A stretch of DNA of 64,000 nucleotides, from NCBI GenBank assembly GCA_038231155.1, contig JBBRLY010000012.1:64645-128644 (forward strand), in the 5' to 3' direction. Source of the DNA: Candidatus Saccharimonadales bacterium (GTDB lineage Bacteria > Patescibacteriota > Saccharimonadia > Saccharimonadales > JANWIN01). Below, piece by piece: positions 1-64,000 of the stretch. The position numbers and the translations under genes are program-made. Every line of letters begins with the position of its first letter. Within the stretch, counting starts at the first letter, position 1. The notes below the pieces were generated by a model. That model searched no databases. It was given only the letters and a program-made list of their open reading frames with translations, and was not told where the DNA came from.

Positions 1-45
1 GCTCAAAAGCTAGAACTAAATATTTAAAGCCTATACCCTAGTTGT

Positions 46-1104
46 ATGATAACCGACATTAGACTGCAACACTTTAGATCTTATAAAGATTCAGCCTATG
101 AGCTGGACAAGGGTGTCAATATTATTGTTGGGCCAAATGGTAGTGGCAAAACCAACCTACTAGAGGCCTTACTGGTATTAACCAACGGTAGTTCTTACCG
201 GGCTAAAACCAGCGAATTAATTAAGTTTAAAAGTTCTTGGGCTCGCTTAGATGCCCACACAGTTGAAGGTGGCCAAAGAACTGTAAAAATAAATGCTTCT
301 GAAGCCTATCCTGTAAAAACCTTTGATATTAACTCCAGGCCATACAAGCGATTACCCCTGGCTCAAACTTTGCCGACGGTACTATTTGAGCCTCAGCATT
401 TACTACTGCTTAGCGGACGACCGGATCTAAGGCGTGAATTTATTGATGATCTACTTGAACAATCAATAATCGGCTTTGGCGAAACCCGGAGGGCCTATAA
501 GCGGGCGGTTTATCAACGCAATAATTTATTAAAAAAGGGTCCACAGCTGGCCCAGTCTCAACTTTTTGCCTGGGATATTAGAGTCAGTGAATTAGGCGGC
601 CAAATCGTTAAGCACCGACTAGAAATAGTTGAGAAACTTGCCGGTCAAATAGGCAGCCTATATAAGCATCTGTCTAGTAGTAAAGCTAATGTTAACCTAA
701 GCTATGACAGCTCATTAGCTCTACCTAACTACAGTACTAACTTACTTAATAAATTAGAGTCCAGCAGTGACCTTGATTTTATCCGCGGTTTTACCAGCCA
801 TGGGCCGCACCGCGATGACCTTAAGATTGAAATTAATAAACATATTGCTCAGGACGTAGCTTCACGCGGCGAAAACCGGACTATTTTACTGGCTCTAAAA
901 ATTATGGAACTGCAAATATTACAGAAACTGCGAGATCAAAAACCATTGCTACTTTTAGATGACGTTTTTAGTGAGCTAGATGGATCACGCCGCCGGGCTT
1001 TAACTGGCTATCTAAAAGACTATCAGACTTTTATTACTACAACTGACGCTGATTTAGTGATCCACGACTTTGCTCAAAAGTGTAATATTATTCCGCTTGG
1101 CTAG
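46..1104 (+). CDS. recF: DNA replication and repair protein RecF
   Basis: Walker A GPNGSGKTNLLEA near N-terminus, Walker B-like LLLDDVFSELD near C-terminus, ~350 aa SMC-like architecture typical of RecF. Confidence 0.9.
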   Translation: MITDIRLQHFRSYKDSAYELDKGVNIIVGPNGSGKTNLLEALLVLTNGSSYRAKTSELIKFKSSWARLDAHTVEGGQRTVKINASEAYPVKTFDINSRPYKRLPLAQTLPTVLFEPQHLLLLSGRPDLRREFIDDLLEQSIIGFGETRRAYKRAVYQRNNLLKKGPQLAQSQLFAWDIRVSELGGQIVKHRLEIVEKLAGQIGSLYKHLSSSKANVNLSYDSSLALPNYSTNLLNKLESSSDLDFIRGFTSHGPHRDDLKIEINKHIAQDVASRGENRTILLALKIMELQILQKLRDQKPLLLLDDVFSELDGSRRRALTGYLKDYQTFITTTDADLVIHDFAQKCNIIPLG

Positions 1105-1112
1105 AAGTAGCT

Positions 1113-1817
1113 TTATTCAAGCCCGCGGATAACGAAATAATCAATTCTTTCTTTTTGAGTATCTATTCCATGATCTGTCATATACTTTAGAGCTGCCGCT
1201 TTTTGGGTAGCAACTGGTGAGTTTGTCACTCTTACCAGGAAATAATCATCACTTTCGATATATTCAATTGAATAATTATCGTTGGTATATGGTAAAGACT
1301 TAATAAATTTGTTTCTGGCACTATTAACATCCTGAGTTTGATCGGTTTGATTAATTTGCTGTTGCTGTTGATCGGCAGGCAACTCATTAAACGGTACGTA
1401 CGTAACATTAAAGCTTAGTGTAATATCTGGCAGAGTTTTGCCTTGCTCTGATTTAATGTGAGTTAAGTGCATGGTATAGGGTTGGGATGTAAGTCCTTGA
1501 ATGCCGGGTTTAAAAACAACTTTTTTACCACTAATACTTACTGAACCGGGTGTCTCCGGACTGATAGCTACAATATTAAAGTCAAACCCAGTGCTGTAGT
1601 TTTGGCTATCAGTAGAGGTACTGTTAGCTTTAGCTAAGTTTTGATTAAAATAAAAGCTAACAATCTGAGTTGTTGGGACATTTTGTGAGCCATTGGCTGG
1701 ATCGGTTCTAACAAGATGAAATTGATGACCCGTTATAACGGCATAAATAATTACCAAAATAAGAACGGCCAAAATCCCAAAAATAATAACTGTACGCTTC
1801 ATTTTAGTCTGCCCCAC
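1113..1817 (-). CDS. membrane-anchored hypothetical protein, last gene of the T4SS-like operon
   Basis: Single N-terminal hydrophobic helix (VIIFGILAVLILVIIYAVI); its start overlaps the stop of the upstream hydrolase gene by 19 nt; no catalytic motif recognised. Confidence 0.5.
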   Translation of the reverse strand: MGQTKMKRTVIIFGILAVLILVIIYAVITGHQFHLVRTDPANGSQNVPTTQIVSFYFNQNLAKANSTSTDSQNYSTGFDFNIVAISPETPGSVSISGKKVVFKPGIQGLTSQPYTMHLTHIKSEQGKTLPDITLSFNVTYVPFNELPADQQQQQINQTDQTQDVNSARNKFIKSLPYTNDNYSIEYIESDDYFLVRVTNSPVATQKAAALKYMTDHGIDTQKERIDYFVIRGLE

Positions 1818-3043
1818 CCGATTATACGATTAGACGACGGATAATTAGTATAAGTGTTACGCTTGACGCTATTACTGGCATTGCCTTCAATTGTCGTGAT
1901 AGTCGTACCGCTGACGGTTTCAACTATACCAGCATGGTCAAGGTTACCACTGGTATCAGCATTACTACCGGAGTTACTAAAGATGACCACATCACCTGGT
2001 TGGGGTGCTGTCGCAGTTGGAAGGTTTTGGTAGAAGTTAGCATTGGCCTTAAACCAACTTTCTAGCCCTGGCACGCCGGGTAGCCTCCATCCACCGCTTT
2101 CTCCTCCGGTGAATGATACCCCAGCTGTCATATATACCCAACTCACAAAATTAGCACACCAGGATTGACAGATACCACCCATATACTTGTTGTTAACAGA
2201 TGGTAAACAGTTTGAGCCATCTGGCTGCTCATGAACATTAAAAGCTAACTCCGCTTCGGCAACCGCCACAATTTTACTACCCACTGCGCTACCACCAGCC
2301 GAGCAATCAACACCCGGATTTGGTTGGCTAGTTATTTTGTTGATGGTTTGAGTAGCGTTATTAACGTAATCGCTGGACTTATTTCCGACACTATCTGTCG
2401 CTCCGTTGGCATTACCGGTTAACCACTTATTGATAATCCTATCAAACGTACTAACGCTTGGATCATTAACGTATCCGGTCTTTAAACGGTTGAAAACGCT
2501 GTTACCTGCGGTCAGACTGGCTTCAAATGATGGAAAAATTATCCAAGTAAATCCACCAACCCGTAATCCAGGATCGCCACTACCAGCAGTCATACCAAAC
2601 GCGTTATGGGTGCCTTGATTAATTCCCCCGCTTCTTTGATCGGAACCTATACCAGACTCTTGAGCCCCAATCGCTATCACTAACATTGGATTCACGCCTG
2701 TGGCCTTTCCTTGGGCGACTAAAGTGGCACCTAAGGTTGGAATTTGTAAGAACGGCGAATTAGGATATGATTTTTGAATAAAACTGGTTAAAGCAGCTGC
2801 AAAAGCTGTTTCATCTGTAATATTAGGTAAACTACCGGAAATACAACCACCGGCAACACCGCTTTGTGAAGACTCATCGTTAATTTTCCAGTTTACCCAG
2901 GTACCGTTTATAGCATCAATATCATCCTGCGGAAGTGGCGCGGCGTGAACAGCTCCAGAATGGAAAACTAAACATAGCAACGTGTAGCAACAAACTACTA
3001 ATATTTGACCAGTTCTTGAAGTAGCATTCTTTAGACTTTTCAT
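1799..3043 (-). CDS. secreted peptidoglycan hydrolase, SLT/lysozyme-like N-domain plus C-terminal CHAP amidase/peptidase domain (VirB1-like)
   Basis: Signal-peptide-like N-terminus; AIGAQESGIG resembles the SLT catalytic E-S motif; C-terminal CQSWCANFVSWVY ... GDVVIF ... DHAGIVE matches the CHAP Cys/His pattern; same two-domain design as pIP501 TraG / pCF10 PrgK. Confidence 0.75.
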   Translation of the reverse strand: MKSLKNATSRTGQILVVCCYTLLCLVFHSGAVHAAPLPQDDIDAINGTWVNWKINDESSQSGVAGGCISGSLPNITDETAFAAALTSFIQKSYPNSPFLQIPTLGATLVAQGKATGVNPMLVIAIGAQESGIGSDQRSGGINQGTHNAFGMTAGSGDPGLRVGGFTWIIFPSFEASLTAGNSVFNRLKTGYVNDPSVSTFDRIINKWLTGNANGATDSVGNKSSDYVNNATQTINKITSQPNPGVDCSAGGSAVGSKIVAVAEAELAFNVHEQPDGSNCLPSVNNKYMGGICQSWCANFVSWVYMTAGVSFTGGESGGWRLPGVPGLESWFKANANFYQNLPTATAPQPGDVVIFSNSGSNADTSGNLDHAGIVETVSGTTITTIEGNASNSVKRNTYTNYPSSNRIIGWGRLK

Positions 3044-3062
3044 ATTACTAAGTCTTTAATTA

Positions 3063-6000
3063 TTACTGCCACGTTGGCCATCCATTCGGTAGAGGAATAT
3101 TGCTGACATCGCTTGTTAAGTGTCCCGGCGGTGCACCCAGACTTTGCAGAAGCTGCGAAAAGTTTATACCAAGTTGAGTGCTAAGATTCTCATGGTAAAT
3201 TGCATGAGCTAAGGCATGCTCACCAAACCCAGGTTCAGCCCAGCCAGTTTCAATACCAGGGCCTTTAGGAACTTCAAACATATTACAAATAACTGTATCC
3301 GCTGTTACACTTTGTCCAGGACCGATAGTCGGAGTACAATCCTCGGCAAAATATACAAACTTGCCAGCTGCCGGACCGTCTTTAAGTTGGTAAGAAATCC
3401 AGCCTCCACCCGGCCATCCGGCACCACTACTAGCGTCAATAACAGTGCCGTTACCCAGAGCGTAAATTGGTCCAACGCCATGGTAGTCGACGCCCTGATC
3501 TATTCTAGTCGGGCTTAAGCCTTTGACATCACGTAAAGGATTTTTATAACCAGTTGGGCTAGTCGGTGCTGTAGATGGAGTGGTTTGGGTTGCAGCAGCA
3601 CCCCCACTTAAGTCATCAGGCGTAAGCACATCAGTAGAGTAATAACCGCCATCGCTACCGACAGTTGATTGGATTAATAGGCAAGGATCAACATTGGTAT
3701 TTTCCAACTGCCCATTATCTTGATTAACACTATTAACGGAGTCTTGATTCCAGGCTTGAGTCTTGGAACTATCCTGACAGTTTTGGTTCCAGTAAGTTTC
3801 AGGATCAGTAGGGATTTGGTTGTCTGGATATCCATATTGAGTGATACCAAAAGGATCAGGACTAGTAGAAGCCGCTTCAGCTTTACCAGGTGTAAAGACT
3901 GAAGCTAAGCCATGAATTAATTTATCAAACGGATTACTAACTATGCTGCTAAATGTACCGTTGACTGCCGAGCTTTTGTCCAACGGTATCGTCATAGCCA
4001 TTCTGGATACAAGCGAAAACTGACTGTCTTTACTGAACATCCGAGCCAAAAATGGTCGCTTCTGGAATTCATACTTAGCCTGAGCAGTTTGTTCATTAAC
4101 AATATTAGCTGCTTGCTGAGACGAAATTGCTTGTGCTCCCAAACCGTGGTGGGCAAAGTCATTACCTGAAACATCAGCCCCGCCAGCCATCAGGTTGAAA
4201 GTTCGAGCTCCACTCATATCCGTACCTAAGGGATTTGGAAATACAAAGTTTGCGACAATCTTAAATATCGGCTGAGCCAGTTTACCGACTAAACTACTTA
4301 CATAACTTAAGGCGTCGGAAAAACCAGGTATATTGCCAACTATACCGCTGATAACGCTACCTACAAATCCTAAACCTTTACCTACTGTTCCATTCCAGAC
4401 CGAAGCCAAAGTCCCTATGCCTGCCAAATCACCAGAGTTTAACTGATCACTAATACTACTTAAAGTTGCGTTACCGCCGTTTAGTTGTTCTTCAGAACAG
4501 ACTTTTCCAGTGGATGGTATGCTGCCATCATTACAACTATTGGTACCAGAAATATTGTTGGGATCGGGTTTTATTGATGCTGCGTAAACTTTACTTGGTT
4601 GCGTAAAGCCAGTAGAACTAGAACCACTTGATCCATTGACTATTTGGTCATAAACAGGTGAGGCTTCAGCTGTTGCTGTACCACCTACTTGGTTCGGATC
4701 AATACCTTTGGCATTTAGACCGTCCGGATTGTGATAGCCTGGCCCCAAAGAGTCATTAAAAGAACCGGCTTCATTAGGATCAACATGCCCCGCTTTAAGC
4801 TGGTCGGCATATGTCCGGTATGTCATATATACACCCACCATCGCTGCAGCTCCAATAGCGTACTTGGCAGCTTTAGCCGCAGGACCAAGTTTTTGCAAAC
4901 CGCCAATTATTTGAGATGCCAAATTAACCCAACCAATTACTGGCAAAGCTTTATCTACTGACTGGGCAGCGGCTTGTTGAGCGGCCTCGTCTCCACCGGC
5001 TTGTCCGACAAGTGAAATGGCCAATTGTTTTACGAAATAATTACCTAGGCCATTATCAGCTACATCTTGGTAGAGTTTAAAGGCATCATCTGTGAGATAG
5101 CGGGCAACTAATTTATCCAAGGTAGTACGCATTTCCCTTTGGCCTTGGGTTTCGGCTTCTCCATTTAGTTCACAGTCTTTTCCTTCACTGCAAGGGACAG
5201 TTGTAGCATGTGATGGCTCACAATCTTTTTGGCCCAGCAAACACAGCAGAGCTGTACCTAGAATTTGACTTCTTGGTAGTATTACCCGCTGCGCTATATA
5301 TACTTGTGCTGCTCGTTTAGGTTTTTGCAAGGTATCGTTTATGCTCTCCACGGCCCTATTTTTTTTGCAACCTAAATCTGTTAGACATCTTTTAATACCG
5401 AATTTTTGCTCAATAAACTTGCCAAACTTAAAACGAAGTATTACCTGCTTCCACTTAGATTCTTTACTTATAGCATCATCAACAGCTTGTCTAACCTGGG
5501 TTCTATTAACTTGAGTAAATATATTCTCCGGCGAGGCAATATCGACCGCTGCTGGTGAGCTTAGACCTGGAGCCCGTAAAAAATACTGACGACTAACAGT
5601 ATTATATTTAAGTTCAATACCATAGGTATCACGTAGGCTACTTTCAAGTTTATTGTTATGCCATACTTTATATAAATTTGATATAGGTGATCCGGTTCCA
5701 TTCATATAAGGCGGTGTACAACCAGTTCTTACAACGCTGCCTTGACACTGCTTGGCATTAATTTTAAATAGTCCACTGACAAGGTTATTTGTTTCTTTTT
5801 GAACAGCATTTTCTTCGGAAGAGAAAAATCGGCTATGCAGGCTCTCAACAATTCCAATAATTTTAAGTGGTAAAAGTGACACGAAGCCAAAAATTATTAT
5901 TCCAATAATACCGCCACCAATGCCGGCCCCAAAGATGGCCCGGCGGCGGCCTTTACCGCCAAAAACTAGTTGCCTGCCTCGGCCAACCCTAGAATGATCT

Positions 6001-6260
6001 TCTGGGTTATAGCCCTCACCTATTTGGCCAGATTCAGATTCATCGGCCTTACTGGCAGTAGGTGATTCTGCGCCTTTTTCTTTTTTAGCCAGAGCTTCAG
6101 GTGCCGATGATTTTGAGCCACTATCTTCTGCGGCACCTTCCTGGGCCGACTGATCCATATCTGATTCTTCTTCAGGCGATATTCCAGTAAGTTCACGCAT
6201 ATGTGCATCGTCTTGATCGTCTTTGTTTTTTTCTTTATCGTATACGGATAATGCTGCCAT
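3063..6260 (-). CDS. large (1065 aa) T4SS-associated membrane protein with charged N-terminal tail, TM segment and big ectodomain; possible degenerate LytM/M23-like C-terminal domain
   Basis: Long uninterrupted ORF; acidic/lysine-rich first ~100 aa then GIGGGIIGIIIFGFVSLLPL hydrophobic segment; C-terminal DQGVDY..G.PIYALGNGTV..GIETGW follows M23 strand order but lacks HxxxD/HxH. Confidence 0.45.
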   Translation of the reverse strand: MAALSVYDKEKNKDDQDDAHMRELTGISPEEESDMDQSAQEGAAEDSGSKSSAPEALAKKEKGAESPTASKADESESGQIGEGYNPEDHSRVGRGRQLVFGGKGRRRAIFGAGIGGGIIGIIIFGFVSLLPLKIIGIVESLHSRFFSSEENAVQKETNNLVSGLFKINAKQCQGSVVRTGCTPPYMNGTGSPISNLYKVWHNNKLESSLRDTYGIELKYNTVSRQYFLRAPGLSSPAAVDIASPENIFTQVNRTQVRQAVDDAISKESKWKQVILRFKFGKFIEQKFGIKRCLTDLGCKKNRAVESINDTLQKPKRAAQVYIAQRVILPRSQILGTALLCLLGQKDCEPSHATTVPCSEGKDCELNGEAETQGQREMRTTLDKLVARYLTDDAFKLYQDVADNGLGNYFVKQLAISLVGQAGGDEAAQQAAAQSVDKALPVIGWVNLASQIIGGLQKLGPAAKAAKYAIGAAAMVGVYMTYRTYADQLKAGHVDPNEAGSFNDSLGPGYHNPDGLNAKGIDPNQVGGTATAEASPVYDQIVNGSSGSSSTGFTQPSKVYAASIKPDPNNISGTNSCNDGSIPSTGKVCSEEQLNGGNATLSSISDQLNSGDLAGIGTLASVWNGTVGKGLGFVGSVISGIVGNIPGFSDALSYVSSLVGKLAQPIFKIVANFVFPNPLGTDMSGARTFNLMAGGADVSGNDFAHHGLGAQAISSQQAANIVNEQTAQAKYEFQKRPFLARMFSKDSQFSLVSRMAMTIPLDKSSAVNGTFSSIVSNPFDKLIHGLASVFTPGKAEAASTSPDPFGITQYGYPDNQIPTDPETYWNQNCQDSSKTQAWNQDSVNSVNQDNGQLENTNVDPCLLIQSTVGSDGGYYSTDVLTPDDLSGGAAATQTTPSTAPTSPTGYKNPLRDVKGLSPTRIDQGVDYHGVGPIYALGNGTVIDASSGAGWPGGGWISYQLKDGPAAGKFVYFAEDCTPTIGPGQSVTADTVICNMFEVPKGPGIETGWAEPGFGEHALAHAIYHENLSTQLGINFSQLLQSLGAPPGHLTSDVSNIPLPNGWPTWQ

Positions 6261-6280
6261 GTGTAATTACTTATTTGATT

Positions 6281-8233
6281 CTAGACACCAGGAGTTAAGC
6301 GATTATCTAAATCGATTGTGCCTTGAGGTGGAGGAGCTACTTGACCACCAGCCACATTAAACTCACCTTGCTGTTGTTGTTCGATTTGCTGGACTTGAGC
6401 CGGATTGGTCGTAATCAGACCCATTTCGGTAGGGCTAGCGGCAATTTGGATATGTACGTGGCTCTGACCGGCAAAAAATAGACCTTGACCAACTGGAAAT
6501 TGACTTAATCTTTTCTTCTCTTCACTAGTCAGTTTAAATACATCGGTCAATACGTCAACAGCGGATGAGGACTGCTTTAAAAGTAACTGCATAGAAGCAT
6601 TAGCTACAATTGCTCGGCCCATGCGGCTGCCCATAAAATCTTCAACGTCTTGGCTGATAGTAGTTAAACCTAGGTTATATTTACGAGCTCGCTTAGCTAG
6701 ACTGAACATAAAGCTTGCTGAATCTTCATATCTCATAAGCTGCCAGGCTTCATCGATTATTAGCATGCGTCTTTTTTTATCACTCTTGGTTTTGTTCCAA
6801 ATAAAGTTCAAGACAATATACATGGCTACAGGGCGAAGCTCGTCTTCTAAATCACGGATATTAAAAACTACAAATGGATTATTAATGTCTATATTGCTTT
6901 GTTGAGAAAATATACCGGCAAAGGTACCGGACGTGTATTTGCGTAATCGCTGTGCCAATTGTGGCCCAGTGCCACCCATGTGCAGCAGTGTATCGTACAG
7001 TTCATTAATAGTTGGCGGAGTACCTATATGAGTCAATGGATCATTCGTAATCCCAGCTTTGGCATAGGTCTCAATTAAGGCTGCATCCAGATCAGCCTCT
7101 TCAACGGGGGTTAAGGCTGGCAAAGTCGCAACATTACCGCCGACCATTTGAGCTTGAGCTCCACCCATCATAAGACGCAGTAGTCCATGCAGCGTTATTA
7201 AGTTACTACGCAGGGCATTATCGGCTTCATCACTATCGACAACTTGCGGTAAATCAAACGGGTTAATGCGTGTGGCCGAGTTTAAACTCAAACGCACATA
7301 AGACCCACCAACAGCTTCACACATCCGTTGATACTCATTCTCTGGGTCAATTACAAAGATCTCAGTGCCAAACATTAAACTGCGTAGAGCTTCCAACTTA
7401 ACAGCAAAACTTTTACCGGCTCCCGATTTGGCAAACACCACACTATTGCCGTTTTCCAAACTAAATCGGTCAAAAATTACTAGTCCGGAGTTATGCATAT
7501 TAATGCCATATAAAATACCGCTATCTTGCGAAAGGTCAGCGCTAGTAAACGGAAAACTTGTACTAATTGCCCCAGTATTCATGTTGCGTCTAATTTGCAG
7601 TTGATCACTAAACTGAGGGACGGTGCTATTAAATCCTTGTTCCTGCTGAGCACTAGCCGTTTTACTATAAACTAGCTGCTGGCCTAAAATAGACTCGACT
7701 TTATGTGAAATAAACTCCAGTTCGTCCATTGAAGATCCGTAAATAGTAAAATACATACCAAAACGGAAGAAACGTTCTTCGCCAACTTGCAACTTGTCGC
7801 GCATTTCCTCAGCATCTTGAATAGCGGCTTGTTTGCCCGGGTCTCGGACCTTACCCTTCTCATTGTCAATTTGGATACCGGCTTCCAGCTGGGTAACCTT
7901 TTTACGTAAGTTTTCTAGTACCACCTGGCTTTCAACAGGATATATGAACATAGATAAGTCCATTACCTCATCTAGATTGACCATGCTACTCATCCAACCA
8001 GTAAAAATCTGACGTGGATAACCATAAACGTAGAAGGTTCTAGCAAAGCGCGTACCAAGATGAAAAAAACCATTCTCAAACACTAAAGAACTAGGTGCGA
8101 TAAAATCCCGTAGAGCAGTTACACCCTTTTGGAAGGCGGCATTAACTTCCTGTTGTTCACGCATCTGCTGCTCTTGGGCCAGCACTACCGGATCAACTTT
8201 TGGCTTTCTGCCAAACATCAGGCTTTCTCCCAA
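6281..8233 (-). CDS. virB4: VirB4/TraE/PrgJ-family type IV secretion ATPase
   Basis: Walker A FAKSGAGKSFAVK, Walker B RRMLIIDEAWQL, 650 aa, N-terminal CagE/TrbE-type domain; sits between PrgI-like and hydrolase genes. Confidence 0.9.
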   Translation of the reverse strand: MGESLMFGRKPKVDPVVLAQEQQMREQQEVNAAFQKGVTALRDFIAPSSLVFENGFFHLGTRFARTFYVYGYPRQIFTGWMSSMVNLDEVMDLSMFIYPVESQVVLENLRKKVTQLEAGIQIDNEKGKVRDPGKQAAIQDAEEMRDKLQVGEERFFRFGMYFTIYGSSMDELEFISHKVESILGQQLVYSKTASAQQEQGFNSTVPQFSDQLQIRRNMNTGAISTSFPFTSADLSQDSGILYGINMHNSGLVIFDRFSLENGNSVVFAKSGAGKSFAVKLEALRSLMFGTEIFVIDPENEYQRMCEAVGGSYVRLSLNSATRINPFDLPQVVDSDEADNALRSNLITLHGLLRLMMGGAQAQMVGGNVATLPALTPVEEADLDAALIETYAKAGITNDPLTHIGTPPTINELYDTLLHMGGTGPQLAQRLRKYTSGTFAGIFSQQSNIDINNPFVVFNIRDLEDELRPVAMYIVLNFIWNKTKSDKKRRMLIIDEAWQLMRYEDSASFMFSLAKRARKYNLGLTTISQDVEDFMGSRMGRAIVANASMQLLLKQSSSAVDVLTDVFKLTSEEKKRLSQFPVGQGLFFAGQSHVHIQIAASPTEMGLITTNPAQVQQIEQQQQGEFNVAGGQVAPPPQGTIDLDNRLTPGV

Positions 8234-8276
8234 TGGTCGAAACTAAAACCTAGATTCTGGTTTTGCTTAAAGCCGG

Positions 8277-9212
8277 TCATTTCAGTTCCCTATCTAAATT
8301 AGGTTGTCGAGCGTCACCTACTCCCTTGGTTACTACCGGCGTAGACAAATCATTGAAGTTTTTAAGTTCCTGGCGGGTAGCAGTATCGGGGTTATATACA
8401 TCATAATAAAGTTCAATTAGTTCCTGGGTATCAAGTGGTAGGCCCTGAATACCACATTGCAACAAACCACCCAACACAGCCTGAACCCGGTTACGTAGTT
8501 CGGCCTTAGCTTTTTCTAAATCATTCTCGTTAACGGTTACGTGTCGCTCCTTATTATTGAACAAAGCTGCTACACCGCTGAAAAGGTTTTTACTGGCAGT
8601 AAAGGCTTTTTGAATATCGACTGTCGGGAAATAGGGAATAATTAGGTAGAACTTCTTATCCATAATGTTGGTTTGTTGAGCCAACTGATCCATGTAGACA
8701 ATGTAATCTTCCATCATAAGCGCCAGCAGCATATTTTCATGCTCAGTCCGGATTTTATCCAACTTTTGAATGTATGGGCCGAGATCAACTTTTCGGGAGT
8801 GAATAAAAATTTGGATCGGGAAATAAAGTGAGTTTAAAAAGCCTTGGTAACTGTATTCCACAGCTTCTCTTTCTTGGGGACTCATCAGATCAAAGTTAAT
8901 AGACTTTGCCATTACTACAGAACGGAAAGAGCCATCATTCATAATTACAAAGCCATCACGAATTTCGGCAATTTGCAGGGCATTTTGAGTACTGTTGGGG
9001 TTAGCTTTAATGATTGACGGTTGAGCAGCGGGCGGCTGGCTAGAAGCTTGTGGAGATTGCTGTGGAGGCGCATATTGACCATAAGTCGGTGGCTGCACTG
9101 TCGACGGTATTGGTTGATCATACGAATTAGAATCCCGCTGAGCCGGAGCATAAGGATTATTAGGTGGTGGAGGTGGTGGTTGGTTAGTTGGGTTAGGTAA
9201 GTCTGGATTCAT
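8277..9212 (-). CDS. T4SS accessory protein, Pro/Gln-rich N-terminus plus globular C-domain (function unknown)
   Basis: Operon position between PrgI-like and VirB4 genes; N-terminal 70 aa low-complexity P/Q; no motif recognised with certainty. Confidence 0.4.
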   Translation of the reverse strand: MNPDLPNPTNQPPPPPPNNPYAPAQRDSNSYDQPIPSTVQPPTYGQYAPPQQSPQASSQPPAAQPSIIKANPNSTQNALQIAEIRDGFVIMNDGSFRSVVMAKSINFDLMSPQEREAVEYSYQGFLNSLYFPIQIFIHSRKVDLGPYIQKLDKIRTEHENMLLALMMEDYIVYMDQLAQQTNIMDKKFYLIIPYFPTVDIQKAFTASKNLFSGVAALFNNKERHVTVNENDLEKAKAELRNRVQAVLGGLLQCGIQGLPLDTQELIELYYDVYNPDTATRQELKNFNDLSTPVVTKGVGDARQPNLDRELK

Positions 9213-9378
9213 AGCTAACTCATCATAATTTTAAAGTCTTCAAAATACTGCATGTTCTTAAATTCATTGACCTTGTGCCAAATCAAAAACAAAAACGGAA
9301 ATTTATTGGCGTTATGGAGTCTAACAAAATTCATGTATATAAGGCCACCCTCTGATGTTAGACGACCTTTGGGCCAGG

Positions 9379-10515
9379 TTAGCGGAGTGGAACCACAACC
9401 TCGTTATCGGGCGGCTCCGGCTCGGGCTTTTTATTAACTTGCCGAGCAATGGTGGCCACTGATAAGTCGTCATTATTAGCAAACTCAAGTATAGCAGGGT
9501 TAAGCGTTTTGCCGCTAGTGTTGGCTTCTCTGTTGCCGGTTTGTTTGACATGATGCTTAGATTTAGAGGCTGATTTATTTCGGCGCTTGGAGTTCAGCGG
9601 CTCAATTACTCTGGTATGACCGTAAGCAACTAGAGGTTTTTCACTTTGTTTATGCAGCTGATTTAGTAAAGTTTGTTCAGTCGAGGTTAAAGGTGCGTCT
9701 GGTAAATCGCTGTCATTGGTTCCCGGTGCAACTGTTTGGGTACCAGTAAAGGTAGCGTAATCCGGTGGTACTTTTTCGGGCTTAGGCTGGTGCATAAACC
9801 AAAAATCTGGTGTTGGAGGTCGGTTTTGATGATCGGCTTTTTTAAGATGTTTAGGTGTACGGGCGTTGTCTAAAGTCTTTAAGGCAGATTGCCGATGGTT
9901 TTTAGATGAATCAGCCACCATTTGACTGAGGTGTACGGCAGTCGGGTTATTTTGTTCGTCCATAATGTCATCAGCAGCATGAACTTCAACATTGGGTACT
10001 TCACGAGCCAAAGCAGATAAATCAATTAACCTATCCGTTGTACGGTTAGCCATAGCCGAAGGCTGGTTAAACATATTAACGCTGGCGTTTTTCACAGCCC
10101 AACCACGGCTATCTATGGTATCGGCCAGGGCTTTAAGCCGGCTCTTTACTTCAACTTGACTAAGATTATTACTGACATATTGGTCTGCGGCGTGCTTGGG
10201 GGCAGTGATGGTAACCAATTCCTGCATGCCTGTTTGATCCCAAATACGGTGGCGTGGCTTTAGGATGAACCGAATTTTAGCTAAAAGCCATATCTCTGTT
10301 GGTTGATCTCTTCCCCATGGAAAAGCTAAAAAACCACTGACTAGCATAACCGGTATTAGCGGTATAGCTAAGAACCAAACATGTCTGGTTAAGAAAAAGA
10401 AGCTCATATAGCCACATACAAAAAATATACAAGCTAATATGAACTGCTTAAGCGTTAACGGTCCGACAAACTTGTCTTCTGCTTCTATATCTTGTAATAC
10501 TTTATATCCGGCCAT
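9379..10515 (-). CDS. PrgI-family (VirB3-like) T4SS membrane protein with long C-terminal extension
   Basis: N-terminus YKVLQDIEAEDKFVGPLTLKQFILA followed by two hydrophobic helices, the hallmark of PrgI/VirB3-like proteins of monoderm T4SS. Confidence 0.65.
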   Translation of the reverse strand: MAGYKVLQDIEAEDKFVGPLTLKQFILACIFFVCGYMSFFFLTRHVWFLAIPLIPVMLVSGFLAFPWGRDQPTEIWLLAKIRFILKPRHRIWDQTGMQELVTITAPKHAADQYVSNNLSQVEVKSRLKALADTIDSRGWAVKNASVNMFNQPSAMANRTTDRLIDLSALAREVPNVEVHAADDIMDEQNNPTAVHLSQMVADSSKNHRQSALKTLDNARTPKHLKKADHQNRPPTPDFWFMHQPKPEKVPPDYATFTGTQTVAPGTNDSDLPDAPLTSTEQTLLNQLHKQSEKPLVAYGHTRVIEPLNSKRRNKSASKSKHHVKQTGNREANTSGKTLNPAILEFANNDDLSVATIARQVNKKPEPEPPDNEVVVPLR

Positions 10516-10567
10516 CAGAGTTTAATTATCGTTGAATAAAACATTACAGGCAAGTCTTAAGTGCATA

Positions 10568-13500
10568 TTATTCGGCAGGTGGCGGTGGTGGCACATCTAA
10601 ACCACCAAATCGACTAGGATCTCGAGTTGCTCTTACAAGCGCTGCTTCTACTCTCTTACCAGAATCAGTAGTAGCACGACCATCAGCATCTTTTGGACCT
10701 ATAAGACTATCAAGCTTTGTTCTTAACACTTCGGCGGTTTCTGCAGGTGTGTTATAGCCATAGGCTGCTTGAGCCCATGCATCTAAAGTAGCAGTTTTAC
10801 GGGCATCTGTTACGCGCAGCTTCTGTCCTGATACAGCGTCTGTAATAGTGGCAGTTGCGTCGCTTGAAGTATCGGCGTTCAAAATTGCATCCAAAGCACC
10901 ATTTTTTAGAAAATGTCTTTCTATTTGTGCGCTTTTTGCCCCGGCTAGCTCTTGTACACTAGTTCGGGATAGCTGAATACTTCTAGCTGCAACACCTCCA
11001 GCAATGGTGCGACCAGTAGCTGCATCTACTTGTTCACTATATCCAACCTTACTCAATCCCCCTGCTTGGGCATTTATTAATCCAGCTTGAGTCTTAAAAG
11101 TATCCCCTAAACCTGGCGCAGTATCATTAAGCAAGTTAGTGTAGTTAGCGATTTCGTTATCGTCATCAGATGTAAGGAATCCTTGTTGTGCTTTAGCTAA
11201 ACCTGCAGCATAACCAATATGTGCCCGTCCGAACTCTTCAGTCCTCCAAGTTTCTTCAAGAAAAGAAGCTGAACTTTGAAGCTGATTTGCTCCGGCCAAG
11301 TTTTGTGTCCCACCCTTTGCTCTTAGATGTGCGATACTTTCATCAAGGCCGGCTCTTGTGACACGTCCTTTATTTTTGGCAGAAATACCCATAATCTCAG
11401 TTAAAGCTTCTTGATTAAAACCGGCTTGGGACATCCATTTTGCTAAATCTTGACCTTGCATAGCAGATTTTTGAGTTAATTCCGTTGCTAGGGCGCGACC
11501 CCGAGGAGTACCTAATGCAATTCTGGCGGTGTTCATAGGATCTGCTACACCTCCAGCAAGTCTATTAAGCCCTCTTAATTTTCCGGTTGGATTAAATCGG
11601 CGATTTTGAGAAGCAAATTCGTGTAACTCTTTTCTTTGTTGAGTTCGTTTCTCTCTTTGTTTATCAAAGAAACCACGTGAGCGATCATTAGCCATACCAG
11701 ATAATGTCGAGAATAGTCCACCAGCAAATCTAAATGTCAGAGGTATTAGGGCATAGGGGATAATATAAGCAAATATAACCAGTACTTGTGATTCCCAACT
11801 AGTTCCTCGAGTATCAGTAATAACTGATGCAAATATTTTACCTGAGCCTATAAGTATCAATATAAATGGGTACATTAAAAGTAATTTAAAAAATGAGTCC
11901 CACCAAAAATCCCAGCCTTTTTTAGTCCCAGGGAATATCCAGCATAAAATGGCCAGTGGTGCCAAAAGTAACAAGGCAAAAATAAGTATTTCCCGCACAG
12001 TTAGTAGCAAAAAGCCTATAAAAAGAATTGCAGCGGTTATTAAAGCTACACTTATAACAATGCCAAAGCTTATTGACCCAGCAAGTATTAATCCACCAAA
12101 TACTAGTAAACCAAGACCGGTAGTAGTTGTACTGTTACTAACTTTTATAAAATCTGCTAGGGTTTTATTAGCCACTCCAAATGGCTGAGTAATTAATCCT
12201 AATATTCCTTGCCCAAGGGAATTGGTGAATACTACCAAAAACCGAGTTATATACCAAGATACGCTGATAAACAAAACGGCTATTAAAAACCGCGGCATGG
12301 TCCGTCTAACAGTATAGGCATCCACAAAGCTGAAATTTAGAGCCGTACTAATTACCATAATTAGCATTAGGGGTACTAATATAATCAAGGCAATGTCTCG
12401 AATTCTCCCCCAGGCTTGCTTTAATTTATCGGTCTGACCATGTGTCCCTAGACTTTCAGGGTCAGGTGTTTTAAGTTGTGCCTGAATAGCAGAATCTAAG
12501 CCCTGAGTAGCTGAATCAAGTAGTTGAATAACTGGGCAAAATGCCCAACCCAATGCACCTGAGTGTGCTCCACAGCTATCAGCAGTAATTGATCCACTGT
12601 TTGCATTATTAGTTGCTAAAGCTGAACTTCCGGCTGGTTTATGACCGTTCTCTTTACCACCACCAATAACTTCTCTAAGCCCTTTTGCAATTTGACAAGC
12701 CCCATTATTTTGCAGATTTCTACCAGCATTGAAAATATCATTTGGCCAGCCATCGTTTAAATTATCATTTCTTAGTATAAGAGTACTTTTAGGTTCTCCA
12801 GGAACCGAAGCCGTAAATGATGACGAATAACAATCTGGAGGTGTTGAATTGTTTCCAACACGGCCCTCCGTGCCATAATAAGGTCCAGTTCCATTGGTTT
12901 GAACAAATATTATACTTGCCGTATTATTAGCGTCATCGGTTGAGGAAATTGTTCCAGCATCCTGCCACCAAAAATATATATCGTACGCGTCACTGCCTGT
13001 TTCCGGGTCTATGGGATTTTTAAAATTAATTGGTGAATCTTGCTCGGCACAATTATTTGTGTCGGCACCGGTAAATAAATGAATTGTGGCAGTTGCTGTG
13101 GCGAGGTGAAGGGTATCGTTGCCAATATTATTTGGCCAACTATCAATATAGTTTTTACCAGCACATCCTTGGACGTTTATAGCGCTAAAACCCAATGTGT
13201 CATCAATCTTCGGGTCTTTGTAAGTAATACCGCCTGATGTAATGGTACTGTGGTTTACCCAGGTACCTGATTGAGGTACCGGACCAGTTGGACCAGAAGG
13301 TATGGTGATAGTTATAGGAAAATTCTTACCATTAATACTGCCGCAAACGCCCCCGCTAGGAGTAATAGTAGCCTTAGTATCTTTATCTTGCCCATTGCTG
13401 GTTCTTAGATAGTAAAAACAATCATTTGACGGGTCACTACTATTACCATCTTCAAATACATATTCTCCTTTAGAATTCCATTTAAATGTAGCTTGCTTGG

Positions 13501-13666
13501 GACTGTTTGGAATATCAGGCCCGGTAATTGTTATATTAAATTCGTTTGAGTTGTCGTGATAAATGTAAGAAGAAGCAGCATTTACACTTTTTGGTTGTAA
13601 TAAGCTGGCTAATAGTGGGACAAGCAACAGGAGACTAAACCCAACAAGTAATAAGCGACGTTTCAT
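10568..13666 (-). CDS. VirB6/TrbL-like polytopic T4SS channel protein with ~400-aa secreted N-domain and ~370-aa C-terminal tail
   Basis: Signal peptide ending VNA/AS; Cys-containing ectodomain; cluster of at least 6 hydrophobic helices in the middle third; soluble tail ending PPPPPAE; operon context. Confidence 0.6.
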   Translation of the reverse strand: MKRRLLLVGFSLLLLVPLLASLLQPKSVNAASSYIYHDNSNEFNITITGPDIPNSPKQATFKWNSKGEYVFEDGNSSDPSNDCFYYLRTSNGQDKDTKATITPSGGVCGSINGKNFPITITIPSGPTGPVPQSGTWVNHSTITSGGITYKDPKIDDTLGFSAINVQGCAGKNYIDSWPNNIGNDTLHLATATATIHLFTGADTNNCAEQDSPINFKNPIDPETGSDAYDIYFWWQDAGTISSTDDANNTASIIFVQTNGTGPYYGTEGRVGNNSTPPDCYSSSFTASVPGEPKSTLILRNDNLNDGWPNDIFNAGRNLQNNGACQIAKGLREVIGGGKENGHKPAGSSALATNNANSGSITADSCGAHSGALGWAFCPVIQLLDSATQGLDSAIQAQLKTPDPESLGTHGQTDKLKQAWGRIRDIALIILVPLMLIMVISTALNFSFVDAYTVRRTMPRFLIAVLFISVSWYITRFLVVFTNSLGQGILGLITQPFGVANKTLADFIKVSNSTTTTGLGLLVFGGLILAGSISFGIVISVALITAAILFIGFLLLTVREILIFALLLLAPLAILCWIFPGTKKGWDFWWDSFFKLLLMYPFILILIGSGKIFASVITDTRGTSWESQVLVIFAYIIPYALIPLTFRFAGGLFSTLSGMANDRSRGFFDKQREKRTQQRKELHEFASQNRRFNPTGKLRGLNRLAGGVADPMNTARIALGTPRGRALATELTQKSAMQGQDLAKWMSQAGFNQEALTEIMGISAKNKGRVTRAGLDESIAHLRAKGGTQNLAGANQLQSSASFLEETWRTEEFGRAHIGYAAGLAKAQQGFLTSDDDNEIANYTNLLNDTAPGLGDTFKTQAGLINAQAGGLSKVGYSEQVDAATGRTIAGGVAARSIQLSRTSVQELAGAKSAQIERHFLKNGALDAILNADTSSDATATITDAVSGQKLRVTDARKTATLDAWAQAAYGYNTPAETAEVLRTKLDSLIGPKDADGRATTDSGKRVEAALVRATRDPSRFGGLDVPPPPPAE

Positions 13667-13751
13667 TTTATTAAACTATAGCATAATGACATGTTTGTTA
13701 TCAGATAAGATCTCCCTTGTATAATATCATATGGGCAAAGGTATATTAACC

Positions 13752-13780
13752 TTGCCCTAAATCTTTGACAGATCTATAAT
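13752..13780 (+). promoter_or_regulatory. putative sigma70-type promoter of the pilin gene array
   Basis: TTGCCC - 17 nt - TATAAT read directly; ends 8 nt before the first ATG, implying a very short leader. Confidence 0.35.
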
Positions 13781-13788
13781 CTAACTGG

Positions 13789-14205
13789 ATGATAAGTATC
13801 AAAAATAAAAAAATTCGTAAAATACTACCGGCAATAATCGCCGTTTGTTTTGTTGGGCTACTACTATTATTTATAGGCATAAATACTAGTACAGCTAATG
13901 CAGATATCCTAACAAGTAAACAATTTAACGCTCCTTGTAATGACCCCAACGGTACAATAACTGCAAGTAACTGTGGAATAGTTGCCTACTTACAACTATT
14001 TATTAATGTACTATCCGGACTAGTTGGTATAGTAATTGTTATCATGATTATCTGGGGCGGAATTGAATACTCATCGGCTGGTAATGATCCTCAAAAAGTC
14101 GGAGCGGCTAAAAGTAAAATCTCTAACGCGCTGCTTGCCTTAGTTGTCTTTATATTTATGTATTCGTTCTTACAATGGGTAGTCCCAGGGGGGATATTCC
14201 ATTGA
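13789..14205 (+). CDS. VirB2/TrbC-like pilin paralog 1
   Basis: N-terminal signal/anchor helix, then helix - WGGIEYSSAGND loop - helix hairpin at C-terminus. Confidence 0.65.
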   Translation: MISIKNKKIRKILPAIIAVCFVGLLLLFIGINTSTANADILTSKQFNAPCNDPNGTITASNCGIVAYLQLFINVLSGLVGIVIVIMIIWGGIEYSSAGNDPQKVGAAKSKISNALLALVVFIFMYSFLQWVVPGGIFH

Positions 14206-14603
14206 GCAGTCTAATCTTTATCTGGCTACATCATTTTGCTGCAGCTTGTAAGCTAGCTCCAGGTGTCGGTGGCAGCTTTTTAGGTTTCCCAACTTGGTAT
14301 AAATATATAAATCATGGCATTGGCACTACTTCTTTCGGTCAAGGAACATGTACTCCAGTTTTTAGTTTTCCAGGTGATATTGGTAATGTCCTGTTAGCGA
14401 TTGTCGAAATCTTGCTTCGTATTGCAGCATTAGTAGCTGTAGCTTTTGTGATTGTCGGTGGGTTTGGTTACATAACTAGTCAAGGTGAACCAGAAAGAAC
14501 CAGGGCTGCCCAAGGCACTATTATTAACGCTATAATTGGTCTGGTAATAGCCATTATCGCAACGTTTGTTGTAACCTTTCTAGCTACTAATATAAATAAG
14601 TAA
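14175..14603 (+). CDS. VirB2/TrbC-like pilin paralog 2
   Basis: C-terminal helix - VGGFGYITSQGE loop - helix; a TTG at about 14202 overlapping the upstream TGA (TTGA) is a more likely start than the track start. Confidence 0.6.
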   Translation: MGSPRGDIPLSSLIFIWLHHFAAACKLAPGVGGSFLGFPTWYKYINHGIGTTSFGQGTCTPVFSFPGDIGNVLLAIVEILLRIAALVAVAFVIVGGFGYITSQGEPERTRAAQGTIINAIIGLVIAIIATFVVTFLATNINK

Positions 14604-14607
14604 TACC

Positions 14608-14895
14608 ATGCCAATAATTTTTAATCACATAGCCGATATACTTAAGACCACGGACGTAAATCTACCCCACGGCGACCCCTCTAAAGCTTTGCCCAATATT
14701 CTTAAAATTGTATTCGCACTGTCTGGCGCGGTATCGCTTTTAATAATAACTATTGCTGCTCTTCGAATGGTTTTATCTCAAGGTAACCCCGATAGCATTA
14801 ATCGAGCTCGTAACACCATTTTATATGCCGTTTTGGGTCTGATCATTAGTGTTTTTGCATTTACAATAGTGGCTTACGTAATTAAGAGAATTTAA
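14608..14895 (+). CDS. VirB2/TrbC-like pilin paralog 3 (short, divergent loop)
   Basis: Two hydrophobic helices separated by SQGNPDSINRARN loop; lacks the long N-domain of its neighbours. Confidence 0.5.
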   Translation: MPIIFNHIADILKTTDVNLPHGDPSKALPNILKIVFALSGAVSLLIITIAALRMVLSQGNPDSINRARNTILYAVLGLIISVFAFTIVAYVIKRI

Positions 14896-14896
14896 T

Positions 14897-15307
14897 ATGA
14901 AATTATTAATCTCAATACTTATATCAATATTATCGGTATTTTTAGTACTACAGTTTGGTCATGCCCGAGCCGACTTTACTGGACCGTTTTCAGATGTTTG
15001 TAAAACCAACCCGAACGCTACAGTTTGTATTGACTCTAATACTAAGAATAATCCGCAAGATATTAATGGTAGTAACTCAATTTTCGGCAAGGACGGTATC
15101 TTACTCAAGATTACCAATATAGTTAGTATCTTTGTAGGTGTGGCATCAGTAATCATGATAGTTGTTGGTGGTCTTAAATATGTTTTATCTAGTGGCGACC
15201 CTAATAACACCACCTCAGCCCGTAACACGGTCATTTATGCCATAGTCGGGTTAGTAGTAGCCGTAATGGCCCAGGTCATAATTGCTTTCGTTATAAATAA
15301 GCTATAA
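14897..15307 (+). CDS. VirB2/TrbC-like pilin paralog 4
   Basis: Signal peptide, Cys pair in N-domain, C-terminal VGGLKYVLSSGDPNN hairpin; starts 1 nt after upstream stop. Confidence 0.65.
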   Translation: MKLLISILISILSVFLVLQFGHARADFTGPFSDVCKTNPNATVCIDSNTKNNPQDINGSNSIFGKDGILLKITNIVSIFVGVASVIMIVVGGLKYVLSSGDPNNTTSARNTVIYAIVGLVVAVMAQVIIAFVINKL

Positions 15308-15318
15308 TTATCAAAGTT

Positions 15319-15714
15319 ATGAAGCGCTTTTTTAACCAATTATCAGCAACTTTTATATCACTAGCACTACTTCTTGGACTAGTGGGATTAACGGCTGGAA
15401 CTGTCTATGCGGCTGGCGCAAAAGACAGTGTCTGTCAGGGCATTGGTTTGGTTAGCGGTGATAATGGCTGTGAAACTCCGGCCGGAAGTAAAGGCATAAA
15501 CGACATCACCCAAATTGTTGTCAACACGCTTAGCATTGTTGTTGGTTTTATAGCCGTAATTATGATAATTATTGGTGGCTTAAAATATGTCACCTCCTCA
15601 GGAGATTCTAATAATGTTAGCTCGGCTAAAAATACCATCCTGTATGCCATTGTTGGCCTAGTTATAGTCGCTTTGGCTCAGGTAATCGTAAGATTTGTGC
15701 TAAAGAAAGTTTAA
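15319..15714 (+). CDS. VirB2/TrbC-like pilin paralog 5
   Basis: Signal peptide, Cys pair, IGGLKYVTSSGDSNNVSSAKNTILYAIVGLVIVALAQ. Confidence 0.7.
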   Translation: MKRFFNQLSATFISLALLLGLVGLTAGTVYAAGAKDSVCQGIGLVSGDNGCETPAGSKGINDITQIVVNTLSIVVGFIAVIMIIIGGLKYVTSSGDSNNVSSAKNTILYAIVGLVIVALAQVIVRFVLKKV

Positions 15715-15793
15715 CCAAGAGGCATAAATAGTTGAAAGCCACAAAGTGTTTATGATATAAAACAAGGTAGTATAATGAAAGGTATTAACTAAT

Positions 15794-16219
15794 ATGATTA
15801 AAAAAATAAGAGCATTACTGTTTAGTCTGGCTGGGGCAATAACTTTATTATTGCCAGCGATAGCCATGCCGGTATTGGTACACGCCGATAGTATTCAGCC
15901 CGGTCTAGGATGTGGTGCTAACCTTCAGTTTACAGACAGTCCAACTACGGACTGTAGTGGTGGTAATGGCGATCCCCAGGGAACAGTCAATAATATTGTT
16001 AAAACGGTTATTAACATATTTTCCGTAGTCGTAGGTATCATTGCGGTTATCTTTATAATCATTGGTGGTATTAAGTACATAACTTCTGGTGGTGACTCTA
16101 ATAATGTTTCCAGCGCCAAAAATACAATCTTGTACGCGATTGTTGGTTTAGTAATTGTAGCTTTGGCTCAAATCTTGGTCAGATATGTTCTAGCTAAAGT
16201 TTCCCAATCAACTCAATAA
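15794..16219 (+). CDS. VirB2/TrbC-like pilin paralog 6
   Basis: Signal peptide, Cys pair, IGGIKYITSGGDSNNVSSAKNTILYAIVGLVIVALAQ. Confidence 0.7.
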   Translation: MIKKIRALLFSLAGAITLLLPAIAMPVLVHADSIQPGLGCGANLQFTDSPTTDCSGGNGDPQGTVNNIVKTVINIFSVVVGIIAVIFIIIGGIKYITSGGDSNNVSSAKNTILYAIVGLVIVALAQILVRYVLAKVSQSTQ

Positions 16220-16258
16220 GATTAAATTGTAAGGGGTCCAATCAGGACCATAAAAATA

Positions 16259-16293
16259 GAAAAAGACCCTAAATCATTACCAGGGTCTTTTTC
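16259..16293. terminator. bidirectional intrinsic terminator between pilin array and hsp20
   Basis: GAAAAAGACCCT - 11 nt loop - AGGGTCTTTTTC, A-run and T-run on either side, between convergent genes. Confidence 0.7.
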
Positions 16294-16302
16294 TAAAATT
16301 GT

Positions 16303-16782
16303 CTAAAGTACTTGGATCTTCTTAACTGTATCTTGTTTTACTTTGGTAAAACTGATAGTCAAAACACCGTCTTTTAATACAGCCTCAATCTCATCTTCTT
16401 TTACGGCTACAGGTAAGGCAATGCTGCGTGAAAATTCACCCCAGTAACATTCTTGAACAAAGTAATTCTCCACATCATCTTCATTTCCAGCAGACAAAGT
16501 ACCACGAATACTTAATGTATTGTCGGCAATACTGACATCTAGATCGTTTTTATTGACTCCAGCCACACGGCCTTTAACAACCAACTTCTCTTTAGTTTCA
16601 TAAACATCGACTGCTAACTGACCAGGTACGGCTTCTTCTTCGTCCCATTCTTCTGAGGTTGGTGCTGGTTGACCACTACTACTGGCATTATCATCACTTG
16701 CTGGTGCATCTTCTTCACCCAAAAAAGCAGCTGTTAGTTCATCTTCCATCAACAGATCATCGTCACGGCTTCTTCGAGCCAT
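16303..16782 (-). CDS. hsp20: Hsp20/alpha-crystallin family small heat-shock protein
   Basis: C-terminal alpha-crystallin pattern (AVDVYETKEKLVVKGRVAGV ... GEFSRSIALP ... DGVLTISF) with acidic disordered N-terminus. Confidence 0.85.
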   Translation of the reverse strand: MARRSRDDDLLMEDELTAAFLGEEDAPASDDNASSSGQPAPTSEEWDEEEAVPGQLAVDVYETKEKLVVKGRVAGVNKNDLDVSIADNTLSIRGTLSAGNEDDVENYFVQECYWGEFSRSIALPVAVKEDEIEAVLKDGVLTISFTKVKQDTVKKIQVL

Positions 16783-16800
16783 AGTAATTTTCCTCCTCCT

Positions 16801-16815
16801 TTAGCTGACAGCTAA
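16801..16815 (-). promoter_or_regulatory. perfect 7-1-7 palindrome TTAGCTG-A-CAGCTAA in the hsp20 leader, abutting the Shine-Dalgarno
   Basis: Read directly; shares the TTAGC...GCTAA termini of the CIRCE operator seen upstream of groES in this window. Confidence 0.35.
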
Positions 16816-16852
16816 AAGCTCTTTAACTTTTCAGCTTTTTGTCTTATAGCAA

Positions 16853-16881
16853 AGTATATCCTAGGTTATTATCGCTAGCAA
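16853..16881 (-). promoter_or_regulatory. putative hsp20 promoter
   Basis: On the minus strand TTGCTA - 17 nt - TATACT, about 70 nt upstream of the ATG. Confidence 0.45.
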
Positions 16882-16997
16882 CTGCTAAGGGTATTTATTT
16901 ACAACAGTAGCAAATACAACACACCTCTATTTTCCAGACATTAAGCTATTCGTAGGTTCCGCCCAAATGCATTAACTGATATAATCACCTCTGTTAC

Positions 16998-17088
16998 GGA
17001 AGGGTCGCATAGTTGGTCTAGTGCGCCTGTCTTGAAAACAGGTGTGCCGGCAACGGTACCGTGGGTTCGAATCCCACCCCTTCCGCCA
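16998..17088 (+). tRNA. tRNA-Ser (anticodon UGA), CCA encoded
   Basis: Hand-folded cloverleaf: acceptor GGAAGGG/CCCTTCC, anticodon stem CCTGT/ACAGG with loop CTTGAAA, long variable arm, T-loop GGTTCGAATCC. Confidence 0.9.
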
Positions 17089-17284
17089 TTTCGATAGTGA
17101 ATGGTTCTCTTTCAAACCCTTAACTCTTGTCTCGCTCTCTGTCGTAGGAACGACATCGAGCTGACCCGACGCACGACGAGAGTCAAGCTGAGGTGGTCGC
17201 ACCCAGGGGTCGTGCTCTCGGGCTGCACTCCCCAGCGTCGTCGCGCCGACCCGCGACTGTCTGACTGGCCTCTCGGAACCTCCC

Positions 17285-17668
17285 TTATCGGTCGGTGCAT
17301 TCGAGTGCGGCGAGCGCCTCGTTCGTGCTCGAAACTCGCATCACCAAGGGGTGGTAGAGAAACATCGTTGGGTCTGCGCCAGAGACGATCGCGATCACGT
17401 GCTTGCCGAGGGCCAAGGCAGCCCCGAGCTCAACGAACAGCCCGACGCCTCTCGGATGGACCATCACGATGACAACGTCCGCGTCACGGACGCCTGCGAG
17501 TTCGAGCTCCGCAGCGCTCTGCGATGCTCCCGCGTTCTTGTCGTATGGGCGAAGGTGCTCTATCGAAGTCCAGTCGAATGTCACATTGTGGCCGCGTTGT
17601 GACAAGACCGCTATCAGATCTTTGACGTCCTCGTGGTCACCGACCTTGCCGGAGACGAAAACGCGCAT
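17285..17668 (-). CDS. nucleoside 2-deoxyribosyltransferase-like protein (high-GC island cargo)
   Basis: 127 aa, MRVFVSG...DADVVIVMV...GVGLFVELGAALALGKHVIAIV resembles the Rossmann-like NDT fold pattern with conserved E; high GC3 in this frame. Confidence 0.45.
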   Translation of the reverse strand: MRVFVSGKVGDHEDVKDLIAVLSQRGHNVTFDWTSIEHLRPYDKNAGASQSAAELELAGVRDADVVIVMVHPRGVGLFVELGAALALGKHVIAIVSGADPTMFLYHPLVMRVSSTNEALAALECTDR

Positions 17669-18019
17669 CGAGCTACGGAGCGACCCCGGGATTTTTACAT
17701 CAGTCGCGAGCGGTATGCAATCGGGTGCGAGTGGTTCGTGTTGCGCCTGCTACTGCGAAGGGCGTCGACTCGCTGGCGAAGAGTGGTAGTGGCTCGTCGC
17801 TAGATGTAGACACTTCGGCGGGCCACACCTGTTCCTACGATTGAACGTCGCCGCGTGGGGGCGATCAGAATTACGTGGCCATCCCAAGACGAGCGGCCGT
17901 TCCCGACGCGATCACGATTCACGAGGTGACATTCCTGGCCTTTGCGATCGCTATGAGCGCCGCCAGCTTGCGGACGCATGACCATTCCTGGGGTCGACCC
18001 GGTTCGCCGGACATCGTTG

Positions 18020-18237
18020 CTATGCCGCGTGAGCGACTCTCCTGTTGCAGATCCTGGCTTCGTATTCGGCGGGTGTCAGGTAGTCGAGCGTGAAGTGGAG
18101 ACGCCGCCGCGCGTTTGAAAGAGCGCGATCCACCCGGATGAGCGACCGGTACCTCAGGATGGCGCCGCAACAGGGGAAACATCCGCACCGGCACCAACGA
18201 GCGGAGAGCCTGCGAGAGCTTTCAAACCCGTCAGACT
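18020..18237 (-). pseudogene. C-terminal remnant of an rve (DDE integrase-core) transposase, IS3-like
   Basis: Minus-strand frame reads ...YRSLIRVDRALSNARRRLHFTLDYLTPAEYEA..stop, the typical ...LDYLTPAE(Y/F)E transposase C-terminus; no upstream catalytic region present. Confidence 0.4.
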
Positions 18238-18338
18238 GTAAGCATTTGTAAAAATTAGAATATTTCCACCTCTGTAGATTTAAAAAGTAATTCTAATTAC
18301 CACCTGTTATCAATGTTATAAAAGTTACAAATGCTTAC
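18238..18338. repeat. 101-bp AT-rich palindromic mini-element (MITE-like) inside the high-GC island
   Basis: Perfect 14-bp terminal inverted repeat GTAAGCATTTGTAA / TTACAAATGCTTAC, inner inverted repeat ATTAGAAT / ATTCTAAT; 26 of 101 nt are G+C. Confidence 0.6.
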
Positions 18339-19036
18339 ACCCCTGGCGACCCGACAGAAATGATGCGCGAACAAGAAGTGCGACTCGAGCCGCAAGAACT
18401 CCCGGGTCAGGTCCCGTTCGCGGCCGATCACCTTCTTCACCGCGATCGTCGTGTTGTCGTAACTCGTCCGGGTCGGGACCCCGCCGAAGAACGAGAACGC
18501 GGCGACATGCGCGGCTTGGAATGTCTCGGTGCATTCGCGCGGATATGCCGACAGGTGCCACGCATCCGAAAACGGCAACGTCATCACCGCGAACGCCGCC
18601 TTGGTCCGTTCGCCGGCGATCACGACCGTTGCTTCACCGAAATCGAACTGCGCTTCGCCCGGCGGATGGCTGAGCGGCACGAAAACTTCTCTGCCATGCC
18701 GCTTCGTTTGCGCGACGTAACGGCGGACCTGAACCTCGCTGCCCCGATAGTCGTGCTCGTCACGCAGCCGGTGGAAGATCCGCCGAGCCGTGTGTCGCTG
18801 CTTCGGAGGCGCGTCCCGATCCGCCGCCAACATCTCGTCGATCAACCCGACAAACGGCCCCAGCATGGGCTGCGCCCGCGGCCCCCGGAACCGATATCCC
18901 GGCGGCTCCGCATGCTCGAGAATCTTCTCCAGCGTCTGCCAGCCCATCTTGTACTCACGACAGATCTCGCGCTTCGAGACCCCTCGACGAGCACCCTGCG
19001 CCGGATCTCTGACCACAGCTCCATATCGGTACGCAC
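18339..19036 (-). pseudogene. istA: IS21-family transposase IstA, frameshifted and 3'-truncated
   Basis: MELWSEIRRRVLVEG (HTH start) in one frame, continues as SKREICREYKMGWQTLEKIL...PLSHPPGEAQFDFGEA...LPFSDAW...GGVPTRTSYDNTTIAV in another; homology stops abruptly at the AT-rich element. Confidence 0.7.
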
Positions 19037-19129
19037 CCTTCTCCGTCCTGCTCGCCGGACTCTCCCGAGGAAGCCTCAAGGAGCCCAAACCAGCCGACGG
19101 GGACCGTCAGGTGCTGCCGTTTTCGACGA

Positions 19130-19660
19130 TCACAAACCCATCACAGGTGCTGTCGTTTTCGAAGAGCGTTTACAGGCGTGCCGCCGCTGTCGGTAGCGGG
19201 CATCGGCAGGCACTCCGGATTTCCGTATTGGATCCGGTGCCTCCGACATAGGATCGATGCCCTTATCAGCCAGCCTGCGCTGGCTCTTAGCGACTCGCCA
19301 TCTCGTGAGGCGTCCGTTCGCCCGACTGCGTGGAAAGAGAGTAGCGCCGACGGTCAGTGCGGCAAGCATATTGATCGCAGAGGCAGTCAGCAGCGACGCG
19401 TGATATAGCCCATGATCTTTTGGGAGTAGAACAGCGAGTGCAAAGCCTGCCCATACGGCGGCGGCGGCGCCGGCGGCGCACAGGAACCGGATGCCGCGAG
19501 TGAGATACGCGCCGAGATCCGAGAGGCTCGTGGTCAGAAACGCGGTGATGGCAGCGGGCGCTGCGACCAGGAGTGCACCGACCGCTGCAGCCACTTGCCT
19601 GAGGCCCTCGCCCGGCGCCAAATCAAGGGCGTAAATGGGATTTTCGTAGGAAGTAGCCAC
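19130..19660 (-). CDS. hypothetical membrane protein of high-GC origin, C-terminus probably disrupted
   Basis: Ala/Leu-rich hydrophobic helices and G/C-ending codons in this frame; the last ~50 aa are basic and run into IS-flanking sequence. Confidence 0.35.
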   Translation of the reverse strand: MATSYENPIYALDLAPGEGLRQVAAAVGALLVAAPAAITAFLTTSLSDLGAYLTRGIRFLCAAGAAAAVWAGFALAVLLPKDHGLYHASLLTASAINMLAALTVGATLFPRSRANGRLTRWRVAKSQRRLADKGIDPMSEAPDPIRKSGVPADARYRQRRHACKRSSKTTAPVMGL

Positions 19661-20086
19661 ACACGATTGCTAGTAATAAGGCGCCTCCGGCTAGCGCGAC
19701 GACGGCGCTCGTTCGCGCTAACTGCAGCTCGGCTATCGCCGTCCGTACGGTAAGCCCGATAGATGATTTGCTTTATCATGGAGAGTTTTCAGAGAGACCA
19801 CCAAGAGATCGTTGGATCTTGAAGCTCGGGTCGTTGAAACACGGAAGCCTCTGGGCACCCGTAGGTCCCGCGAGCGCTTGTCTGATTTGCCCGCTTAGGA
19901 GATAATTGCTTGGGCGGTCAGGTGTCTGACCTGCGGCGATGGGTTCGAAAGAGATCCCAGGCAGCCCGCCAATTGCCGGGACGAATTCCATTAATGTGCC
20001 AGCTTCAAAATACAACACTGAGGCAGGTTAGCGATCAGATGTTTAGAATTCACAACAGTCTGTTATAATTGGCCAGGCTAAAACCA

Positions 20087-20179
20087 GGAGAGGTACCCAA
20101 GAGGCTGAAGGGGTCGGTTTGCTAAATCGATAGGGGGAAGCAATTTCCCGCGAGGGTTCGAATCCCTCCCTCTCCGCCA
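20087..20179 (+). tRNA. tRNA-Ser (anticodon GCU), CCA encoded
   Basis: Acceptor GGAGAGG/CCTCTCC, anticodon loop TTGCTAA, long variable arm, T-loop GGTTCGAATCC. Confidence 0.9.
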
Positions 20180-20354
20180 GCATAGCTATCCAATCATTTG
20201 ACCGGTTCTTTATGTTACTAAAATTTATTCGATATTGTTTTTAGCTATAACTAATTAATTTAAAGTTTAATGGTTCAATAACTTGAAGTCGTTTAAATTG
20301 TGCTGATAAGGTAATAACTTTCAGCTTATAGTTAATAGTTGTAAAATAATACTT

Positions 20355-20939
20355 ATGGCAAGTGAGCAACCCGGGCAGGTTATCAATCCTGATGCAGTGC
20401 ACCCTCAGTCTAGTTGGCAATTTCATGCCGAAGAGTCATCAGATCCCGGCGCTTCACCCCAAGTACCTAGCAGTGATGTCGAAACCGTAAGTTGGTCGGC
20501 ATCTGAATTTATCGCCCATGATAAATCTGCTGGTTGGTACAGTTTATTAGTCCTTGGCACAATTGTGTTAGCGGCCTTGGTTTATCTTTTGAGCCATGGT
20601 GATAAGGTATCGACTGGAGTAGTCATAATTGTACTAGCTGTTTTTGGGATAATGGCAGCTCGTAAACCACGAGAGCTAAATTATAGTGTTGATGATAAAG
20701 GCTTACATATTGGTGATAAATTTTATAACTACAGTACCTTTAGATCATTTTCTATAGTTCAGCAAGATTCTGTGGAGTCAATCTGGTTAATGCCACTAAA
20801 ACGCTTCTTACCAATTATTACTATTTATTTTGACAGCCATGATGGTCAAAAAATTACCGATACTCTTAGCCAATTTTTACCAGTTGAAAATCGTCAACCT
20901 GATTTGGTTGATAAACTTATGCACCGACTGCGGTTTTAG
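20355..20939 (+). CDS. hypothetical membrane protein (two central TM helices)
   Basis: ORF with good length; WYSLLVLGTIVLAALVYLL and VVIIVLAVFGIMAA helices; no motif recognised. Confidence 0.5.
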   Translation: MASEQPGQVINPDAVHPQSSWQFHAEESSDPGASPQVPSSDVETVSWSASEFIAHDKSAGWYSLLVLGTIVLAALVYLLSHGDKVSTGVVIIVLAVFGIMAARKPRELNYSVDDKGLHIGDKFYNYSTFRSFSIVQQDSVESIWLMPLKRFLPIITIYFDSHDGQKITDTLSQFLPVENRQPDLVDKLMHRLRF

Positions 20940-21086
20940 TAAACTAAGAAATCCTCTAAATTGTAAGAAACTAATTAATTCAAGAGCTGTCTATTAAAAA
21001 CTTTATAACTTTAAATTTAGTAAACCCAAACTAGCACTACAGGTGTTTTGGTTAACAGATTAATTATGCTAAACTTCCCCTGTTAT

Positions 21087-21164
21087 GCACCCGTAGCTCA
21101 GCTGGATTAGAGTGCATCCTTGCGGAGGATGAGGTCACAGGTTCGAATCCTGTCGGGTGTACCA
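21087..21164 (+). tRNA. tRNA-Arg (anticodon GCG), CCA encoded; 3' end overlapped by recombinase ORF
   Basis: Cloverleaf folded by hand: acceptor GCACCCG/CGGGTGT (G1-U72 wobble), anticodon stem CATCC/GGATG with loop TTGCGGA, T-loop GGTTCGAATCC. Confidence 0.85.
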
Positions 21165-22748
21165 AGATTTCAAAATAGCATCTTCGGATGCTTTTTGTAT
21201 CTTATGGGGCTCGGTTCTAACCTTTTCAATTTCGTTTCTTAGAGCTTGAACCTCATTTTTTATAGGAATAAGCCATTCATTAGGGGTGATAACTAGCTTT
21301 TTGTCTATTAATATAGGGTTCTGACCAATGGCTAAAAGTATTTCTACTTTGTCATTTACATTACCAGTAACGAACTTTTCGTTAGCATTTGTTAGTGTTT
21401 CGAGTGTTTTTCCAACAATTTCGTACCAATTCTTTACTCTATCCGCTGTTTTGGATTGTTCTTTCTGTCGTTCTTTAAGCTCTTTTGCCAACTTCGTGCT
21501 TCTTTGCTGATAAACCTCTGGTGTAATGGCTCCAAACTCAGCCATGTCTAAAAGGTTATCCAATTTCTTCTGTACAGCAGCAATTGATTCGAATTGCATT
21601 GACTGAACTTCATCTCGCTCACTTATTTCTTCCTTTGCCATTTCGTTCAAGGCTTTTATGCCCCATTCATAAAGCTTAGGAGTAACCTCGTAGCAATCGA
21701 GTAATTCATTTACCTGTGCAAACAGATCTGCCTCCCGAACCGAGCTTCTTTGTGAGCAAGGCTTTTTGAGTGTGCAGTGATAGTAGGTATGATAGTTTAT
21801 TTCACCGTTAACTAACTTCTTCTTTTTAAGCTCTGCAGTTATCATGCAGCCACACTCTCCACACCTAATAAATCCCCTCAGATCAAACTGTCTTCGTGAT
21901 GCTAATCTAGGGCATCCACGCTTACCTAATATGTCTTGGACTCTGTCATACTCGTCCAGGCTAATCATCGCAGGGAAACTGGCTTTAGCATATACGCCAG
22001 GTATCTCAGGATCTGGTATTTGCCCTGCATATCTAATATTCCTAAACATACCGTAAAGAGAAGAACGATTTATTGGCCCACCACCAACTTTGGTTCGTCT
22101 AACTGTCGTATAGCCCCAGTCTTCGTTCATGATTCGTCTTATTTCTGGGACTGTATATTTACCACTAAGCAGTAGATCAAAAGCATCTCTTACTAGATTG
22201 GATCTAATTGGATCTTTAACGACTTCCTTTTTGCTCCTCTTAGTAACATTAAGATAACCCTCTGGAGCAACACCCGAAAGCTCACCGTTTCGTAGCTTAT
22301 GGTAAATACCTCGTTTAACATTTTTACGGAGTTCAAGTATATATTGATTACCTATACTTGCTTCGACACTGAAAACAACTGCATTATCATCAGGTAGGTG
22401 CTCTTTATCATGCGCTTGGATACTCTTTATCTTTTCATCTTGAAGCATTTGCTGCAAAATACCGCTTTCAGTAGGGTTTCGAGACAGTCTATTAATATGC
22501 CAGCACAAAATTCCATCTGCTTCACCTAGCTCAAGCATTTTTAACATTTGAGTAAACCCATCTCTCAGAAAAGGTGTTTTAGCAGATTTAGAATCCTCTA
22601 GCTCTTTTACTACATTGATCTTCAGTCGCATAGCCAGCTTCCTTAAAACATCTAGTTGATCAGGGATTGATTGCACTTGCTTATCTCTATCTTCAGATGA
22701 CTTTCGTGCATATAAGATGTAGCGTAAATTGTTTCTATCTTGTTTCAT
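21135..22748 (-). CDS. large serine recombinase (phage-integrase-type)
   Basis: N-terminal resolvase domain YILYARKSSEDRDKQ ... RLSRN, recombinase domain, zinc-ribbon CGECGCMITAE...YYHC, C-terminal coiled coil; final 10 codons (WYTRQDSNL) are the reverse complement of the tRNA-Arg 3' end. Confidence 0.9.
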   Translation of the reverse strand: MKQDRNNLRYILYARKSSEDRDKQVQSIPDQLDVLRKLAMRLKINVVKELEDSKSAKTPFLRDGFTQMLKMLELGEADGILCWHINRLSRNPTESGILQQMLQDEKIKSIQAHDKEHLPDDNAVVFSVEASIGNQYILELRKNVKRGIYHKLRNGELSGVAPEGYLNVTKRSKKEVVKDPIRSNLVRDAFDLLLSGKYTVPEIRRIMNEDWGYTTVRRTKVGGGPINRSSLYGMFRNIRYAGQIPDPEIPGVYAKASFPAMISLDEYDRVQDILGKRGCPRLASRRQFDLRGFIRCGECGCMITAELKKKKLVNGEINYHTYYHCTLKKPCSQRSSVREADLFAQVNELLDCYEVTPKLYEWGIKALNEMAKEEISERDEVQSMQFESIAAVQKKLDNLLDMAEFGAITPEVYQQRSTKLAKELKERQKEQSKTADRVKNWYEIVGKTLETLTNANEKFVTGNVNDKVEILLAIGQNPILIDKKLVITPNEWLIPIKNEVQALRNEIEKVRTEPHKIQKASEDAILKSWYTRQDSNL

Positions 22749-22779
22749 TTTAGCTCCTAACTAAAAAGGACGACCGGTT

Positions 22780-22880
22780 GTTCACACAGTCTGTAGCGAA
22801 ACGCAACATTCTGATACCAGTCGCCCATTTTAGGGCCCTGAAACGAAGATACGTTTCGCATGGTAACAGATCGTGTGAAC
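22780..22880. repeat. 101-nt imperfect palindrome immediately upstream of the recombinase gene
   Basis: Left arm GTTCACACAGTCTGTAGCGAAACG, right arm CGTTTCGCATGGTAACAGATCGTGTGAAC; blocks GTTCACAC/GTGTGAAC and GCGAAACG/CGTTTCGC are perfect. Confidence 0.6.
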
Positions 22881-22916
22881 GATTACCATTGTACATTAAG
22901 TATTGTTAAAGTTACA

Positions 22917-24278
22917 TCAATCTTTAAAGAGATTGTTGGCTATTTCTATGATTTCCTTGGCCTCATCTGCACTGGTAGCCCCCTGGGCCATACCTATATT
23001 GTTTTTTTCGGGGAACCATTGAGGGAATATGTGCCAGCTTCGTTTATCACCCTCTGATGGCTTTTGCTGCATTATCATGCCACTGTTCTCTAATTGGGGT
23101 AGTATCTGCCTACGCAACTGTTCATCGTTTAACATGGTGTGCTCTATTTTTAAGTAGTAACGTGCAACATCATGCCTGGTAATGCCTACTTTTCCATCTT
23201 CCATGTCGCCTGAGTAGTCCTCATCTTTCTTTTCATTAAATGCTGGTAGAATATATTTTTTGTAAAAGTTCATCAGTACAGGTGGTAGATTTAGGTCTTG
23301 GCTCTCAATAAAGTAACCCCATAATTCGAAGGCTTGATCAATGTCATCTTCAGATGCTTCATACGAATGACTGCTTTTCTTTCTTGACCATACATTTAGT
23401 AGGGCGATCGCTTTTATAAGCTTCATTAAATGAGCCATATCTCGCATATGTCGGGGCTTAACACTACTTAGCTTTTTATAGAACCGTTTTTCAACAGCTT
23501 CAGAATCAGTAATGATAATGTCATCAACTTCTTCATCTCTTATCGCTAAAATCCGTTCTTTCAGCGCTATTCTTTTTGAGTCCACATTTATAGCACTTTT
23601 AAAAGCCACTTCATTTGCTCCTCGTTGTGCTTGAAGATGCACACCTTCTTTTAACTTGCTTTCAGTAACTTCTGGACTAAGTAGGATAGCCCGGGTGGCT
23701 TCTTGCTCATCGAGTCTCATGCCGGCAGAGCAAAACACAGTTGCAGGAAATCCCTGCATTATTATCAATTGAGCTCTATGTTCACCCTTTTGGCCTTTAT
23801 TGGTAATTCTATACTTGGTTTCCCACTGATCGTGCGAAAGTACCGATCTTAGTTTGGCTTGAAGCGTTGGGTCTGGCTGCTCGTAAAAGATCAGTATCTT
23901 TCTAGATAATGAAACTATCTTCGCCTTTCTGTTTTTATCTATTACTCCCTCACCGTGAAAGAATGATGTGGGACTTGCTCCGCTGAGTTCGATCTTATCT
24001 TCTTTAGGGAATAGCTTAGCAACCTCAGTAGTTAGGTAGGATTTGCCCGACGAACTTGGTGCATTGAAACTCACGTTAATTTGGTTGCTGTGGGTATAAG
24101 CCGAGAGCATACATAGAAAAGTTACTAGCTTATTTTCATAGTCATGCTTAATTGTTAGCGACAAAACATCTGCAAGTTCATTTAGTGACATTTCTTTAAA
24201 AGGTGGGGCTTTTGGCTGCTTGCGCAGCCTTTCAAGCTTTTCCAGTTTGCCATTCAATGTTGAGTTAATTTCTTGCAT
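22917..24278 (-). CDS. P-loop NTPase, putative replication/primase-helicase-type protein of the element
   Basis: Walker A-like FNAPSSSGKSYLTTEV about 75 aa in; size and position next to the recombinase fit SF3/D5-type element replication proteins; not verified. Confidence 0.4.
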   Translation of the reverse strand: MQEINSTLNGKLEKLERLRKQPKAPPFKEMSLNELADVLSLTIKHDYENKLVTFLCMLSAYTHSNQINVSFNAPSSSGKSYLTTEVAKLFPKEDKIELSGASPTSFFHGEGVIDKNRKAKIVSLSRKILIFYEQPDPTLQAKLRSVLSHDQWETKYRITNKGQKGEHRAQLIIMQGFPATVFCSAGMRLDEQEATRAILLSPEVTESKLKEGVHLQAQRGANEVAFKSAINVDSKRIALKERILAIRDEEVDDIIITDSEAVEKRFYKKLSSVKPRHMRDMAHLMKLIKAIALLNVWSRKKSSHSYEASEDDIDQAFELWGYFIESQDLNLPPVLMNFYKKYILPAFNEKKDEDYSGDMEDGKVGITRHDVARYYLKIEHTMLNDEQLRRQILPQLENSGMIMQQKPSEGDKRSWHIFPQWFPEKNNIGMAQGATSADEAKEIIEIANNLFKD

Positions 24279-24501
24279 AGCTAGCCTCGCAGTCTGGGCA
24301 GTTACAATTTGGCCACGATATGTTAACTGTTAGTCTAGAAACTTCGTTCGATAATCGTTCAGCTTCTCGACCGTTTAGTAGGCCGCTCCCATATTGGTAG
24401 TTTATGTACGCACACATTGCACTTGCTGCTTTCTGTAGCATCTTTGGACTAGTGATTTGGTGGTGTAGTTTTCTTGGTGCTGTTTGGGTTAATGTTGCCA
24501 T
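24265..24501 (-). CDS. hypothetical small protein
   Basis: ORF only; an internal Met (about 24441) would remove the overlap with the upstream ORF. Confidence 0.3.
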   Translation of the reverse strand: MATLTQTAPRKLHHQITSPKMLQKAASAMCAYINYQYGSGLLNGREAERLSNEVSRLTVNISWPNCNCPDCEASYARN

Positions 24502-24715
24502 TGTTATTCTCCTTAAAAATTAATTGTTTATTACGTTTCTTACTTACGATAAAACGCATAATGGCAACGCCAGCTTCTTGAGCTTGTTCGGTTGTAAGGC
24601 ACAAACCGAACTCAGCTTTTAGCAAGCCCTGAAGTTCATTGATACGTTCATCACTTAGTTTCATTTGCAACCTCTCCAGTGGTTCCGTATCGACCCCAAT
24701 TCTATTTGTCGACAA
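24449..24715 (-). CDS. hypothetical small protein
   Basis: ORF only, co-directional with neighbours. Confidence 0.35.
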   Translation of the reverse strand: MSTNRIGVDTEPLERLQMKLSDERINELQGLLKAEFGLCLTTEQAQEAGVAIMRFIVSKKRNKQLIFKENNNGNINPNSTKKTTPPNH

Positions 24716-24827
24716 CGGAATTAATTGAATTGGTAGCTTAATGTTCGCAATAAAATAATAATAAATACGCTAAGCACGATTTATTCTTGCCTTAGAGGTG
24801 TTATTCTGGGATTATTCTTGATTTGTT

Positions 24828-25601
24828 CTAATTTAGAGCGGCGACTTTTATGGTATCTATTTCTGATTCGGTGAGATGCACTGTCTGTGCAACTCTTATA
24901 GAACCTGGAGTAGCATGAATAAATACTCTTAGAGCTCCATTTTTTATGTCAAAGTGAGAGTGTTGAATGGCTGCTTTAATGTTGCTAAGGCCTTTCATAC
25001 CTGGCTTGGTTTTCAATAAGCTAGAGGACACATCTCGACCAGGCGAATGATTCAAGCAGTAATTAATAATATCGAAAGCTCTGCCACCTCGCATCGAGCT
25101 TAACAGGTAAACGCTATTGCCGACAGTGACTTGGGGCCTAGAGATGTTTTCAAAACTCAGCACGGCTAAGTGATTTTTGGTTTCGAGCTCTGCTGAAAAC
25201 ATGTTTGGGTCTCCGCCTTCAGCCAGCACTCTCAGAATGTTGGGCTTTAAGTCGTTCCGTGGGAAGAGTTTGCTTGCTCTTTTCGGATCTCGTTCATAGG
25301 TTGCGTATTCTTCGTATTTCATCAGCACGTCATAAAAGGTACTGAGCAGTTTTACGTGATAGGTATCGTCTTCTGTATTGGTAAATAGATTTTTATCAGC
25401 GTCAGGCCACTTGATGATCTCGATACATCGTTTCCCCTCGATTTTCCAGAGCATTGCCATTATGTCTAGGGTGTCTGCTCTAGAAACCCCGGAACGGCTA
25501 AGCCGTAACATCGAAACAACTATTGGTTCATCGGGCCCAACTTGTTTTGACTTCTCGTCAATAAGTTCTAAAACCGTATAAACCTTTTCGACATCTGTCA
25601 T
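24828..25601 (-). CDS. hypothetical protein co-transcribed with XRE regulator
   Basis: 257-aa ORF starting 8 nt after the HTH gene stop; no motif recognised. Confidence 0.5.
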   Translation of the reverse strand: MTDVEKVYTVLELIDEKSKQVGPDEPIVVSMLRLSRSGVSRADTLDIMAMLWKIEGKRCIEIIKWPDADKNLFTNTEDDTYHVKLLSTFYDVLMKYEEYATYERDPKRASKLFPRNDLKPNILRVLAEGGDPNMFSAELETKNHLAVLSFENISRPQVTVGNSVYLLSSMRGGRAFDIINYCLNHSPGRDVSSSLLKTKPGMKGLSNIKAAIQHSHFDIKNGALRVFIHATPGSIRVAQTVHLTESEIDTIKVAALN

Positions 25602-25609
25602 TTGGCTAC

Positions 25610-25840
25610 CTAAAGACGTTTAAATATATCTTCGACTCTGGTATCAAGAGCAGAAGCAATTTTATAAATAGTTGTGACTGTTGGTCTCCTTTTGCCAGTC
25701 TCGATGTTAGCGAGTGCAACCCGATCTATATCAGCTTCCGCAGCAAGTTTTTCTTGTGTCATGCCCTTTTGTTTACGAATTGAGGCAATACGCTTGGCTA
25801 AAGCATCGAGAAATTGTTTTTCTTTGTAATCATTTGACAT
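25610..25840 (-). CDS. XRE-family helix-turn-helix transcriptional regulator
   Basis: GMTQEKLAAEADIDRVALANIETGKRRPTVTTIYKIASAL is a canonical Cro/C1 HTH. Confidence 0.85.
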   Translation of the reverse strand: MSNDYKEKQFLDALAKRIASIRKQKGMTQEKLAAEADIDRVALANIETGKRRPTVTTIYKIASALDTRVEDIFKRL

Positions 25841-25944
25841 CTACTCCTTTGGTATGTATGCCCATGAGCAAAGCCCATAATCATTTGATTACATTTGCTA
25901 ACTCAGCTAACATCAAAGTAGTCAATTGATTACAGACTACATAT

Positions 25945-26412
25945 ATGAAAATTCAGCAACTAGACACTCAACAAGTAGAAATAGTAGGTCGCAACCTACT
26001 TACTTCTTTATTGACAGCTGATGGGATCGAAGTCGCAGAACCATTAAGAGATAAAGGGGTTGATTTAATAGCTTTCAGTGATCCAACAAGTAAAAAATTC
26101 AAAGCAATACCGATACAGTTGAAAGCTTCTAGTGCATCCAGTTTTAGTATTGATAAGAAGTACGAAAAATTTCCAAACCTACAAATGGCATATGTTTGGC
26201 ATGTAAGTGAACCCCTGAAAGCAAGTGTATATATCATGACTTACGCTAATGCCGTAGGGATTGCCAAAACACAAAAGTATACAGAATCCGAATCATGGAA
26301 ATCTAATGGATATTATGTGACAAATAAACCTAGCAGAGAACTCATTAAGCTACTCGATAAGTATAGATACCAGTCTGGAAGATTACTTGGAGATATAAAC
26401 ACATTACAATAA
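25945..26412 (+). CDS. hypothetical protein, possible PD-(D/E)xK nuclease fold
   Basis: E..(GVDLIAF)..IQLK spacing resembles the D...(E/Q)xK motif; weak, sequence-pattern only. Confidence 0.3.
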   Translation: MKIQQLDTQQVEIVGRNLLTSLLTADGIEVAEPLRDKGVDLIAFSDPTSKKFKAIPIQLKASSASSFSIDKKYEKFPNLQMAYVWHVSEPLKASVYIMTYANAVGIAKTQKYTESESWKSNGYYVTNKPSRELIKLLDKYRYQSGRLLGDINTLQ

Positions 26413-26419
26413 GCAATAC

Positions 26420-26941
26420 ATGGTCAATTATTCAAAAAAATACAAACACTTCGATGCTCTAGTTGCTGATTACAAACCTATGAAGTTTAAATACTTTGGC
26501 TATATGCATGGGGAGCATTTTACGAATCCGTTATTTCAAAAGCCATTTATTGCTATCCGTAAGCAGTTAAAGTCAATGTTTGGCTTAGAGCTGACTTACT
26601 TTGACCTACGCACCTCGTTAACCACAGAGCAACGTAAAATGGGAGACATGTTATTCCTTACACATTGTGGCAAGAATCATGCCGAGGGTGCCGAGAATGT
26701 CTCGAGGGTTGAATTAATACGCTACTTTGTTATCAAAATGCACTATCTACCAGAGTTACTGCATATAAAATCAGAGATGTACACCAAACATGGCAAACCT
26801 ATATCGAAACTACCCGACTATGTAAGTATGTACCTACTGAGGTGGCATTACTTGCTGAATGTTGATCCAAAATTTGTAGAGCTGGTACACGGTATGGATG
26901 CTAACGAAGCATCTTTAAGAATTAAAGGTCTTGTCTCTTAA
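26420..26941 (+). CDS. hypothetical protein, partner of the upstream ORF
   Basis: Starts 8 nt after the upstream stop; no motif recognised. Confidence 0.4.
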   Translation: MVNYSKKYKHFDALVADYKPMKFKYFGYMHGEHFTNPLFQKPFIAIRKQLKSMFGLELTYFDLRTSLTTEQRKMGDMLFLTHCGKNHAEGAENVSRVELIRYFVIKMHYLPELLHIKSEMYTKHGKPISKLPDYVSMYLLRWHYLLNVDPKFVELVHGMDANEASLRIKGLVS

Positions 26942-27266
26942 GGCCATTACAAGACAGGCCACCGTAGATTGGTGTCGGTAAAGGTCTATCATTGCTAGTG
27001 ATATCAACTTTTGCTCCGTAGCCATATTTACCTATCAAATCAATTGCTCTAGTGTCTCCATTAATAGCTTTTGTTAGCAGCACCATGATAATTGCTTTTA
27101 TTGGAGCGCCTTTAATAATTGTTCCGTCGCTAAGCTTTTGCTCAAAGGCTTCATCTTCCATTAATTCTTGAATCCATCTTGAAAGATGCTTTGTACCTTT
27201 TGGCTTACCATTAGGATTTCCAGACTGCCCAGCTTGCCACGATTTAAGATTCTGTTCGTTTGCCAT
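26922..27266 (-). CDS. hypothetical protein with GQSGNPNGKPKG motif (DUF5681-like, common on phages/plasmids)
   Basis: N-terminal SGNPNG(K/R)PKG pattern recalled from mobile-element proteins. Confidence 0.4.
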   Translation of the reverse strand: MANEQNLKSWQAGQSGNPNGKPKGTKHLSRWIQELMEDEAFEQKLSDGTIIKGAPIKAIIMVLLTKAINGDTRAIDLIGKYGYGAKVDITSNDRPLPTPIYGGLSCNGLKRQDL

Positions 27267-27362
27267 ATTTACTCACTGTATTTTCACTGTAATGTGTCAG
27301 TAGTTGAAAGTACACTTTCACTCTAGAAAATAAGGTGTAAAAATGCTATTGTTCCATTAAGC

Positions 27363-27707
27363 ATGGACCTTGCAATATACTTCAAAAACAAGAGCCTAAA
27401 AAAAATTCCAAAAGTTGGGATTCATTTCGAGCAAAAGACTGCACATAAGGCATTAAGAACAATCGCAAGTGAGTTTCACAGGCTATTCGAACCAGACGGA
27501 ACACCATTAAGAATCGAAATATCTACAATCAAGCCAAGACAGGTATTAGTAGTAGGTAATCTAAAGGAGCTTATGAAAGGTGAAGATATAAATCTTGAGA
27601 AGTCATTGAGTTTCGAGCTCTATCGTAAATCTTTGAACGACGTAGAGATAATAACCTTTGATGAACTATATGAACGTGCGAAGTTTATTGTCGATGGCAC
27701 AGATTGA
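27363..27707 (+). CDS. hypothetical protein
   Basis: ORF only. Confidence 0.35.
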   Translation: MDLAIYFKNKSLKKIPKVGIHFEQKTAHKALRTIASEFHRLFEPDGTPLRIEISTIKPRQVLVVGNLKELMKGEDINLEKSLSFELYRKSLNDVEIITFDELYERAKFIVDGTD

Positions 27708-27795
27708 TACACTGCACCAAAAAAGATATATAGGCAAAGGTGGGGGTATAGCTTAGTTTTATAGAGTATTTAGACTAAAATTAGATAGGAATAGC

Positions 27796-27826
27796 GTTCT
27801 GACTTCAGTAAGGATGCTGTACCAAG
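27796..27826 (+). repeat. short cassette-junction motif, copy A (GTTCTGACTT..ATGCTGTACCAAG)
   Basis: Aligned by eye with copies at 28345, 29175, 29685 and with the 3' third of the 79-bp repeats. Confidence 0.6.
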
Positions 27827-27863
27827 CAAAACGTTATTAGTACATCAGTGATACTATAAATTT

Positions 27864-28334
27864 ATGAAGAAAAATAAAAAAAGAGGTAGAGTAGTTCGGC
27901 TCATATTAATATTCATTATTATTATTTTCGCAACAGGTTGGTCAGTTTATCAATCAAACCAAAAAAGTAAAGGCAACAACTCTATTAATTCTGCAGCTTT
28001 AATGACATTATCATACAGCGGTGGTAATTGTGCGGGACCTTGTAACAGCCTTGTTTATAATCTCTACGGCGACGGTAGATTCGAGGGTCATAAAAAGCTT
28101 AGTGGTTCTGAAGTGTCTGAGCTAAAGGAGATTATCAAAACCACCGATTTCTTAAATTATACTGCTAGCCCCAATCCACATTGTGAATCATTTGTAGATG
28201 GCTCAGATCAAGTTCTACTTTTCCCTCAAAAATATGGCAATAAAACATTTACAACATGTATGCTAAATATATCAAGCAATGACACAGCTTTCAGCTTTAT
28301 AAATAAATTGATCGAAACACATTCCGGACAATAA
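27864..28334 (+). CDS. membrane-anchored/secreted hypothetical protein (cassette ORF)
   Basis: Basic N-terminus plus LILIFIIIIFATGW helix, Cys-containing ectodomain; flanked by motif copies A and B. Confidence 0.5.
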   Translation: MKKNKKRGRVVRLILIFIIIIFATGWSVYQSNQKSKGNNSINSAALMTLSYSGGNCAGPCNSLVYNLYGDGRFEGHKKLSGSEVSELKEIIKTTDFLNYTASPNPHCESFVDGSDQVLLFPQKYGNKTFTTCMLNISSNDTAFSFINKLIETHSGQ

Positions 28335-28344
28335 GTTAATAAAT

Positions 28345-28376
28345 AAAGTTCTAAACTTGTATACAATGCTGTACCA
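28345..28376 (+). repeat. short cassette-junction motif, copy B
   Basis: AAAGTTCTAAACTTGTATACAATGCTGTACCA, 11 nt after the upstream stop codon. Confidence 0.6.
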
Positions 28377-28390
28377 GTTTACTTATGGGT

Positions 28391-28870
28391 TTAATGGTGC
28401 ACTAAAGCTCTTATCCACGTGCGTGCAATCGGATTTTCAGTTAGATTTATCGGTGAGCGATGACGTTCTCTTCTAAATTTTACTAGCTCACCCGGACTAG
28501 GCCGTTCACGGCCTTGAAACTCGGTTAAAAAACAATTTGCAGTTATATATTTGCTGACACGGTCAGATATATCTCCATCTTTATGCCAGCGTGATGAACC
28601 AGTCCGTTGTGACTCATTTGGTAATATCAATCCATTTTCCACCGCAAATTCTATAAACCTGATATGTCTATTAGCTGTTTCAAGGATTGGGTATAGCATT
28701 GGTTCAATAGCATCCATCACAAGTCGCTGGGTAAAACTATGGTTACCGTCTGGCCACCGCAAGCTGGCACCATTACGAATAATATTTCCTGAGATAGGTA
28801 ACGCTGCTTGTATATCAACAAACATCTGATCAGGAATTTCTGCAATTACTTCAAGGGGCATCACACGCAT
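28391..28870 (-). CDS. hypothetical protein, possible 2OG-Fe(II) oxygenase-like (HxD ... H)
   Basis: RWHKDGD and later HRSP could be a facial-triad pattern; weak. Confidence 0.3.
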   Translation of the reverse strand: MRVMPLEVIAEIPDQMFVDIQAALPISGNIIRNGASLRWPDGNHSFTQRLVMDAIEPMLYPILETANRHIRFIEFAVENGLILPNESQRTGSSRWHKDGDISDRVSKYITANCFLTEFQGRERPSPGELVKFRRERHRSPINLTENPIARTWIRALVHH

Positions 28871-28911
28871 TGTGATACTATATAATTTTTAGTATTTTAT
28901 GCAAAACAGAT

Positions 28912-28990
28912 ATTCAGTCTGTTATCTAATTTGCGCTTAAGTCAGTCTATGAAGTAATTTCATTCTAACTTGGTCTAGTGTGCCGTACCA
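28912..28990 (+). repeat. 79-bp dispersed repeat, copy R1
   Basis: 6 mismatches in 79 nt versus R2; internal hairpin TAAGTCAG-19 nt-CTAACTTG region; ends in GTGCCGTACCA. Confidence 0.85.
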
Positions 28991-29014
28991 TTTTGCTTAT
29001 GCTAAGATGTTTTT

Positions 29015-29176
29015 ATGAAGAAACTGCGAACTAATTTAATTATTATCAGTCTTGTTATTCTGCTACTAGTTTTTGGTTTAATAATTTACCTAAGACCACA
29101 TAAAAAATGTGTTAAATGGTATACCTTGGGAGCCAGGTCAGACGGACCCAGGCAATGCATTAAGTACGCAAACTAA
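29015..29176 (+). CDS. small hydrophobic peptide (53 aa), not in ORF track
   Basis: ATG 24 nt after R1; MKKLRTNLIIISLVILLLVFGLIIYL TM helix then basic Cys-containing tail; no obvious SD. Confidence 0.3.
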   Translation: MKKLRTNLIIISLVILLLVFGLIIYLRPHKKCVKWYTLGARSDGPRQCIKYAN

Positions 29177-29206
29177 AGTTCTAACTTCGTTAATGATGCT
29201 GTACCA
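29175..29206 (+). repeat. short cassette-junction motif, copy D
   Basis: AAAGTTCTAACTTCGTTAATGATGCTGTACCA overlapping the stop of the 53-aa ORF. Confidence 0.6.
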
Positions 29207-29266
29207 CACTTCAAAAATTTATAAGTCTATTAGACAAAAAAACAGTAAACTTTGCCTCTTCAAATT

Positions 29267-29345
29267 ATTCAATCTGTTATCTAACTTGCACTTAAGTTAG
29301 TCTAAGAAGTAATTTCATTCTGACTTGGTCTAGTGTGCCGTACCA
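29267..29345 (+). repeat. 79-bp dispersed repeat, copy R2
   Basis: About 92% identical to R1 and 90% to R3 by hand alignment; shares an extra AAATTATT upstream with R3. Confidence 0.85.
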
Positions 29346-29371
29346 AGCATAAGCATGTTATTATTGTTAAT

Positions 29372-29554
29372 ATGATAAAACAAAAGAATCTCGCCTATAT
29401 AATATTAGCCATTGGTATAGTTCTAGTTATTGTAGGTATCTTTTTCGGATTTTTTAAACATGATAATAGCAACTCTCATGGAACTTCTCTCTTATTTATA
29501 GCTCTTGCACTTCTTTGCTTTGCATTCTACACAAAACAAGTACGTAAGAAATAA
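29372..29554 (+). CDS. small two-TM membrane peptide (60 aa)
   Basis: ATG 26 nt after R2; the track ORF starts earlier (29333, GTG inside the repeat), which is less likely. Confidence 0.35.
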   Translation: MIKQKNLAYIILAIGIVLVIVGIFFGFFKHDNSNSHGTSLLFIALALLCFAFYTKQVRKK

Positions 29555-29684
29555 ATACTGTGTAGTCACTGATATTATTTAAAGATTGATGTATAAAATT
29601 CCATATTTAATACTTTACAATTAGAAATAATATTTTATGAAATGACCATCTATCTCTTATTTACATCCACATAAAGCTATTAGT

Positions 29685-29716
29685 AAAGTCCTAACTTCGT
29701 ACAGAATGCCGTACCA
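29685..29716 (+). repeat. short cassette-junction motif, copy F
   Basis: AAAGTCCTAACTTCGTACAGAATGCCGTACCA. Confidence 0.6.
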
Positions 29717-29726
29717 TATTATATTA

Positions 29727-30062
29727 TTAAGTTTCAACAAATAGATTGCGAAGTGTTGTAAGTACCCTATCTAACTTTTGAGTGTTCAATTCCCCATACA
29801 TTTTGCTAACTATTGATGTTTCAGCTGTGAAAAGTTTATCAGGTCGTACGTAACTTTTAACCGGAAGACTACCTTCGATAAAATCCGGTTTGGTTAGTTC
29901 AATCGCCATAGTACTCGAATATGGCTTTGAAGTAATCTGGCAGAGGATCAAGTTGTCGAAATCGACGATGGCTACGATTAGAGCCGGGCGATATTTCTGA
30001 GCTTTTAAATCTGAAAACGGAAAAGCACTAGTTACAACTTGACCTACCGTAAACTGGCCCAC
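29727..30062 (-). CDS. mazF: MazF/PemK-family endoribonuclease toxin
   Basis: GQVVTSAFPFSDLKAQKYRPALIVA ... CQITSK pattern; overlaps the antitoxin gene by 19 nt. Confidence 0.85.
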   Translation of the reverse strand: MGQFTVGQVVTSAFPFSDLKAQKYRPALIVAIVDFDNLILCQITSKPYSSTMAIELTKPDFIEGSLPVKSYVRPDKLFTAETSIVSKMYGELNTQKLDRVLTTLRNLFVET

Positions 30063-30280
30063 GCTTTATCTTCCTCGGGTCTAAGCCAATCTCTAGCCAG
30101 TAGTCTTTCAGACAAAAGTGCTGTTTCAGAAATTTTCTGTGCAGGTTTACCAGCAGTTATACGAATCTCGCCATTTTTAGCGATAATTGTTACGTCTTTA
30201 CCTAACCCGCTCTCCTTTAATAGTGGCTTAGGTATGCGCACTCCTTTAGAGTTTCCAATACTGATAATAGTTGTATTCAT
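30044..30280 (-). CDS. mazE: MazE/AbrB-family antitoxin
   Basis: IISIGNSKGVRIPKPLLKESGL SpoVT/AbrB swapped-hairpin motif upstream of mazF. Confidence 0.8.
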   Translation of the reverse strand: MNTTIISIGNSKGVRIPKPLLKESGLGKDVTIIAKNGEIRITAGKPAQKISETALLSERLLARDWLRPEEDKAWASLR

Positions 30281-30354
30281 TGTGATAACATTGTAGCTAC
30301 AATTTCAAGAACTGTCAATCGCCAAATAATACCTTATTGCATCTTTGATAAATT

Positions 30355-30433
30355 ATTGAATCTGTTATCTAATTTGCGCTTAAGTCAGTCTAAGAAGTAA
30401 TTTCATTCTGACTTAGTCTAGTGTGTTGTACTA
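30355..30433 (+). repeat. 79-bp dispersed repeat, copy R3 (3' end degenerate: GTGTTGTACTA)
   Basis: 8 mismatches in 79 nt versus R2. Confidence 0.8.
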
Positions 30434-30465
30434 TGCTGTATATACTTTTCCAATATACTGAAATT

Positions 30466-30660
30466 CTATAAATCTTTATAAGCACTTTTTCGGTGTCGGA
30501 CTCTAATAACAAAGATTAATAATTGGTTTTTGTAAATCCTGTAAATAATTCGATAAGTACCTTATCTAATACGATATACATTATTTGAACCTTTAATTTT
30601 ATTAGCCTCATACGGCACAGGGTTTCTGTAAAGACAATTTATATTATTTACAAACTTATC
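30466..30660 (-). pseudogene. RelE/ParE-family toxin remnant (5'-truncated, in-frame stop)
   Basis: Minus-strand frame reads ..LYRNPVPYEANKIKGSNNVYRIR-stop-GTYRIIYRIYKNQLLIFVIRVRHRKSAYKDL-stop, matching the YRIRxGxYRIIY...HRKxxY RelE/ParE signature; no antitoxin gene or N-terminus left. Confidence 0.6.
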
Positions 30661-30668
30661 CCTATTCC

Positions 30669-32129
30669 TTAAGTATGTATTATGACTGGCGTGCCAATTG
30701 GTGCCCAACTATACATCCACTCCCCATCACCCACTTGAATACCAACACAACCGTGCGAACTGTTAATATTGCCAAAATAACTTAATGGCCGCCAATAATT
30801 GCCATGAATAGCATAGTCTTTATAAAAGTAATTTACCCAGGGTACTTTTGGTACAAAGTAGCTACTGCCATCGGTGTTGGATCCATGCATGTCTTGTTGC
30901 ACAAACTTAGAGTAAATGGCGTATTGGCCAGTAACGGTTGGGGTTTTAGGTGCACCAGCAGATATTAGGAAAGTGCGCACCAGGTTACTTTGCTCATAGG
31001 CATACATGCGTTTATTAGTTAAATCGACCTCTATCCATTTGGGGTAATCTTTAGCAGCAACAGTTTTAAAAGAAGCGTATTGAATAGCTAAAGTCTCAGA
31101 TATATTTTTACCTTGCAGCAAACTTTGGGTTACATCTGACGCTATGGCGACTTGATTGGTGATAGCCGTTCCATTAACGCCTGGCACGATAATCTTGGCA
31201 CTACCATCAGATTGTGTGACTTCGACTTGCGCTTTGGGGGGATGGACTTGGTTACTAGTTATTTGATTGATATACGACAGTACTTTACCGCTGTTGACGG
31301 TAATATCAATTTTACGTCCATTATTTACCGTAGATATTTCTACCCAGTTAGCAATATCTGTCGGTGAGGCCGTGACTTTTTTACTTGTAAAATCAAAACT
31401 GATCTTTTGACTTAGGATGTTTTGCAACTGTGTTTGATAAGGTGCTAACTGGGAAGACAAAATTGGCGGTTTGGTGTCTAAAGTCTCCATTTTTAATGGT
31501 TGGCTTTGTAAGCGATTTACCGCTGTTAATATGGTTGAATAGGGGCTAGTTAGCCCATAGTGTTTGCCTGAAACGGCATCAGTCAGTTGAACCTTACCTT
31601 TAACTATCGATAAATTAGCGTCTTTGGCTGGTTGAATAATTTGGGTAGCTTGAGTTGCAATGAATTGATATAAAGTGGAGTTATTCACTTTTAGAACCAA
31701 ATTTGCAGTTATAGGATGCCACCACTGTATACGCTGTGAAAACTGGTGTTGTTGAGTCCTAATATTATTAACTGAAGCAACGGAATCAACCCAAATTCCC
31801 ATGGTACCAGGGCTAAAACTTTTAGTGGAGTTATCTGGATAAGTCAAATGGAGCCGATATTTAGCAACTTGATCTTGAATGATTTGGCCTAAGACCGTAT
31901 CAGATTGGCGAGTAGTTATTATGCTATTGTCTAAACGGACTTTTGACAGAAAGCTAAAGGCTAATATCCACCCTAATGCAATAACTAACAATATCGGCAA
32001 CATAGCTATGTCTAGCCAACGCCTTAACCAATGTCGCTTAATATGGGCTTCGGTTTCTACAACTTCTTTAATATGACCGTGTTCAAGTTCTAGGTCCGTA
32101 TTTATCAAGCGACTGAGCCAGTTTGGCAT
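30669..32129 (-). CDS. L,D-transpeptidase (YkuD domain) with N-terminal TM anchor and long ectodomain
   Basis: C-terminal ...YAIHGN ... SSHGCVGI catalytic His/Cys motif of YkuD; N-terminal helix ILLVIALGWILAFSF. Confidence 0.85.
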   Translation of the reverse strand: MPNWLSRLINTDLELEHGHIKEVVETEAHIKRHWLRRWLDIAMLPILLVIALGWILAFSFLSKVRLDNSIITTRQSDTVLGQIIQDQVAKYRLHLTYPDNSTKSFSPGTMGIWVDSVASVNNIRTQQHQFSQRIQWWHPITANLVLKVNNSTLYQFIATQATQIIQPAKDANLSIVKGKVQLTDAVSGKHYGLTSPYSTILTAVNRLQSQPLKMETLDTKPPILSSQLAPYQTQLQNILSQKISFDFTSKKVTASPTDIANWVEISTVNNGRKIDITVNSGKVLSYINQITSNQVHPPKAQVEVTQSDGSAKIIVPGVNGTAITNQVAIASDVTQSLLQGKNISETLAIQYASFKTVAAKDYPKWIEVDLTNKRMYAYEQSNLVRTFLISAGAPKTPTVTGQYAIYSKFVQQDMHGSNTDGSSYFVPKVPWVNYFYKDYAIHGNYWRPLSYFGNINSSHGCVGIQVGDGEWMYSWAPIGTPVIIHT

Positions 32130-32221
32130 TTTTTAACTACCCTTTAACTTCCCAAATTATTGTATCCAAGTATAATCCAAGAACTGAATATCCATTAGTA
32201 GTTTAACTCAGCTCAATATAT

Positions 32222-32253
32222 AAAGTACTAACCTTGCATATAATGCTGAACGA
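32222..32253 (+). repeat. degenerate copy (H) of the short junction motif
   Basis: AAAGTACTAACCTTGCATATAATGCTGAACGA; matches the 5' block and ATGCTG but not GTACCA. Confidence 0.35.
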
Positions 32254-32339
32254 TTGAAACCTTCCCTATACTGTGATCAATATCATTTAATTATGGCTTG
32301 ATTTTTAGCATTGCTTTTATATAATTAATTGCATGATTT

Positions 32340-32720
32340 TAAGAACATTCCAGTCGCAATTCGTAGTCCGGGGAGCTATATAGCTTCAAATACTAACCTT
32401 AAAAGTTTGTTCGATACTAGTTTCAAGCCTGGCGTCACCTAATAAGTTGCAACGCAGGACTAAGGCCAGTTAAGCGCCCGAGAGGGTATGAATGACCACG
32501 AAATAGTCAAAGGTGGCCAACCAGGGTAGCAATACTGCTAAACGTGCATTCCCAAAACCAATAAAGTGGTTTTGCACGTTCGACTCGTGCTCCTACTGCG
32601 GGGGGGGAATGTGATGATAGGCAAGGTCGTCTCATTTGCTTGACGGCGTAAGTTGATCTGGGGAAACCTGGTGAGACCGCTGCGTGGAATGGCGGTGGGG
32701 TGATAGTCTTATCCGCTAGG
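32340..32720. ncRNA. candidate structured ncRNA of unknown class in a 610-bp gene-free gap
   Basis: G+C-enriched relative to flanks, G8 run, nested hairpin AACGTGC..AAAACCA-ATAAA-TGGTTTT-GCACGTT, stems ACCGC/GCGGT and GTCGTC/GACGGC; no ORF; strand undetermined. Confidence 0.3.
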
Positions 32721-32740
32721 TTAGAATTTAATATCGAGCT

Positions 32741-34105
32741 TTAATTAATAGTTGCACAGGATTGGGGACTTATAGCTGGTCCAGTACCAGGTCCCCCAGC
32801 AACGTTAAACCAGATAGCATGGCAATATTTTTCACCTGATGTGGCAGTAGTTGGGATGGTGAAGGTATCGCTAAAGAAATATACTCCGCCTTTTCCAGTA
32901 CTAGTACTTGTAATATCGGTTTGAACGAATGCCAGCAATGAACCCGAGGCAGAATAATGATATGAATCTACATGAAGTGGGTAACTAGCAGTAATCGGGC
33001 CTAGATTGGCAACATCATGATAAAACCATAAAGGTTGACCAGCATTGGCATTTATATTGGCAGAACGGGGCGCAGTTGATGATCTAACACTTGCAAATCC
33101 GGCAAGTTGCCACCAATGATTTATTGCCATGTAATTCGAGGCTGGAACCGACCAGTAACCGAGGTTATGTTGGACGTTAAAGTTGGCATCACTATAAACT
33201 GTAACTGGACAATTAGTTGTTTTAAAACCATTTGTGCCGGTATTAGTGCCACCGGAATTAGTAGATTTTGTTAAACTTGAAGGTAATATATTGCCATTTG
33301 CAGAGATATTTAAGGCGGCCATTGCGGAATTTTGGAAATTACGGCAACTTGTGTATTTCACATCACCGTTAAGCGTCTGCCACCAATGTGTATCTTCGCC
33401 GAACATAGAAGTATGTCCAGACCAGAGAGTAGAACTTAAGCCGTTTATAGTCGCCGGTACTCTTTGCTCACCAATAAATGTTACCGCACCAGAATTTTCA
33501 TCACTCACCCAAAGCCCCCACCAATTTCCTAAAGAATCATTTACACTTGGGCCGGCTTTCAATTGAAAACGATACTTGTGCCCAGGAGTCCAGGGGTACT
33601 TATACATTATTTGATAGCCACCACTTTCACTATTTGCAGGATTAATTAAACCGCTACTATTACCACCATTGGAACCCCATATACTGAAATTTATTACCTT
33701 ACCCTCAGGTGCTCCATTAAAAATGCCATTTGTTTGAAAACCAGCATAGCCAGTGCCCACGCTACCATTGCTGTTAACCAAACTAAAGTTATAGGCGTAG
33801 TAGTGCAACAATCCGGCTTGAGCCAAGCTGGACGGCGGATCTTGAACGGGTACGAATGTCCATTCTAGGCTTTGATAGCCTGGTCTAGCGGGGAAATACC
33901 AGTCGCTATAGGTCCCACCCGGGCTGAAATATGTTAAGGCCGAAGCAAAAAATAATCTGTAAACCCCGATTGTCATAAATAGCAGTACAAAAACTCCGGC
34001 CAGAACTATTTTTTTATTGTCTAAATCTTTAATCTTTTTTTGGAAACGTGATAGCAGGTCTTTATTACCAGAACTTGCCGATTTTTGTTTAAAGTTTGAA
34101 ATCAT
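32741..34105 (-). CDS. secreted/anchored hypothetical protein
   Basis: 454-aa ORF, N-terminal anchor VLAGVFVLLFMTIGVY, Trp/Gly/Asn-rich beta-type ectodomain; function unknown. Confidence 0.55.
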   Translation of the reverse strand: MISNFKQKSASSGNKDLLSRFQKKIKDLDNKKIVLAGVFVLLFMTIGVYRLFFASALTYFSPGGTYSDWYFPARPGYQSLEWTFVPVQDPPSSLAQAGLLHYYAYNFSLVNSNGSVGTGYAGFQTNGIFNGAPEGKVINFSIWGSNGGNSSGLINPANSESGGYQIMYKYPWTPGHKYRFQLKAGPSVNDSLGNWWGLWVSDENSGAVTFIGEQRVPATINGLSSTLWSGHTSMFGEDTHWWQTLNGDVKYTSCRNFQNSAMAALNISANGNILPSSLTKSTNSGGTNTGTNGFKTTNCPVTVYSDANFNVQHNLGYWSVPASNYMAINHWWQLAGFASVRSSTAPRSANINANAGQPLWFYHDVANLGPITASYPLHVDSYHYSASGSLLAFVQTDITSTSTGKGGVYFFSDTFTIPTTATSGEKYCHAIWFNVAGGPGTGPAISPQSCATIN

Positions 34106-34266
34106 ATTTGTTATGTTTAGTTATCATTATCTTATAGTGAGTCTTAACAGATTGCAAGAAGGTCAACATTTATCTAAGTTGGTTAAACCAGATATATTTC
34201 CTGCGACACATATAAGCATAACTACTATTGATTACTCTGTTAACAACCAGTAACATAAATACTTAG

Positions 34267-34782
34267 ATGCTGACAAAAAAATCAACCGCTAATTTATCAA
34301 AACATGTAGCCATCTTGCGCGTTATTTTCGGATTTATGTGGGGAATCAACGCTGCCTTAAAGTGGCAGCACACCTTCAGAGATGGTTTTTTAGACCAAAT
34401 AAAATCTGCTGCTGATGGGCAACCTAGCTGGCTGCACGGATGGTTTAGTTTTTGGATTCACTTTTTTTCAAACAACCCGCATTTGTTTGCTGCTTTTGTT
34501 GCTTTAGTCGAAACCGCAATTGCACTAGCCTTAATATTTGGTATAGCACGTAGAACTACATATTTATTGGCTGCAGTCTTCAGTTTATTTATCTGGGCAA
34601 TAGCTGAGGGCTTTGGTGGTCCATATAGCGCAACTTCAACCGATATTGGCACGGGTATTATTTATGCTGTAGTTTTCTTCTCAATATATGGGCTAGACAG
34701 ATTAGCATCTCAGAGTTCATGGTCGCTAGATAATTATATAGTCAAGCGATTACCCTGGTGGTCAATTGTTGCAAATCCTTAA
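34267..34782 (+). CDS. DoxX-like integral membrane protein
   Basis: Four hydrophobic helices, size and pattern (ILRVIFGFMW ... ALIFGIARR) like the DoxX family. Confidence 0.45.
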   Translation: MLTKKSTANLSKHVAILRVIFGFMWGINAALKWQHTFRDGFLDQIKSAADGQPSWLHGWFSFWIHFFSNNPHLFAAFVALVETAIALALIFGIARRTTYLLAAVFSLFIWAIAEGFGGPYSATSTDIGTGIIYAVVFFSIYGLDRLASQSSWSLDNYIVKRLPWWSIVANP

Positions 34783-34815
34783 ACTCTCACTTCAGATTGT
34801 GACAACATAGGGAAG

Positions 34816-35430
34816 ATGCAAACTTCAAAAAATAATAAAACTCTATACCTTAAGCAAAAGTTGCCATACATATTCTTAATAGCTGGGATTATTGGTTGTA
34901 TTGCTTCTTTTGCTTTAACTTACGATAAAATACAGATTCTTAAAAATCCAGCATATATTCCGGCATGTAATATCAATCCAATATTAAGCTGTGGTTCAGT
35001 TATGAAAACCGCGCAAGCCAGCATATTCGGTGTACCAAACACAATATTTGGATTAATGGCCTTTACTGCCTTAAGCGTATTGGGACTCGGTCTTTTAGCT
35101 GGTGCCTCATTTCGTAAATGGTTGTGGCAGGCTATAAACATCGGGGCATTGGTAGGTTTTGCTTTTTTCATTTATCTTTTTTTCGAAGCAGTTTTTCGTA
35201 TTAAAGCCATATGTCCTTACTGCTTTGTTGTCTGGATGATTGTGCCACCGGTTTTTTGGTATACCAGTCTATATAACATAGGCGAAGGAAACATCAAACT
35301 AAATTTCATATCTGTAAAAGCTAAGACTTGGTTGCAACGACATCACGGGGATATTCTTTTGCTTTGGTATCTTTTTGTATTCATACTCTTATTAACTCGC
35401 TTTTGGTATTACTGGAAAACTGTTATTTAA
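34816..35430 (+). CDS. vitamin K epoxide reductase (VKOR) family protein
   Basis: Loop cysteines CNINPILSCGSV and active-site CPYC inside a TM helix, 4-5 TM topology. Confidence 0.8.
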   Translation: MQTSKNNKTLYLKQKLPYIFLIAGIIGCIASFALTYDKIQILKNPAYIPACNINPILSCGSVMKTAQASIFGVPNTIFGLMAFTALSVLGLGLLAGASFRKWLWQAINIGALVGFAFFIYLFFEAVFRIKAICPYCFVVWMIVPPVFWYTSLYNIGEGNIKLNFISVKAKTWLQRHHGDILLLWYLFVFILLLTRFWYYWKTVI

Positions 35431-35512
35431 TATCCAAGTAGTTAGATCTTAGCTTGCTTAAGTGAGCTATAACAGATGTATACTAAAAGAAGTTAACTTA
35501 TCAGGAGGAATT

Positions 35513-35929
35513 ATGGCAACTAAACTAAATCCCTATCTAGGATTTAAAGATAATGCTCTTCAGGCTATGGAATTTTATAAATCAGTTTTTGGCGGCAAAC
35601 TAGACGTAAGCACTTTCAAAGAATTCCATGCTTCAAAAGATCCTAGCGAAGACAATCTTGTAATGCACTCCGTCTTAGATGCCGGTGATAATCTGACATT
35701 TATGGCATCAGATACACCTAAGCGAATGGAATATAAACCAGGCACTACAATGAGCCTGTCGCTGAGTGGTGAAGATGATGCCGAACTGAGTGGTTATTTC
35801 CAGAAATTAGCAGATGGCGGCACGGTTACAATGCCACTTGAAAAAGCCATTTGGGGCGATAAGTTCGGCATGTGTATCGATAAATTCGGCGTACAGTGGT
35901 TAGTTAACGTTACTGCGCCAAAGAAATAA
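35513..35929 (+). CDS. VOC/glyoxalase-fold protein (PhnB/YjdN-like)
   Basis: MATKLNPYLGFKDNA...EFYKSVFGG...FGVQWLVN pattern; ATG at 35513 is preceded by AGGAGGA, preferred over the track GTG at 35462. Confidence 0.7.
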   Translation: MATKLNPYLGFKDNALQAMEFYKSVFGGKLDVSTFKEFHASKDPSEDNLVMHSVLDAGDNLTFMASDTPKRMEYKPGTTMSLSLSGEDDAELSGYFQKLADGGTVTMPLEKAIWGDKFGMCIDKFGVQWLVNVTAPKK

Positions 35930-36066
35930 AATTAACTATATATAGTTCAGTTTGCGACAAATATCACACAAAATTTGTTAGATAACTAACAGCTATTCCT
36001 AGTCCTTCAGTGTGTAATGAGGACATGCTTGATTGATGTGCCCGAATCATTTTAGGCGTCAAGCAT

Positions 36067-36103
36067 AAAACCCTGCTCAGCGTGTGTTGTGAGTGGGGTT
36101 TTT
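36067..36103 (+). terminator. intrinsic terminator
   Basis: AAAACCC...GGGGTTTTTATTT hairpin plus T-run downstream of the VOC gene. Confidence 0.55.
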
Positions 36104-36342
36104 ATTTGATTATTGAAATTTTCTGATAACTAGATTCTCAACCAAAGCATTAATATTAGGTCTAACTCAAGTTCACCGCTATTGCTGCAGCTAAAAAGTA
36201 TGTTATATTAGCGTTACTAGAGAAAGCTGCTAAGTTGTCTCTTGAGACAGTTCTAGGTCTATAAATTAAGTGTTTCGTTTGAGGAGCAGCTAACAAGGTA
36301 GAAGCCAAGTTACCTCCGAGCCAGTAAAGTAAAGAGGAACAA

Positions 36343-36600
36343 ATGGCTACCAAGCTATTCGTAGGCTCAATTGCCTACAGCGTTAACGACAGCCAACTAC
36401 AAGACTTTTTTGCGTCTGTAGGTACTGTCGTATCAGCAAAAGTAATTATGGACCGTGATAGCGGCCGTTCTAAAGGCTTCGGCTTTGTAGAGATGAGCAG
36501 CGACGAAGAAGCGGCCCAAGCCGTTAAAGAACTCAACGGTAAAGATCTAGGCGGCCGTGCCCTAGTAGTCAATGAGGCTCGACCTCGCGAAGAGCGCTAA
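36343..36600 (+). CDS. RRM-type RNA-binding protein
   Basis: RNP2 KLFVGSI and RNP1 KGFGFVEM motifs, 85 aa. Confidence 0.9.
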   Translation: MATKLFVGSIAYSVNDSQLQDFFASVGTVVSAKVIMDRDSGRSKGFGFVEMSSDEEAAQAVKELNGKDLGGRALVVNEARPREER

Positions 36601-36624
36601 AGCGTCAGATTTACTAAAAACAAT

Positions 36625-36659
36625 AAACCCCACTTGCGGAGCAGTCCGCGGTGGGGTTT
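36625..36659 (+). terminator. intrinsic terminator
   Basis: AAACCCCAC..GCGGA-GCAG-TCCGC..GTGGGGTTT long hairpin followed by T-rich tract. Confidence 0.7.
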
Positions 36660-36672
36660 ATAATGTTTAGCA

Positions 36673-37551
36673 ATGCTTAGTTTTTTTCAAGCCATAATCA
36701 TTGGGCTGATACAGGGCATAACTGAATTATTCCCAATATCCAGCCTGGGCCACTCCGTACTTCTATCAGATCTTTTTGGTTGGCACAATCTGCTGAATCA
36801 GCAACAATCCAACGAATCTCTGTTTTTATCTTTTTTGGTAATATTACATCTGGCTACTGGACTAGCTCTATTTATTTTCTATCGCCGTGAATGGTTTAAA
36901 ATCATAGGTGGTTTTTTTAGTTCAATTAAAACTCGTAAAACCGAATCGTCTTATCAAAAACTTGCCTGGTTACTGATAATTGCCACCATACCGGCTGGAC
37001 TTACCGGCTTAATCTTTGAACATAGCCTCAGGCGGCAATTTGCAAAGCCAATGTTTGCGGCCGTCTTTTTAACGATCAATGGTTTAATTTTGCTTTATGG
37101 TGAGCATATCCGCCGATCCAAACATGATCGTAGTGACTTCTCACTGGAACAAACCGTCAAGAACACCACTAAGATTAGTTTTAGCCGAGCTGGATTGATT
37201 GGACTGGCTCAAGTATTTGCCTTTTTTGCCGGAATTAGCCGTTCTGGCATTACTATGGTAAGTGGTTTGGCCAGTGGTTTGGACTACGAAGACGCTGCCC
37301 GTTTCTCATTTTTACTAGCTACTCCAATAATTTTTGCCGCCGGTCTATATAAATTACCAGATTTTTTAGGGCCTTTGGCTAACGGTTTAAGACCTCAGAT
37401 TTTAGCTGGTGGTGTGGCCGCCGGAATAGCTGCCTATTTTTCAGTCAGATTTTTAGACAGATACTTTAAAAATAAAAGCCTTAGGCCGTTTGCCATCTAT
37501 TGTCTATTATTTGGACCCATAATGATTATCTATATCCTATTGAAGGGTTAA
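36673..37551 (+). CDS. uppP: undecaprenyl-diphosphate phosphatase
   Basis: N-terminal GLIQGITELFPISSLGH and later SRSG(I/A)T motifs of BacA/UppP, 8-TM profile. Confidence 0.9.
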   Translation: MLSFFQAIIIGLIQGITELFPISSLGHSVLLSDLFGWHNLLNQQQSNESLFLSFLVILHLATGLALFIFYRREWFKIIGGFFSSIKTRKTESSYQKLAWLLIIATIPAGLTGLIFEHSLRRQFAKPMFAAVFLTINGLILLYGEHIRRSKHDRSDFSLEQTVKNTTKISFSRAGLIGLAQVFAFFAGISRSGITMVSGLASGLDYEDAARFSFLLATPIIFAAGLYKLPDFLGPLANGLRPQILAGGVAAGIAAYFSVRFLDRYFKNKSLRPFAIYCLLFGPIMIIYILLKG

Positions 37552-38202
37552 ATGCAGCAAGCAATTGGCCAAAGATTAAATATTATCGCCTGGATTTTGA
37601 GCGGGTTAGTTATGGTAATCGCCTTTTTAGCCTGGGGCCAAAGCTTCAGTTGGCAATTTAGCCACTTAGATAGTTTCAGAATTTTCCCAATCCTGGGGCT
37701 GACTGCTTTTAGCTTAATGTGGGGACATTACATAATGAGTGCAGCCCGTCAGTACCTAGCTGTTCCTAAGCAAGCTTTACACAGATACTTTGAAGTAACC
37801 AGTTTAGCAGTACTAACAGCCATATTGCTGCACCCAGGACTACTTTGGTGGCAACTATGGCGCGATGGCTTAGGATTACCACCAGGTAGCTACTTAAATC
37901 ACTATGTGGCCCCTAGCCTGCGCTGGGCCGCCATACTTGGTACTATCAGCTTATTTATATTCTTAGGTTATGAATTTAGGCGACTTTTTTCTACCAGGTC
38001 CTGGTGGCACTATGTCGAGTACGCCACGGACGCCGCTATTATTGCGATTTATATCCATGCCCTAAAGCTTGGAACCCAATTGCAATCCGGTTGGTTTAAA
38101 TTAGTCTGGTGGTTTTACGGCCTAACCTTATTAATATCTCTTATCTATATTTACTATCGGCGTTTTAAAGACCAAAGACCCAAACTTCCCACACCTACCT
38201 AA
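37552..38202 (+). CDS. polytopic membrane protein, possibly ferric-reductase/MsrQ-like heme-binding domain
   Basis: Six hydrophobic helices with conserved-looking His in helices (WGHYIMS, LLHPGL, IYIHAL); ATG directly abuts the uppP stop. Confidence 0.35.
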   Translation: MQQAIGQRLNIIAWILSGLVMVIAFLAWGQSFSWQFSHLDSFRIFPILGLTAFSLMWGHYIMSAARQYLAVPKQALHRYFEVTSLAVLTAILLHPGLLWWQLWRDGLGLPPGSYLNHYVAPSLRWAAILGTISLFIFLGYEFRRLFSTRSWWHYVEYATDAAIIAIYIHALKLGTQLQSGWFKLVWWFYGLTLLISLIYIYYRRFKDQRPKLPTPT

Positions 38203-38288
38203 CAAAATCCAAACCTAAAACTTTGCTTACTTGCGCATTTACTTAAAAACCCGAATAATAATATATACAAAATTAAACGGAGAATAGC

Positions 38289-38750
38289 ATGAGTAGAACT
38301 GGTATATATACAGGGGTGGTCATAATATTAATCATTATCTTAGGGGCCATAGTACTAGCCTTAAAAGGGAATAATAAAACAACTCCTACTACGTCTACTA
38401 AAACAACTACACAAACAAACTCTACAAAATCTACGACACCAAGCTCTACCAGTCCAAGCAGCACTTCAACTCAAACAACTTCAGCCTCTACCATTACCTA
38501 TACGGATAGTGGTTTTAGCCCAGCAACTCTTACAGTAAAATCCGGGACCAAGGTCACGATTAAAAACAGTTCATCCCAAGCTATCAGCTTTAACTCTGAT
38601 CCTCACCCGGTTCACACCGATGACCCCCAGCTTAATGTCGGCGAAATTGCCGCTGGCCAAAGCAGCAGTTTCACACCTACCACCACCGGTTCGCATGGTT
38701 ATCACAATCATTTAGATCCTACCCAAAAAGGTACCCTAGTTGTAAACTAA
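38289..38750 (+). CDS. membrane-anchored cupredoxin-fold-like protein with Thr/Ser-rich linker
   Basis: FSPATLTVKSGTKVTIKNSS...HGYHNHLDP..GTLVV beta-sandwich pattern; no Cys, so not a canonical type-1 copper site. Confidence 0.45.
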   Translation: MSRTGIYTGVVIILIIILGAIVLALKGNNKTTPTTSTKTTTQTNSTKSTTPSSTSPSSTSTQTTSASTITYTDSGFSPATLTVKSGTKVTIKNSSSQAISFNSDPHPVHTDDPQLNVGEIAAGQSSSFTPTTTGSHGYHNHLDPTQKGTLVVN

Positions 38751-38754
38751 ACAG

Positions 38755-39120
38755 ATGTCAAAACCAAGCGGCGGGCAGCAAAACTATGCATCAATCCTAT
38801 TGCGTATTGGCTTAGCTGTTATTTTCGGTTATGCCGCTATCTCATCATTCAAAAACCCCCAGGACTGGATTGGCTACCTACCGCATATCCTAAGCAATCA
38901 CTTCGATAAGCATACTCTGCTGAAAATATTTTCAGTTTACGAATTAATTTTGGCTGTTTGGTTAATCAGTGGCAAATACCTAAAATACGCGGCATTATTA
39001 GCAACTTTGACCTTAGCCGGTATCGTTACCTCTAACTTTCATCTATTCGCCATAACATTTCGTGACATTGCCCTTATATTTGCAGCTCTAGCTTTGTTTA
39101 GCTTAAATTGGGATAATTAA
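38755..39120 (+). CDS. DoxX-family membrane protein
   Basis: LLRIGLAVIFGYAAISSF start and four helices, ~120 aa. Confidence 0.5.
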   Translation: MSKPSGGQQNYASILLRIGLAVIFGYAAISSFKNPQDWIGYLPHILSNHFDKHTLLKIFSVYELILAVWLISGKYLKYAALLATLTLAGIVTSNFHLFAITFRDIALIFAALALFSLNWDN

Positions 39121-39129
39121 AGCCCATAA

Positions 39130-39221
39130 GGAGAGGTGGCCGAGTCCGGTTTAAGGCGCTGCTCTCGAAAAGCAGTGTGTCAGCAATGATACCGTGGGTT
39201 CAAATCCCACCCTCTCCGCCA
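39130..39221 (+). tRNA. tRNA-Ser (anticodon CGA), CCA encoded
   Basis: Acceptor GGAGAGG/CCTCTCC, anticodon stem CTGCT/AGCAG loop CTCGAAA, long variable arm, T-loop GGTTCAAATCC. Confidence 0.9.
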
Positions 39222-39247
39222 AGCTTATTATTTACCTGTATACGAGT

Positions 39248-39424
39248 TTATCTCCTGGGCTGCGAAGTTAGGTGGTAACCGTTACAAACCGGGCATTTAT
39301 AAACACGGTATGGCTTTTTAAGCCTTCTGGCGGGATTAATTTTCTTTAGGGCAGCTTGGGCGGCTGCATCATTGGAATAACGGACTTTTTTCTTACAAGA
39401 CCTTTTTTCATTATCACTAAACAT
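39248..39424 (-). CDS. small basic zinc-ribbon-like protein (58 aa), not in ORF track
   Basis: ATG overlaps upstream stop (TAATG); MFSDNEKRSCKKKVRYSNDAAAQAALKKINPARRLKKPYRVYKCPVCNGYHLTSQPRR with C..(31)..CPVC. Confidence 0.45.
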   Translation of the reverse strand: MFSDNEKRSCKKKVRYSNDAAAQAALKKINPARRLKKPYRVYKCPVCNGYHLTSQPRR

Positions 39425-40620
39425 TAGACACTATCATAAACCATGCGAAGGTCCATATTTGTAGTTTTTTGGTTTGCTAACTTATGATCAATATCAGCTT
39501 TTTTGGCAGTTGCAGCGGTAGGTACTTTAGGCTTAGTAAAATGCTGAATCAGCCAAATAACCAAACCTATCACAGCGTAGCTGACTGCAAACCAGATGAT
39601 AACCTGTTGAATTGAACTATAGATTGAATAAATAAATTTAATAATGGTTTGTTGAAAACTACTATTAACTCCGCTACTTATAAAGCCATGTAGGTTGGTA
39701 GTTTTATGCAGTCCCCATCTGACTATTAACACGCTTATAAGTAGGATTATGGCAGTTCCTGCCAGTGAGTAGGCAATACTGCGCCAACCAGGTCGTTTAG
39801 GCTGGTACAGCCAAATAGTTAAGCCGCCACAAATAACTGCCAGTAAACCAATTACCCATGGTGAACGCTTAAACAATTTAAAGTACTTTGGAGCCTTAGA
39901 AAATTTATCAAAAACGGTTTGGCCTCGGCTATCTTTTGGCAAATTCTGGTAAGTAATGACCGGATTTTGTAAAAAATCCTTACTGCTAGATGCATCACTG
40001 ACAACTTGGGCCCTCTCAGTTGCAATATTCAAGTTGGATGGACGACAGGGCAAGTTATACCAGTAAATATCCGAACTTAATTGCCGCAGTTGACTTAGTG
40101 TACAGACCGGTAAGCTAGTTATTTTTTGAGTAGCGAATGTACCAACATCTTGGGCAAAGCTTTGTTTAGCATTAGTTAAGTCAATTGTAAAATTAGGCTG
40201 TAAGGTCTTCCCCCCTAGCCAATCGTAAGTGCCATTTATTATACTGTCACCACTGTTTTGAAGTAGCTGTGGGTTAAAAGCTTTTTTAGCAGCCGCTTGA
40301 ATGGCTGGATCATCAATTGGTAAATTGTTGGATGAATTATTAATACTGCTAGTTTGTTTGGTTTGGGCAATGGCATTATCGATGAAAGTGTTATAGATAC
40401 CGCTAGAGGCTAAAGCTTTTTCTATTTTCTGAGGCGAATGAAAAGTTAGCACTAAGCCGCTGACAAGGGCTAGAAGTAAAATAAATAATCTAAAAAGATA
40501 TGACGTCAGCCCTCGTAGAAACCTTTTTAGCAACGACATAAGGGTTATTCTACTCTTTTGGTACCCTTTATTAAATCTTCGGTTTACAATAAAAGCCATG
40601 GCTGACTCAATCTTTAGCAA
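39424..40620 (-). CDS. hypothetical membrane protein
   Basis: 398-aa ORF, N-terminal and several C-terminal hydrophobic helices. Confidence 0.55.
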   Translation of the reverse strand: MLKIESAMAFIVNRRFNKGYQKSRITLMSLLKRFLRGLTSYLFRLFILLLALVSGLVLTFHSPQKIEKALASSGIYNTFIDNAIAQTKQTSSINNSSNNLPIDDPAIQAAAKKAFNPQLLQNSGDSIINGTYDWLGGKTLQPNFTIDLTNAKQSFAQDVGTFATQKITSLPVCTLSQLRQLSSDIYWYNLPCRPSNLNIATERAQVVSDASSSKDFLQNPVITYQNLPKDSRGQTVFDKFSKAPKYFKLFKRSPWVIGLLAVICGGLTIWLYQPKRPGWRSIAYSLAGTAIILLISVLIVRWGLHKTTNLHGFISSGVNSSFQQTIIKFIYSIYSSIQQVIIWFAVSYAVIGLVIWLIQHFTKPKVPTAATAKKADIDHKLANQKTTNMDLRMVYDSV

Positions 40621-40993
40621 AATAATTAAAGGTGAAATCCCCAGTCATAAAATTTACGAAGATGACTATAGCTTTGCCTTTTTAGATATTCATCCGGTAC
40701 AACCAGGTCATACTTTAGTTGTTACCAAACGGCAAGTCCAAGAATTTACCGAGCTTAGTGATGAAGAACTAGCTCAACTAATGATTAGTGTCAAAAAGGT
40801 TGCGATTAGATTAAAACAAGCCTTCCCCGATAAGAAACGCATTGGTGTACAGATTGAAGGACTGGACGTGCCGCACGTGCATGTTAAGTTAATACCAATT
40901 AATAGCGGAGCAGAATTTAGAGCCGAGCCAGACATGAGTTCGGAACCAGATCATGTCGCCTTATCTGAAATGGCTAAGCAACTGGCTTTTTAG
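40598..40993 (+). CDS. HIT-family (histidine triad) nucleotide hydrolase
   Basis: FSKIIKGEIPSHKIYEDD start and PHVHVKLIP histidine triad. Confidence 0.9.
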   Translation: MADSIFSKIIKGEIPSHKIYEDDYSFAFLDIHPVQPGHTLVVTKRQVQEFTELSDEELAQLMISVKKVAIRLKQAFPDKKRIGVQIEGLDVPHVHVKLIPINSGAEFRAEPDMSSEPDHVALSEMAKQLAF

Positions 40994-41089
40994 TTTCGTA
41001 AAGCTGCCAAACCATTACGTAACATTGACTTTTTGTGAAGTCCTTTACTACGGCCCGTCAAGTATAAGTGATTAATAATACTAGCGATG

Positions 41090-41725
41090 CTATTCAATAT
41101 CCCTAACTTTGAGCGGCGGCTCTCTTCTTGTCCCATCAGGATTTGAATAAGGACTTTGCCATAACTCGCCAGCATCACCTTCAATTCTAATAACTTCCGA
41201 TATTTGTGAAAGTGCAATCCTTTCATCAAATTCATGACCTCTGTCCTGTAAATTAAATATCGATCCAGGATGAGGCATCCTAGCTTCAGGGTAGAAAAAG
41301 ATTCCGGAACTAACGGTAGAAAACGCCCCTTGCGGTAATCGCATTTTGTATAAAGGTTTACCTTCTGCTTCTCCTACTTCTGTTAGAACTGGACTAAACA
41401 TAGTTACTGGTTTAGACTTTAGCCACTCCTCAATCCTATTCCGAGCCGAACTTCTTACCAATGCTGTTAAGCCAACTGCCATACTTACTTTGTCATTATG
41501 CAATCCTTCGTTTCTGTCTTTTTCGTACTTGGCAATTGCCCTAGCCTTTTGTCTTTTAGCAACAGAATCAACTTGATTAGGCTTTAGGTCGTCTTCATCT
41601 GAACCAATGAATCTGTTTAAATCTTTATGGGCTCTATCAAAAGCTAGCTCACCTATATCTTTTGCAAGTTTTTGGGTCCGTTTTGCTACAGCCTCATTAC
41701 CACCAAGCATTTCGATACTTGCCAT
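41090..41725 (-). CDS. hypothetical protein
   Basis: 211-aa ORF, no motif recognised. Confidence 0.5.
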   Translation of the reverse strand: MASIEMLGGNEAVAKRTQKLAKDIGELAFDRAHKDLNRFIGSDEDDLKPNQVDSVAKRQKARAIAKYEKDRNEGLHNDKVSMAVGLTALVRSSARNRIEEWLKSKPVTMFSPVLTEVGEAEGKPLYKMRLPQGAFSTVSSGIFFYPEARMPHPGSIFNLQDRGHEFDERIALSQISEVIRIEGDAGELWQSPYSNPDGTRREPPLKVRDIE

Positions 41726-41866
41726 AAATCAACTCCTTAATTTAGAGCGACTTTAGTACTATTGTCTTTCATTTGCAAGCGTAGGCTTTTTGATTACAAA
41801 ATAATTTTACATCTGTTCTGCTATAGTCTGCCGCAGTAGATTATTTAACTCTGATAGAATAAACTT

Positions 41867-42046
41867 ATGTCTAACTTTGTAATTTCCCTGCTCCTAGCAG
41901 CTGGAATAACCGGTTGGCTTTACTCCAAATTAGCTCGCCGCAGTGGTGAGGGTAATGCTAGTCGCGTGGTCATCGGTACCGCCGTAGCCAGCATAGGTCT
42001 ATTCATAGTTATATATTTAACGCTTAGCGTTGTTTTAAAAAAATAA
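41867..42046 (+). CDS. small two-TM membrane protein (59 aa), not in ORF track
   Basis: MSNFVISLLLAAGITGWLY...VIGTAVASIGLFIVIYLTLSVVLKK; read by hand. Confidence 0.4.
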   Translation: MSNFVISLLLAAGITGWLYSKLARRSGEGNASRVVIGTAVASIGLFIVIYLTLSVVLKK

Positions 42047-42088
42047 GCCACTATTTAGCTACCAATATCTCGTAAATTAATCTGTAAA

Positions 42089-43036
42089 TTGGTATTATAT
42101 GGCTATATGGAATTAAATGGGGTGGATCCCGTCACAACTCAGACGGACTATAAAACAGTGAGTCCAAATGACGCTGAAGAAAAAGATTTAGCCAGACGCC
42201 TGCAAAAAGCCCGCAAACAAGCCGGACTAACCCAGCAACAACTTTGTCAAAAAGCCAGTCTTAGTTATTCAACTCTGGCTAAGATTGAGCGTGGGGCCAT
42301 CAAAGCACCATCAATCTTTACGATTAAACGGATAGCCGCGGTACTCGGTATATCATTAGACGAGTTAACTGGTGCAACAACAGCAGTCCCTGAAGTAGCT
42401 ACCGCCAAACTGCAGTCCAAAAGTGGTGTTAAGTTTGTCTTTTTCGATATTAACGGTTGCTTGGTACGGTTTTTCCCTAGGGCCTTTACAAAACTAGCCG
42501 AAGACAGTGGTATCCCAGCTGATGTTATTGAAACGGCCTTTTGGCATTACAACGACCTGGTCTGCAAGGGTGAAATGAGCTTAGAAGATTTTAACCAGAA
42601 ACTGGCTGAACATCTTAAGCTAAGTCATGTCGACTGGCAGAAGTATTACATGGAGGCGGTTGACCCGATTCCGCAAATGCACGAACTGCTGCGCTGGGCC
42701 TCAGAACGTTACCATGTCGGACTGCTCAGCAACATTATGCCCGGTTTTATAGAGATTATGCGATCTCGAGGGCTGATACCGGACATTCCTTACAGTGCCA
42801 TAATAGATTCATCGCAAATAGGTGCCATCAAACCAGAACCCAGAGCTTATGAAATTGCCCAACAACAGACCAACTGTCAACCGGCCGAGATACTATTAGT
42901 TGACGATAGCAATGCCAACATAATTGAGGCTGAAAAATTAGGTTGGCATGTTATTTGGTTTGATGATTACCGGCCCGGAGAGTCGGCTCAGCATGTCCGG
43001 GCGGCTCTTCAACCGGCCGATCAACCTATTAGCTAA
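42089..43036 (+). CDS. fusion of XRE-type HTH domain and HAD-superfamily hydrolase
   Basis: GLTQQQLCQKASLSYSTLAKIERG HTH, then FFDINGCL (motif I-like), LLSN, and LLVDDS (motif IV) of HAD. Confidence 0.7.
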   Translation: MVLYGYMELNGVDPVTTQTDYKTVSPNDAEEKDLARRLQKARKQAGLTQQQLCQKASLSYSTLAKIERGAIKAPSIFTIKRIAAVLGISLDELTGATTAVPEVATAKLQSKSGVKFVFFDINGCLVRFFPRAFTKLAEDSGIPADVIETAFWHYNDLVCKGEMSLEDFNQKLAEHLKLSHVDWQKYYMEAVDPIPQMHELLRWASERYHVGLLSNIMPGFIEIMRSRGLIPDIPYSAIIDSSQIGAIKPEPRAYEIAQQQTNCQPAEILLVDDSNANIIEAEKLGWHVIWFDDYRPGESAQHVRAALQPADQPIS

Positions 43037-45584
43037 AACGCTTATGTTGCAGAGTTAGCTTATCTAACAGAGTTTCCTCGTCTTCCAATTGACGGCGCGT
43101 TTGATCAACCAAGGACTTTGGTGCCTGTTTAATGTAGGCTTTATTGCTTAGTCGACCTTTCAAGTGTTTAACATGCAGTTTTTGGTCTGCAATACGCTTT
43201 TTTAACTGTACTGAGTAACTATCTATAGTTTTTTTATCTATTGCTAGCCAAACCTGGTAGTTTGTCTGGGTTAGTTGGATTCCCTGCCCTTTATTTACTT
43301 TTGTCATAGTGCCAACCTTTAACAGACTCTTAATAAGCTCCTTATTAGCTTCTAATAATGGTGTAGGTAAATAAATCACTGGTGGGCTCTTTAGCTGCAG
43401 CTCGGTTTTTAAGTAACGAATCTCACTAACGATAGTTTTAATTTGCTCAAATTCTTTAGCGGCGGCTGCATCACCGGCTGTAGGTTTTGGCCAAGGACTT
43501 ACTGCCAATAGCTGACGGTCGCCAAAACCTAATTGTTGCCAGATAGTTTCAGTTACAAAAGGTGCAAATGGGTGAGCTAATTTTAAGACTGTCTGAAGTG
43601 AATAGGCTAAGACATCAGGATTTAAAGTCTGCTTGGATGCTTCTATGTACCAATCGGCTAAATCATCCCAAACGCTGTGATAGAGCTTGTCGTAAGCTTC
43701 CGCGAACCGATATTTGTCCAAATCAGCAGACATTACCTCTGTCAAGTGTTGTAATTTAGTCAATATCCAGTGATCAGCATTGCTATGAGGTTTAGGGCTA
43801 ACACTGGGTTCTTTATCTAACTTATCTTCAATATACCTAGCGATATTCCAAAGCTTATTGGCAAAGTTACGCCCAGCAATTGTTTTAGATTCATCGTAAG
43901 GCCGGTTAATCGCCGCGGCCCGGCCATCAATTAGTCCCAATCGCAGCGCATCAGTGCCATACTTTTGACGGATTCCAGCTGGGTCAACGACATTGCCAAC
44001 GCTTTTACTCATTTTGGAACCATCAGCGGCCAGTACATAGCCATGGATATAAACTTCCGTAAATGGCACCTGCCCAGTTACGTACAGCCCTAACATAATC
44101 ATGCGACTAACCCAGGGGTAAAGAATTTCACCACCAGTTTCCATCAAGTTGGTCGGATAGAACTGTTTAAAATCTGGACTGTGCAAAGGCGATAAGGTAG
44201 CGTAAGGCCATTGGCCACTACTAAACCAAGTATCAAATACATCCAAGTCGCGCCGGTAGGTTTTGCCACCAACGGTTATTTCCGGCTGCCCTACCCTTTC
44301 GTCATAAATCCAGTCGTCTGGGTCATCAACATTTTGAAAAGCCGGTATCGGAATACCCCAGGCAATTTGACGACTAATGTTCCAATCTTTCAAACCTTCT
44401 AAGTAACCAATTAATTGATTTTTCTTAACAGTCGGATAAAACTTAATTTTATCTTGCCTGAGCACTTTTATAGCACTCTCGGCTAATGGTTTCATATCTA
44501 TAAACCACTGATCTTTCAAAAGAGGCTGAATAATCGTGCCACATTTATAACAATGGCCGACGCTGTGGGTTATGGCTTCGGTTTTTACAAGTAACCCCTG
44601 CCCTTTTAGATGGTTGATAACTTCGGTACGGACGGCTTCCAATTTTTTACCGCGATAAGCTTCGCCGGCTTCAGTTGTAATCAGTCCTTCATGATCAATG
44701 ACAGAGATCATCGGTAAATCATGACGCCTGGCCACCTCAAAGTCATTAGGATCATGAGCTGGAGTAATCTTTAGGGCACCACTACCATATTTGATATCGA
44801 CATAGCTATCAGCAATGATTGGAATTTCTCGATTTGTCAGAGGTAATTTTACGGTTTTGCCAACAAACTGCTTATAACGTTTATCATTCGGATTGACGGC
44901 CACAGCCGTATCGCCGAGCATCGTTTCGGGACGGGTTGTAGCTACTACTAGCGAACCACTGCCATCTGTTAAAGGATATTTTATGTGCCATAAATGTCCC
45001 GGTTCTTCTCTATGTTCGACTTCAATATCGGCAAAGCTGGTCCCGTGAAAAGTACAAAAGTTAACTAAGCGTTCACCTCTATAGATCAAGCCCTCATCCC
45101 ACATCTGTTTAAAGGTGTCATTAACCCGGCGGGTAATTTTATCGTCAAGCGAGAAAGTAAAACGGGTCCAATCAACACTCGCGCCTAGCTCCCTAAACTG
45201 ATTTTCAAAAGTTTGCCTAAAACTAGCTACAAAGTCCCAAACTTGGCTGTATAACTGCTCACGCGTGAAATCAAAGCGACTCTTCCCCTGTTTAGCTAGC
45301 TCTTTTTCATAAACTACCCAAGTTTCAAAGCCGGCATGATCGGCGCCCGGTAGCCATAAAGCCTGCTTGCCCTTCATCCGCTGATAACGAGTCACTATAT
45401 CTTGTAAAGTTATAAATAGTACATGACCGATATGCAGTTTGCCATTGGCATTTGGCAAAGGCATCATAATCGTAAAACTGTCTTTATGACTTGCCTTTTT
45501 AGGGGTAAAAGCTCCAGATTTTTCCCATAGAGAATAAATCTTAGTTTCTTGTTTATTTGGTTCGTAAACTTTAGACAATTTCAA
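43029..45584 (-). CDS. valS: valine--tRNA ligase
   Basis: PNANGKLHIGHV (HIGH), KMSKSVGNV (KMSKS), 851 aa with C-terminal coiled coil; TTG start. Confidence 0.9.
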   Translation of the reverse strand: MKLSKVYEPNKQETKIYSLWEKSGAFTPKKASHKDSFTIMMPLPNANGKLHIGHVLFITLQDIVTRYQRMKGKQALWLPGADHAGFETWVVYEKELAKQGKSRFDFTREQLYSQVWDFVASFRQTFENQFRELGASVDWTRFTFSLDDKITRRVNDTFKQMWDEGLIYRGERLVNFCTFHGTSFADIEVEHREEPGHLWHIKYPLTDGSGSLVVATTRPETMLGDTAVAVNPNDKRYKQFVGKTVKLPLTNREIPIIADSYVDIKYGSGALKITPAHDPNDFEVARRHDLPMISVIDHEGLITTEAGEAYRGKKLEAVRTEVINHLKGQGLLVKTEAITHSVGHCYKCGTIIQPLLKDQWFIDMKPLAESAIKVLRQDKIKFYPTVKKNQLIGYLEGLKDWNISRQIAWGIPIPAFQNVDDPDDWIYDERVGQPEITVGGKTYRRDLDVFDTWFSSGQWPYATLSPLHSPDFKQFYPTNLMETGGEILYPWVSRMIMLGLYVTGQVPFTEVYIHGYVLAADGSKMSKSVGNVVDPAGIRQKYGTDALRLGLIDGRAAAINRPYDESKTIAGRNFANKLWNIARYIEDKLDKEPSVSPKPHSNADHWILTKLQHLTEVMSADLDKYRFAEAYDKLYHSVWDDLADWYIEASKQTLNPDVLAYSLQTVLKLAHPFAPFVTETIWQQLGFGDRQLLAVSPWPKPTAGDAAAAKEFEQIKTIVSEIRYLKTELQLKSPPVIYLPTPLLEANKELIKSLLKVGTMTKVNKGQGIQLTQTNYQVWLAIDKKTIDSYSVQLKKRIADQKLHVKHLKGRLSNKAYIKQAPKSLVDQTRRQLEDEETLLDKLTLQHKRFS

Positions 45585-45903
45585 ATTCTATCCCCATAGG
45601 CTATTTGGTCAATCTCAATAATCATAACACCTCATAGAAAAATGCGAAATAACAGAGGTAGATTTTTCACATGAAACGAGACAAATAAAAACCAAGGCTT
45701 GTCTATTTCAAAACCCTCGTCTCTAACTGCCACAACTGGTTTTTGCTTTTGGCGCAGTCCTGCATAACATATCTGTTAGACAGCGATACAGGACTGCCTT
45801 AGGATGTTTGTTTTCCCTGTTAGCATAGCACAAAGCATAAGCGTTGCAATATTGACAAAGCACAAGTATATTGCTATAATAGTAAATCTAAATAAAACTC
45901 TAT

Positions 45904-46557
45904 ATGACTAACTTAGAACCCCAGCCCCAAGAACCAAAATTTCCGGTAGATCCTGAACTATTAAGGGAAGTTTGCTTAGACAGTGATCGTTTACTAGCTG
46001 GCATAGTAAGTGACACAGACGTTTATCCTCCGGATGTTGCTGGTGAAGATTATATGGTAGCAGTCAAGGAGGCTTATTTTCCATTTAATAGGGGTAGTAG
46101 TGGCGGTGAAGTGTGGGTCAAACAAGCAGTTGATAATCTCGAAATAAACACCGAAGTTCATTTAATAACTCAGGATCCGGAACTATCAATTGGTGGCTAC
46201 GAAGTGCATGTATTTAATAATCTTGAAGTTACTCAAGAGCATAGCGGTAAATTGCTGAATGCCCACTTTGATGTTAGGCGAGAAGTTTCCGAAAAGGGTA
46301 GTCATCTAACTGGTGTTGTCGACCCTGATAAAAATTCTTCAAAAGAAGAATTAAAAGTATATAACCTGGATTGGGATAAGATTAAAGAAAAAATGCATCA
46401 AAGGCTTATCGAAAAGGAAGCTTTAAGAAGAATAGATCCTAAATCTTCAGATCAAAGAGTCCAAGAAATGCTAGATATATTAAAAATACTTGATATTGCT
46501 AATCGTACAATAGAGATTGGTACAGAAGACGTGCGAGACATTGATCTGCGTAATTAG
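45904..46557 (+). CDS. hypothetical acidic protein
   Basis: 217-aa ORF preceded by TTGACA-17-TATAAT about 25 nt upstream. Confidence 0.5.
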   Translation: MTNLEPQPQEPKFPVDPELLREVCLDSDRLLAGIVSDTDVYPPDVAGEDYMVAVKEAYFPFNRGSSGGEVWVKQAVDNLEINTEVHLITQDPELSIGGYEVHVFNNLEVTQEHSGKLLNAHFDVRREVSEKGSHLTGVVDPDKNSSKEELKVYNLDWDKIKEKMHQRLIEKEALRRIDPKSSDQRVQEMLDILKILDIANRTIEIGTEDVRDIDLRN

Positions 46558-47622
46558 CTACATACTTAAATTCGGTGCAATATCTAGGCTATAAGAGTTA
46601 GCAACTGATTGTTTTTGCATAGCTTTAAAACACCCCAGGGCCGCAACCATAGCACCGTTATCGGTGCACAGTTTGGGGTCAGTATATTCAATAGGCAAGG
46701 GTAGACGAGCAGATAGCTGTTGCCTAAGCTCCAGGTTAGCCGCCACCCCTCCGGCAATTACTACACTTTTAGGATTGAACTGCTGATAAGCAGTAAAAGT
46801 TTTATCTACTACCATTTCAACGGCAACACGTTGAAAACTAGCAGCAATATCGGCTCGTTGAGCCTCATTTAGAAGCTCTGCCAGCTTAAAACTCGGGAAA
46901 TCATAAGATTTACCACATAAAGACTGAACTTCACGCAAAACGGCTGTTTTAAGCCCAGAAAAGCTAAAGTCGTATTTAGCTTGAAGCTTTGCTTTAGGTA
47001 AACTTAAAAAATTAGGATTGCCGGCAACTGCCGCTTTGGCAATACTGGGACCGCCGGGGTAGGGCAGTCCAATAACTTTAGCAACTTTATCAAAAGCCTC
47101 GCCAATGGCATCATCATGAGTTTGACCGAGTAGTTCATATTTAAAATGATTTTTAAATAATACCAGTTGAGTATGCCCACCACTAACTATTAGAGCTAAC
47201 ATCAGAAAGCGTGGTTGTTTAGCTGGCAGATTATAGCTTTTGCTGGCTGCCGATTCAGTAATGAAGTTAGCGTAGACATGGCCTTCGACATGATTAACTG
47301 CGTACAAAGCTTTATTTTTAACGATTGCTAAAGTTCTGGCAGCTAAGACACCTACCAACAATGATCCACCTAAACCAGCACCGTAGGTTACAGCGATGCC
47401 ATCAAGACTAGGCCAATCAAGTTTAGATCTTGAAATAGCTTGGTCAATAACTGGAATAATTGCTTCAATTTGGGCGCGGGCAGCCACTTCTGGCACTATG
47501 CCCCCGTATTTAACATGCAAATCCATACTACTTGCTACGACGCTAGATAAAAGTCGCTGGCCATCTTCAACAATGGCTGCGGCTGTTTCATCACAACTGG
47601 TTTCAATGCCCAAAATTCTCAT
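46558..47622 (-). CDS. tsaD: tRNA N6-adenosine threonylcarbamoyltransferase
   Basis: MRILGIETSCDETAAA start, HVEGH metal site, Kae1/Gcp length. Confidence 0.9.
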   Translation of the reverse strand: MRILGIETSCDETAAAIVEDGQRLLSSVVASSMDLHVKYGGIVPEVAARAQIEAIIPVIDQAISRSKLDWPSLDGIAVTYGAGLGGSLLVGVLAARTLAIVKNKALYAVNHVEGHVYANFITESAASKSYNLPAKQPRFLMLALIVSGGHTQLVLFKNHFKYELLGQTHDDAIGEAFDKVAKVIGLPYPGGPSIAKAAVAGNPNFLSLPKAKLQAKYDFSFSGLKTAVLREVQSLCGKSYDFPSFKLAELLNEAQRADIAASFQRVAVEMVVDKTFTAYQQFNPKSVVIAGGVAANLELRQQLSARLPLPIEYTDPKLCTDNGAMVAALGCFKAMQKQSVANSYSLDIAPNLSM

Positions 47623-47644
47623 CCGCTACAGTATACTTTAGATA

Positions 47645-48946
47645 ATGGGTACTAGAGCAGTCGTAAAGAAATTTATTCCTAAAAAAGTTTTTAAAGTAGT
47701 GGAACCTTACGGTCATTTAACAGAGGCAGTTCTATTTAATACGCTATCCGGAATGCCAGCTCATAAGTTTAAAATTATTGGCGTTACCGGTACTAATGGA
47801 AAAACTACCACTTGTTTTTTAATTCACCGCATGTTGCATGAAGCTGGATTTAAAGTTGGCCTGATGACCACCGTCGGTTACGGGGTAGGTGAAGCAATTA
47901 AAGCCCAAGACGTACATATGACTACAGTACCGGTACCTATATTAATAAAGCGGTTTAAACAACTCAATCAAGATGGTGCTGAATGGCTAGTCATGGAAAC
48001 AACTTCCCACGCCTTAGCTCAACATCGAGTATGGGGCATGCCTTTTTATTTAGCCGTTTTAACTAACTTAACCCACGAGCATCTGGATTATCATGGTAGC
48101 TTTGAAAAATATCGCAGCGCTAAACTCAGATTATTTAATTTAGTAGCCAAAAACAGGGGTAGTTTAGGGGTCGGAGTAATAAATGCCGACGATCCTTCGG
48201 CGGCTGTTTTTGAAGCGGCAGCACCAAAGCCCCTAACTTACGGGATTAAAAACGGCGATATTCAGGCCATTAACATTAAGCAATCAGCAGATGGTAGCGA
48301 TTTTATGGTAAAGACTAGTAGTGGTGATTTACAACTTCGGGTTAACTTACCTGGACTTTTTAATATCTATAACAGCCTGGCGGCAGTTGGAGTAGGGCTG
48401 GCTCTAAATTTAAGTTCACAGCAAATAGAGCAGGGGATTGCTGCACTTAAGAGTGTACCTGGGCGTATGACTCGGATCGATGAAGGCCAAGCCTTTAATG
48501 TAATTGTCGACTATGCCGTGACACCTGATGCCCTAAAAAATGTTCTACAAACTACCCGTGAAATAACGCCTGGACGATTAATTCTGGTTTTTGGGGCAAC
48601 TGGAGATCGGGATAAAACTAAACGACCCCAGATGGGTCAGATTGCTGGTAAGTATGCCGATTTAATCTTTTTAACTGATGATGAAACTTATACTGAGGAT
48701 CCGGCTGCCATCCGCAAGGAAGTGTTTGAGGGTATCAAGGAAGTCGGTGACTCAAGCAAAACTCAAGAAGTGCAGGACCGCTTAAATGCCATTAAACAAG
48801 CCATAGAAAATGCTCAAAATGGCGATACCATACTTCTTACCGGTATTGGCCACCAAACTACCCGCAATATGGGCGGTAAAGAAGTTGCCTGGAACGAAAT
48901 TGAGATAATCCATAAGCTTTTAAAAGACAAAAAGCCATCTAACTAA
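47645..48946 (+). CDS. murE: Mur ligase, most like UDP-MurNAc-L-Ala-D-Glu:diamino-acid ligase (short N-domain)
   Basis: GVTGTNGKTTT P-loop, DYAVTPDAL, LTDDETYTEDP (cf. MurE DNPR.E.P). Confidence 0.7.
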   Translation: MGTRAVVKKFIPKKVFKVVEPYGHLTEAVLFNTLSGMPAHKFKIIGVTGTNGKTTTCFLIHRMLHEAGFKVGLMTTVGYGVGEAIKAQDVHMTTVPVPILIKRFKQLNQDGAEWLVMETTSHALAQHRVWGMPFYLAVLTNLTHEHLDYHGSFEKYRSAKLRLFNLVAKNRGSLGVGVINADDPSAAVFEAAAPKPLTYGIKNGDIQAINIKQSADGSDFMVKTSSGDLQLRVNLPGLFNIYNSLAAVGVGLALNLSSQQIEQGIAALKSVPGRMTRIDEGQAFNVIVDYAVTPDALKNVLQTTREITPGRLILVFGATGDRDKTKRPQMGQIAGKYADLIFLTDDETYTEDPAAIRKEVFEGIKEVGDSSKTQEVQDRLNAIKQAIENAQNGDTILLTGIGHQTTRNMGGKEVAWNEIEIIHKLLKDKKPSN

Positions 48947-49067
48947 CAGCTTGCAAGTTTGACAAGTTAGGATATAATAAAAATGATTTAATTGAGCATA
49001 AACACTTTTTGTGCTACTTAATTAATTCCGAATACGCTCCTTGAGCTAAACAGTTCGGACGTATTAG

Positions 49068-49751
49068 TACGTTGAGATTGTAGCTCCTTGGAAGTAATAA
49101 GCGCCGGTTATTAACGGACGTTTGTTACTTCCAAGGGGGGAAGTGAAAACAGGTTCAGGGATGATCATCCAACAAGAAGGGAAATACCCTGATGCGAAAC
49201 AGTGCTAAGGCACTCGAAGTCTCCGTAGCCGATGAAATCGGTGTCGAAGAAATCGAGTCTAAGCCACAACCCAAGCCTGGGACAAAGCGTCACAGCGACA
49301 CCTGGGCAAGACGGAACGGAAGAAGAGCAAAAGATCGCAAGCGCGACAGAAAGCTTCTGAGCAGTCAGAAAGCCAACAAGCGCCGGCGAGACTTCGGACT
49401 CAAGTTCGAACACCAGTATGTGCCTCTTCTCGTGACGTCGGGCGATCGTCTCAACGATCTGTTCGCACAACGCTGATCTTCCAGATCGCAAGCAACTCCA
49501 TGGATGGACTAGTAGAAAGGAGATGCCAACGCAAAGAGACCGTGCTTGATCGGATCGTAGACGGACCTGCAGCCTTCAATTGCATCGAACCATGCTGCAG
49601 ACGATGTACGTCTCTCTGATTGACCACTAAACTACGACAGACGCTGAGTCGACCGGGCCCCGCCCAAGAAATGTCCTGCAAAGGGATCGGTCGGCTCAGC
49701 GCGTCTGCTTCTCTCTATATCCCCATCCCCCCCAGCCGCAATCTCAACGTA
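49068..49751. other. 684-bp GC-enriched, TIR-bounded, hairpin-dense element (MITE-like or large ncRNA)
   Basis: Termini TACGTTGAGATTGTAGCT / AGCCGCAATCTCAACGTA (16/18 complementary); 12-bp perfect stem CCTTGGAAGTAA..TTACTTCCAAGG; ~16-bp stem GACGCTGAGTCGACCG..CGGTCGGCTCAGCGCGTC; sample lines 36/60 and 31/60 G+C versus 15/60 in the flank. Confidence 0.6.
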
Positions 49752-49805
49752 ATTTCACCCAAGTTATTTTAGGCAACCTAACATGGTTGTCTTTATATTT
49801 GAGGC

Positions 49806-49835
49806 TTGACAGCCACTTCAGATTTAAAGTAGTAT
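49806..49835 (+). promoter_or_regulatory. groESL promoter
   Basis: TTGACA - 18 nt - TAGTAT, just upstream of CIRCE. Confidence 0.6.
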
Positions 49836-49846
49836 TGATCTGAAAG

Positions 49847-49873
49847 TTAGCACTCTAACCATCAAAGTGCTAA
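49847..49873 (+). promoter_or_regulatory. CIRCE operator (HrcA-binding inverted repeat)
   Basis: TTAGCACTC-N9-AAGTGCTAA versus consensus TTAGCACTC-N9-GAGTGCTAA, 38 nt before groES ATG. Confidence 0.85.
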
Positions 49874-49911
49874 CACACAATCCAAGGGACTAATTTACAG
49901 GAGGAATACAA

Positions 49912-50178
49912 ATGAGCGTACCGGTTCAACCATTAGGTGACTTTGTAGTCGCCCAACAGCAAGCTGCCGAAACTAAAACGGCTAGCGGCCTATATTTACC
50001 CGACGCCGCTAAAGAAAAGCCTAAAGTAGCTAAGGTTTTAGCTGTTGGTAAAGAAGTTAAAGATCTTAAAGCTGGTGACAAGATTATCTACGGTGGCTAT
50101 AGCAACGAAGATATCAAAATTGAAGGCCAGGAATATATATTAATCAAGCAAGAAAACATCTTTGCAACCATTAAGTAA
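49912..50178 (+). CDS. groES: co-chaperonin GroES
   Basis: 88 aa, PLGDFVV..ASGLYLPD..GKEV..GDKIIY pattern; AGGAGGA SD. Confidence 0.95.
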   Translation: MSVPVQPLGDFVVAQQQAAETKTASGLYLPDAAKEKPKVAKVLAVGKEVKDLKAGDKIIYGGYSNEDIKIEGQEYILIKQENIFATIK

Positions 50179-50191
50179 GAGGAGGAATTAA

Positions 50192-51847
50192 ATGTCCAAG
50201 AAAGTATTTTATGATGATGATGCCCGTCGACGAGTATTAGCTGGCGCCGAGATTTTATATAACGCCGTGAAAACAACTTTGGGACCAAAAGGCCGTAACG
50301 TAGTAATAAGTAAGAGCTTTGGCGGACCTACGGTTACACATGACGGAGTAACAGTGGCCAAAGGCGTCGAAATTGCCGATGTTGATGATGAAACACTAGG
50401 TTACAAAGTCGGTGCCGAACTAATTAAGCAAGCGGCATCGAAGATGAATGATGTGGCTGGTGACGGTACTACAACCGTAACGATCTTGACCTACCATATT
50501 TTAAGTGAAGCTAATAAATTAATTGCCGCCGGTCATAATCCAATGTTACTGCGTAAAGGTCTAGAACAAGCCGCTCAAGAGGTTATGGCTAAACTATCGA
50601 CTATGTCCGAAGACATTAAAAGTAATCAGCAGCAAGTTGCTGAAGTTGCAACCATCAGTGCTGGAGATGCCGAAATAGGCAACCTAATAGCCGATGTTAT
50701 CGACAAGGTTGGCAAAGATGGAGTTGTAACAGTTGAAGAAGGTCAAAGCTTAAAACTGGAAAGTGAAGTCGTCGAAGGTTTTACCATGGACCGCGGATTT
50801 ATAAGCGCCTATATGGTAACCGATCCTACGCGCATGGAAGCCGTATACGATAAGCCAGCGATTGTTGTTACTGATAAAAAAATCACATCGATTCAAGAAT
50901 TCTTACCGCTTTTGGAAAAACTAGCCCAAGCTGGTAAAAAAGATTTGGTGTTAATAGCAGAAGACGTAGAAGGCGAAGCTCTAGCTACTTTAGTACTTAA
51001 CCGCCTAAAGGGGGTCTTTAACACCGTAGCAGTTAAGGCTCCGGCTTTTGGTGATCGTCGTCAAGACGTTTTAGAAGACATTGCCGTGCTAACTGGCGGA
51101 ACGGTTATTAGTGAAGACCGAGGCTACACTTTTGAAAATACTGAACTGGAGATGATTGGTAACGCCCGTAAAGTCATTGTCACCAAAGATGACACCACTA
51201 TTATTGAAGGTAGCGGTGCTTCAACTGCAGTTAAAGCTCGCATCAGCCAAATAAATGAGCAAATCAAACAGGCGACCAGTGAATATGATCGAGAAAATTT
51301 GGAAAAGCGCCGAGCTGCCTTGCAGGGCAAAGTAGCGGTTATAAAAGTTGGTGGAGCTACTGAAACCGAAATTGAAGAGAAGAAATTTAGAGTTGATGAC
51401 GCCGTAAACGCCGTTAAAGCGGCCTTAGAAGAAGGCATTGTAGCCGGTGGTGGCGTAACCTTAGTTAACCTTATTTCAGCTATAAACTTGAAAATTGGAA
51501 GCGATAAATCGATTAGTGCCGGCCGGGATATTTTAAGAAGTGCTTTAGAACAGCCATTTAGAATCTTACTTGCCAACGCTGGCATTAACCCTGACGCCTG
51601 GTTACCTAAAATTATGGATGCTAAACAGGGACAGGGTGTAGATGTAAATAACCCGACCGAACTAGTTGACTTGAAAAAAGCCGGTATTGTCGACCCATCT
51701 AGGGTCACTAAAGAGGCTATTCAAAACGCGGTATCGATTGCCGCCACAGCTAGTACCATGGGTGCCTTAGTGACTGATGTACCAGAAAAGCAATCACCAA
51801 TGCCAATGCCTGGCGGAGGCGGCATGGATATGGGCGGAATGATGTAG
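50192..51847 (+). CDS. groEL: chaperonin GroEL
   Basis: AGDGTTT, VEEG, GGG(V)..., C-terminal GGM repeat tail. Confidence 0.97.
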   Translation: MSKKVFYDDDARRRVLAGAEILYNAVKTTLGPKGRNVVISKSFGGPTVTHDGVTVAKGVEIADVDDETLGYKVGAELIKQAASKMNDVAGDGTTTVTILTYHILSEANKLIAAGHNPMLLRKGLEQAAQEVMAKLSTMSEDIKSNQQQVAEVATISAGDAEIGNLIADVIDKVGKDGVVTVEEGQSLKLESEVVEGFTMDRGFISAYMVTDPTRMEAVYDKPAIVVTDKKITSIQEFLPLLEKLAQAGKKDLVLIAEDVEGEALATLVLNRLKGVFNTVAVKAPAFGDRRQDVLEDIAVLTGGTVISEDRGYTFENTELEMIGNARKVIVTKDDTTIIEGSGASTAVKARISQINEQIKQATSEYDRENLEKRRAALQGKVAVIKVGGATETEIEEKKFRVDDAVNAVKAALEEGIVAGGGVTLVNLISAINLKIGSDKSISAGRDILRSALEQPFRILLANAGINPDAWLPKIMDAKQGQGVDVNNPTELVDLKKAGIVDPSRVTKEAIQNAVSIAATASTMGALVTDVPEKQSPMPMPGGGGMDMGGMM

Positions 51848-51978
51848 CAGCACTGGTAACAAACCAGCCTGCGTCGTTACATTCAAGTATCCTTAGCACA
51901 AGCGTTCTATCATCTATCAGATCATTGCAAAATAAGCCACAATGTACTATTGTAGGCTTATAAACTAGGAGTTGTTTT

Positions 51979-52548
51979 ATGTGGCCGTTTAATCGCCGCA
52001 AAAAATCTTTAGAGGCTAACCAGGAAATGCCGCCAGAGGTTAAAAGGTTTTATGAAAGCGAGCACCGCGAAAGAACTGGTCTGGCTTGGGTAATTGCCTT
52101 TGTATCTTTAGTTGTAACAATAGCGGTAATTATTGGCTTATTCTTTGGGGGCAGGTGGGCTTACCGCAAAATTGCCCATACCGGCAATAAAACTACGGCC
52201 ACTAAGCAAACTACTAAAACTACCACTAAAACAACCCAACCAGCAGCTACAAACCAGCCTGCCAAGTCCAGCTCTCAAGCTGCAAACGGCCAATCACAAG
52301 CAAATGGCTCCCAACCAACGCCTTCGACCTCAACTCCTAATAATGCAACTAAACCTACTACGCCAACTCCAACAGCAACTACCCCATCACCCACTCCTAG
52401 TACTACAACCCCAACCTCAACGCCAAATAAGCTTTCTAACACCGGTCCTGGCAATACCTTAGCTATTTTTGCTATTGTAAGCCTGGTAGGAGCCCTAGCT
52501 CACTCCAGCTTCTTACGTTTCAAACAAGCTAAGAACTTCAAGATCTAG
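51979..52548 (+). CDS. Thr/Pro-rich surface protein with N-terminal TM and C-terminal LPXTG-like (LSNTG) sorting signal
   Basis: KLSNTGPGNTLAIFAIVSLVGALA + basic tail FLRFKQAKNFKI is the tripartite sortase signal. Confidence 0.6.
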   Translation: MWPFNRRKKSLEANQEMPPEVKRFYESEHRERTGLAWVIAFVSLVVTIAVIIGLFFGGRWAYRKIAHTGNKTTATKQTTKTTTKTTQPAATNQPAKSSSQAANGQSQANGSQPTPSTSTPNNATKPTTPTPTATTPSPTPSTTTPTSTPNKLSNTGPGNTLAIFAIVSLVGALAHSSFLRFKQAKNFKI

Positions 52549-52552
52549 CAGA

Positions 52553-53137
52553 TTAATCGGTTTGACTATCTTTGGGTTGAGTAAAGTAGTTTATTTCGTT
52601 AACAATATCAAGTAGGGCTTGGGCTTTGGCTTTTTCGTCAGTAATTTGCTCCGCCGCCTGGTAAGCTTCTTTAATTAGAGCTTGGTTATCGCTGGCTTGG
52701 ATCATCATCATAAGAGTCCTGAATTTTTCCTCAGGCGATTGATCTAAGTGACTGATAATTGGCGAAAGCTGGGTTAAAGCTTGTTGCTTTATATCAATTA
52801 GTTCATTGTCGTTTTTGTTAGCAGGGGTATTATCAGCTGAATTGTCAGCTGAGTCTTCACCGGCCAGGTCTTCATCTTCGTTAGCTGTACCAGGACTAAG
52901 CGGTGCAGAAGTTACCGGTTCATCAGTAACTGGCGCTGAACCATCAACAGCTGGCATGTCAGTCGGCGGTGGTGTATCAATTGGATTACTAGGCCCGAAG
53001 CCTTTATGTATAAGTGGAGGATTCATACTGAAAGTTGTCATATCGCTAACCGGGGGAGCTGTAGTGTCCGCCGCCGGCGCTTGGTTATCATTTGACTGTA
53101 CATTTTTATTCTTGTTGTCGTTACCGAACATTTCCAC
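52553..53137 (-). CDS. hypothetical acidic protein
   Basis: 194-aa ORF, disordered acidic N-half, helical C-half. Confidence 0.45.
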   Translation of the reverse strand: MEMFGNDNKNKNVQSNDNQAPAADTTAPPVSDMTTFSMNPPLIHKGFGPSNPIDTPPPTDMPAVDGSAPVTDEPVTSAPLSPGTANEDEDLAGEDSADNSADNTPANKNDNELIDIKQQALTQLSPIISHLDQSPEEKFRTLMMMIQASDNQALIKEAYQAAEQITDEKAKAQALLDIVNEINYFTQPKDSQTD

Positions 53138-53244
53138 CCCTGCCTTTTTATGGCAATTAGCAATTTAGGCTTTTACATTTACAATATGTATAGTAGCAAA
53201 TTAACTATTTAAGCAAAAGCGGTACTTATAAAAGGAGCCACCCG

Positions 53245-54276
53245 GTGCTGGACGATCTTAAATATATTCATCAAAAAGACGGGCAGGATGCGCTTGGGAT
53301 TGCCCAAAAACAATGGCAGCAACTACAGTACAAGTTTGAATTACCGGAACTAACGTTTCCGGTAGACAATATTGTTTATGCCGGCATGGGTGGTTCAGCA
53401 CTAGCGGCCTTGATATCCCAGACATGGCCTAGCTACCGTTTACCGTTTGAAGTTGTCCGTGGCTACGAATTACCAGTCTACGTATCCTATAAATCACTTT
53501 GTATTATTGCCAGTTATTCTGGTAATACTGAAGAAACGATCGAATGTTTTAACCAAGCTAAGGCCCAAAATGCTCATATTTTAGTGATCACTAGTGGTGG
53601 TAAATTACAAGAATTAGCCCAAGTTAACAATTATCCAGTAGCACTAATTCCCAATGTTGAACAACCCAGGTTCGCAGCTTTTTATATGCTTAAAGCAATT
53701 GTTACAATTCTAGAAAAAGTCGGACTAGTTGCCTCTGAAGGAGCGGAGTACAGCTTACAAGAAACCGGACAATTTTTGCAAAAAGCCGGACAAAGCTGGC
53801 TACCGACAGTAGCTACGGCTAACAACCAAGCCAAGCAAATCGCCCAAGAGTTAATGGGAAAATCAATAGTAATTTATAGTGGACCGAAACTATTCCCAGC
53901 AGCTTATAAATGGAAGATTAGTTTTAACGAAAACGCCAAGCATATTGCCTGGTGCAACCAATTACCGGAAGCTAACCACAATGAAATCTTGGGTTGGACC
54001 GAGCAACCAGTCCAAAAACCGTATGCCGTAATTGATTTGCGAAGCTCATTAGACCACCCTAGGATTAAAAAACGCTTTGAGGTTACTGAACGATTACTAT
54101 CTGGAAAACGACCGACAGCAATTGTAATTAACACCCAGGGTGAAAGCTTATTAGAACAAATGCTGTGGGCCATAAACCTGGGCGATTTTGTGAGTATTTA
54201 CCTGGCCCTACTCAACGGTCTTAACCCGACACCAGTAGAGTTGATAGAAAAGCTTAAAAAAGCCATGAATGAGTAA
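53245..54276 (+). CDS. bifunctional phosphoglucose/phosphomannose isomerase family (SIS domain)
   Basis: YAGMGGSALAA, IASYSGNTEET SIS motifs, ~340 aa; GTG start. Confidence 0.75.
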   Translation: MLDDLKYIHQKDGQDALGIAQKQWQQLQYKFELPELTFPVDNIVYAGMGGSALAALISQTWPSYRLPFEVVRGYELPVYVSYKSLCIIASYSGNTEETIECFNQAKAQNAHILVITSGGKLQELAQVNNYPVALIPNVEQPRFAAFYMLKAIVTILEKVGLVASEGAEYSLQETGQFLQKAGQSWLPTVATANNQAKQIAQELMGKSIVIYSGPKLFPAAYKWKISFNENAKHIAWCNQLPEANHNEILGWTEQPVQKPYAVIDLRSSLDHPRIKKRFEVTERLLSGKRPTAIVINTQGESLLEQMLWAINLGDFVSIYLALLNGLNPTPVELIEKLKKAMNE

Positions 54277-54282
54277 AATACT

Positions 54283-54852
54283 ATGGATCCTAAAATACTT
54301 TTCAAATCAGCCTTAGAACAAGCCACCGCCATGGTCAAGTGCGTTGATAGCCACCACTTTAAAAATTCTACTCCTTGCACCGATTGGGACTGTAAAACTC
54401 TAGTCAATCACTTACTATATGAGCTATCTTGGGTGCCAGACGTCTTAGCTGGTAAAACAATTGCTGAAGTAGGCAATAAATATGATGGTGACTTAATTGG
54501 TAAAGACCATATTGGCAATTGGCAAAAAGCTGCCGATAAAGCCCTTATTGCCGTTAATAAAGCCAAACTGGATAAACAAATCCATTTATCTTACGCAGAT
54601 AAACCCACCAGCTATTATTTATACGAAGCCGGTGCTGATTTACTGATCCATTCCTGGGATATTGCTCAGAGTTTCCAGTGTTCTTTAATTCTAGATGATT
54701 CCTTAGTCCAGGCCGTTCATGATAATATTTACCCCAAGCGGGGAAGTTATGTAAGCAGCGGTTTATTTGGTAAACCTTTAGAGGTAGCTAAAACTGCCAG
54801 GTTGCAAACCAAACTACTTGCCATGTTAGGTCGCCGTGAACCATCATTATGA
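54283..54852 (+). CDS. DinB/MDMPI-N-like (TIGR03086-type) metal-binding protein
   Basis: PCTDWDCKTLVNHLL..., W.KAAD.. pattern recalled from this family. Confidence 0.45.
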   Translation: MDPKILFKSALEQATAMVKCVDSHHFKNSTPCTDWDCKTLVNHLLYELSWVPDVLAGKTIAEVGNKYDGDLIGKDHIGNWQKAADKALIAVNKAKLDKQIHLSYADKPTSYYLYEAGADLLIHSWDIAQSFQCSLILDDSLVQAVHDNIYPKRGSYVSSGLFGKPLEVAKTARLQTKLLAMLGRREPSL

Positions 54853-55580
54853 AGCAAATTACATCGACTGATGATATAAAGCGTTTGGGCACAATTTTAT
54901 CTATTTGGGCTCACCCCGATGATGAATCATTCACCTGCGGCGGAATTATGAACGCGGCTGTTAGTAACGGTCAAAAAGTTGTCTGTATTACAGCTACTAA
55001 GGGTGAAGCCGGTGTACAGGATGAATCACGCTGGCCGGCAAAACAATTAGCTGCAATCAGGGCCAAGGAACTTTTAAAAGCTCTAAAATTTATCGGTGTT
55101 ACTGATCATCACTGGCTGGGCTATAAAGACGGCCAATGCAATAGTGTATCAAGTCGCGAAGCTGTTAATAAAATAAAAGCTTTAATAAAGAAGTATCAAC
55201 CAGACACCATTTTAACTTTCGGACCTGACGGTATGACTGGGCACTCTGACCACCAAACTATCTCAAAATGGGCAACTGCAGCCGCTAAAGACATGAACGT
55301 TGCGGTGTACTACGCCGTTGAAGAAAAACAACGCTACATTAAGTATATGAGGCAGGCTGATAAACAATTTAATATTTACTTTAATATTAAAAAGCCACCA
55401 GTCCAATCTGCTGCTAAGTGTGACATTGCTTTTAGGCTGGCCAGAAAAAATCTAGACTGCAAGTGCAATGCGCTTAAATCTATGACTTCACAAACTGAAG
55501 CCTTAATCGAAAATACACCACCAGATATTTTTGAAGCTATGCTTAACCCAGAATGTTTTTTACTGTCTTCAACAAAGTAA
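54849..55580 (+). CDS. PIG-L family deacetylase
   Basis: LSIWAHPDDESF and GHSDH motifs. Confidence 0.8.
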   Translation: MKQITSTDDIKRLGTILSIWAHPDDESFTCGGIMNAAVSNGQKVVCITATKGEAGVQDESRWPAKQLAAIRAKELLKALKFIGVTDHHWLGYKDGQCNSVSSREAVNKIKALIKKYQPDTILTFGPDGMTGHSDHQTISKWATAAAKDMNVAVYYAVEEKQRYIKYMRQADKQFNIYFNIKKPPVQSAAKCDIAFRLARKNLDCKCNALKSMTSQTEALIENTPPDIFEAMLNPECFLLSSTK

Positions 55581-55661
55581 CCAGGGGTATCTAATAAACA
55601 GAGCGACCGAACCTAGTTACATATTGACAACTTTATAAAGTTTTGATAACATTATAAAGTT

Positions 55662-56576
55662 ATGAATTACTCTGGACAACTTAAATCCATACTCAAAGCC
55701 AGCGGCTGGTCACAAGAAGACTTAGCTCACCGGTTTGGTGTCTCATTTGTGACACTAAACTCTTGGGTCAATAACAGATCCAAACCCCGCGATGCAGCCC
55801 GTGAAGCTATACAGTTGCTATACTTTGAAATTCTTGGAGCTGACAGCTTAGATGTGGGCATACTAAAGAAGCAAAAGCTAAAAGCAATATCACTGAAGAC
55901 TTCTGTAACTAAGATTTCAGATAATCAGGAAGTGCTAGATAAATTAATCCTACATCTGACCTATCACACAAACACTATCGAAGGCAGCACAATGACACTA
56001 GCTGATACAGCTGATGTATTGTTTCGACACAAAGTTCTTAGTAACAGAACGCAAATCGAACAGGCCGAAGCCCGCAATCATCAGGCAGCTCTGTTATGGT
56101 TGTTAGCTGAGTTAAAGACCAAGAAATTTTCTATCAATGAAAATCTTGCCAAGGGGCTACATCTTCGATTGATGAACGGTATCATGGAAAACGCCGGGCA
56201 ATACCGTAATCATTCGGTTCGCATCATAGGCACAAATGTAACGCTTGCAAACTATCAAAAAATACAAAATTTGATGGATGATTTATTTAAGAATCAGCCA
56301 AATATATCAAACGATCCAATTGCTAAGCTTGCCAATATGCATGCCTCATTTGAAAAGATCCATTCGTTTAGTGATGGTAATGGTCGGGTTGGACGATTGA
56401 TAATGCTGGCACAAGCTCTTCAGGTAGACCTTGTGCCGCCACTTATTCTCAAGGAGAGAAAATTCGCATACTACAAATATCTTGAGCTTGCCCAAACGAC
56501 TGAGAATTTATTACCGCTTCAACTTTTTGTTGCAGAATCGATGATTACAGCCAGTCAATTACTTTCCGAAAGCTAA
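55662..56576 (+). CDS. Fic-domain protein with N-terminal HTH
   Basis: Fic motif HSFSDGNGRVGR; N-terminal SQEDLAHRFGVSFVTLNSWVN HTH. Confidence 0.85.
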   Translation: MNYSGQLKSILKASGWSQEDLAHRFGVSFVTLNSWVNNRSKPRDAAREAIQLLYFEILGADSLDVGILKKQKLKAISLKTSVTKISDNQEVLDKLILHLTYHTNTIEGSTMTLADTADVLFRHKVLSNRTQIEQAEARNHQAALLWLLAELKTKKFSINENLAKGLHLRLMNGIMENAGQYRNHSVRIIGTNVTLANYQKIQNLMDDLFKNQPNISNDPIAKLANMHASFEKIHSFSDGNGRVGRLIMLAQALQVDLVPPLILKERKFAYYKYLELAQTTENLLPLQLFVAESMITASQLLSES

Positions 56577-56652
56577 ACTAAGAGCCGGGGTTATCATTAA
56601 AAAATATACTAGCTCAATTCTCTGATCCCGAGTATCTAGTATAATATCTGTT

Positions 56653-57327
56653 ATGAAACGGATTGCGGCAAGCAATCAATTGCTAACCGCCTTGGTGGTT
56701 TCCAGCTTAACAAGCGTATTTTTGTATCTAATAAGCGCCCGTTATTATGGAGCCGGACCATTCTGGTATTTAAACTGGAACTTATTTTTAGCCTGGCTGC
56801 CGCTTTTATTTGCCCTCTTATTAGTTAAATATCTGAAAGATAACCTTTGGGTTAGCTGGCGGGGCATATTACTGACATTACTTTGGCTGGCTTTTTTACC
56901 CAATAGTTTTTATTTAATTAGTGATCTAATTCATTTGAGTTACACCGATTATTCGCAAACGCTTTACTACGCCATTATGATATTTTCGTTTAGTTTTAAC
57001 GGACTGATACTAGGTTATATAAGCTTATATCTTCTGCATAAACAGTTACTCAAACGCTTAAAAGCTATATCAGCTCATAGCTGGATCGCAGTAGTACTCG
57101 CCCTTTGCAGTTTTGCAATTTACTTAGGCAGGTATTTAAGGTGGAGTACATGGGACGTGGTATTAAACCCGGCTGGTGTACTATTTGATATTTCCGACCG
57201 CATTATTAATCCAGTAGCCTTCGGCCAAACTTTTCAAGTCACATTTATGTTTTTCGTATTACTGACCAGCATATACTTCATGTTATGGCATTTGACGAAA
57301 GCTATCAAAGGACAAAAGCGTGTCTAA
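56653..57327 (+). CDS. polytopic membrane protein (DUF1361-like)
   Basis: Six to seven hydrophobic helices; WYLNWNLFLAW pattern. Confidence 0.45.
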   Translation: MKRIAASNQLLTALVVSSLTSVFLYLISARYYGAGPFWYLNWNLFLAWLPLLFALLLVKYLKDNLWVSWRGILLTLLWLAFLPNSFYLISDLIHLSYTDYSQTLYYAIMIFSFSFNGLILGYISLYLLHKQLLKRLKAISAHSWIAVVLALCSFAIYLGRYLRWSTWDVVLNPAGVLFDISDRIINPVAFGQTFQVTFMFFVLLTSIYFMLWHLTKAIKGQKRV

Positions 57328-58060
57328 ACCAACCATAGCAATTATTGGCTATGGCGAGTTTTCAAAGTTGATGATCCGTATACTTCAACCTTACGGCGAT
57401 TTTGTTGTTAACTCTCGTCAAGAGATTTTAAAAACCCAGGGACTATCATTCAAACCAGTAGATTTAGCTACTGCACTTTCTCAAAATATTATTATTCCCT
57501 CGATGCCGGCTCAATTTTTGGAAGAATTTTTCACGAAAAATAAACAATTAGTTAATCCCAATGCTTTAGTCGTAGACGTTTGTTCAGTTAAAGTAAAACC
57601 AACTGAGGTACTACTTAGAGTGTTGCCCAAAACCACCCAGATCCTAGCTACTCACCCGCTGTTTGGACCGTCTAGTACCCTTGGTGGTTTAAGTGGTCAG
57701 AAAATTATGCTCTATCCAGCTCGGATACCTAAAGCTAGATATAAACGACTTAAAACTTTTTTAGTCGGTGAACTTAAACTGCAGGTTATTGAAGTCTCAC
57801 CCAAAGAACATGACCAAGTTATGGCCTATGCTCAGGGACTCAGCCACTATATTGGTCGGGCCATGCAACTTATGGACATTCCAAGGAGCCAGTTATCTAC
57901 TAAAGCCTATAACGATTTACTAGATATGAAACAGGTTCAGGGAAGTGATAGCTGGGCTTTATTTGAATCAATTATGTTTGAAAACCCTTACGCCCTGGAA
58001 ATAAATAAAAAATTTAAACAAACCCTGCACCAGTTAGACCGCCAACTCGGTATCAAGTAA
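57320..58060 (+). CDS. prephenate dehydrogenase family protein
   Basis: IAIIGYGEFS dinucleotide fold and THPLFGP motif. Confidence 0.65.
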   Translation: MSKPTIAIIGYGEFSKLMIRILQPYGDFVVNSRQEILKTQGLSFKPVDLATALSQNIIIPSMPAQFLEEFFTKNKQLVNPNALVVDVCSVKVKPTEVLLRVLPKTTQILATHPLFGPSSTLGGLSGQKIMLYPARIPKARYKRLKTFLVGELKLQVIEVSPKEHDQVMAYAQGLSHYIGRAMQLMDIPRSQLSTKAYNDLLDMKQVQGSDSWALFESIMFENPYALEINKKFKQTLHQLDRQLGIK

Positions 58061-58070
58061 ACTAAAAGTA

Positions 58071-59681
58071 ATGGAAGAAATTAAACGGGCCATTGGCGCA
58101 GCTGCCAAAGAACTATTTAATGTTGACGTGCAACCGGAACTTACGCGGCCAGATGAAAAGTTCGCTGATTATTCTACCAATATTGCTTTGCAACTGGCTA
58201 AAAAGTTGAATCAAAAACCACATGACCTGGCCATTCAACTATCTGACAAAATAAAAGCGGATTCAATCCTAAAGATAGATGTTGCAGGGCCAGGCTTTTT
58301 AAACATTACTTTGCACGATGAATCACTTTTAAAGCTACTAGATCAAAAACCAGACAGGCCACTGGAAGCTAATCAAGTTCTAGTAGAGTTTGGTGATCCA
58401 AATCCGTTTAAAGAAATGCATATTGGACATTTATATGCCGCAATTACCGGAGATGCGATTGCTAATTTATTGGCGTCCAGTGGCGCAGATGTCAAAAGAC
58501 TAAGCTATCACGGTGACGTCGGCATGCATGTCGCCAAATGGCTGTGGGGTAAACAGCACGCTGGGGGCAAGGACAATGAAGCCCTGGGACATTACTATGC
58601 ACTAGGTGCCAAAGCCTTTGAGGAAGACGAGCAGGCTGCCAAGGAAATTAAGGATTTAAACCAAAAAGTCTATGCCCAGTTTGTATCGATCAAAGATCTT
58701 TACGAAAGTGGTAAGGCCCAAAGTTTTGAACAGTTCAAGTCTATATTTTCCGAACTCGGTATAATTTATGACAAACAATATATGGAAAGTCAGGCATCAC
58801 ACATCGGTATGGACTTCGTAAGAAAATATACTGGCAAAGTGTTTGAAGACAGTCAAGGTGCAGTTATATATAAAGGTGAAAAAGTTGGTCTACACACCCG
58901 TGTATTCATTACCTCACAAGGCTTACCGACTTATGAAACTAAAGATCTAGGACTGGCTGAACTTAAGAATAAAGATTTTCCTAAAGCCACTCAGTCAGTA
59001 ATTATCACGGCTAATGAACAAACTGAATATTTCAAAGTCATGCTAGCGGCCCTTAAAGAAATTGATGCACCATTAGCTGCAAAAACTGTACATATAGCGC
59101 ACGGCTTCTTAAGTCTATCAACCGGTAAGATGAGTTCTCGAACCGGAGATGTGCATGCCGCTGCCGATTTACTAAGTAGCGTGCACCGAGCTGTTAAAGA
59201 TCAATATCCAGATTCTAAAGTTCAACAAGAAACTTATCTAGCTGCTGTAAAGTATACGTTTTTAAAACACCGTATAGGTGGCGATATAGTCTTTGACATC
59301 AAAGAATCAGTTAACTTAGAAGGCAATAGTGGTCCTTATTTACAATATGCTCATGCCCGGGCCCGCAGTATTTTAAGTAAAGCTCAACCGCCAACCAAAT
59401 CAGAAACTAAAAATTGGAAACTAGAACCTGGAGAACGTAGTTTAGTTAGAAAACTCGGCGAATACCCAGAGGTAGTAGATAAAGCTGTTAAAGAACTGAT
59501 GCCCCACCTGGTGGCCAACTATTTATTTGATTTAGCTCAAACTTTTAACCATTTTTATGAAAATAACCGGGTGATAGATGACCCTCGCAGGGACGTGCGA
59601 CTGCAACTTGTTGAAACTTACGCAACCACCCTAAAAAACGGCTTACAGCTACTGAATATTCCGGCTCCGGAGCAAATGTAA
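58071..59681 (+). CDS. argS: arginine--tRNA ligase
   Basis: PNPFKEMHIGHL (HIGH), MSSRTG (KMSK variant typical of ArgRS), C-terminal DALR anticodon-binding pattern. Confidence 0.9.
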   Translation: MEEIKRAIGAAAKELFNVDVQPELTRPDEKFADYSTNIALQLAKKLNQKPHDLAIQLSDKIKADSILKIDVAGPGFLNITLHDESLLKLLDQKPDRPLEANQVLVEFGDPNPFKEMHIGHLYAAITGDAIANLLASSGADVKRLSYHGDVGMHVAKWLWGKQHAGGKDNEALGHYYALGAKAFEEDEQAAKEIKDLNQKVYAQFVSIKDLYESGKAQSFEQFKSIFSELGIIYDKQYMESQASHIGMDFVRKYTGKVFEDSQGAVIYKGEKVGLHTRVFITSQGLPTYETKDLGLAELKNKDFPKATQSVIITANEQTEYFKVMLAALKEIDAPLAAKTVHIAHGFLSLSTGKMSSRTGDVHAAADLLSSVHRAVKDQYPDSKVQQETYLAAVKYTFLKHRIGGDIVFDIKESVNLEGNSGPYLQYAHARARSILSKAQPPTKSETKNWKLEPGERSLVRKLGEYPEVVDKAVKELMPHLVANYLFDLAQTFNHFYENNRVIDDPRRDVRLQLVETYATTLKNGLQLLNIPAPEQM

Positions 59682-59716
59682 TTATGCAAACAAGTTAACC
59701 AGAGTCACTCAAGACT

Positions 59717-60268
59717 ATGAAAGTCATAATTATTCCAGGTTACGGCGATAGACGTGATTATATTGATTCGGCAGCTCGTCATTGGTCAAAACGCTATAAA
59801 CTAGAACCCGATATATTTGTCTTTAATTGGTCAGATGATCCCAGTACTTACCCGGCCAAATGGTCAAAACTAGAAAATATTATCCAAAGTAGTGAAAAAC
59901 TAGCGCTAGTTGGTATTAGCGCCGGTGCATCCGTAGCACTGCGCGCCTTACAAGACTTTCCCGGTAAAGTTTCGTCGGTTGTCAGTATCTGCGGCCCAGC
60001 CCGGTTGGAGGACCTAAATCCAATTACTGTAAAAACTAAGTATCCATTACTGGGTAGATCGCTCAGCGAAGTATCAATTAAGCGATTACCAGCTCAAAAG
60101 ATTTTGACTCTGCGACCGCTATTTGATAAGACTGTATCACCAGCTTCAGTTGTCATAGATGGTGCTACAAATATAAGGATGTTCACTGCAGGTCACGGTT
60201 ATAGCATAGTTTGGGCTTTATTTGCCAGGAACAGGTCAATAACTAAGTTTATTAATGCCCAGTCTTAG
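59717..60268 (+). CDS. alpha/beta hydrolase
   Basis: Nucleophile elbow GISAGAS, 183 aa. Confidence 0.6.
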   Translation: MKVIIIPGYGDRRDYIDSAARHWSKRYKLEPDIFVFNWSDDPSTYPAKWSKLENIIQSSEKLALVGISAGASVALRALQDFPGKVSSVVSICGPARLEDLNPITVKTKYPLLGRSLSEVSIKRLPAQKILTLRPLFDKTVSPASVVIDGATNIRMFTAGHGYSIVWALFARNRSITKFINAQS

Positions 60269-60373
60269 TCAGATTAATTATTAACTAGAAATACAATTTG
60301 AAAGCTACTAAAATTTTCAGATAACTAGTCTATTTGCCTCAGATATGACGCAGGCTTTACAATAGAGTAAATC

Positions 60374-60529
60374 ATGAGGTACTTTTTTGTGTTCTTAGCG
60401 ATCACTGCCGTTTGGGTAGCGGTTATTGCTATTGCCGCTCTCATTCCTAGTGCCAGGGGAATTAGTTTATATTTTTCAGCCCAAGTATTAACCGTATTTA
60501 TGTTTTTCATAGGTTTTTATAAAAAATGA
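60374..60529 (+). CDS. small two-TM membrane peptide (51 aa), not in ORF track
   Basis: MRYFFVFLAITAVWVAVIAIAAL...; stop overlaps the next ATG (ATGA); preferred over the antisense track ORF 60325-60510. Confidence 0.45.
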   Translation: MRYFFVFLAITAVWVAVIAIAALIPSARGISLYFSAQVLTVFMFFIGFYKK

Positions 60530-61605
60530 AACAATTTCGAACGATTCGCATAATTAAGTTAATGACAAGCGTAGTTACATCAGTACTGCGTGGTGACAAA
60601 CTAGTGCTCGATCAAAACAGCGCTAAATTAGAGGAATTAGGCGGTATTTATATTAAATTCTTACAGCTGGTAGTGTTAAATCTCGATCCTAATAATCAAT
60701 CTAGCTATAAACAGCTGCTGAATGTTTATGAGAACAGCCAACCAGATCCAATTACTATTCGGACATATTTATCTAGGGAACTATCTACTGATTCATGGGA
60801 TATGTTTAAAACTATCGAGGAACAACCTTTTGCCACAGGCTCATTTGGCCAAGTCTATAAGGCCCAGCTATGGAATGATAAACCGGTAATTATAAAAGTC
60901 TTACGACCCAGCGTAATTAGATACTTGAACTATGACCTGCGACTAATGGGTTTTTTGAGTTGGATATATAGCGTATTTGATAGACAAAAAATGCTGAATT
61001 TTAGGGATATATTTAAAGACTTTAAACGGACCTGTTTAGACGAAACAAATTATATTAGAGAAGCAACGGTAGCTAGATCGTATTATGAAGATTATAAAAA
61101 CCATCCATATCTAGTGATCCCTCAAACTTATCTTCAGCTTTGCAGTTACAAAGTTATTACTCAGGACTATGTTCAGGGTTTATCGCTAACAAGTTTACTA
61201 GAAATGCACTCAGGCGGTGTCGATCCAGTAACTAAGCCTTACTTTAATCAACTGATAGAACACCGAATGTTTATGAAAGCCTTATTCTTTGGCATAAACA
61301 AAGGTAATCGCTTTGGTTTTAGTTTTGACCTTAATGCCACAAGTCTTTGGAAGGCGATTCAGACTTATTTTGTATTAATTGGACGATTTGATAATAACGG
61401 AGATAATCGCAGTGTCCAAGTCGTTTTAGAAATGCTCAATGAAATTATCTGGTTTGCTGAGAATAATTTAGCCAAAATAATAGAAAGCCTCAAGACTGAA
61501 ATTAACCCTACAGAAGTACTGGAAACGCTATCATGTTGGTTTGATAAAATGGCCCGTAACGACCCATGGCTTATGAGTCGCTTAGTGTCGGGGTATATTG
61601 AATGA
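60526..61605 (+). CDS. ABC1/UbiB-type atypical kinase family protein
   Basis: PFATGSFGQVYKA ... VIIKVLRP N-lobe motifs. Confidence 0.6.
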   Translation: MKQFRTIRIIKLMTSVVTSVLRGDKLVLDQNSAKLEELGGIYIKFLQLVVLNLDPNNQSSYKQLLNVYENSQPDPITIRTYLSRELSTDSWDMFKTIEEQPFATGSFGQVYKAQLWNDKPVIIKVLRPSVIRYLNYDLRLMGFLSWIYSVFDRQKMLNFRDIFKDFKRTCLDETNYIREATVARSYYEDYKNHPYLVIPQTYLQLCSYKVITQDYVQGLSLTSLLEMHSGGVDPVTKPYFNQLIEHRMFMKALFFGINKGNRFGFSFDLNATSLWKAIQTYFVLIGRFDNNGDNRSVQVVLEMLNEIIWFAENNLAKIIESLKTEINPTEVLETLSCWFDKMARNDPWLMSRLVSGYIE

Positions 61606-61778
61606 AAAAGTTAATCTTATTTTCAACTGCCTATCCTTACACAACTGGCATTATTGCGGTATTATGGTTAGGTAGTGTAGTGCTGTTAGGGCTAGACCAC
61701 AGTCTGTCTGCTAGCTGGGTTTTATTTACAAATGTATTAGTAACATTACTAATAGCCGTGGTGGGATTTCGAAGGTAA
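61602..61778 (+). CDS. small two-TM membrane peptide (58 aa), not in ORF track
   Basis: ATG overlaps upstream TGA (ATGA); MKKLILFSTAYPYTTGIIAVLWLGSVVLLGL... Confidence 0.45.
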   Translation: MKKLILFSTAYPYTTGIIAVLWLGSVVLLGLDHSLSASWVLFTNVLVTLLIAVVGFRR

Positions 61779-61788
61779 GGAGTTTTTA

Positions 61789-62184
61789 GTGGCTGAAGAA
61801 CGAAAAAAAGTAATTGAACGTCGAGAAGTGGTAGTTAATTTACCAGTTATTAAGGCACCTGGTTGGCTACAAGGATTTGTCGATTTTTTCCGCGAACAAG
61901 GTGTAGTAGGGGTAGCTGTAGGACTAATTCTGGGTTTGGCAGCTAAGAGTTTAGTTGATTCATTTGTGACCAATTTCGTGAATCCAACGCTTGGAGTCAT
62001 TTTAGGTGGCACTGACCTAGCTAGAAAATTCGTATGCGTACAATACACAAACAGCGTTTGTGCTTCCAAAATTGGTTATGGTAGATTCATCAGCGATTTA
62101 ATCAGTTTTATAATTATCGCCTTTATAGTTTACATACTTGTCAAAATGCTCAAACTAGAAAGGCTGGACAAAAAAAGAGAATAA
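61789..62184 (+). CDS. mscL: large-conductance mechanosensitive channel
   Basis: FVDFFREQGVVGVAVGLILG...FVNP... and FLI.AF.VY pattern; GTG start. Confidence 0.85.
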   Translation: MAEERKKVIERREVVVNLPVIKAPGWLQGFVDFFREQGVVGVAVGLILGLAAKSLVDSFVTNFVNPTLGVILGGTDLARKFVCVQYTNSVCASKIGYGRFISDLISFIIIAFIVYILVKMLKLERLDKKRE

Positions 62185-62190
62185 CAAACT

Positions 62191-62775
62191 ATGAATTTGC
62201 CAATCGAATTGGTGGCAGCTTTGTCTCGTAATCCAGACGCTAAAGTAAAGTTCGAAGCCTATAGTCCATCACATAAATCTGAATATATAAAATATATAAC
62301 CGACGCTAAAAGACCTGATACCCGCCTCAAGCGAGCCGATCGTGTAGTTATGATGATTACCGCTAAAAAACTGGCCACAGTTTATAAACCCAAAACTAAT
62401 CCAGAGGTTTTTGGATTGCAGCCAGAAATGTACACCAAGGTTATTAACCAGCCTAAAGACTATAACCAAATTATGAGTAACTGGAATTTTAAGAACCCGG
62501 TAAATAATAATGCAAAGCCCCTAGACTTTGTTCATCTGTTTGTTAAAAGCCAAACTGAGCTACACAAATGGTTACCAATTGTTAAACGTCAACTTCAACC
62601 TAGCGGCATGATTTGGGTAAGTTGGCTTAAAAAAGCCAGCGGAATTGCTACAGATGTTACTGAAAATGAAATTCGTGACTTTGCTATTGAAATTGGGCTA
62701 GTAGATGTCAAAATCTGTGCAGTAAGTGATATATGGTCCGGTTTAAAGCTAGTAATCCCGCTCGCTAAGCGGTAG
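62191..62775 (+). CDS. YdeI/OmpD-associated-like N-domain fused to DUF3052-like C-domain
   Basis: YSPSHKSEYIKYITDAKRPDTRLKR pattern; low certainty. Confidence 0.4.
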   Translation: MNLPIELVAALSRNPDAKVKFEAYSPSHKSEYIKYITDAKRPDTRLKRADRVVMMITAKKLATVYKPKTNPEVFGLQPEMYTKVINQPKDYNQIMSNWNFKNPVNNNAKPLDFVHLFVKSQTELHKWLPIVKRQLQPSGMIWVSWLKKASGIATDVTENEIRDFAIEIGLVDVKICAVSDIWSGLKLVIPLAKR

Positions 62776-62813
62776 TATTTAAGCATAAACACTAATAAGG
62801 AGGTTGAGCCCTT

Positions 62814-63101
62814 ATGTATACTATTAAAGTTTTAAAGCGCAAAGACGCATCTTCAGTAATTGTAGCTGTAGTTATTGCCACTATAATTGGTCCGCTACTA
62901 GCCAGTTTAGTCGGTAATTTAGCTGGATGGATTTCGGGACTGGCAAGAGGCCAATACGTGTCAACAACTATTTCAGTAGCTGGTGCTGGTTGGCAAGCAG
63001 ACTATCTATACCCGTTCGTAGTAGCCATACTAGAACTAATTGCACTGGAAATTCTAGTTTTTCTGTACGTAATGATTCATGAAGCCGTAACTAAAAAATA
63101 G
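62814..63101 (+). CDS. small membrane protein
   Basis: Two hydrophobic helices, AGGAGG SD upstream. Confidence 0.5.
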   Translation: MYTIKVLKRKDASSVIVAVVIATIIGPLLASLVGNLAGWISGLARGQYVSTTISVAGAGWQADYLYPFVVAILELIALEILVFLYVMIHEAVTKK

Positions 63102-63110
63102 GAAGTCCGA

Positions 63111-63497
63111 GTGGCTGATAAACCAAAAATTAATCCTAATTTAACCGCTGAGCAAAAGGACGTACTTTTTAATAAACATACCGAAGCTCCCTTTACAGGT
63201 GAATTTTTGCATAACAAAAAGACCGGTATGTATACCTGTGCTAATTGCGGCAATCCGCTTTTTGCTAGTGGTACCAAGTTTGATAGTGGCAGTGGATGGC
63301 CCAGCTTTTATGATGTGGCCACTAAAGGTGCCGTAAAGCTTGAAAAAGACAGCTCCATGGGTATGAATAGGATAGAGGTAGTCTGCGCCAATTGCGGCAG
63401 TCACTTAGGTCATGTCTTCAATGATGCACCGGATCAGCCTACTGGGCAGCGTTACTGTATTAACTCTTGCGCGCTTGGATTTAAACCTAAAAAATAA
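63111..63497 (+). CDS. msrB: peptide-methionine (R)-S-oxide reductase
   Basis: Two CxxC pairs (CANCGNPLF, CANCGSHLGHVF) and RYCINS catalytic Cys. Confidence 0.95.
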   Translation: MADKPKINPNLTAEQKDVLFNKHTEAPFTGEFLHNKKTGMYTCANCGNPLFASGTKFDSGSGWPSFYDVATKGAVKLEKDSSMGMNRIEVVCANCGSHLGHVFNDAPDQPTGQRYCINSCALGFKPKK

Positions 63498-63510
63498 TTA
63501 CTAAAATAAC

Positions 63511-63843
63511 CTAGTTGTGATATTTGGTGCCCCAGGCCGCCATTTGCCTAAGTATTGGTATAAAGTCGTAGCCTTTTTTAGTCAGTTTATATTGCACCCT
63601 TGGAGGGGCTTCAGCAAAAGTTTCTCGACTCAAAATCTGATGTTCAACTAACTCATCCAACCTCTTAGTCAGGGTGCGAGGGTTTATACCACTAACATCT
63701 TTCTCAATTTGGCAAAATCGTTTTGGTTGCTCAGCGGTTTCTAAAAGTATTAAAGCTGTCCATTTATTACCAAGTATTTTAAGAGCACTAGCGACACAAC
63801 CTTCGCGCGGTTCAATTCGGTGATTAATTTGGTTAGTTTTCAT
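63511..63843 (-). CDS. HxlR-family transcriptional regulator
   Basis: C.VA.ALKILGNKWT..IL... winged-helix pattern, ~110 aa. Confidence 0.85.
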   Translation of the reverse strand: MKTNQINHRIEPREGCVASALKILGNKWTALILLETAEQPKRFCQIEKDVSGINPRTLTKRLDELVEHQILSRETFAEAPPRVQYKLTKKGYDFIPILRQMAAWGTKYHN

Positions 63844-63914
63844 ACTTTACAAAGTATAGTATCAGGCCTATACTACCTTATTACTATACAAAGTATATCA
63901 TCAAAGGGAATTAA

Positions 63915-64000
63915 ATGGTAACCAAAGATTATAGCCAAGTAGCCAATGATACATCAATTGATTTGGCCGTAAAGTCACTTATCCAAAACGGCATTAAAGC
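63915..64000 (+). CDS. 5' end of an ORF running off the window, divergent from the HxlR gene
   Basis: MVTKDYSQVANDTSIDLAVKSLIQNGIK..; too short to assign. Confidence 0.3.
   Translation, partial: MVTKDYSQVANDTSIDLAVKSLIQNGIK

Follow-up and report, generated by a model that had tools for sequence, protein, structure and literature searches.

Repeats behind a tRNA-Arg gene as a probable attachment-site array of a large serine recombinase in a Saccharibacterium

Introduction

In staphylococcal cassette chromosome (SCC) elements, serine recombinases (CcrAB/CcrC) use the 3' end of a single conserved gene as the insertion site, and composite SCC islands are tandem, bounded by direct site repeats, and include recombinase-less units called pseudo-SCC. 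In Streptococcus thermophilus, the recombinase-less, att-flanked units known as CIMEs co-excise with a tandem autonomous element (ICESt1/ICESt3). Large serine recombinases (LSRs) normally recombine attP with attB only, with the crossover at a central dinucleotide of 2 bp between partly symmetric arms. In the LSR systems of LI/A118, phiC31 and Bxb1, the recombinase combines Resolvase, Recombinase and zinc-ribbon domains, the half-sites consist of two blocks, and the distal block lies 5 bp farther from the centre in attP; the zinc-ribbon-domain motif occupies positions 11-19 in attB and 16-24 in attP (Rutherford et al. 2013, PMC3783163). Hybrid sites flank the integrated element, and attP is carried by the circular form. 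Tycheposons of Prochlorococcus integrate at specific tRNA genes, where newcomers displace older elements inward, and the island is strewn with remnants and repeated partial sites; 910 of 937 elements have tyrosine recombinases, and a minority have an LSR (Hackl et al., bioRxiv 10.1101/2020.12.28.424599). Integrons and CALINs (attC clusters that lack an integrase) are arrays of mostly co-oriented, single-gene, very diverse cassettes, with a conserved site at each cassette end, one primary anchoring site, and toxin-antitoxin cassettes that are often inverted; attC sites form imperfect hairpins when the DNA is single-stranded, and integrons have an IntI-type tyrosine recombinase beside the array.

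The locus described here lies in a 64-kb stretch of DNA (the window) from a Saccharibacterium, and it resembles each of these systems in part. It shares with the LSR systems the domain architecture, the displaced two-block half-sites, the hybrid sites and the attP of the circular form; unlike them, it has its target at the 3' end of a tRNA gene, its distal block falls on the T-loop, the reading frame of the recombinase extends into the site, no symmetry can be recognised in the right arms, and many element-side arms accumulate where strict attP x attB directionality predicts otherwise. The likeness to SCC comprises a serine recombinase, a target at the 3' end of a conserved gene and tandem units, recombinase-less ones included, but the recombinase is not Ccr, the target is tRNA-Arg and not rlmH, the units are mostly single genes of ~0.3-1.3 kb (3-60 kb in SCC), and the host belongs to a candidate-phyla-radiation (CPR) lineage. 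Tycheposons are similar in their tRNA anchoring, serial arrival, scattered repeated sites and, in some, an LSR; their repeats, however, are partial tRNA copies, whereas here the repeat is a separate, mimicking sequence with 5 bp inserted that is conserved throughout a class, and the units are mostly one-gene cassettes. The resemblance to integrons is one of array form, without an IntI-type tyrosine recombinase or attC hairpins; the anchor is a tRNA 3' end, and the likely enzyme is a serine recombinase on a mobile element, not one fixed beside the array. The ICESt1/ICESt3-CIME tandems are comparable in having recombinase-less att-flanked units next to an autonomous element, but they use tyrosine integrases, identical att cores and kilobase-long units, not single genes. 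A preliminary description of the window called the combination "not a described system", which was overstated, since LSR tandem islands (SCC) and serial tRNA islands (tycheposons) are known; the genomic island is of a known kind, and its integron-like form is undescribed.

The motif and its likeness to the tRNA-Arg 3' end

A 29-nt motif, GTTCTRACTT-N9-TGCYGTACCA, is present in seven copies (up to three mismatches) in the window, compared to 0.01 expected from shuffles. In the pattern search, the 29-mers start at 27796, 28348, 28962, 29178, 29317, 29688 and 30405, all on the plus strand. Scanning the window with a 36-nt profile trained on other genomes retrieved the same seven copies and a weak one at 32219-32254 (score 18.9; the maximum per strand of shuffled 64 kb was 14.2), and no further copy in the remaining 59 kb. 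The repeat family of the preliminary description is thus real, and all its copies, the weak one included, fall on a single strand within 27796-32253; a degenerate copy that had been placed near 27305-27362 scored below 10 in the profile and is not retained. The motif forms the end of each of three longer repeats, R1, R2 and R3 (79-93 nt, ~92-95% identity over ~63-80 nt). It is degenerate in R3 (TGTTGTACTA), as is the copy at 32219.

The tRNA-Arg(GCG) gene is located at 21087..21164 on the plus strand, and its 3' end reads GGTTCGAATCC...GGGTGTACCA. This end supplies the left arm of the attachment site on the host side, at present within attL. The two-block parallel between motif and tRNA, already seen in the preliminary description, was confirmed, together with the bases beyond CCA common to the tRNA, copy A and R2 (GTACCAAG). 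What had been missed, and is informative, is the span: from GTTC to ACCA, the tRNA measures 24 nt and the motif 29 nt in every pair compared, which places the T-loop-like block of the motif 5 bp farther from GTACCA than its tRNA counterpart. This difference equals the 5-bp attB/attP shift of the zinc-ribbon-domain motif (PMC3783163), and the arrangement of a proximal and a distal half-site block, the distal one 5 bp nearer the centre in attB, is that of LSR sites. In the window, as in most arrays, the distal repeat and the tRNA are not collinear, the repeat being 5 bp longer and without the T-stem, and the element is not flanked by a partial copy of its target tRNA as tycheposons are; genuine partial tRNA ends were found in one locus only (L168).

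Block 2 also co-varies with the target. In the genomes compared, the GTACCA ending is limited to tRNA-Arg genes. At 42 loci of recombinase relatives, the block-1 octamer was paired with the last 8 nt of the target tRNA and spacings of 22 to 37 were scanned, which yielded seven matches at spacing 29, one match judged spurious at spacing 24, and none at any other spacing. The matches include tRNA-Met (TGCCCCACCA) and tRNA-His (GGCACCCC) as targets, and block 2 is altered to fit these tRNAs in the relatives that target them.

The recombinase-bearing element

An LSR gene (21135..22748, minus strand, 537 aa) overlaps the tRNA-Arg gene, whose 3' end, read as the reverse complement, supplies the last nine codons and the stop. 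The Resolvase, Recombinase and Zn_ribbon_recom domains (PF00239, PF07508 and PF13408) each score above the cut-off, and R15 and S17 of the catalytic region are invariant in 35 homologues. NCBIfam Ccr models gave 38-49 bits against cut-offs of 700-900, a weak similarity only. The LSR belongs to the current, recombinase-bearing element of the window, which is 6.66 kb long (21165..27824) and bounded by the ACCA of the tRNA and by motif copy A (27790..27825, plus strand; 29-mer 27796-27824). Judged by sequence and position, copy A forms the P arm of this element (the left arm on the element side), its attR; another locus (L072) is 98.8% identical up to copy A and unrelated beyond it. The cargo comprises a 453-aa and a 257-aa protein of unknown function, both with zero Pfam, PHROG or NCBIfam matches, an XRE-type HTH protein, an Mrr/DUF4365-like protein, DUF5681 and a Shedu SduA_C fragment. 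Elements with the same layout are found in three other loci (L092, L095 and L097).

This LSR belongs to a clade whose genes run into the 3' ends of tRNA genes. The 3' end of the recombinase gene overlaps that of tRNA-Arg in all four homologue contexts analysed (50-60% identity), and in three of the four the motif is located 10-11 kb away in the orientation of the tRNA. Among 120 LSR homologues, the C-terminal tail is the reverse-complement translation of a tRNA T-arm in 65, and a translation of the motif in five; a motif-translated tail points to attP or to a tandem junction. Integrated forms read tRNA and recombinase at one end and motif and flank at the other. An apparent excised form is the contig L099, read from a 30-nt terminal overlap as a circle of 9720 nt, although a tandem duplicate would look alike; it has no tRNA, and the end of its recombinase gene overlaps a motif copy, which is the attP form. 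With the same reservation, the excised circle with attP and the integrated forms with hybrid attL and attR are thus both represented. L099 additionally carries a motif-flanked single-gene unit. In L100, two recombinase-bearing elements stand in tandem with a motif variant as the joint. The cassettes and the attP of the recombinase elements have the same conserved 29-36-nt arm.

Cassettes in the window

The region 27825-30433, perhaps extending to 32254, is composed of six or seven cassettes that contain genes for small membrane proteins and toxin-antitoxin genes. All are oriented on the plus strand by their terminal motif, and the ORFs, the mazEF pair (29727-30280, minus) and the RelE/ParE-like pseudogene after R3 are where the preliminary description had located them. 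Cassette 1 (27825..28376) has an ORF (27864-28334) for a 156-aa protein with an N-terminal membrane helix and ends in motif B (28348-28376); a homologue of this ORF in L025 also sits between two motif copies. Cassette 2 (28377..28990) contains a minus-strand ORF (28391-28870, 159 aa) of unknown function and ends in R1 (28912-28990), and cassette 3 (28991..29206) encodes a 53-aa membrane peptide (29015-29176) and ends in motif D (29178-29206). Cassette 4 (29207..29345) is 139 nt without an ORF, essentially R2 (29267-29345) alone. It is followed by cassette 5 (29346..29716), with a 60-aa membrane peptide (29372-29554) and motif F (29688-29716) at its end, and by cassette 6 (29717..30433), with mazF (29727-30062) and mazE (30044-30280), both on the minus strand, and R3 (30355-30433). 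The last segment (30434..32254), which ends in the weak motif copy at 32219-32254, holds on the minus strand the RelE/ParE-like pseudogene with an in-frame stop (~30440-30660) and an L,D-transpeptidase gene (30669-32129). Possibly this segment is the oldest of the units and delimits the island on its outer side; the L,D-transpeptidase is not a conserved neighbour across syntenic loci.

Arrays in other Saccharibacteria

The motif is enriched in Saccharibacteria, which account for about 50 of the 82 genome loci with a match to its pattern. Within a locus, the copies keep to a single strand and form arrays of two to five, and in ~35 of the 50 loci they follow closely on a tRNA-Arg gene (anticodon TCT, TCG, CCG or GCG) of the same orientation. 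The dispersal in both orientations among unrelated genes that a promoter or REP element spread genome-wide would produce is seen neither in these loci nor in the 59 kb of the window outside the array. Intervals within arrays have a median of 754 nt (interquartile range 604-1240), and 79% of the ORFs are co-oriented with the motif, which usually sits between the stop codon of a gene and a terminator-like hairpin and, from this position, is probably transcribed. The array cassettes are mostly single-gene and functionally very diverse.

The homology of flanking sequences stops exactly at GTACCA, and across comparisons the breakpoints fall at GTACCA or 1-2 nt beyond. Two genomes share one cassette of 663 nt at 97.3% identity, which comes after tRNA-Arg in L028 and after another motif copy in L075; both its ends coincide exactly with GTACCA in these two contexts, and the DNA downstream is unrelated. 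The arrays behind tRNA-Arg and the breaks at GTACCA bear out the earlier proposal of an accretion or cassette platform on tRNA-3'-end-like sites. To the right of ACCA, neither a positional consensus nor an inverted block 1 is seen, an asymmetry that is unusual among LSR sites. In most arrays within 8-kb loci there is no recombinase gene nearby, and the scan for recombinase pseudogenes or replication-gene remnants found none in any array, so any recombinase action on the small cassettes would need to happen in trans or to lie in the past.

Proposed origin of the array

The repeats are best read, with a probability of roughly 0.75 on the sequence comparisons above, as an array of LSR attachment sites formed by serial integration and probably also by cassette pick-up and drop-off. 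The 29-36-nt motif would be the P arm of attP for a clade of LSR elements that integrate at tRNA 3' ends; attB would be the T-loop and acceptor end of the tRNA, here tRNA-Arg, and attP would consist of the motif and, behind it, the recombinase gene's 3' end. The two sites have block 2 (..GTACCA) in common, with the crossover most likely within or beside it. They also share block 1 (GTTCnAA, T-loop-like), which is 5 bp farther out in attP, where one would look for it if the zinc-ribbon domain of the recombinase binds it. Integration would produce the order tRNA, recombinase, cargo, motif and old flank, and later arrivals would re-insert at the tRNA and displace older units outward. Given the restriction of LSRs to attP x attB, re-insertion at an occupied tRNA would require a tolerant right arm or the loss of the earlier junction. 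Recombinase-less units (median ~750 nt, usually with one co-oriented gene) would be left behind or carried along, probably via excision at a nearer or farther motif copy. The suggestion that the neighbouring LSR serves the array gains from the tRNA-fused clade, the circular element and the attP/attB spacing rule; it would presumably act on the small cassettes as well.

A more ambitious and still tentative reading, which we hold to be somewhat improbable, is that of an integron-like gene capture in CPR bacteria, in which single-gene, recombinase-less cassettes, each with a 29-36-nt tRNA-end mimic at its end, are moved in trans by an LSR of small integrative elements. Saccharibacteria, and probably other CPR lineages, would then have such a system by a non-integron mechanism. 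Cassettes would be inserted, would be reshuffled between the four tRNA-Arg loci and would pass from genome to genome, and the target would be chosen simply by matching the proximal block to the tRNA acceptor end. If true, the system would provide a main route of accessory-gene flux for these very small genomes, and its serine integrases would form a natural family that can be re-targeted.

Among the competing explanations, the one that survives best, though unlikely, is that whole elements integrated serially and decayed by ordinary deletion, so that the "cassettes" are passive scars that were never mobile. An intact element adjoins the tRNA in the window, as the order of newest next to the tRNA predicts; the tandem pair in L100, the degenerate R3 and 32219 copies and the similar explanation given for tycheposon islands are in line with it. 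The tight interval sizes and the co-orientation of ORFs count against it, as does the lack of recombinase or replication-gene remnants in the arrays. The 663-nt unit cut exactly at GTACCA in two contexts and the extra single-gene unit on the circular element also argue against it.

Less probable again is that another enzyme, Xer-like or some other tyrosine recombinase encoded elsewhere, moves the cassettes and that LSR elements merely share the tRNA-Arg hotspot. Most arrays have no serine recombinase nearby; many junctions show TTATGC or TTATAC ~7 nt past ACCA, and one subset of sites forms the palindrome ATGCT-GTACCA-AGCAT, sequences that may resemble Xer-type core sites. Against this, annotation of the recombinase loci shows no gene of the Phage_integrase family within 10 kb, the 25 commonest families of 110 large flanking ORFs include no recombinase family, and attC-like hairpin folding is absent. 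The window proteins tested gave zero Phage_integrase matches. That cassettes and attP sites of recombinase elements have one and the same arm, and that block 2 changes with the tRNA targeted by the recombinase, also count against it.

That the motif is a regulatory module of small genes (promoter, 5'UTR or 3'UTR/terminator) and not a recombination site is very improbable: an ATG follows R1, R2 and A at 24-40 nt and the order of stop codon, motif and hairpin is frequent elsewhere, but promoter-like sites are not in excess (18 against 19.7 expected, zero in the repeats), folding of R1-R3, A and D as DNA gave z-scores of -0.1 to -1.8 with no common structure, Rfam returned zero matches for the motif, and the motif is restricted to arrays, mostly tRNA-Arg-linked, marks the end of flanking homology, and is translated as the recombinase tail in attP forms.

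The repeat family of the small-ORF array

A search with the 29-nt motif GTTCTRACTT-N9-TGCYGTACCA, allowing up to three mismatches, finds seven copies in the 64 kb, at 27796, 28348, 28962, 29178, 29317, 29688 and 30405, all on the plus strand, where shuffled sequences lead one to expect 0.01. Three longer repeats (R1, R2 and R3; 79-93 nt, ~92-95% identical) each end in the motif. A 36-nt profile derived from other genomes independently recovers the same seven copies and a weak one at 32219-32254, and leaves the window otherwise empty. The repeat family that the preliminary description reported is thus real; the degenerate copy that it suspected near 27305-27362 goes undetected by the profile. 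Its account of the gene content is also borne out: the array holds small membrane ORFs starting at 27864, 29015 and 29372, a minus-strand 159-aa gene of unknown function, mazEF and a RelE/ParE pseudogene. The neighbouring recombinase element (21165-27824) has as its last gene, at 27363-27707, a Shedu fragment, whose 114-aa product covers no more than the C-terminal part of an SduA-type defence protein (PF14082 positions 92-159).

Several candidate identities of the repeats were rejected. The consensus sequences of sigma-54 and ECF-sigma promoters, CRISPR repeats, DNA-uptake sequences, Ter and dif, compared by eye, misfit in sequence, copy number or clustering. No known RNA family matches in Rfam, either over the whole window at gathering score or over 26500-33500 at E<=5, and attC-like hairpins are ruled out, the repeats being without a significant or common DNA fold. 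The alternative of promoter or 5'UTR modules, which had been raised at the outset, finds no support either: neither sigma-70 promoter-like sites nor terminators show enrichment, and both are absent from the repeats.

Distribution in Saccharibacteria

A scan of 185,579 species-representative genomes for TTCTRACTT-N9-TGYYGTACCA matched 82 loci, ~50 of which belong to Saccharibacteria; matches outside this group are due to chance and lie mostly within one conserved coding segment. Re-scanned with the profile, these loci contain 95 copies, which occupy a single strand per locus without exception and form arrays of 2-5 copies spaced 160-3000 nt apart. A tRNA-Arg gene with anticodon TCT, TCG, CCG or GCG lies just upstream, in the same orientation, in ~35 of the 50 loci, and tRNA-Arg is the only tRNA in these loci with a GTACCA end (U72, A73, then CCA). 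The motif is a class-wide feature linked to tRNA-Arg.

The intervals that separate a tRNA or motif copy from the motif that follows measure 754 nt in the median (interquartile range 604-1240), and the ORFs within them are mostly co-oriented with the motif (83/105). Their cargo is very diverse, including HAD hydrolases, a racemase, VKOR, an APH-family kinase, methyltransferases and an amidase, and 80 of 90 sampled cassette proteins are singletons, with no homologue among the other cassette proteins. The big genes that flank the arrays are housekeeping genes (MurA, SHMT, MurB, ClpB). Hypervariable arrays behind tRNA-Arg genes explain where accessory genes sit in the ~1 Mb genomes of Saccharibacteria.

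The motif as a recombination junction

Comparison of loci shows that the motif is a recombination junction. At another tRNA locus (L072), beside tRNA-His, a segment is 98.8% identical to window 27667-27828, which comprises the end of the SduA_C gene and motif copy A, and is unrelated directly after ACCA. Over all loci, upstream homology stops 0-5 nt past ACCA in 8 of 13 cases. In the clearest case, a 663-nt unit common to L028 and L075 (97.3% identical) is placed after the ACCA of tRNA-Arg(TCT) in the former and after that of another motif copy in the latter, and past the unit's own motif the two loci are unrelated. The variable 9 nt at the motif's centre go together with the gene upstream, and therefore the crossover lies 3' of them.

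To the right of ACCA, no positional consensus was found across the junctions. The sequences there fall into recurring families common to tRNA-Arg and motif flanks: TTATGC or TTATAC ~7 nt after ACCA, AGCATAAGC, which gives the palindrome ATGCT-GTACCA-AGCAT, and the palindrome ATTTCTATGTAACATAGAAAT. Flanks of such families are found in the window after R1 (28991-29010), R2 (29346-29360) and copy B (28377-28395). In addition, GGTTCTRACC, oriented as the T-loop-like block 1 of the motif, is located ~47 nt past the tRNA ACCA in the window (21205-21220) and at the same relative place in four other loci (L092, L093, L095 and L097). It may belong to the site's right arm, or else reflect mere coding constraint, as it lies inside the coding tail of the recombinase at conserved K-V-R-T codons.

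Mimicry of the target tRNA

The preliminary description had pointed out a resemblance of the motif to the tRNA-Arg 3' end. Displaced tRNA 3' ends are rejected as its source: the stretch from GTTC to ACCA measures 24 nt in all tRNAs and 29 nt in all motif copies, and the motif has no T-stem. True partial or pseudo tRNA-Arg copies are present in some arrays, namely a tRNA-Arg-like stretch uncalled by ARAGORN (L005, 6724-6815) and the tRNA's own last 18 nt, found twice, 7240 and 8071 nt downstream of tRNA-Arg (L168); classical displaced ends therefore coexist with the mimic.

The attP (element) and attB (host) half-sites of large serine recombinases (LSRs) have binding motifs in common, and the 9-bp motif of the zinc-ribbon domain is shifted by 5 bp between the two, lying at positions 16-24 in attP but 11-19 in attB (Rutherford et al., PMC3783163). 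Co-variation was tested in the loci of 42 relatives by seeking a block-1-like octamer followed, at spacings of 22-37, by an 8-mer matching the last 8 nt of the locus's own target tRNA. Seven matches occur at spacing 29, one, which is spurious, at 24 and none at any other spacing; the hits include tRNA-Met (...TGCCCCACCA) and tRNA-His (...GGCACCCC) targets. Block 1 is therefore constant and T-loop-like, and block 2, the part ending in GTACCA, co-varies with the target tRNA. The motif behaves as expected for the left arm of an LSR attP, which explains the resemblance, itself real; by analogy, protein domains can be provisionally assigned to blocks 1 and 2. We put the probability of the motif being an attachment arm of an LSR at about 0.75.

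The recombinase and its elements

The enzyme acting on the motif is most likely the neighbouring LSR, a 537-aa protein (21135-22748, minus strand) with Resolvase, Recombinase and Zn_ribbon_recom domains, the last 30 nt of whose gene are the reverse complement of the tRNA-Arg 3' end. More than 1300 homologues were found. In all four contexts inspected (50-60% identity) the gene's 3' end overlaps the tRNA-Arg 3' end, and in three of these elements the motif is found at the opposite end, 10-11 kb off, in tRNA orientation. The C-terminal tail is a reverse-complement translation of the tRNA T-arm (W-Y/C...D/E-S-N) in 65 of 120 homologues and a translated motif (WYSILSEVRT-like) in another five, so that in these five the gene abuts the motif and not a tRNA. 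One of the five (L099) has a 30-nt terminal overlap and reads as a 9720-nt circle, as which a tandem duplicate would look identical; it has no tRNA, its motif overlaps the recombinase gene end in the attP configuration, and a second motif copy encloses one extra gene. In another (L100), two elements that each bear a recombinase lie in tandem, and a four-copy motif array belongs to the distal element.

Among distant relatives (35-47% identity; 80 metagenome loci, L106-L185), a tRNA is found at the recombinase 3' end in 49 of 65 evaluable loci, and the tRNAs include His, Asn, Ser, Arg, Gln, Trp, Asp, Glu, Met and Tyr. Tails of the WCGW(G/R)ESNS type (P0007, P0009, P0115 and other homologues) are the reverse-complement translation of tRNA-Gly(TCC), whose gene adjoins tRNA-Arg(TCT). 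Recombinase subfamilies target other tRNAs, and since the proximal block changes along with the target (Arg, Met, His), simple re-targeting rules suggest themselves. Because the recombinase gene extends into the attachment site and the element arm imitates the end of the tRNA, sequence suffices to read off both host and element sites, which makes the >1300 related integrases a ready catalogue. They also lend themselves to a natural test of the model that ties LSR directionality to the 5-bp shift.

The cargo of five recombinase elements (L092, L093, L095, L099 and L100) is rich in defence and addiction genes, with KAP NTPase, DNA methylases and a HinfI-type endonuclease, SNF2 helicase with NOV_C, SocA_Panacea, Macro, HTH with M78 peptidase, and S24 repressor; their Pfam annotations contain no capsid or terminase genes, and no relatives of the recombinase were found in IMG/VR. 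In the window, the 453-, 257-, 173-, 156- and 159-aa proteins, taken as core gene products of the element, have no Pfam, PHROG or NCBIfam match, and a 155-aa protein has only weak Pfam matches below the cut-offs (DUF4365, Mrr_cat). Small ORFs of the element (78, 88 and 76 aa) are candidates for a recombination directionality factor.

Formation of the arrays

Integrated elements take the form tRNA, recombinase, cargo, motif and flank, and some units devoid of a recombinase have both ends exactly at GTACCA. Fresh elements would re-insert at the tRNA and shift older material outward, and an element excising via a farther or nearer motif copy would gain cassettes or leave some behind; the predicted empty-site junction is GGGTGTACCAAGCAAAACGTTATTAG and the circular junction GGATGCTGTACCAAGATTTCAAAATAGC. 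The arrays could also stem from simple decay of elements, against which stand the regular size and orientation of the cassettes and a search for recombinase pseudogene remnants that found none in any array.

Most arrays have no recombinase within 4 kb, and tblastn of the window proteins against 8-kb array loci detected no recombinase; its matches were limited to the conserved gene upstream and a single cassette homologue. Canonical LSRs recombine attP only with attB. Active mobilisation of the small cassettes in trans is plausible but less likely than not; if it occurs, the system is an integron analogue built on a serine recombinase. No same-strain cassette polymorphism was seen in six Logan contigs (L001-L003, L103-L105), which are 100% identical to the window and end only at repeats. 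In SRR24807096, L103 ends at ~21188 and L002 starts at 27778, so that the assembly graph breaks 24 nt past the tRNA ACCA and 47 nt before the ACCA of copy A, and the two attachment arms are the only parts spanned without ambiguity. These breaks hint at a second element variant, or at a population mixing occupied and unoccupied sites.

Relation to known systems

The initial assessment that this is not a described system was too strong, because the mechanism matches LSR integration and both SCC composite islands and the tRNA-anchored islands of tycheposons have such an architecture. The recombinase is no Ccr, the enzyme of SCC, and the repeats are a mimic, unlike the partial tRNA copies of tycheposons. 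Nor is the array an integron, because it lacks both IntI and an attC fold. The literature on Saccharibacteria and integrons, cassettes or serine recombinases yielded no description of the system; in particular, none was found for a tRNA-end mimic with a 5-bp insertion, for the conservation of this mimic at each of the four tRNA-Arg genes throughout Saccharibacteria, for the co-variation of block 2 and target tRNA across a large recombinase clade, or for integron-like arrays of single-gene cassettes.

Other features of the window

A G+C-richer stretch of ~400 nt at 32330-32745 contains no plausible gene and has a T-arm-like hairpin, GCACGTTCGACTCGTGC. Rfam gives no match and ARAGORN calls no tRNA there; the plus strand folds weakly better than shuffles (z = -1.8), and the stretch may be an unannotated RNA gene. 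Between tRNA-Ser(TGA) and tRNA-Ser(GCT), the segment 17100-20000 has 60% G+C, compared with ~40% for the genome, and contains overlapping high-GC ORFs, one of which resembles, by eye, a fragment of an IS21-type IstA transposase; the segment could be foreign DNA that inserted here or a chimera of the assembly.

Follow-up and report, generated by a model that had tools for sequence, protein, structure and literature searches.

A 684-bp non-coding, inverted-repeat-bounded element between murE and groES in a Saccharibacteria genome

A 684-bp non-coding element lies at 49068-49751, between a Mur ligase gene (murE) and groES, in a Saccharibacteria genome (positions are those of the window, the whole 64-kb stretch of DNA that was analysed). 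The element is real and statistically unusual, and it falls in no known family among the collections searched. Our tentative reading, to which we give a probability of roughly 0.4, is that it is a horizontally acquired, inverted-repeat-bounded, non-coding, non-autonomous transposon-like insert or remnant that is passively transcribed. An earlier note on this DNA had proposed either a non-autonomous transposon or a structured RNA; the discrete, inverted-repeat-bounded, compositionally foreign and non-coding unit that it described stands, but neither specific reading is established. As a transposon-like insert, the element would be a small, clear case of foreign non-coding DNA entering a reduced Saccharibacterium genome.

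Termini, boundaries and base composition

The neighbours of the element are a Mur ligase gene on one side and, on the other, GroES and GroEL genes behind a promoter and a CIRCE-like repeat, which agrees with the placing between murE and the groESL promoter in the earlier note. The best GroES relatives of the window in GTDB are Saccharibacteria MAGs throughout, and the nearest GroES in the protein collection searched is just 80% identical. The locus and the parts of the element are as follows.

47645-48946: Mur ligase gene (murE), assigned from PF08245/PF02875
49068..49085, unstranded: terminal inverted repeat, left arm TACGTTGAGATTGTAGCT, pair probability about 1.0 in the + strand ensemble
49086..49136, unstranded: subterminal hairpin HP1, with arms of 25 nt (84% complementary) and a 12-bp base free of mismatches
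49135..49152, unstranded: inner continuation of the left arm, G-rich, GGGGGGAAGTGAAAACAG, pairing with 49715-49732 (72% complementary)
49153..49637, + strand: non-coding interior, rich in A and in G+C and poor in T, in which short hairpins are modestly in excess and the folding energy is not significant
49638..49707, unstranded: subterminal hairpin HP2, 19-nt arms, 84% complementary, pair probabilities 0.8-1.0
49715..49732, unstranded: inner continuation of the right arm, C-rich, CTATATCCCCATCCCCCC, from the end-to-end alignment with the left side
49734..49751, unstranded: terminal inverted repeat, right arm AGCCGCAATCTCAACGTA, pairing with the left arm; the right G+C change point is at 49739-49749
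49806-49835: groES promoter-like site TTGACA-18-TAGTAT
49847-49873: CIRCE-like inverted repeat TTAGCACTC-N9-AAGTGCTAA, ahead of groES
49912-50178: groES, with groEL next

The two arms (49068-49085 and 49734-49751) are reverse-complementary at 16 of 18 positions, as the earlier note had counted, and the repeat reads (TA)CGTTGAGATTGYRGCT when the flanking TA is included. When the 965-bp intergenic region was dinucleotide-shuffled 200 times, an 18-nt inverted repeat of this quality arose once. Beyond HP1 the repeat resumes, with about 13 of 19 further positions matching between the left end and the reverse complement of the right end. HP1, a 49-nt hairpin, breaks only the left arm of this extended inverted repeat, and the arms reach about 37 nt if HP1 is taken as an interruption of the left arm, which gives the element the layout repeat - HP1 - G-run ... 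HP2 - C-run - repeat. Terminal inverted repeats thus stand at the exact ends of the unit, the arrangement by which MITEs and TIR transposons are recognised.

The composition changes at nearly the same places. The G+C content is 0.538 inside the element, compared with 0.35 in its flanks and 0.415 in the whole window, which bears out the enrichment first noticed in sampled lines, and a maximum-likelihood two-change-point fit to G+C puts one boundary at 49101 and the other at 49739-49749, both near the arms of the repeat. Both the rarity of the terminal repeat together with these nearby change points and the continuation of the repeat beyond HP1 argue for a transposon-like insert. The bases are also distributed asymmetrically within the element (A 28.5%, T 18.9%, with an AT skew of up to 0.49), and such a strong excess of A over T, which is not predicted for a purely DNA-level element, counts against that reading. 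So does the ambiguity of the TA that had been put forward as a possible target duplication: a TA is indeed present at both ends, but it is self-complementary and equally well read as two extra bases of the repeat, and therefore provides no evidence of target-site duplication. The corresponding gap in the relatives has unrelated content, so it offers no empty site for comparison.

Several smaller features of the element were also recorded. An exact 11-nt direct repeat, AGATCGCAAGC, occurs at 49332-49342 and 49483-49493 (spacing 151 nt), and two adjoining, near-identical small hairpins, CGATGAAATCG and CGAAGAAATCG, lie at 49230 and 49245. The nine GATC sites were considered as an origin-like or methylation signal, and this was rejected: their count fits the local trinucleotide composition, and a G+C-rich island at 18.6 kb is equally dense in them.

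The murE-groES gap and its transcription signals

The locus was compared with nine Saccharibacteria loci, obtained by a GroES-anchored search of GTDB genomes, and with two further contigs. The gene order tsaD-murE-[gap]-groES-groEL is kept across the relatives, with a gap of 0.7-3.8 kb whose content is unrelated and consists mostly of uncharacterised protein genes; in the hypervariable gaps listed below, the lineage-specific genes take up 0.7-5 kb. The 684-bp element is absent from all nine loci and from both further contigs, and the sole alignment between window and relatives across the gap is the groES promoter/CIRCE stretch; an orthologous copy in the relatives was rejected, the gene order being kept and the gap content unrelated. 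The murE-groES gap thereby emerges as a hotspot of gene turnover among Saccharibacteria. Its extent in individual relatives, with what was seen there, is as follows.

L002, 2470-5270: hypervariable gap, with one minus-strand ORF that is amidinotransferase- or arginine-deiminase-like, judged by eye
L006, 2595-6000: hypervariable gap, with one minus-strand ORF of the same description, also judged by eye
L069, 2194-6000: hypervariable gap, with an arginase (Pfam)
L070, 1041-6000: hypervariable gap
L003, 5047-6000: hypervariable gap
L008, 1583-2290: hypervariable gap

Within the L006 gap, about 240 nt at 4590-4830 are G+C-rich and contain no convincing ORF. This stretch is situated downstream of a 115-aa gene on the minus strand and closes with a minus-strand terminator-like hairpin; Rfam gave no match to it, and it does not resemble the window element.

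Two transcription signals flank the element in the window, and -10-like boxes recur after murE in the relatives.

48951..48992, + strand: promoter-like TTGCAA-16-TATAAT (48951-48978), a consensus match, then aaaaa and ATG ATT TAA
49771..49802, + strand: terminator-like hairpin with a T-run, 20 nt past the element and before the groES promoter
-10-like box: window 48973-48992; L003 at about 5085; L004; L006 at about 2620; L008 at about 1640

No terminator-like site was seen between the promoter at 48951-48978 and the element. In L003, L004, L006 and L008, a -10-like box directly downstream of murE (TATAAT, or TATAAC in L008) precedes the first gap-gene ATG by a few to about 15 nt, which suggests that gap genes starting after murE in the relatives may be expressed from leaderless or very short-leader mRNAs. 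Since the relatives place the first gap-gene start at the same position, the 48951-48992 site, with its 2-codon ORF, looks like a relic of the start of a leaderless gene that has been lost. From these sequence signals we infer that the + strand of the element is probably transcribed, through an inherited rather than a dedicated promoter. The absence of the element from every relative and its inherited-looking promoter favour a transposon-like insert over an ornate RNA.

Of the 12 nt at 49081-49092, near its left end (TAGCTCCTTGGA), 10 can pair with the groES leader at 49881-49892, just upstream of the ribosome-binding site; this complementarity is probably due to chance.

Folding and the case for a structured RNA

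The whole element folds far better than its shuffles: z is -8.5 for the + strand, or -10.4 when the putative transcribed flanks are added, and -6.5 for the - strand. This signal comes mainly from the ends, where the terminal repeat and the two long subterminal hairpins lie. Among 120-nt windows, 49040-49159 gives z = -7.3 on the + strand and -5.8 on the - strand and 49640-49759 gives z = -3.8, whereas those between 49220 and 49580 range from -1.0 to +1.5. The centre (49240-49600) has z = -1.1 on the + strand and 0.0 on the - strand, in the same range as coding controls, and the interior overall has z of -1.1 to -2.5 on the + strand and 0 to -0.8 on the - strand, with controls alike. Compared with shuffles and coding controls, the central ~360-485 nt thus give neither a folding-energy nor an ensemble signal on either strand. 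A G+C-rich centre that folds no better than shuffles does not owe its G+C to RNA stems, and significant structure confined to the ends, where a transposase would act, favours a transposon-like insert over an ornate RNA.

The earlier note had described an interior packed with strong stems. All the stems that it listed are present, and short hairpins (perfect stems of at least 4, loops of 3-8, counted against shuffles and 42 control windows) are enriched about two-fold, with 24 in the interior compared with 11.6 +/- 4.0 for the shuffles (z = 3.1; the highest value among the 42 control windows is 2.6). The excess is a modest one, and the energy-based structure sits at the ends rather than in the interior. 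The hairpin excess disappears once G-U pairs are allowed, which marks it as a Watson-Crick, strand-symmetric property, and as such it again favours a transposon-like insert over an ornate RNA. The choice of strand by G-U versus A-C stem mismatches was uninformative, five favouring the + strand and four the - strand.

These data bear on the main rival explanation, in which the element encodes a large structured non-coding RNA, about 0.7-0.8 kb long and confined to its lineage. Such an RNA would be read from the + strand between the promoter at 48951-48978 and the terminator-like site at 49771-49802, an 18-bp helix would close it above a junction that includes HP1 and a G6/C6 helix, and it could be carried by a mobile element. 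We consider this alternative rather unlikely. The bias of the fold towards the + strand and its strengthening by the transcribed flanks speak for such an RNA, and the full-length + strand ensemble is better defined than shuffles (diversity 76 versus 153 +/- 36) while the - strand ensemble is not (170 versus 164 +/- 39). As evidence for an RNA, however, ensemble well-definedness was rejected, as the interior alone shows none and coding controls reach a similar z of -2.2. The promoter-like and terminator-like sites are correctly oriented for an RNA gene, but the promoter appears to be the leftover of a lost protein gene, not a dedicated one. The lack of coding also agrees with an RNA, as does the composition of about 54% G+C, A-rich and U-poor, which is typical of structural RNAs in AT-rich genomes. 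Furthermore, these Saccharibacteria genomes are compact, and 684 nt of inert DNA would be unusual in them. Against the RNA alternative stand the unstructured centre, the loss of the hairpin excess with G-U pairs, and the absence of the element from all relatives, which means that the lineage does not conserve it as an RNA.

Searches for known RNA families likewise speak against it. Rfam 15 gave no match at the element when the whole window was scanned at gathering score, and at E <= 10 over 48900-49950 it gave three noise matches only, two to microRNA models on the hairpins and one to RsaOG in the flank. ROOL, GOLLD, OLE, RNase P, tmRNA, group I/II introns, HEARO and ribozymes are without an Rfam match; Rfam includes models for ROOL, GOLLD, OLE, RNase P, tmRNA, introns and ribozymes. 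Rfam gave no match over the nine related loci either. No homologue for covariation was obtained by any route searched, hence there is no covariation support, and literature searches on Saccharibacteria/Patescibacteria brought up nothing relevant on non-coding RNA or MITEs. In sum, the structured-RNA reading retains the whole-element fold (z = -8.5) but has no Rfam match and no thermodynamic signal in the central half of the element.

Like ROOL, GOLLD and OLE, the element falls in the 0.6-0.8 kb class, is non-coding and richer in G+C than its AT-rich surroundings, has ends joined by pairing, and may be associated with mobile DNA. Unlike them, it has no Rfam match, no structure signal in its interior and no family of homologues, whereas it was covariation over many genomes that defined the known classes (PMC5737381, PMC12286853). 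In its most specific form, the element would be the gene for an unseen structured RNA of about 0.7-0.8 kb in one deep-branching Saccharibacteria lineage, using the promoter of a lost gene, closed by the 18-bp helix and perhaps borne by mobile DNA; we regard this as unlikely. Were it true, the element would be an orphan counterpart of the ornate RNAs (ROOL, GOLLD) in an ultra-small epibiotic bacterium, and would add a large non-coding RNA to a lineage in which RNA biology has hardly been explored.

A further comparison concerns ribosomal RNA. Bacterial rRNA genes carry intervening sequences, and ORF-less insertions are common in the rRNA genes of the candidate phyla radiation. The element resembles these in being a non-coding insertion with complementary ends that would pair into a long helix once transcribed, and by analogy this helix could plausibly be an RNase III substrate. 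Unlike them, the element is not inside an rRNA gene, and neither it nor its flanks match an rRNA model.

Coding potential, mobile-element comparisons and other foreign DNA

Inert DNA offers another explanation, namely that foreign or filler DNA was caught at a recombination or deletion scar when the gap genes were lost, the repeat and hairpins being features of the donor with neither mobility nor RNA function. An orphan, single-copy sequence (in the collections searched) with an unstructured, non-coding interior, lying in a hypervariable slot that retains a vestigial gene start and sharing its window with another foreign island, is compatible with such an origin. We nevertheless find it doubtful: the composition boundary coincides with a repeat of a quality seen in 1 of 200 shuffles, and this repeat extends to about 37 nt, both of which point to a defined unit with functional ends and not to a random fragment.

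The non-coding status of the element is based on several observations. The ORFs reported earlier, of 94 aa on the + strand and 108 aa on the - strand, exist as described.

49192..49476, + strand: 94-aa ORF, called as a gene in public assemblies; orphan

Coding was assessed by 3-base periodicity, as a chi-square of nucleotide by codon position. The element gives chi2 3.1 (p = 0.77) and the 94-aa ORF chi2 11.0 (p = 0.11), the full range being 3.1-11.0 (p = 0.11-0.89), whereas control genes (stretches of murE, groES and groEL of similar length) give 27-56 (p < 0.002), a range that also holds two foreign G+C-rich genes elsewhere in the window. Long open stretches in all three + frames result from the T-poor strand (18.9% T). 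A search of 5.8 billion clusters with the 94-aa ORF returned only the ORF itself, phmmer over 1.84 billion representatives returned itself and one low-complexity match, and the 108-aa ORF had no match in the protein collection searched. Pfam and PHROGs gave no family match in any frame of the element, nor did Pfam over all reading frames reveal a transposase remnant. A protein gene or pseudogene was rejected on these database blanks, the orphan ORFs and the lack of codon periodicity, and the decayed protein-coding gene that the earlier note had named as the contrary outcome is thus not what we find. The 94-aa ORF is probably not translated into a conserved protein, and the non-coding status with orphan ORFs counts for a transposon-like insert. 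That the element is a cassette for a genuine orphan small basic protein encoded by the 94-aa ORF at 49192-49476 is very improbable: the ATG start with a weak purine-rich stretch (AGAAGGG) upstream, the G+C by codon position (0.61, 0.43, 0.57) and the calls by public gene callers speak for it, but its periodicity falls short of every real gene tested, its openness is shared by all three + frames of a T-poor strand, and it lacks both a Pfam or PHROGs family and a protein match beyond the low-complexity one.

To return to the transposon-like insert, the element would have arrived either by transposition through a transposase acting in trans or by DNA uptake followed by illegitimate recombination. 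The murE-groES slot in which it sits changes its content quickly among Saccharibacteria; the gene once present there would have been lost, leaving its promoter and start codon behind, and passive transcription would run from this leftover promoter to the terminator-like hairpin before groES. The transcript would then fold into a long closing helix and two large subterminal hairpins, and a cellular function would not be needed.

Bacterial MITEs mobilised by IS630 / Tc1-mariner transposases include the Correia elements of Neisseria and RUP of Streptococcus pneumoniae. The element is like the MITEs of these families in having terminal inverted repeats without a transposase gene and a TA at both ends, and in being intergenic, able to fold back and transcribable from neighbouring promoters. 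Unlike Correia and RUP, it is several times longer at 684 bp, G+C-rich rather than AT-rich, ambiguous in its TA as a duplication, and seen in a single copy in about 75 kb, with no related transposase or terminal repeat in the collections searched. The proposal of an IS630-derived MITE accordingly keeps its terminal repeats at the exact ends but lacks a second copy, a related repeat and a transposase remnant. Mobile insertion cassettes, such as MIC231 of Bacillus cereus, are inverted-repeat-bounded units without a transposase; the element is in a similar size range, likewise has terminal repeats but no transposase, and encloses a cargo of foreign composition, and it differs in that this cargo has no sign of coding. 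We know of no parent insertion sequence for the element.

Additional copies, which the earlier note had suggested looking for, were sought in the window and about 11 kb of flank, in the relatives, in IMG/VR and JGI metagenomes, and among phages and plasmids, and none was found. The terminal arms do not recur elsewhere in the 64-kb window with 3 mismatches allowed, and there is no second copy in the about 75 kb of genome formed by window and flank. No related sequence was obtained by blastn against phages and plasmids, and none in IMG/VR by terminal-repeat pattern, hairpin patterns or back-translated ORF seeds. In JGI metagenomes the ORF seeds gave no match, and the terminal-repeat pattern gave 30, all single, unpaired, at chance level and without extension. 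Taking the window, IMG/VR and these metagenomes together, matches to the pattern were single and at chance level, two of them being one unrelated gene. A parent autonomous element with matching repeats was found in neither IMG/VR nor JGI metagenomes. The single copy in about 75 kb, the lack of a partner transposase or related repeat in IMG/VR and JGI metagenomes, and a length of 684 bp, which is long for a bacterial MITE, count against a transposon-like insert.

The window also holds a second foreign island. Between 17100 and 20050, an island of 63-66% G+C stands in a genome of 41% G+C and is clearly foreign DNA.

16998-17088: tRNA-Ser(tga), left of the island
17285-17668, - strand: nucleoside 2-deoxyribosyltransferase-like gene, in the G+C-rich island
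18297-19088, - strand: truncated IS21 istA-like ORF with an rve domain, 67-69% nucleotide identity to istA of alpha-proteobacterial plasmids
20087-20179: tRNA-Ser(gct), right of the island

The island with its IS21 istA fragment indicates that this genome takes up foreign DNA, and it supports the reading of the murE-groES element as an insert. Within the island, a 21-nt inverted repeat (17097-17117 / 18113-18133, 81% complementary) brackets a G+C-rich segment of about 1.04 kb with the deoxyribosyltransferase-like gene. This segment (17097-18133) could represent another foreign cassette bounded by repeats, or the match could be due to chance; the sequence of its repeat is unrelated to that of the 684-bp element. 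Elsewhere in the window, the left edge (window 1-12000 and L102) carries dnaN and a recF-like gene, so that the replication origin is probably close by. These two genes are followed by a type IV secretion-like cluster with a TraG P-loop protein, a TraC-like protein, PrgI, TrbL and a CHAP-domain protein.
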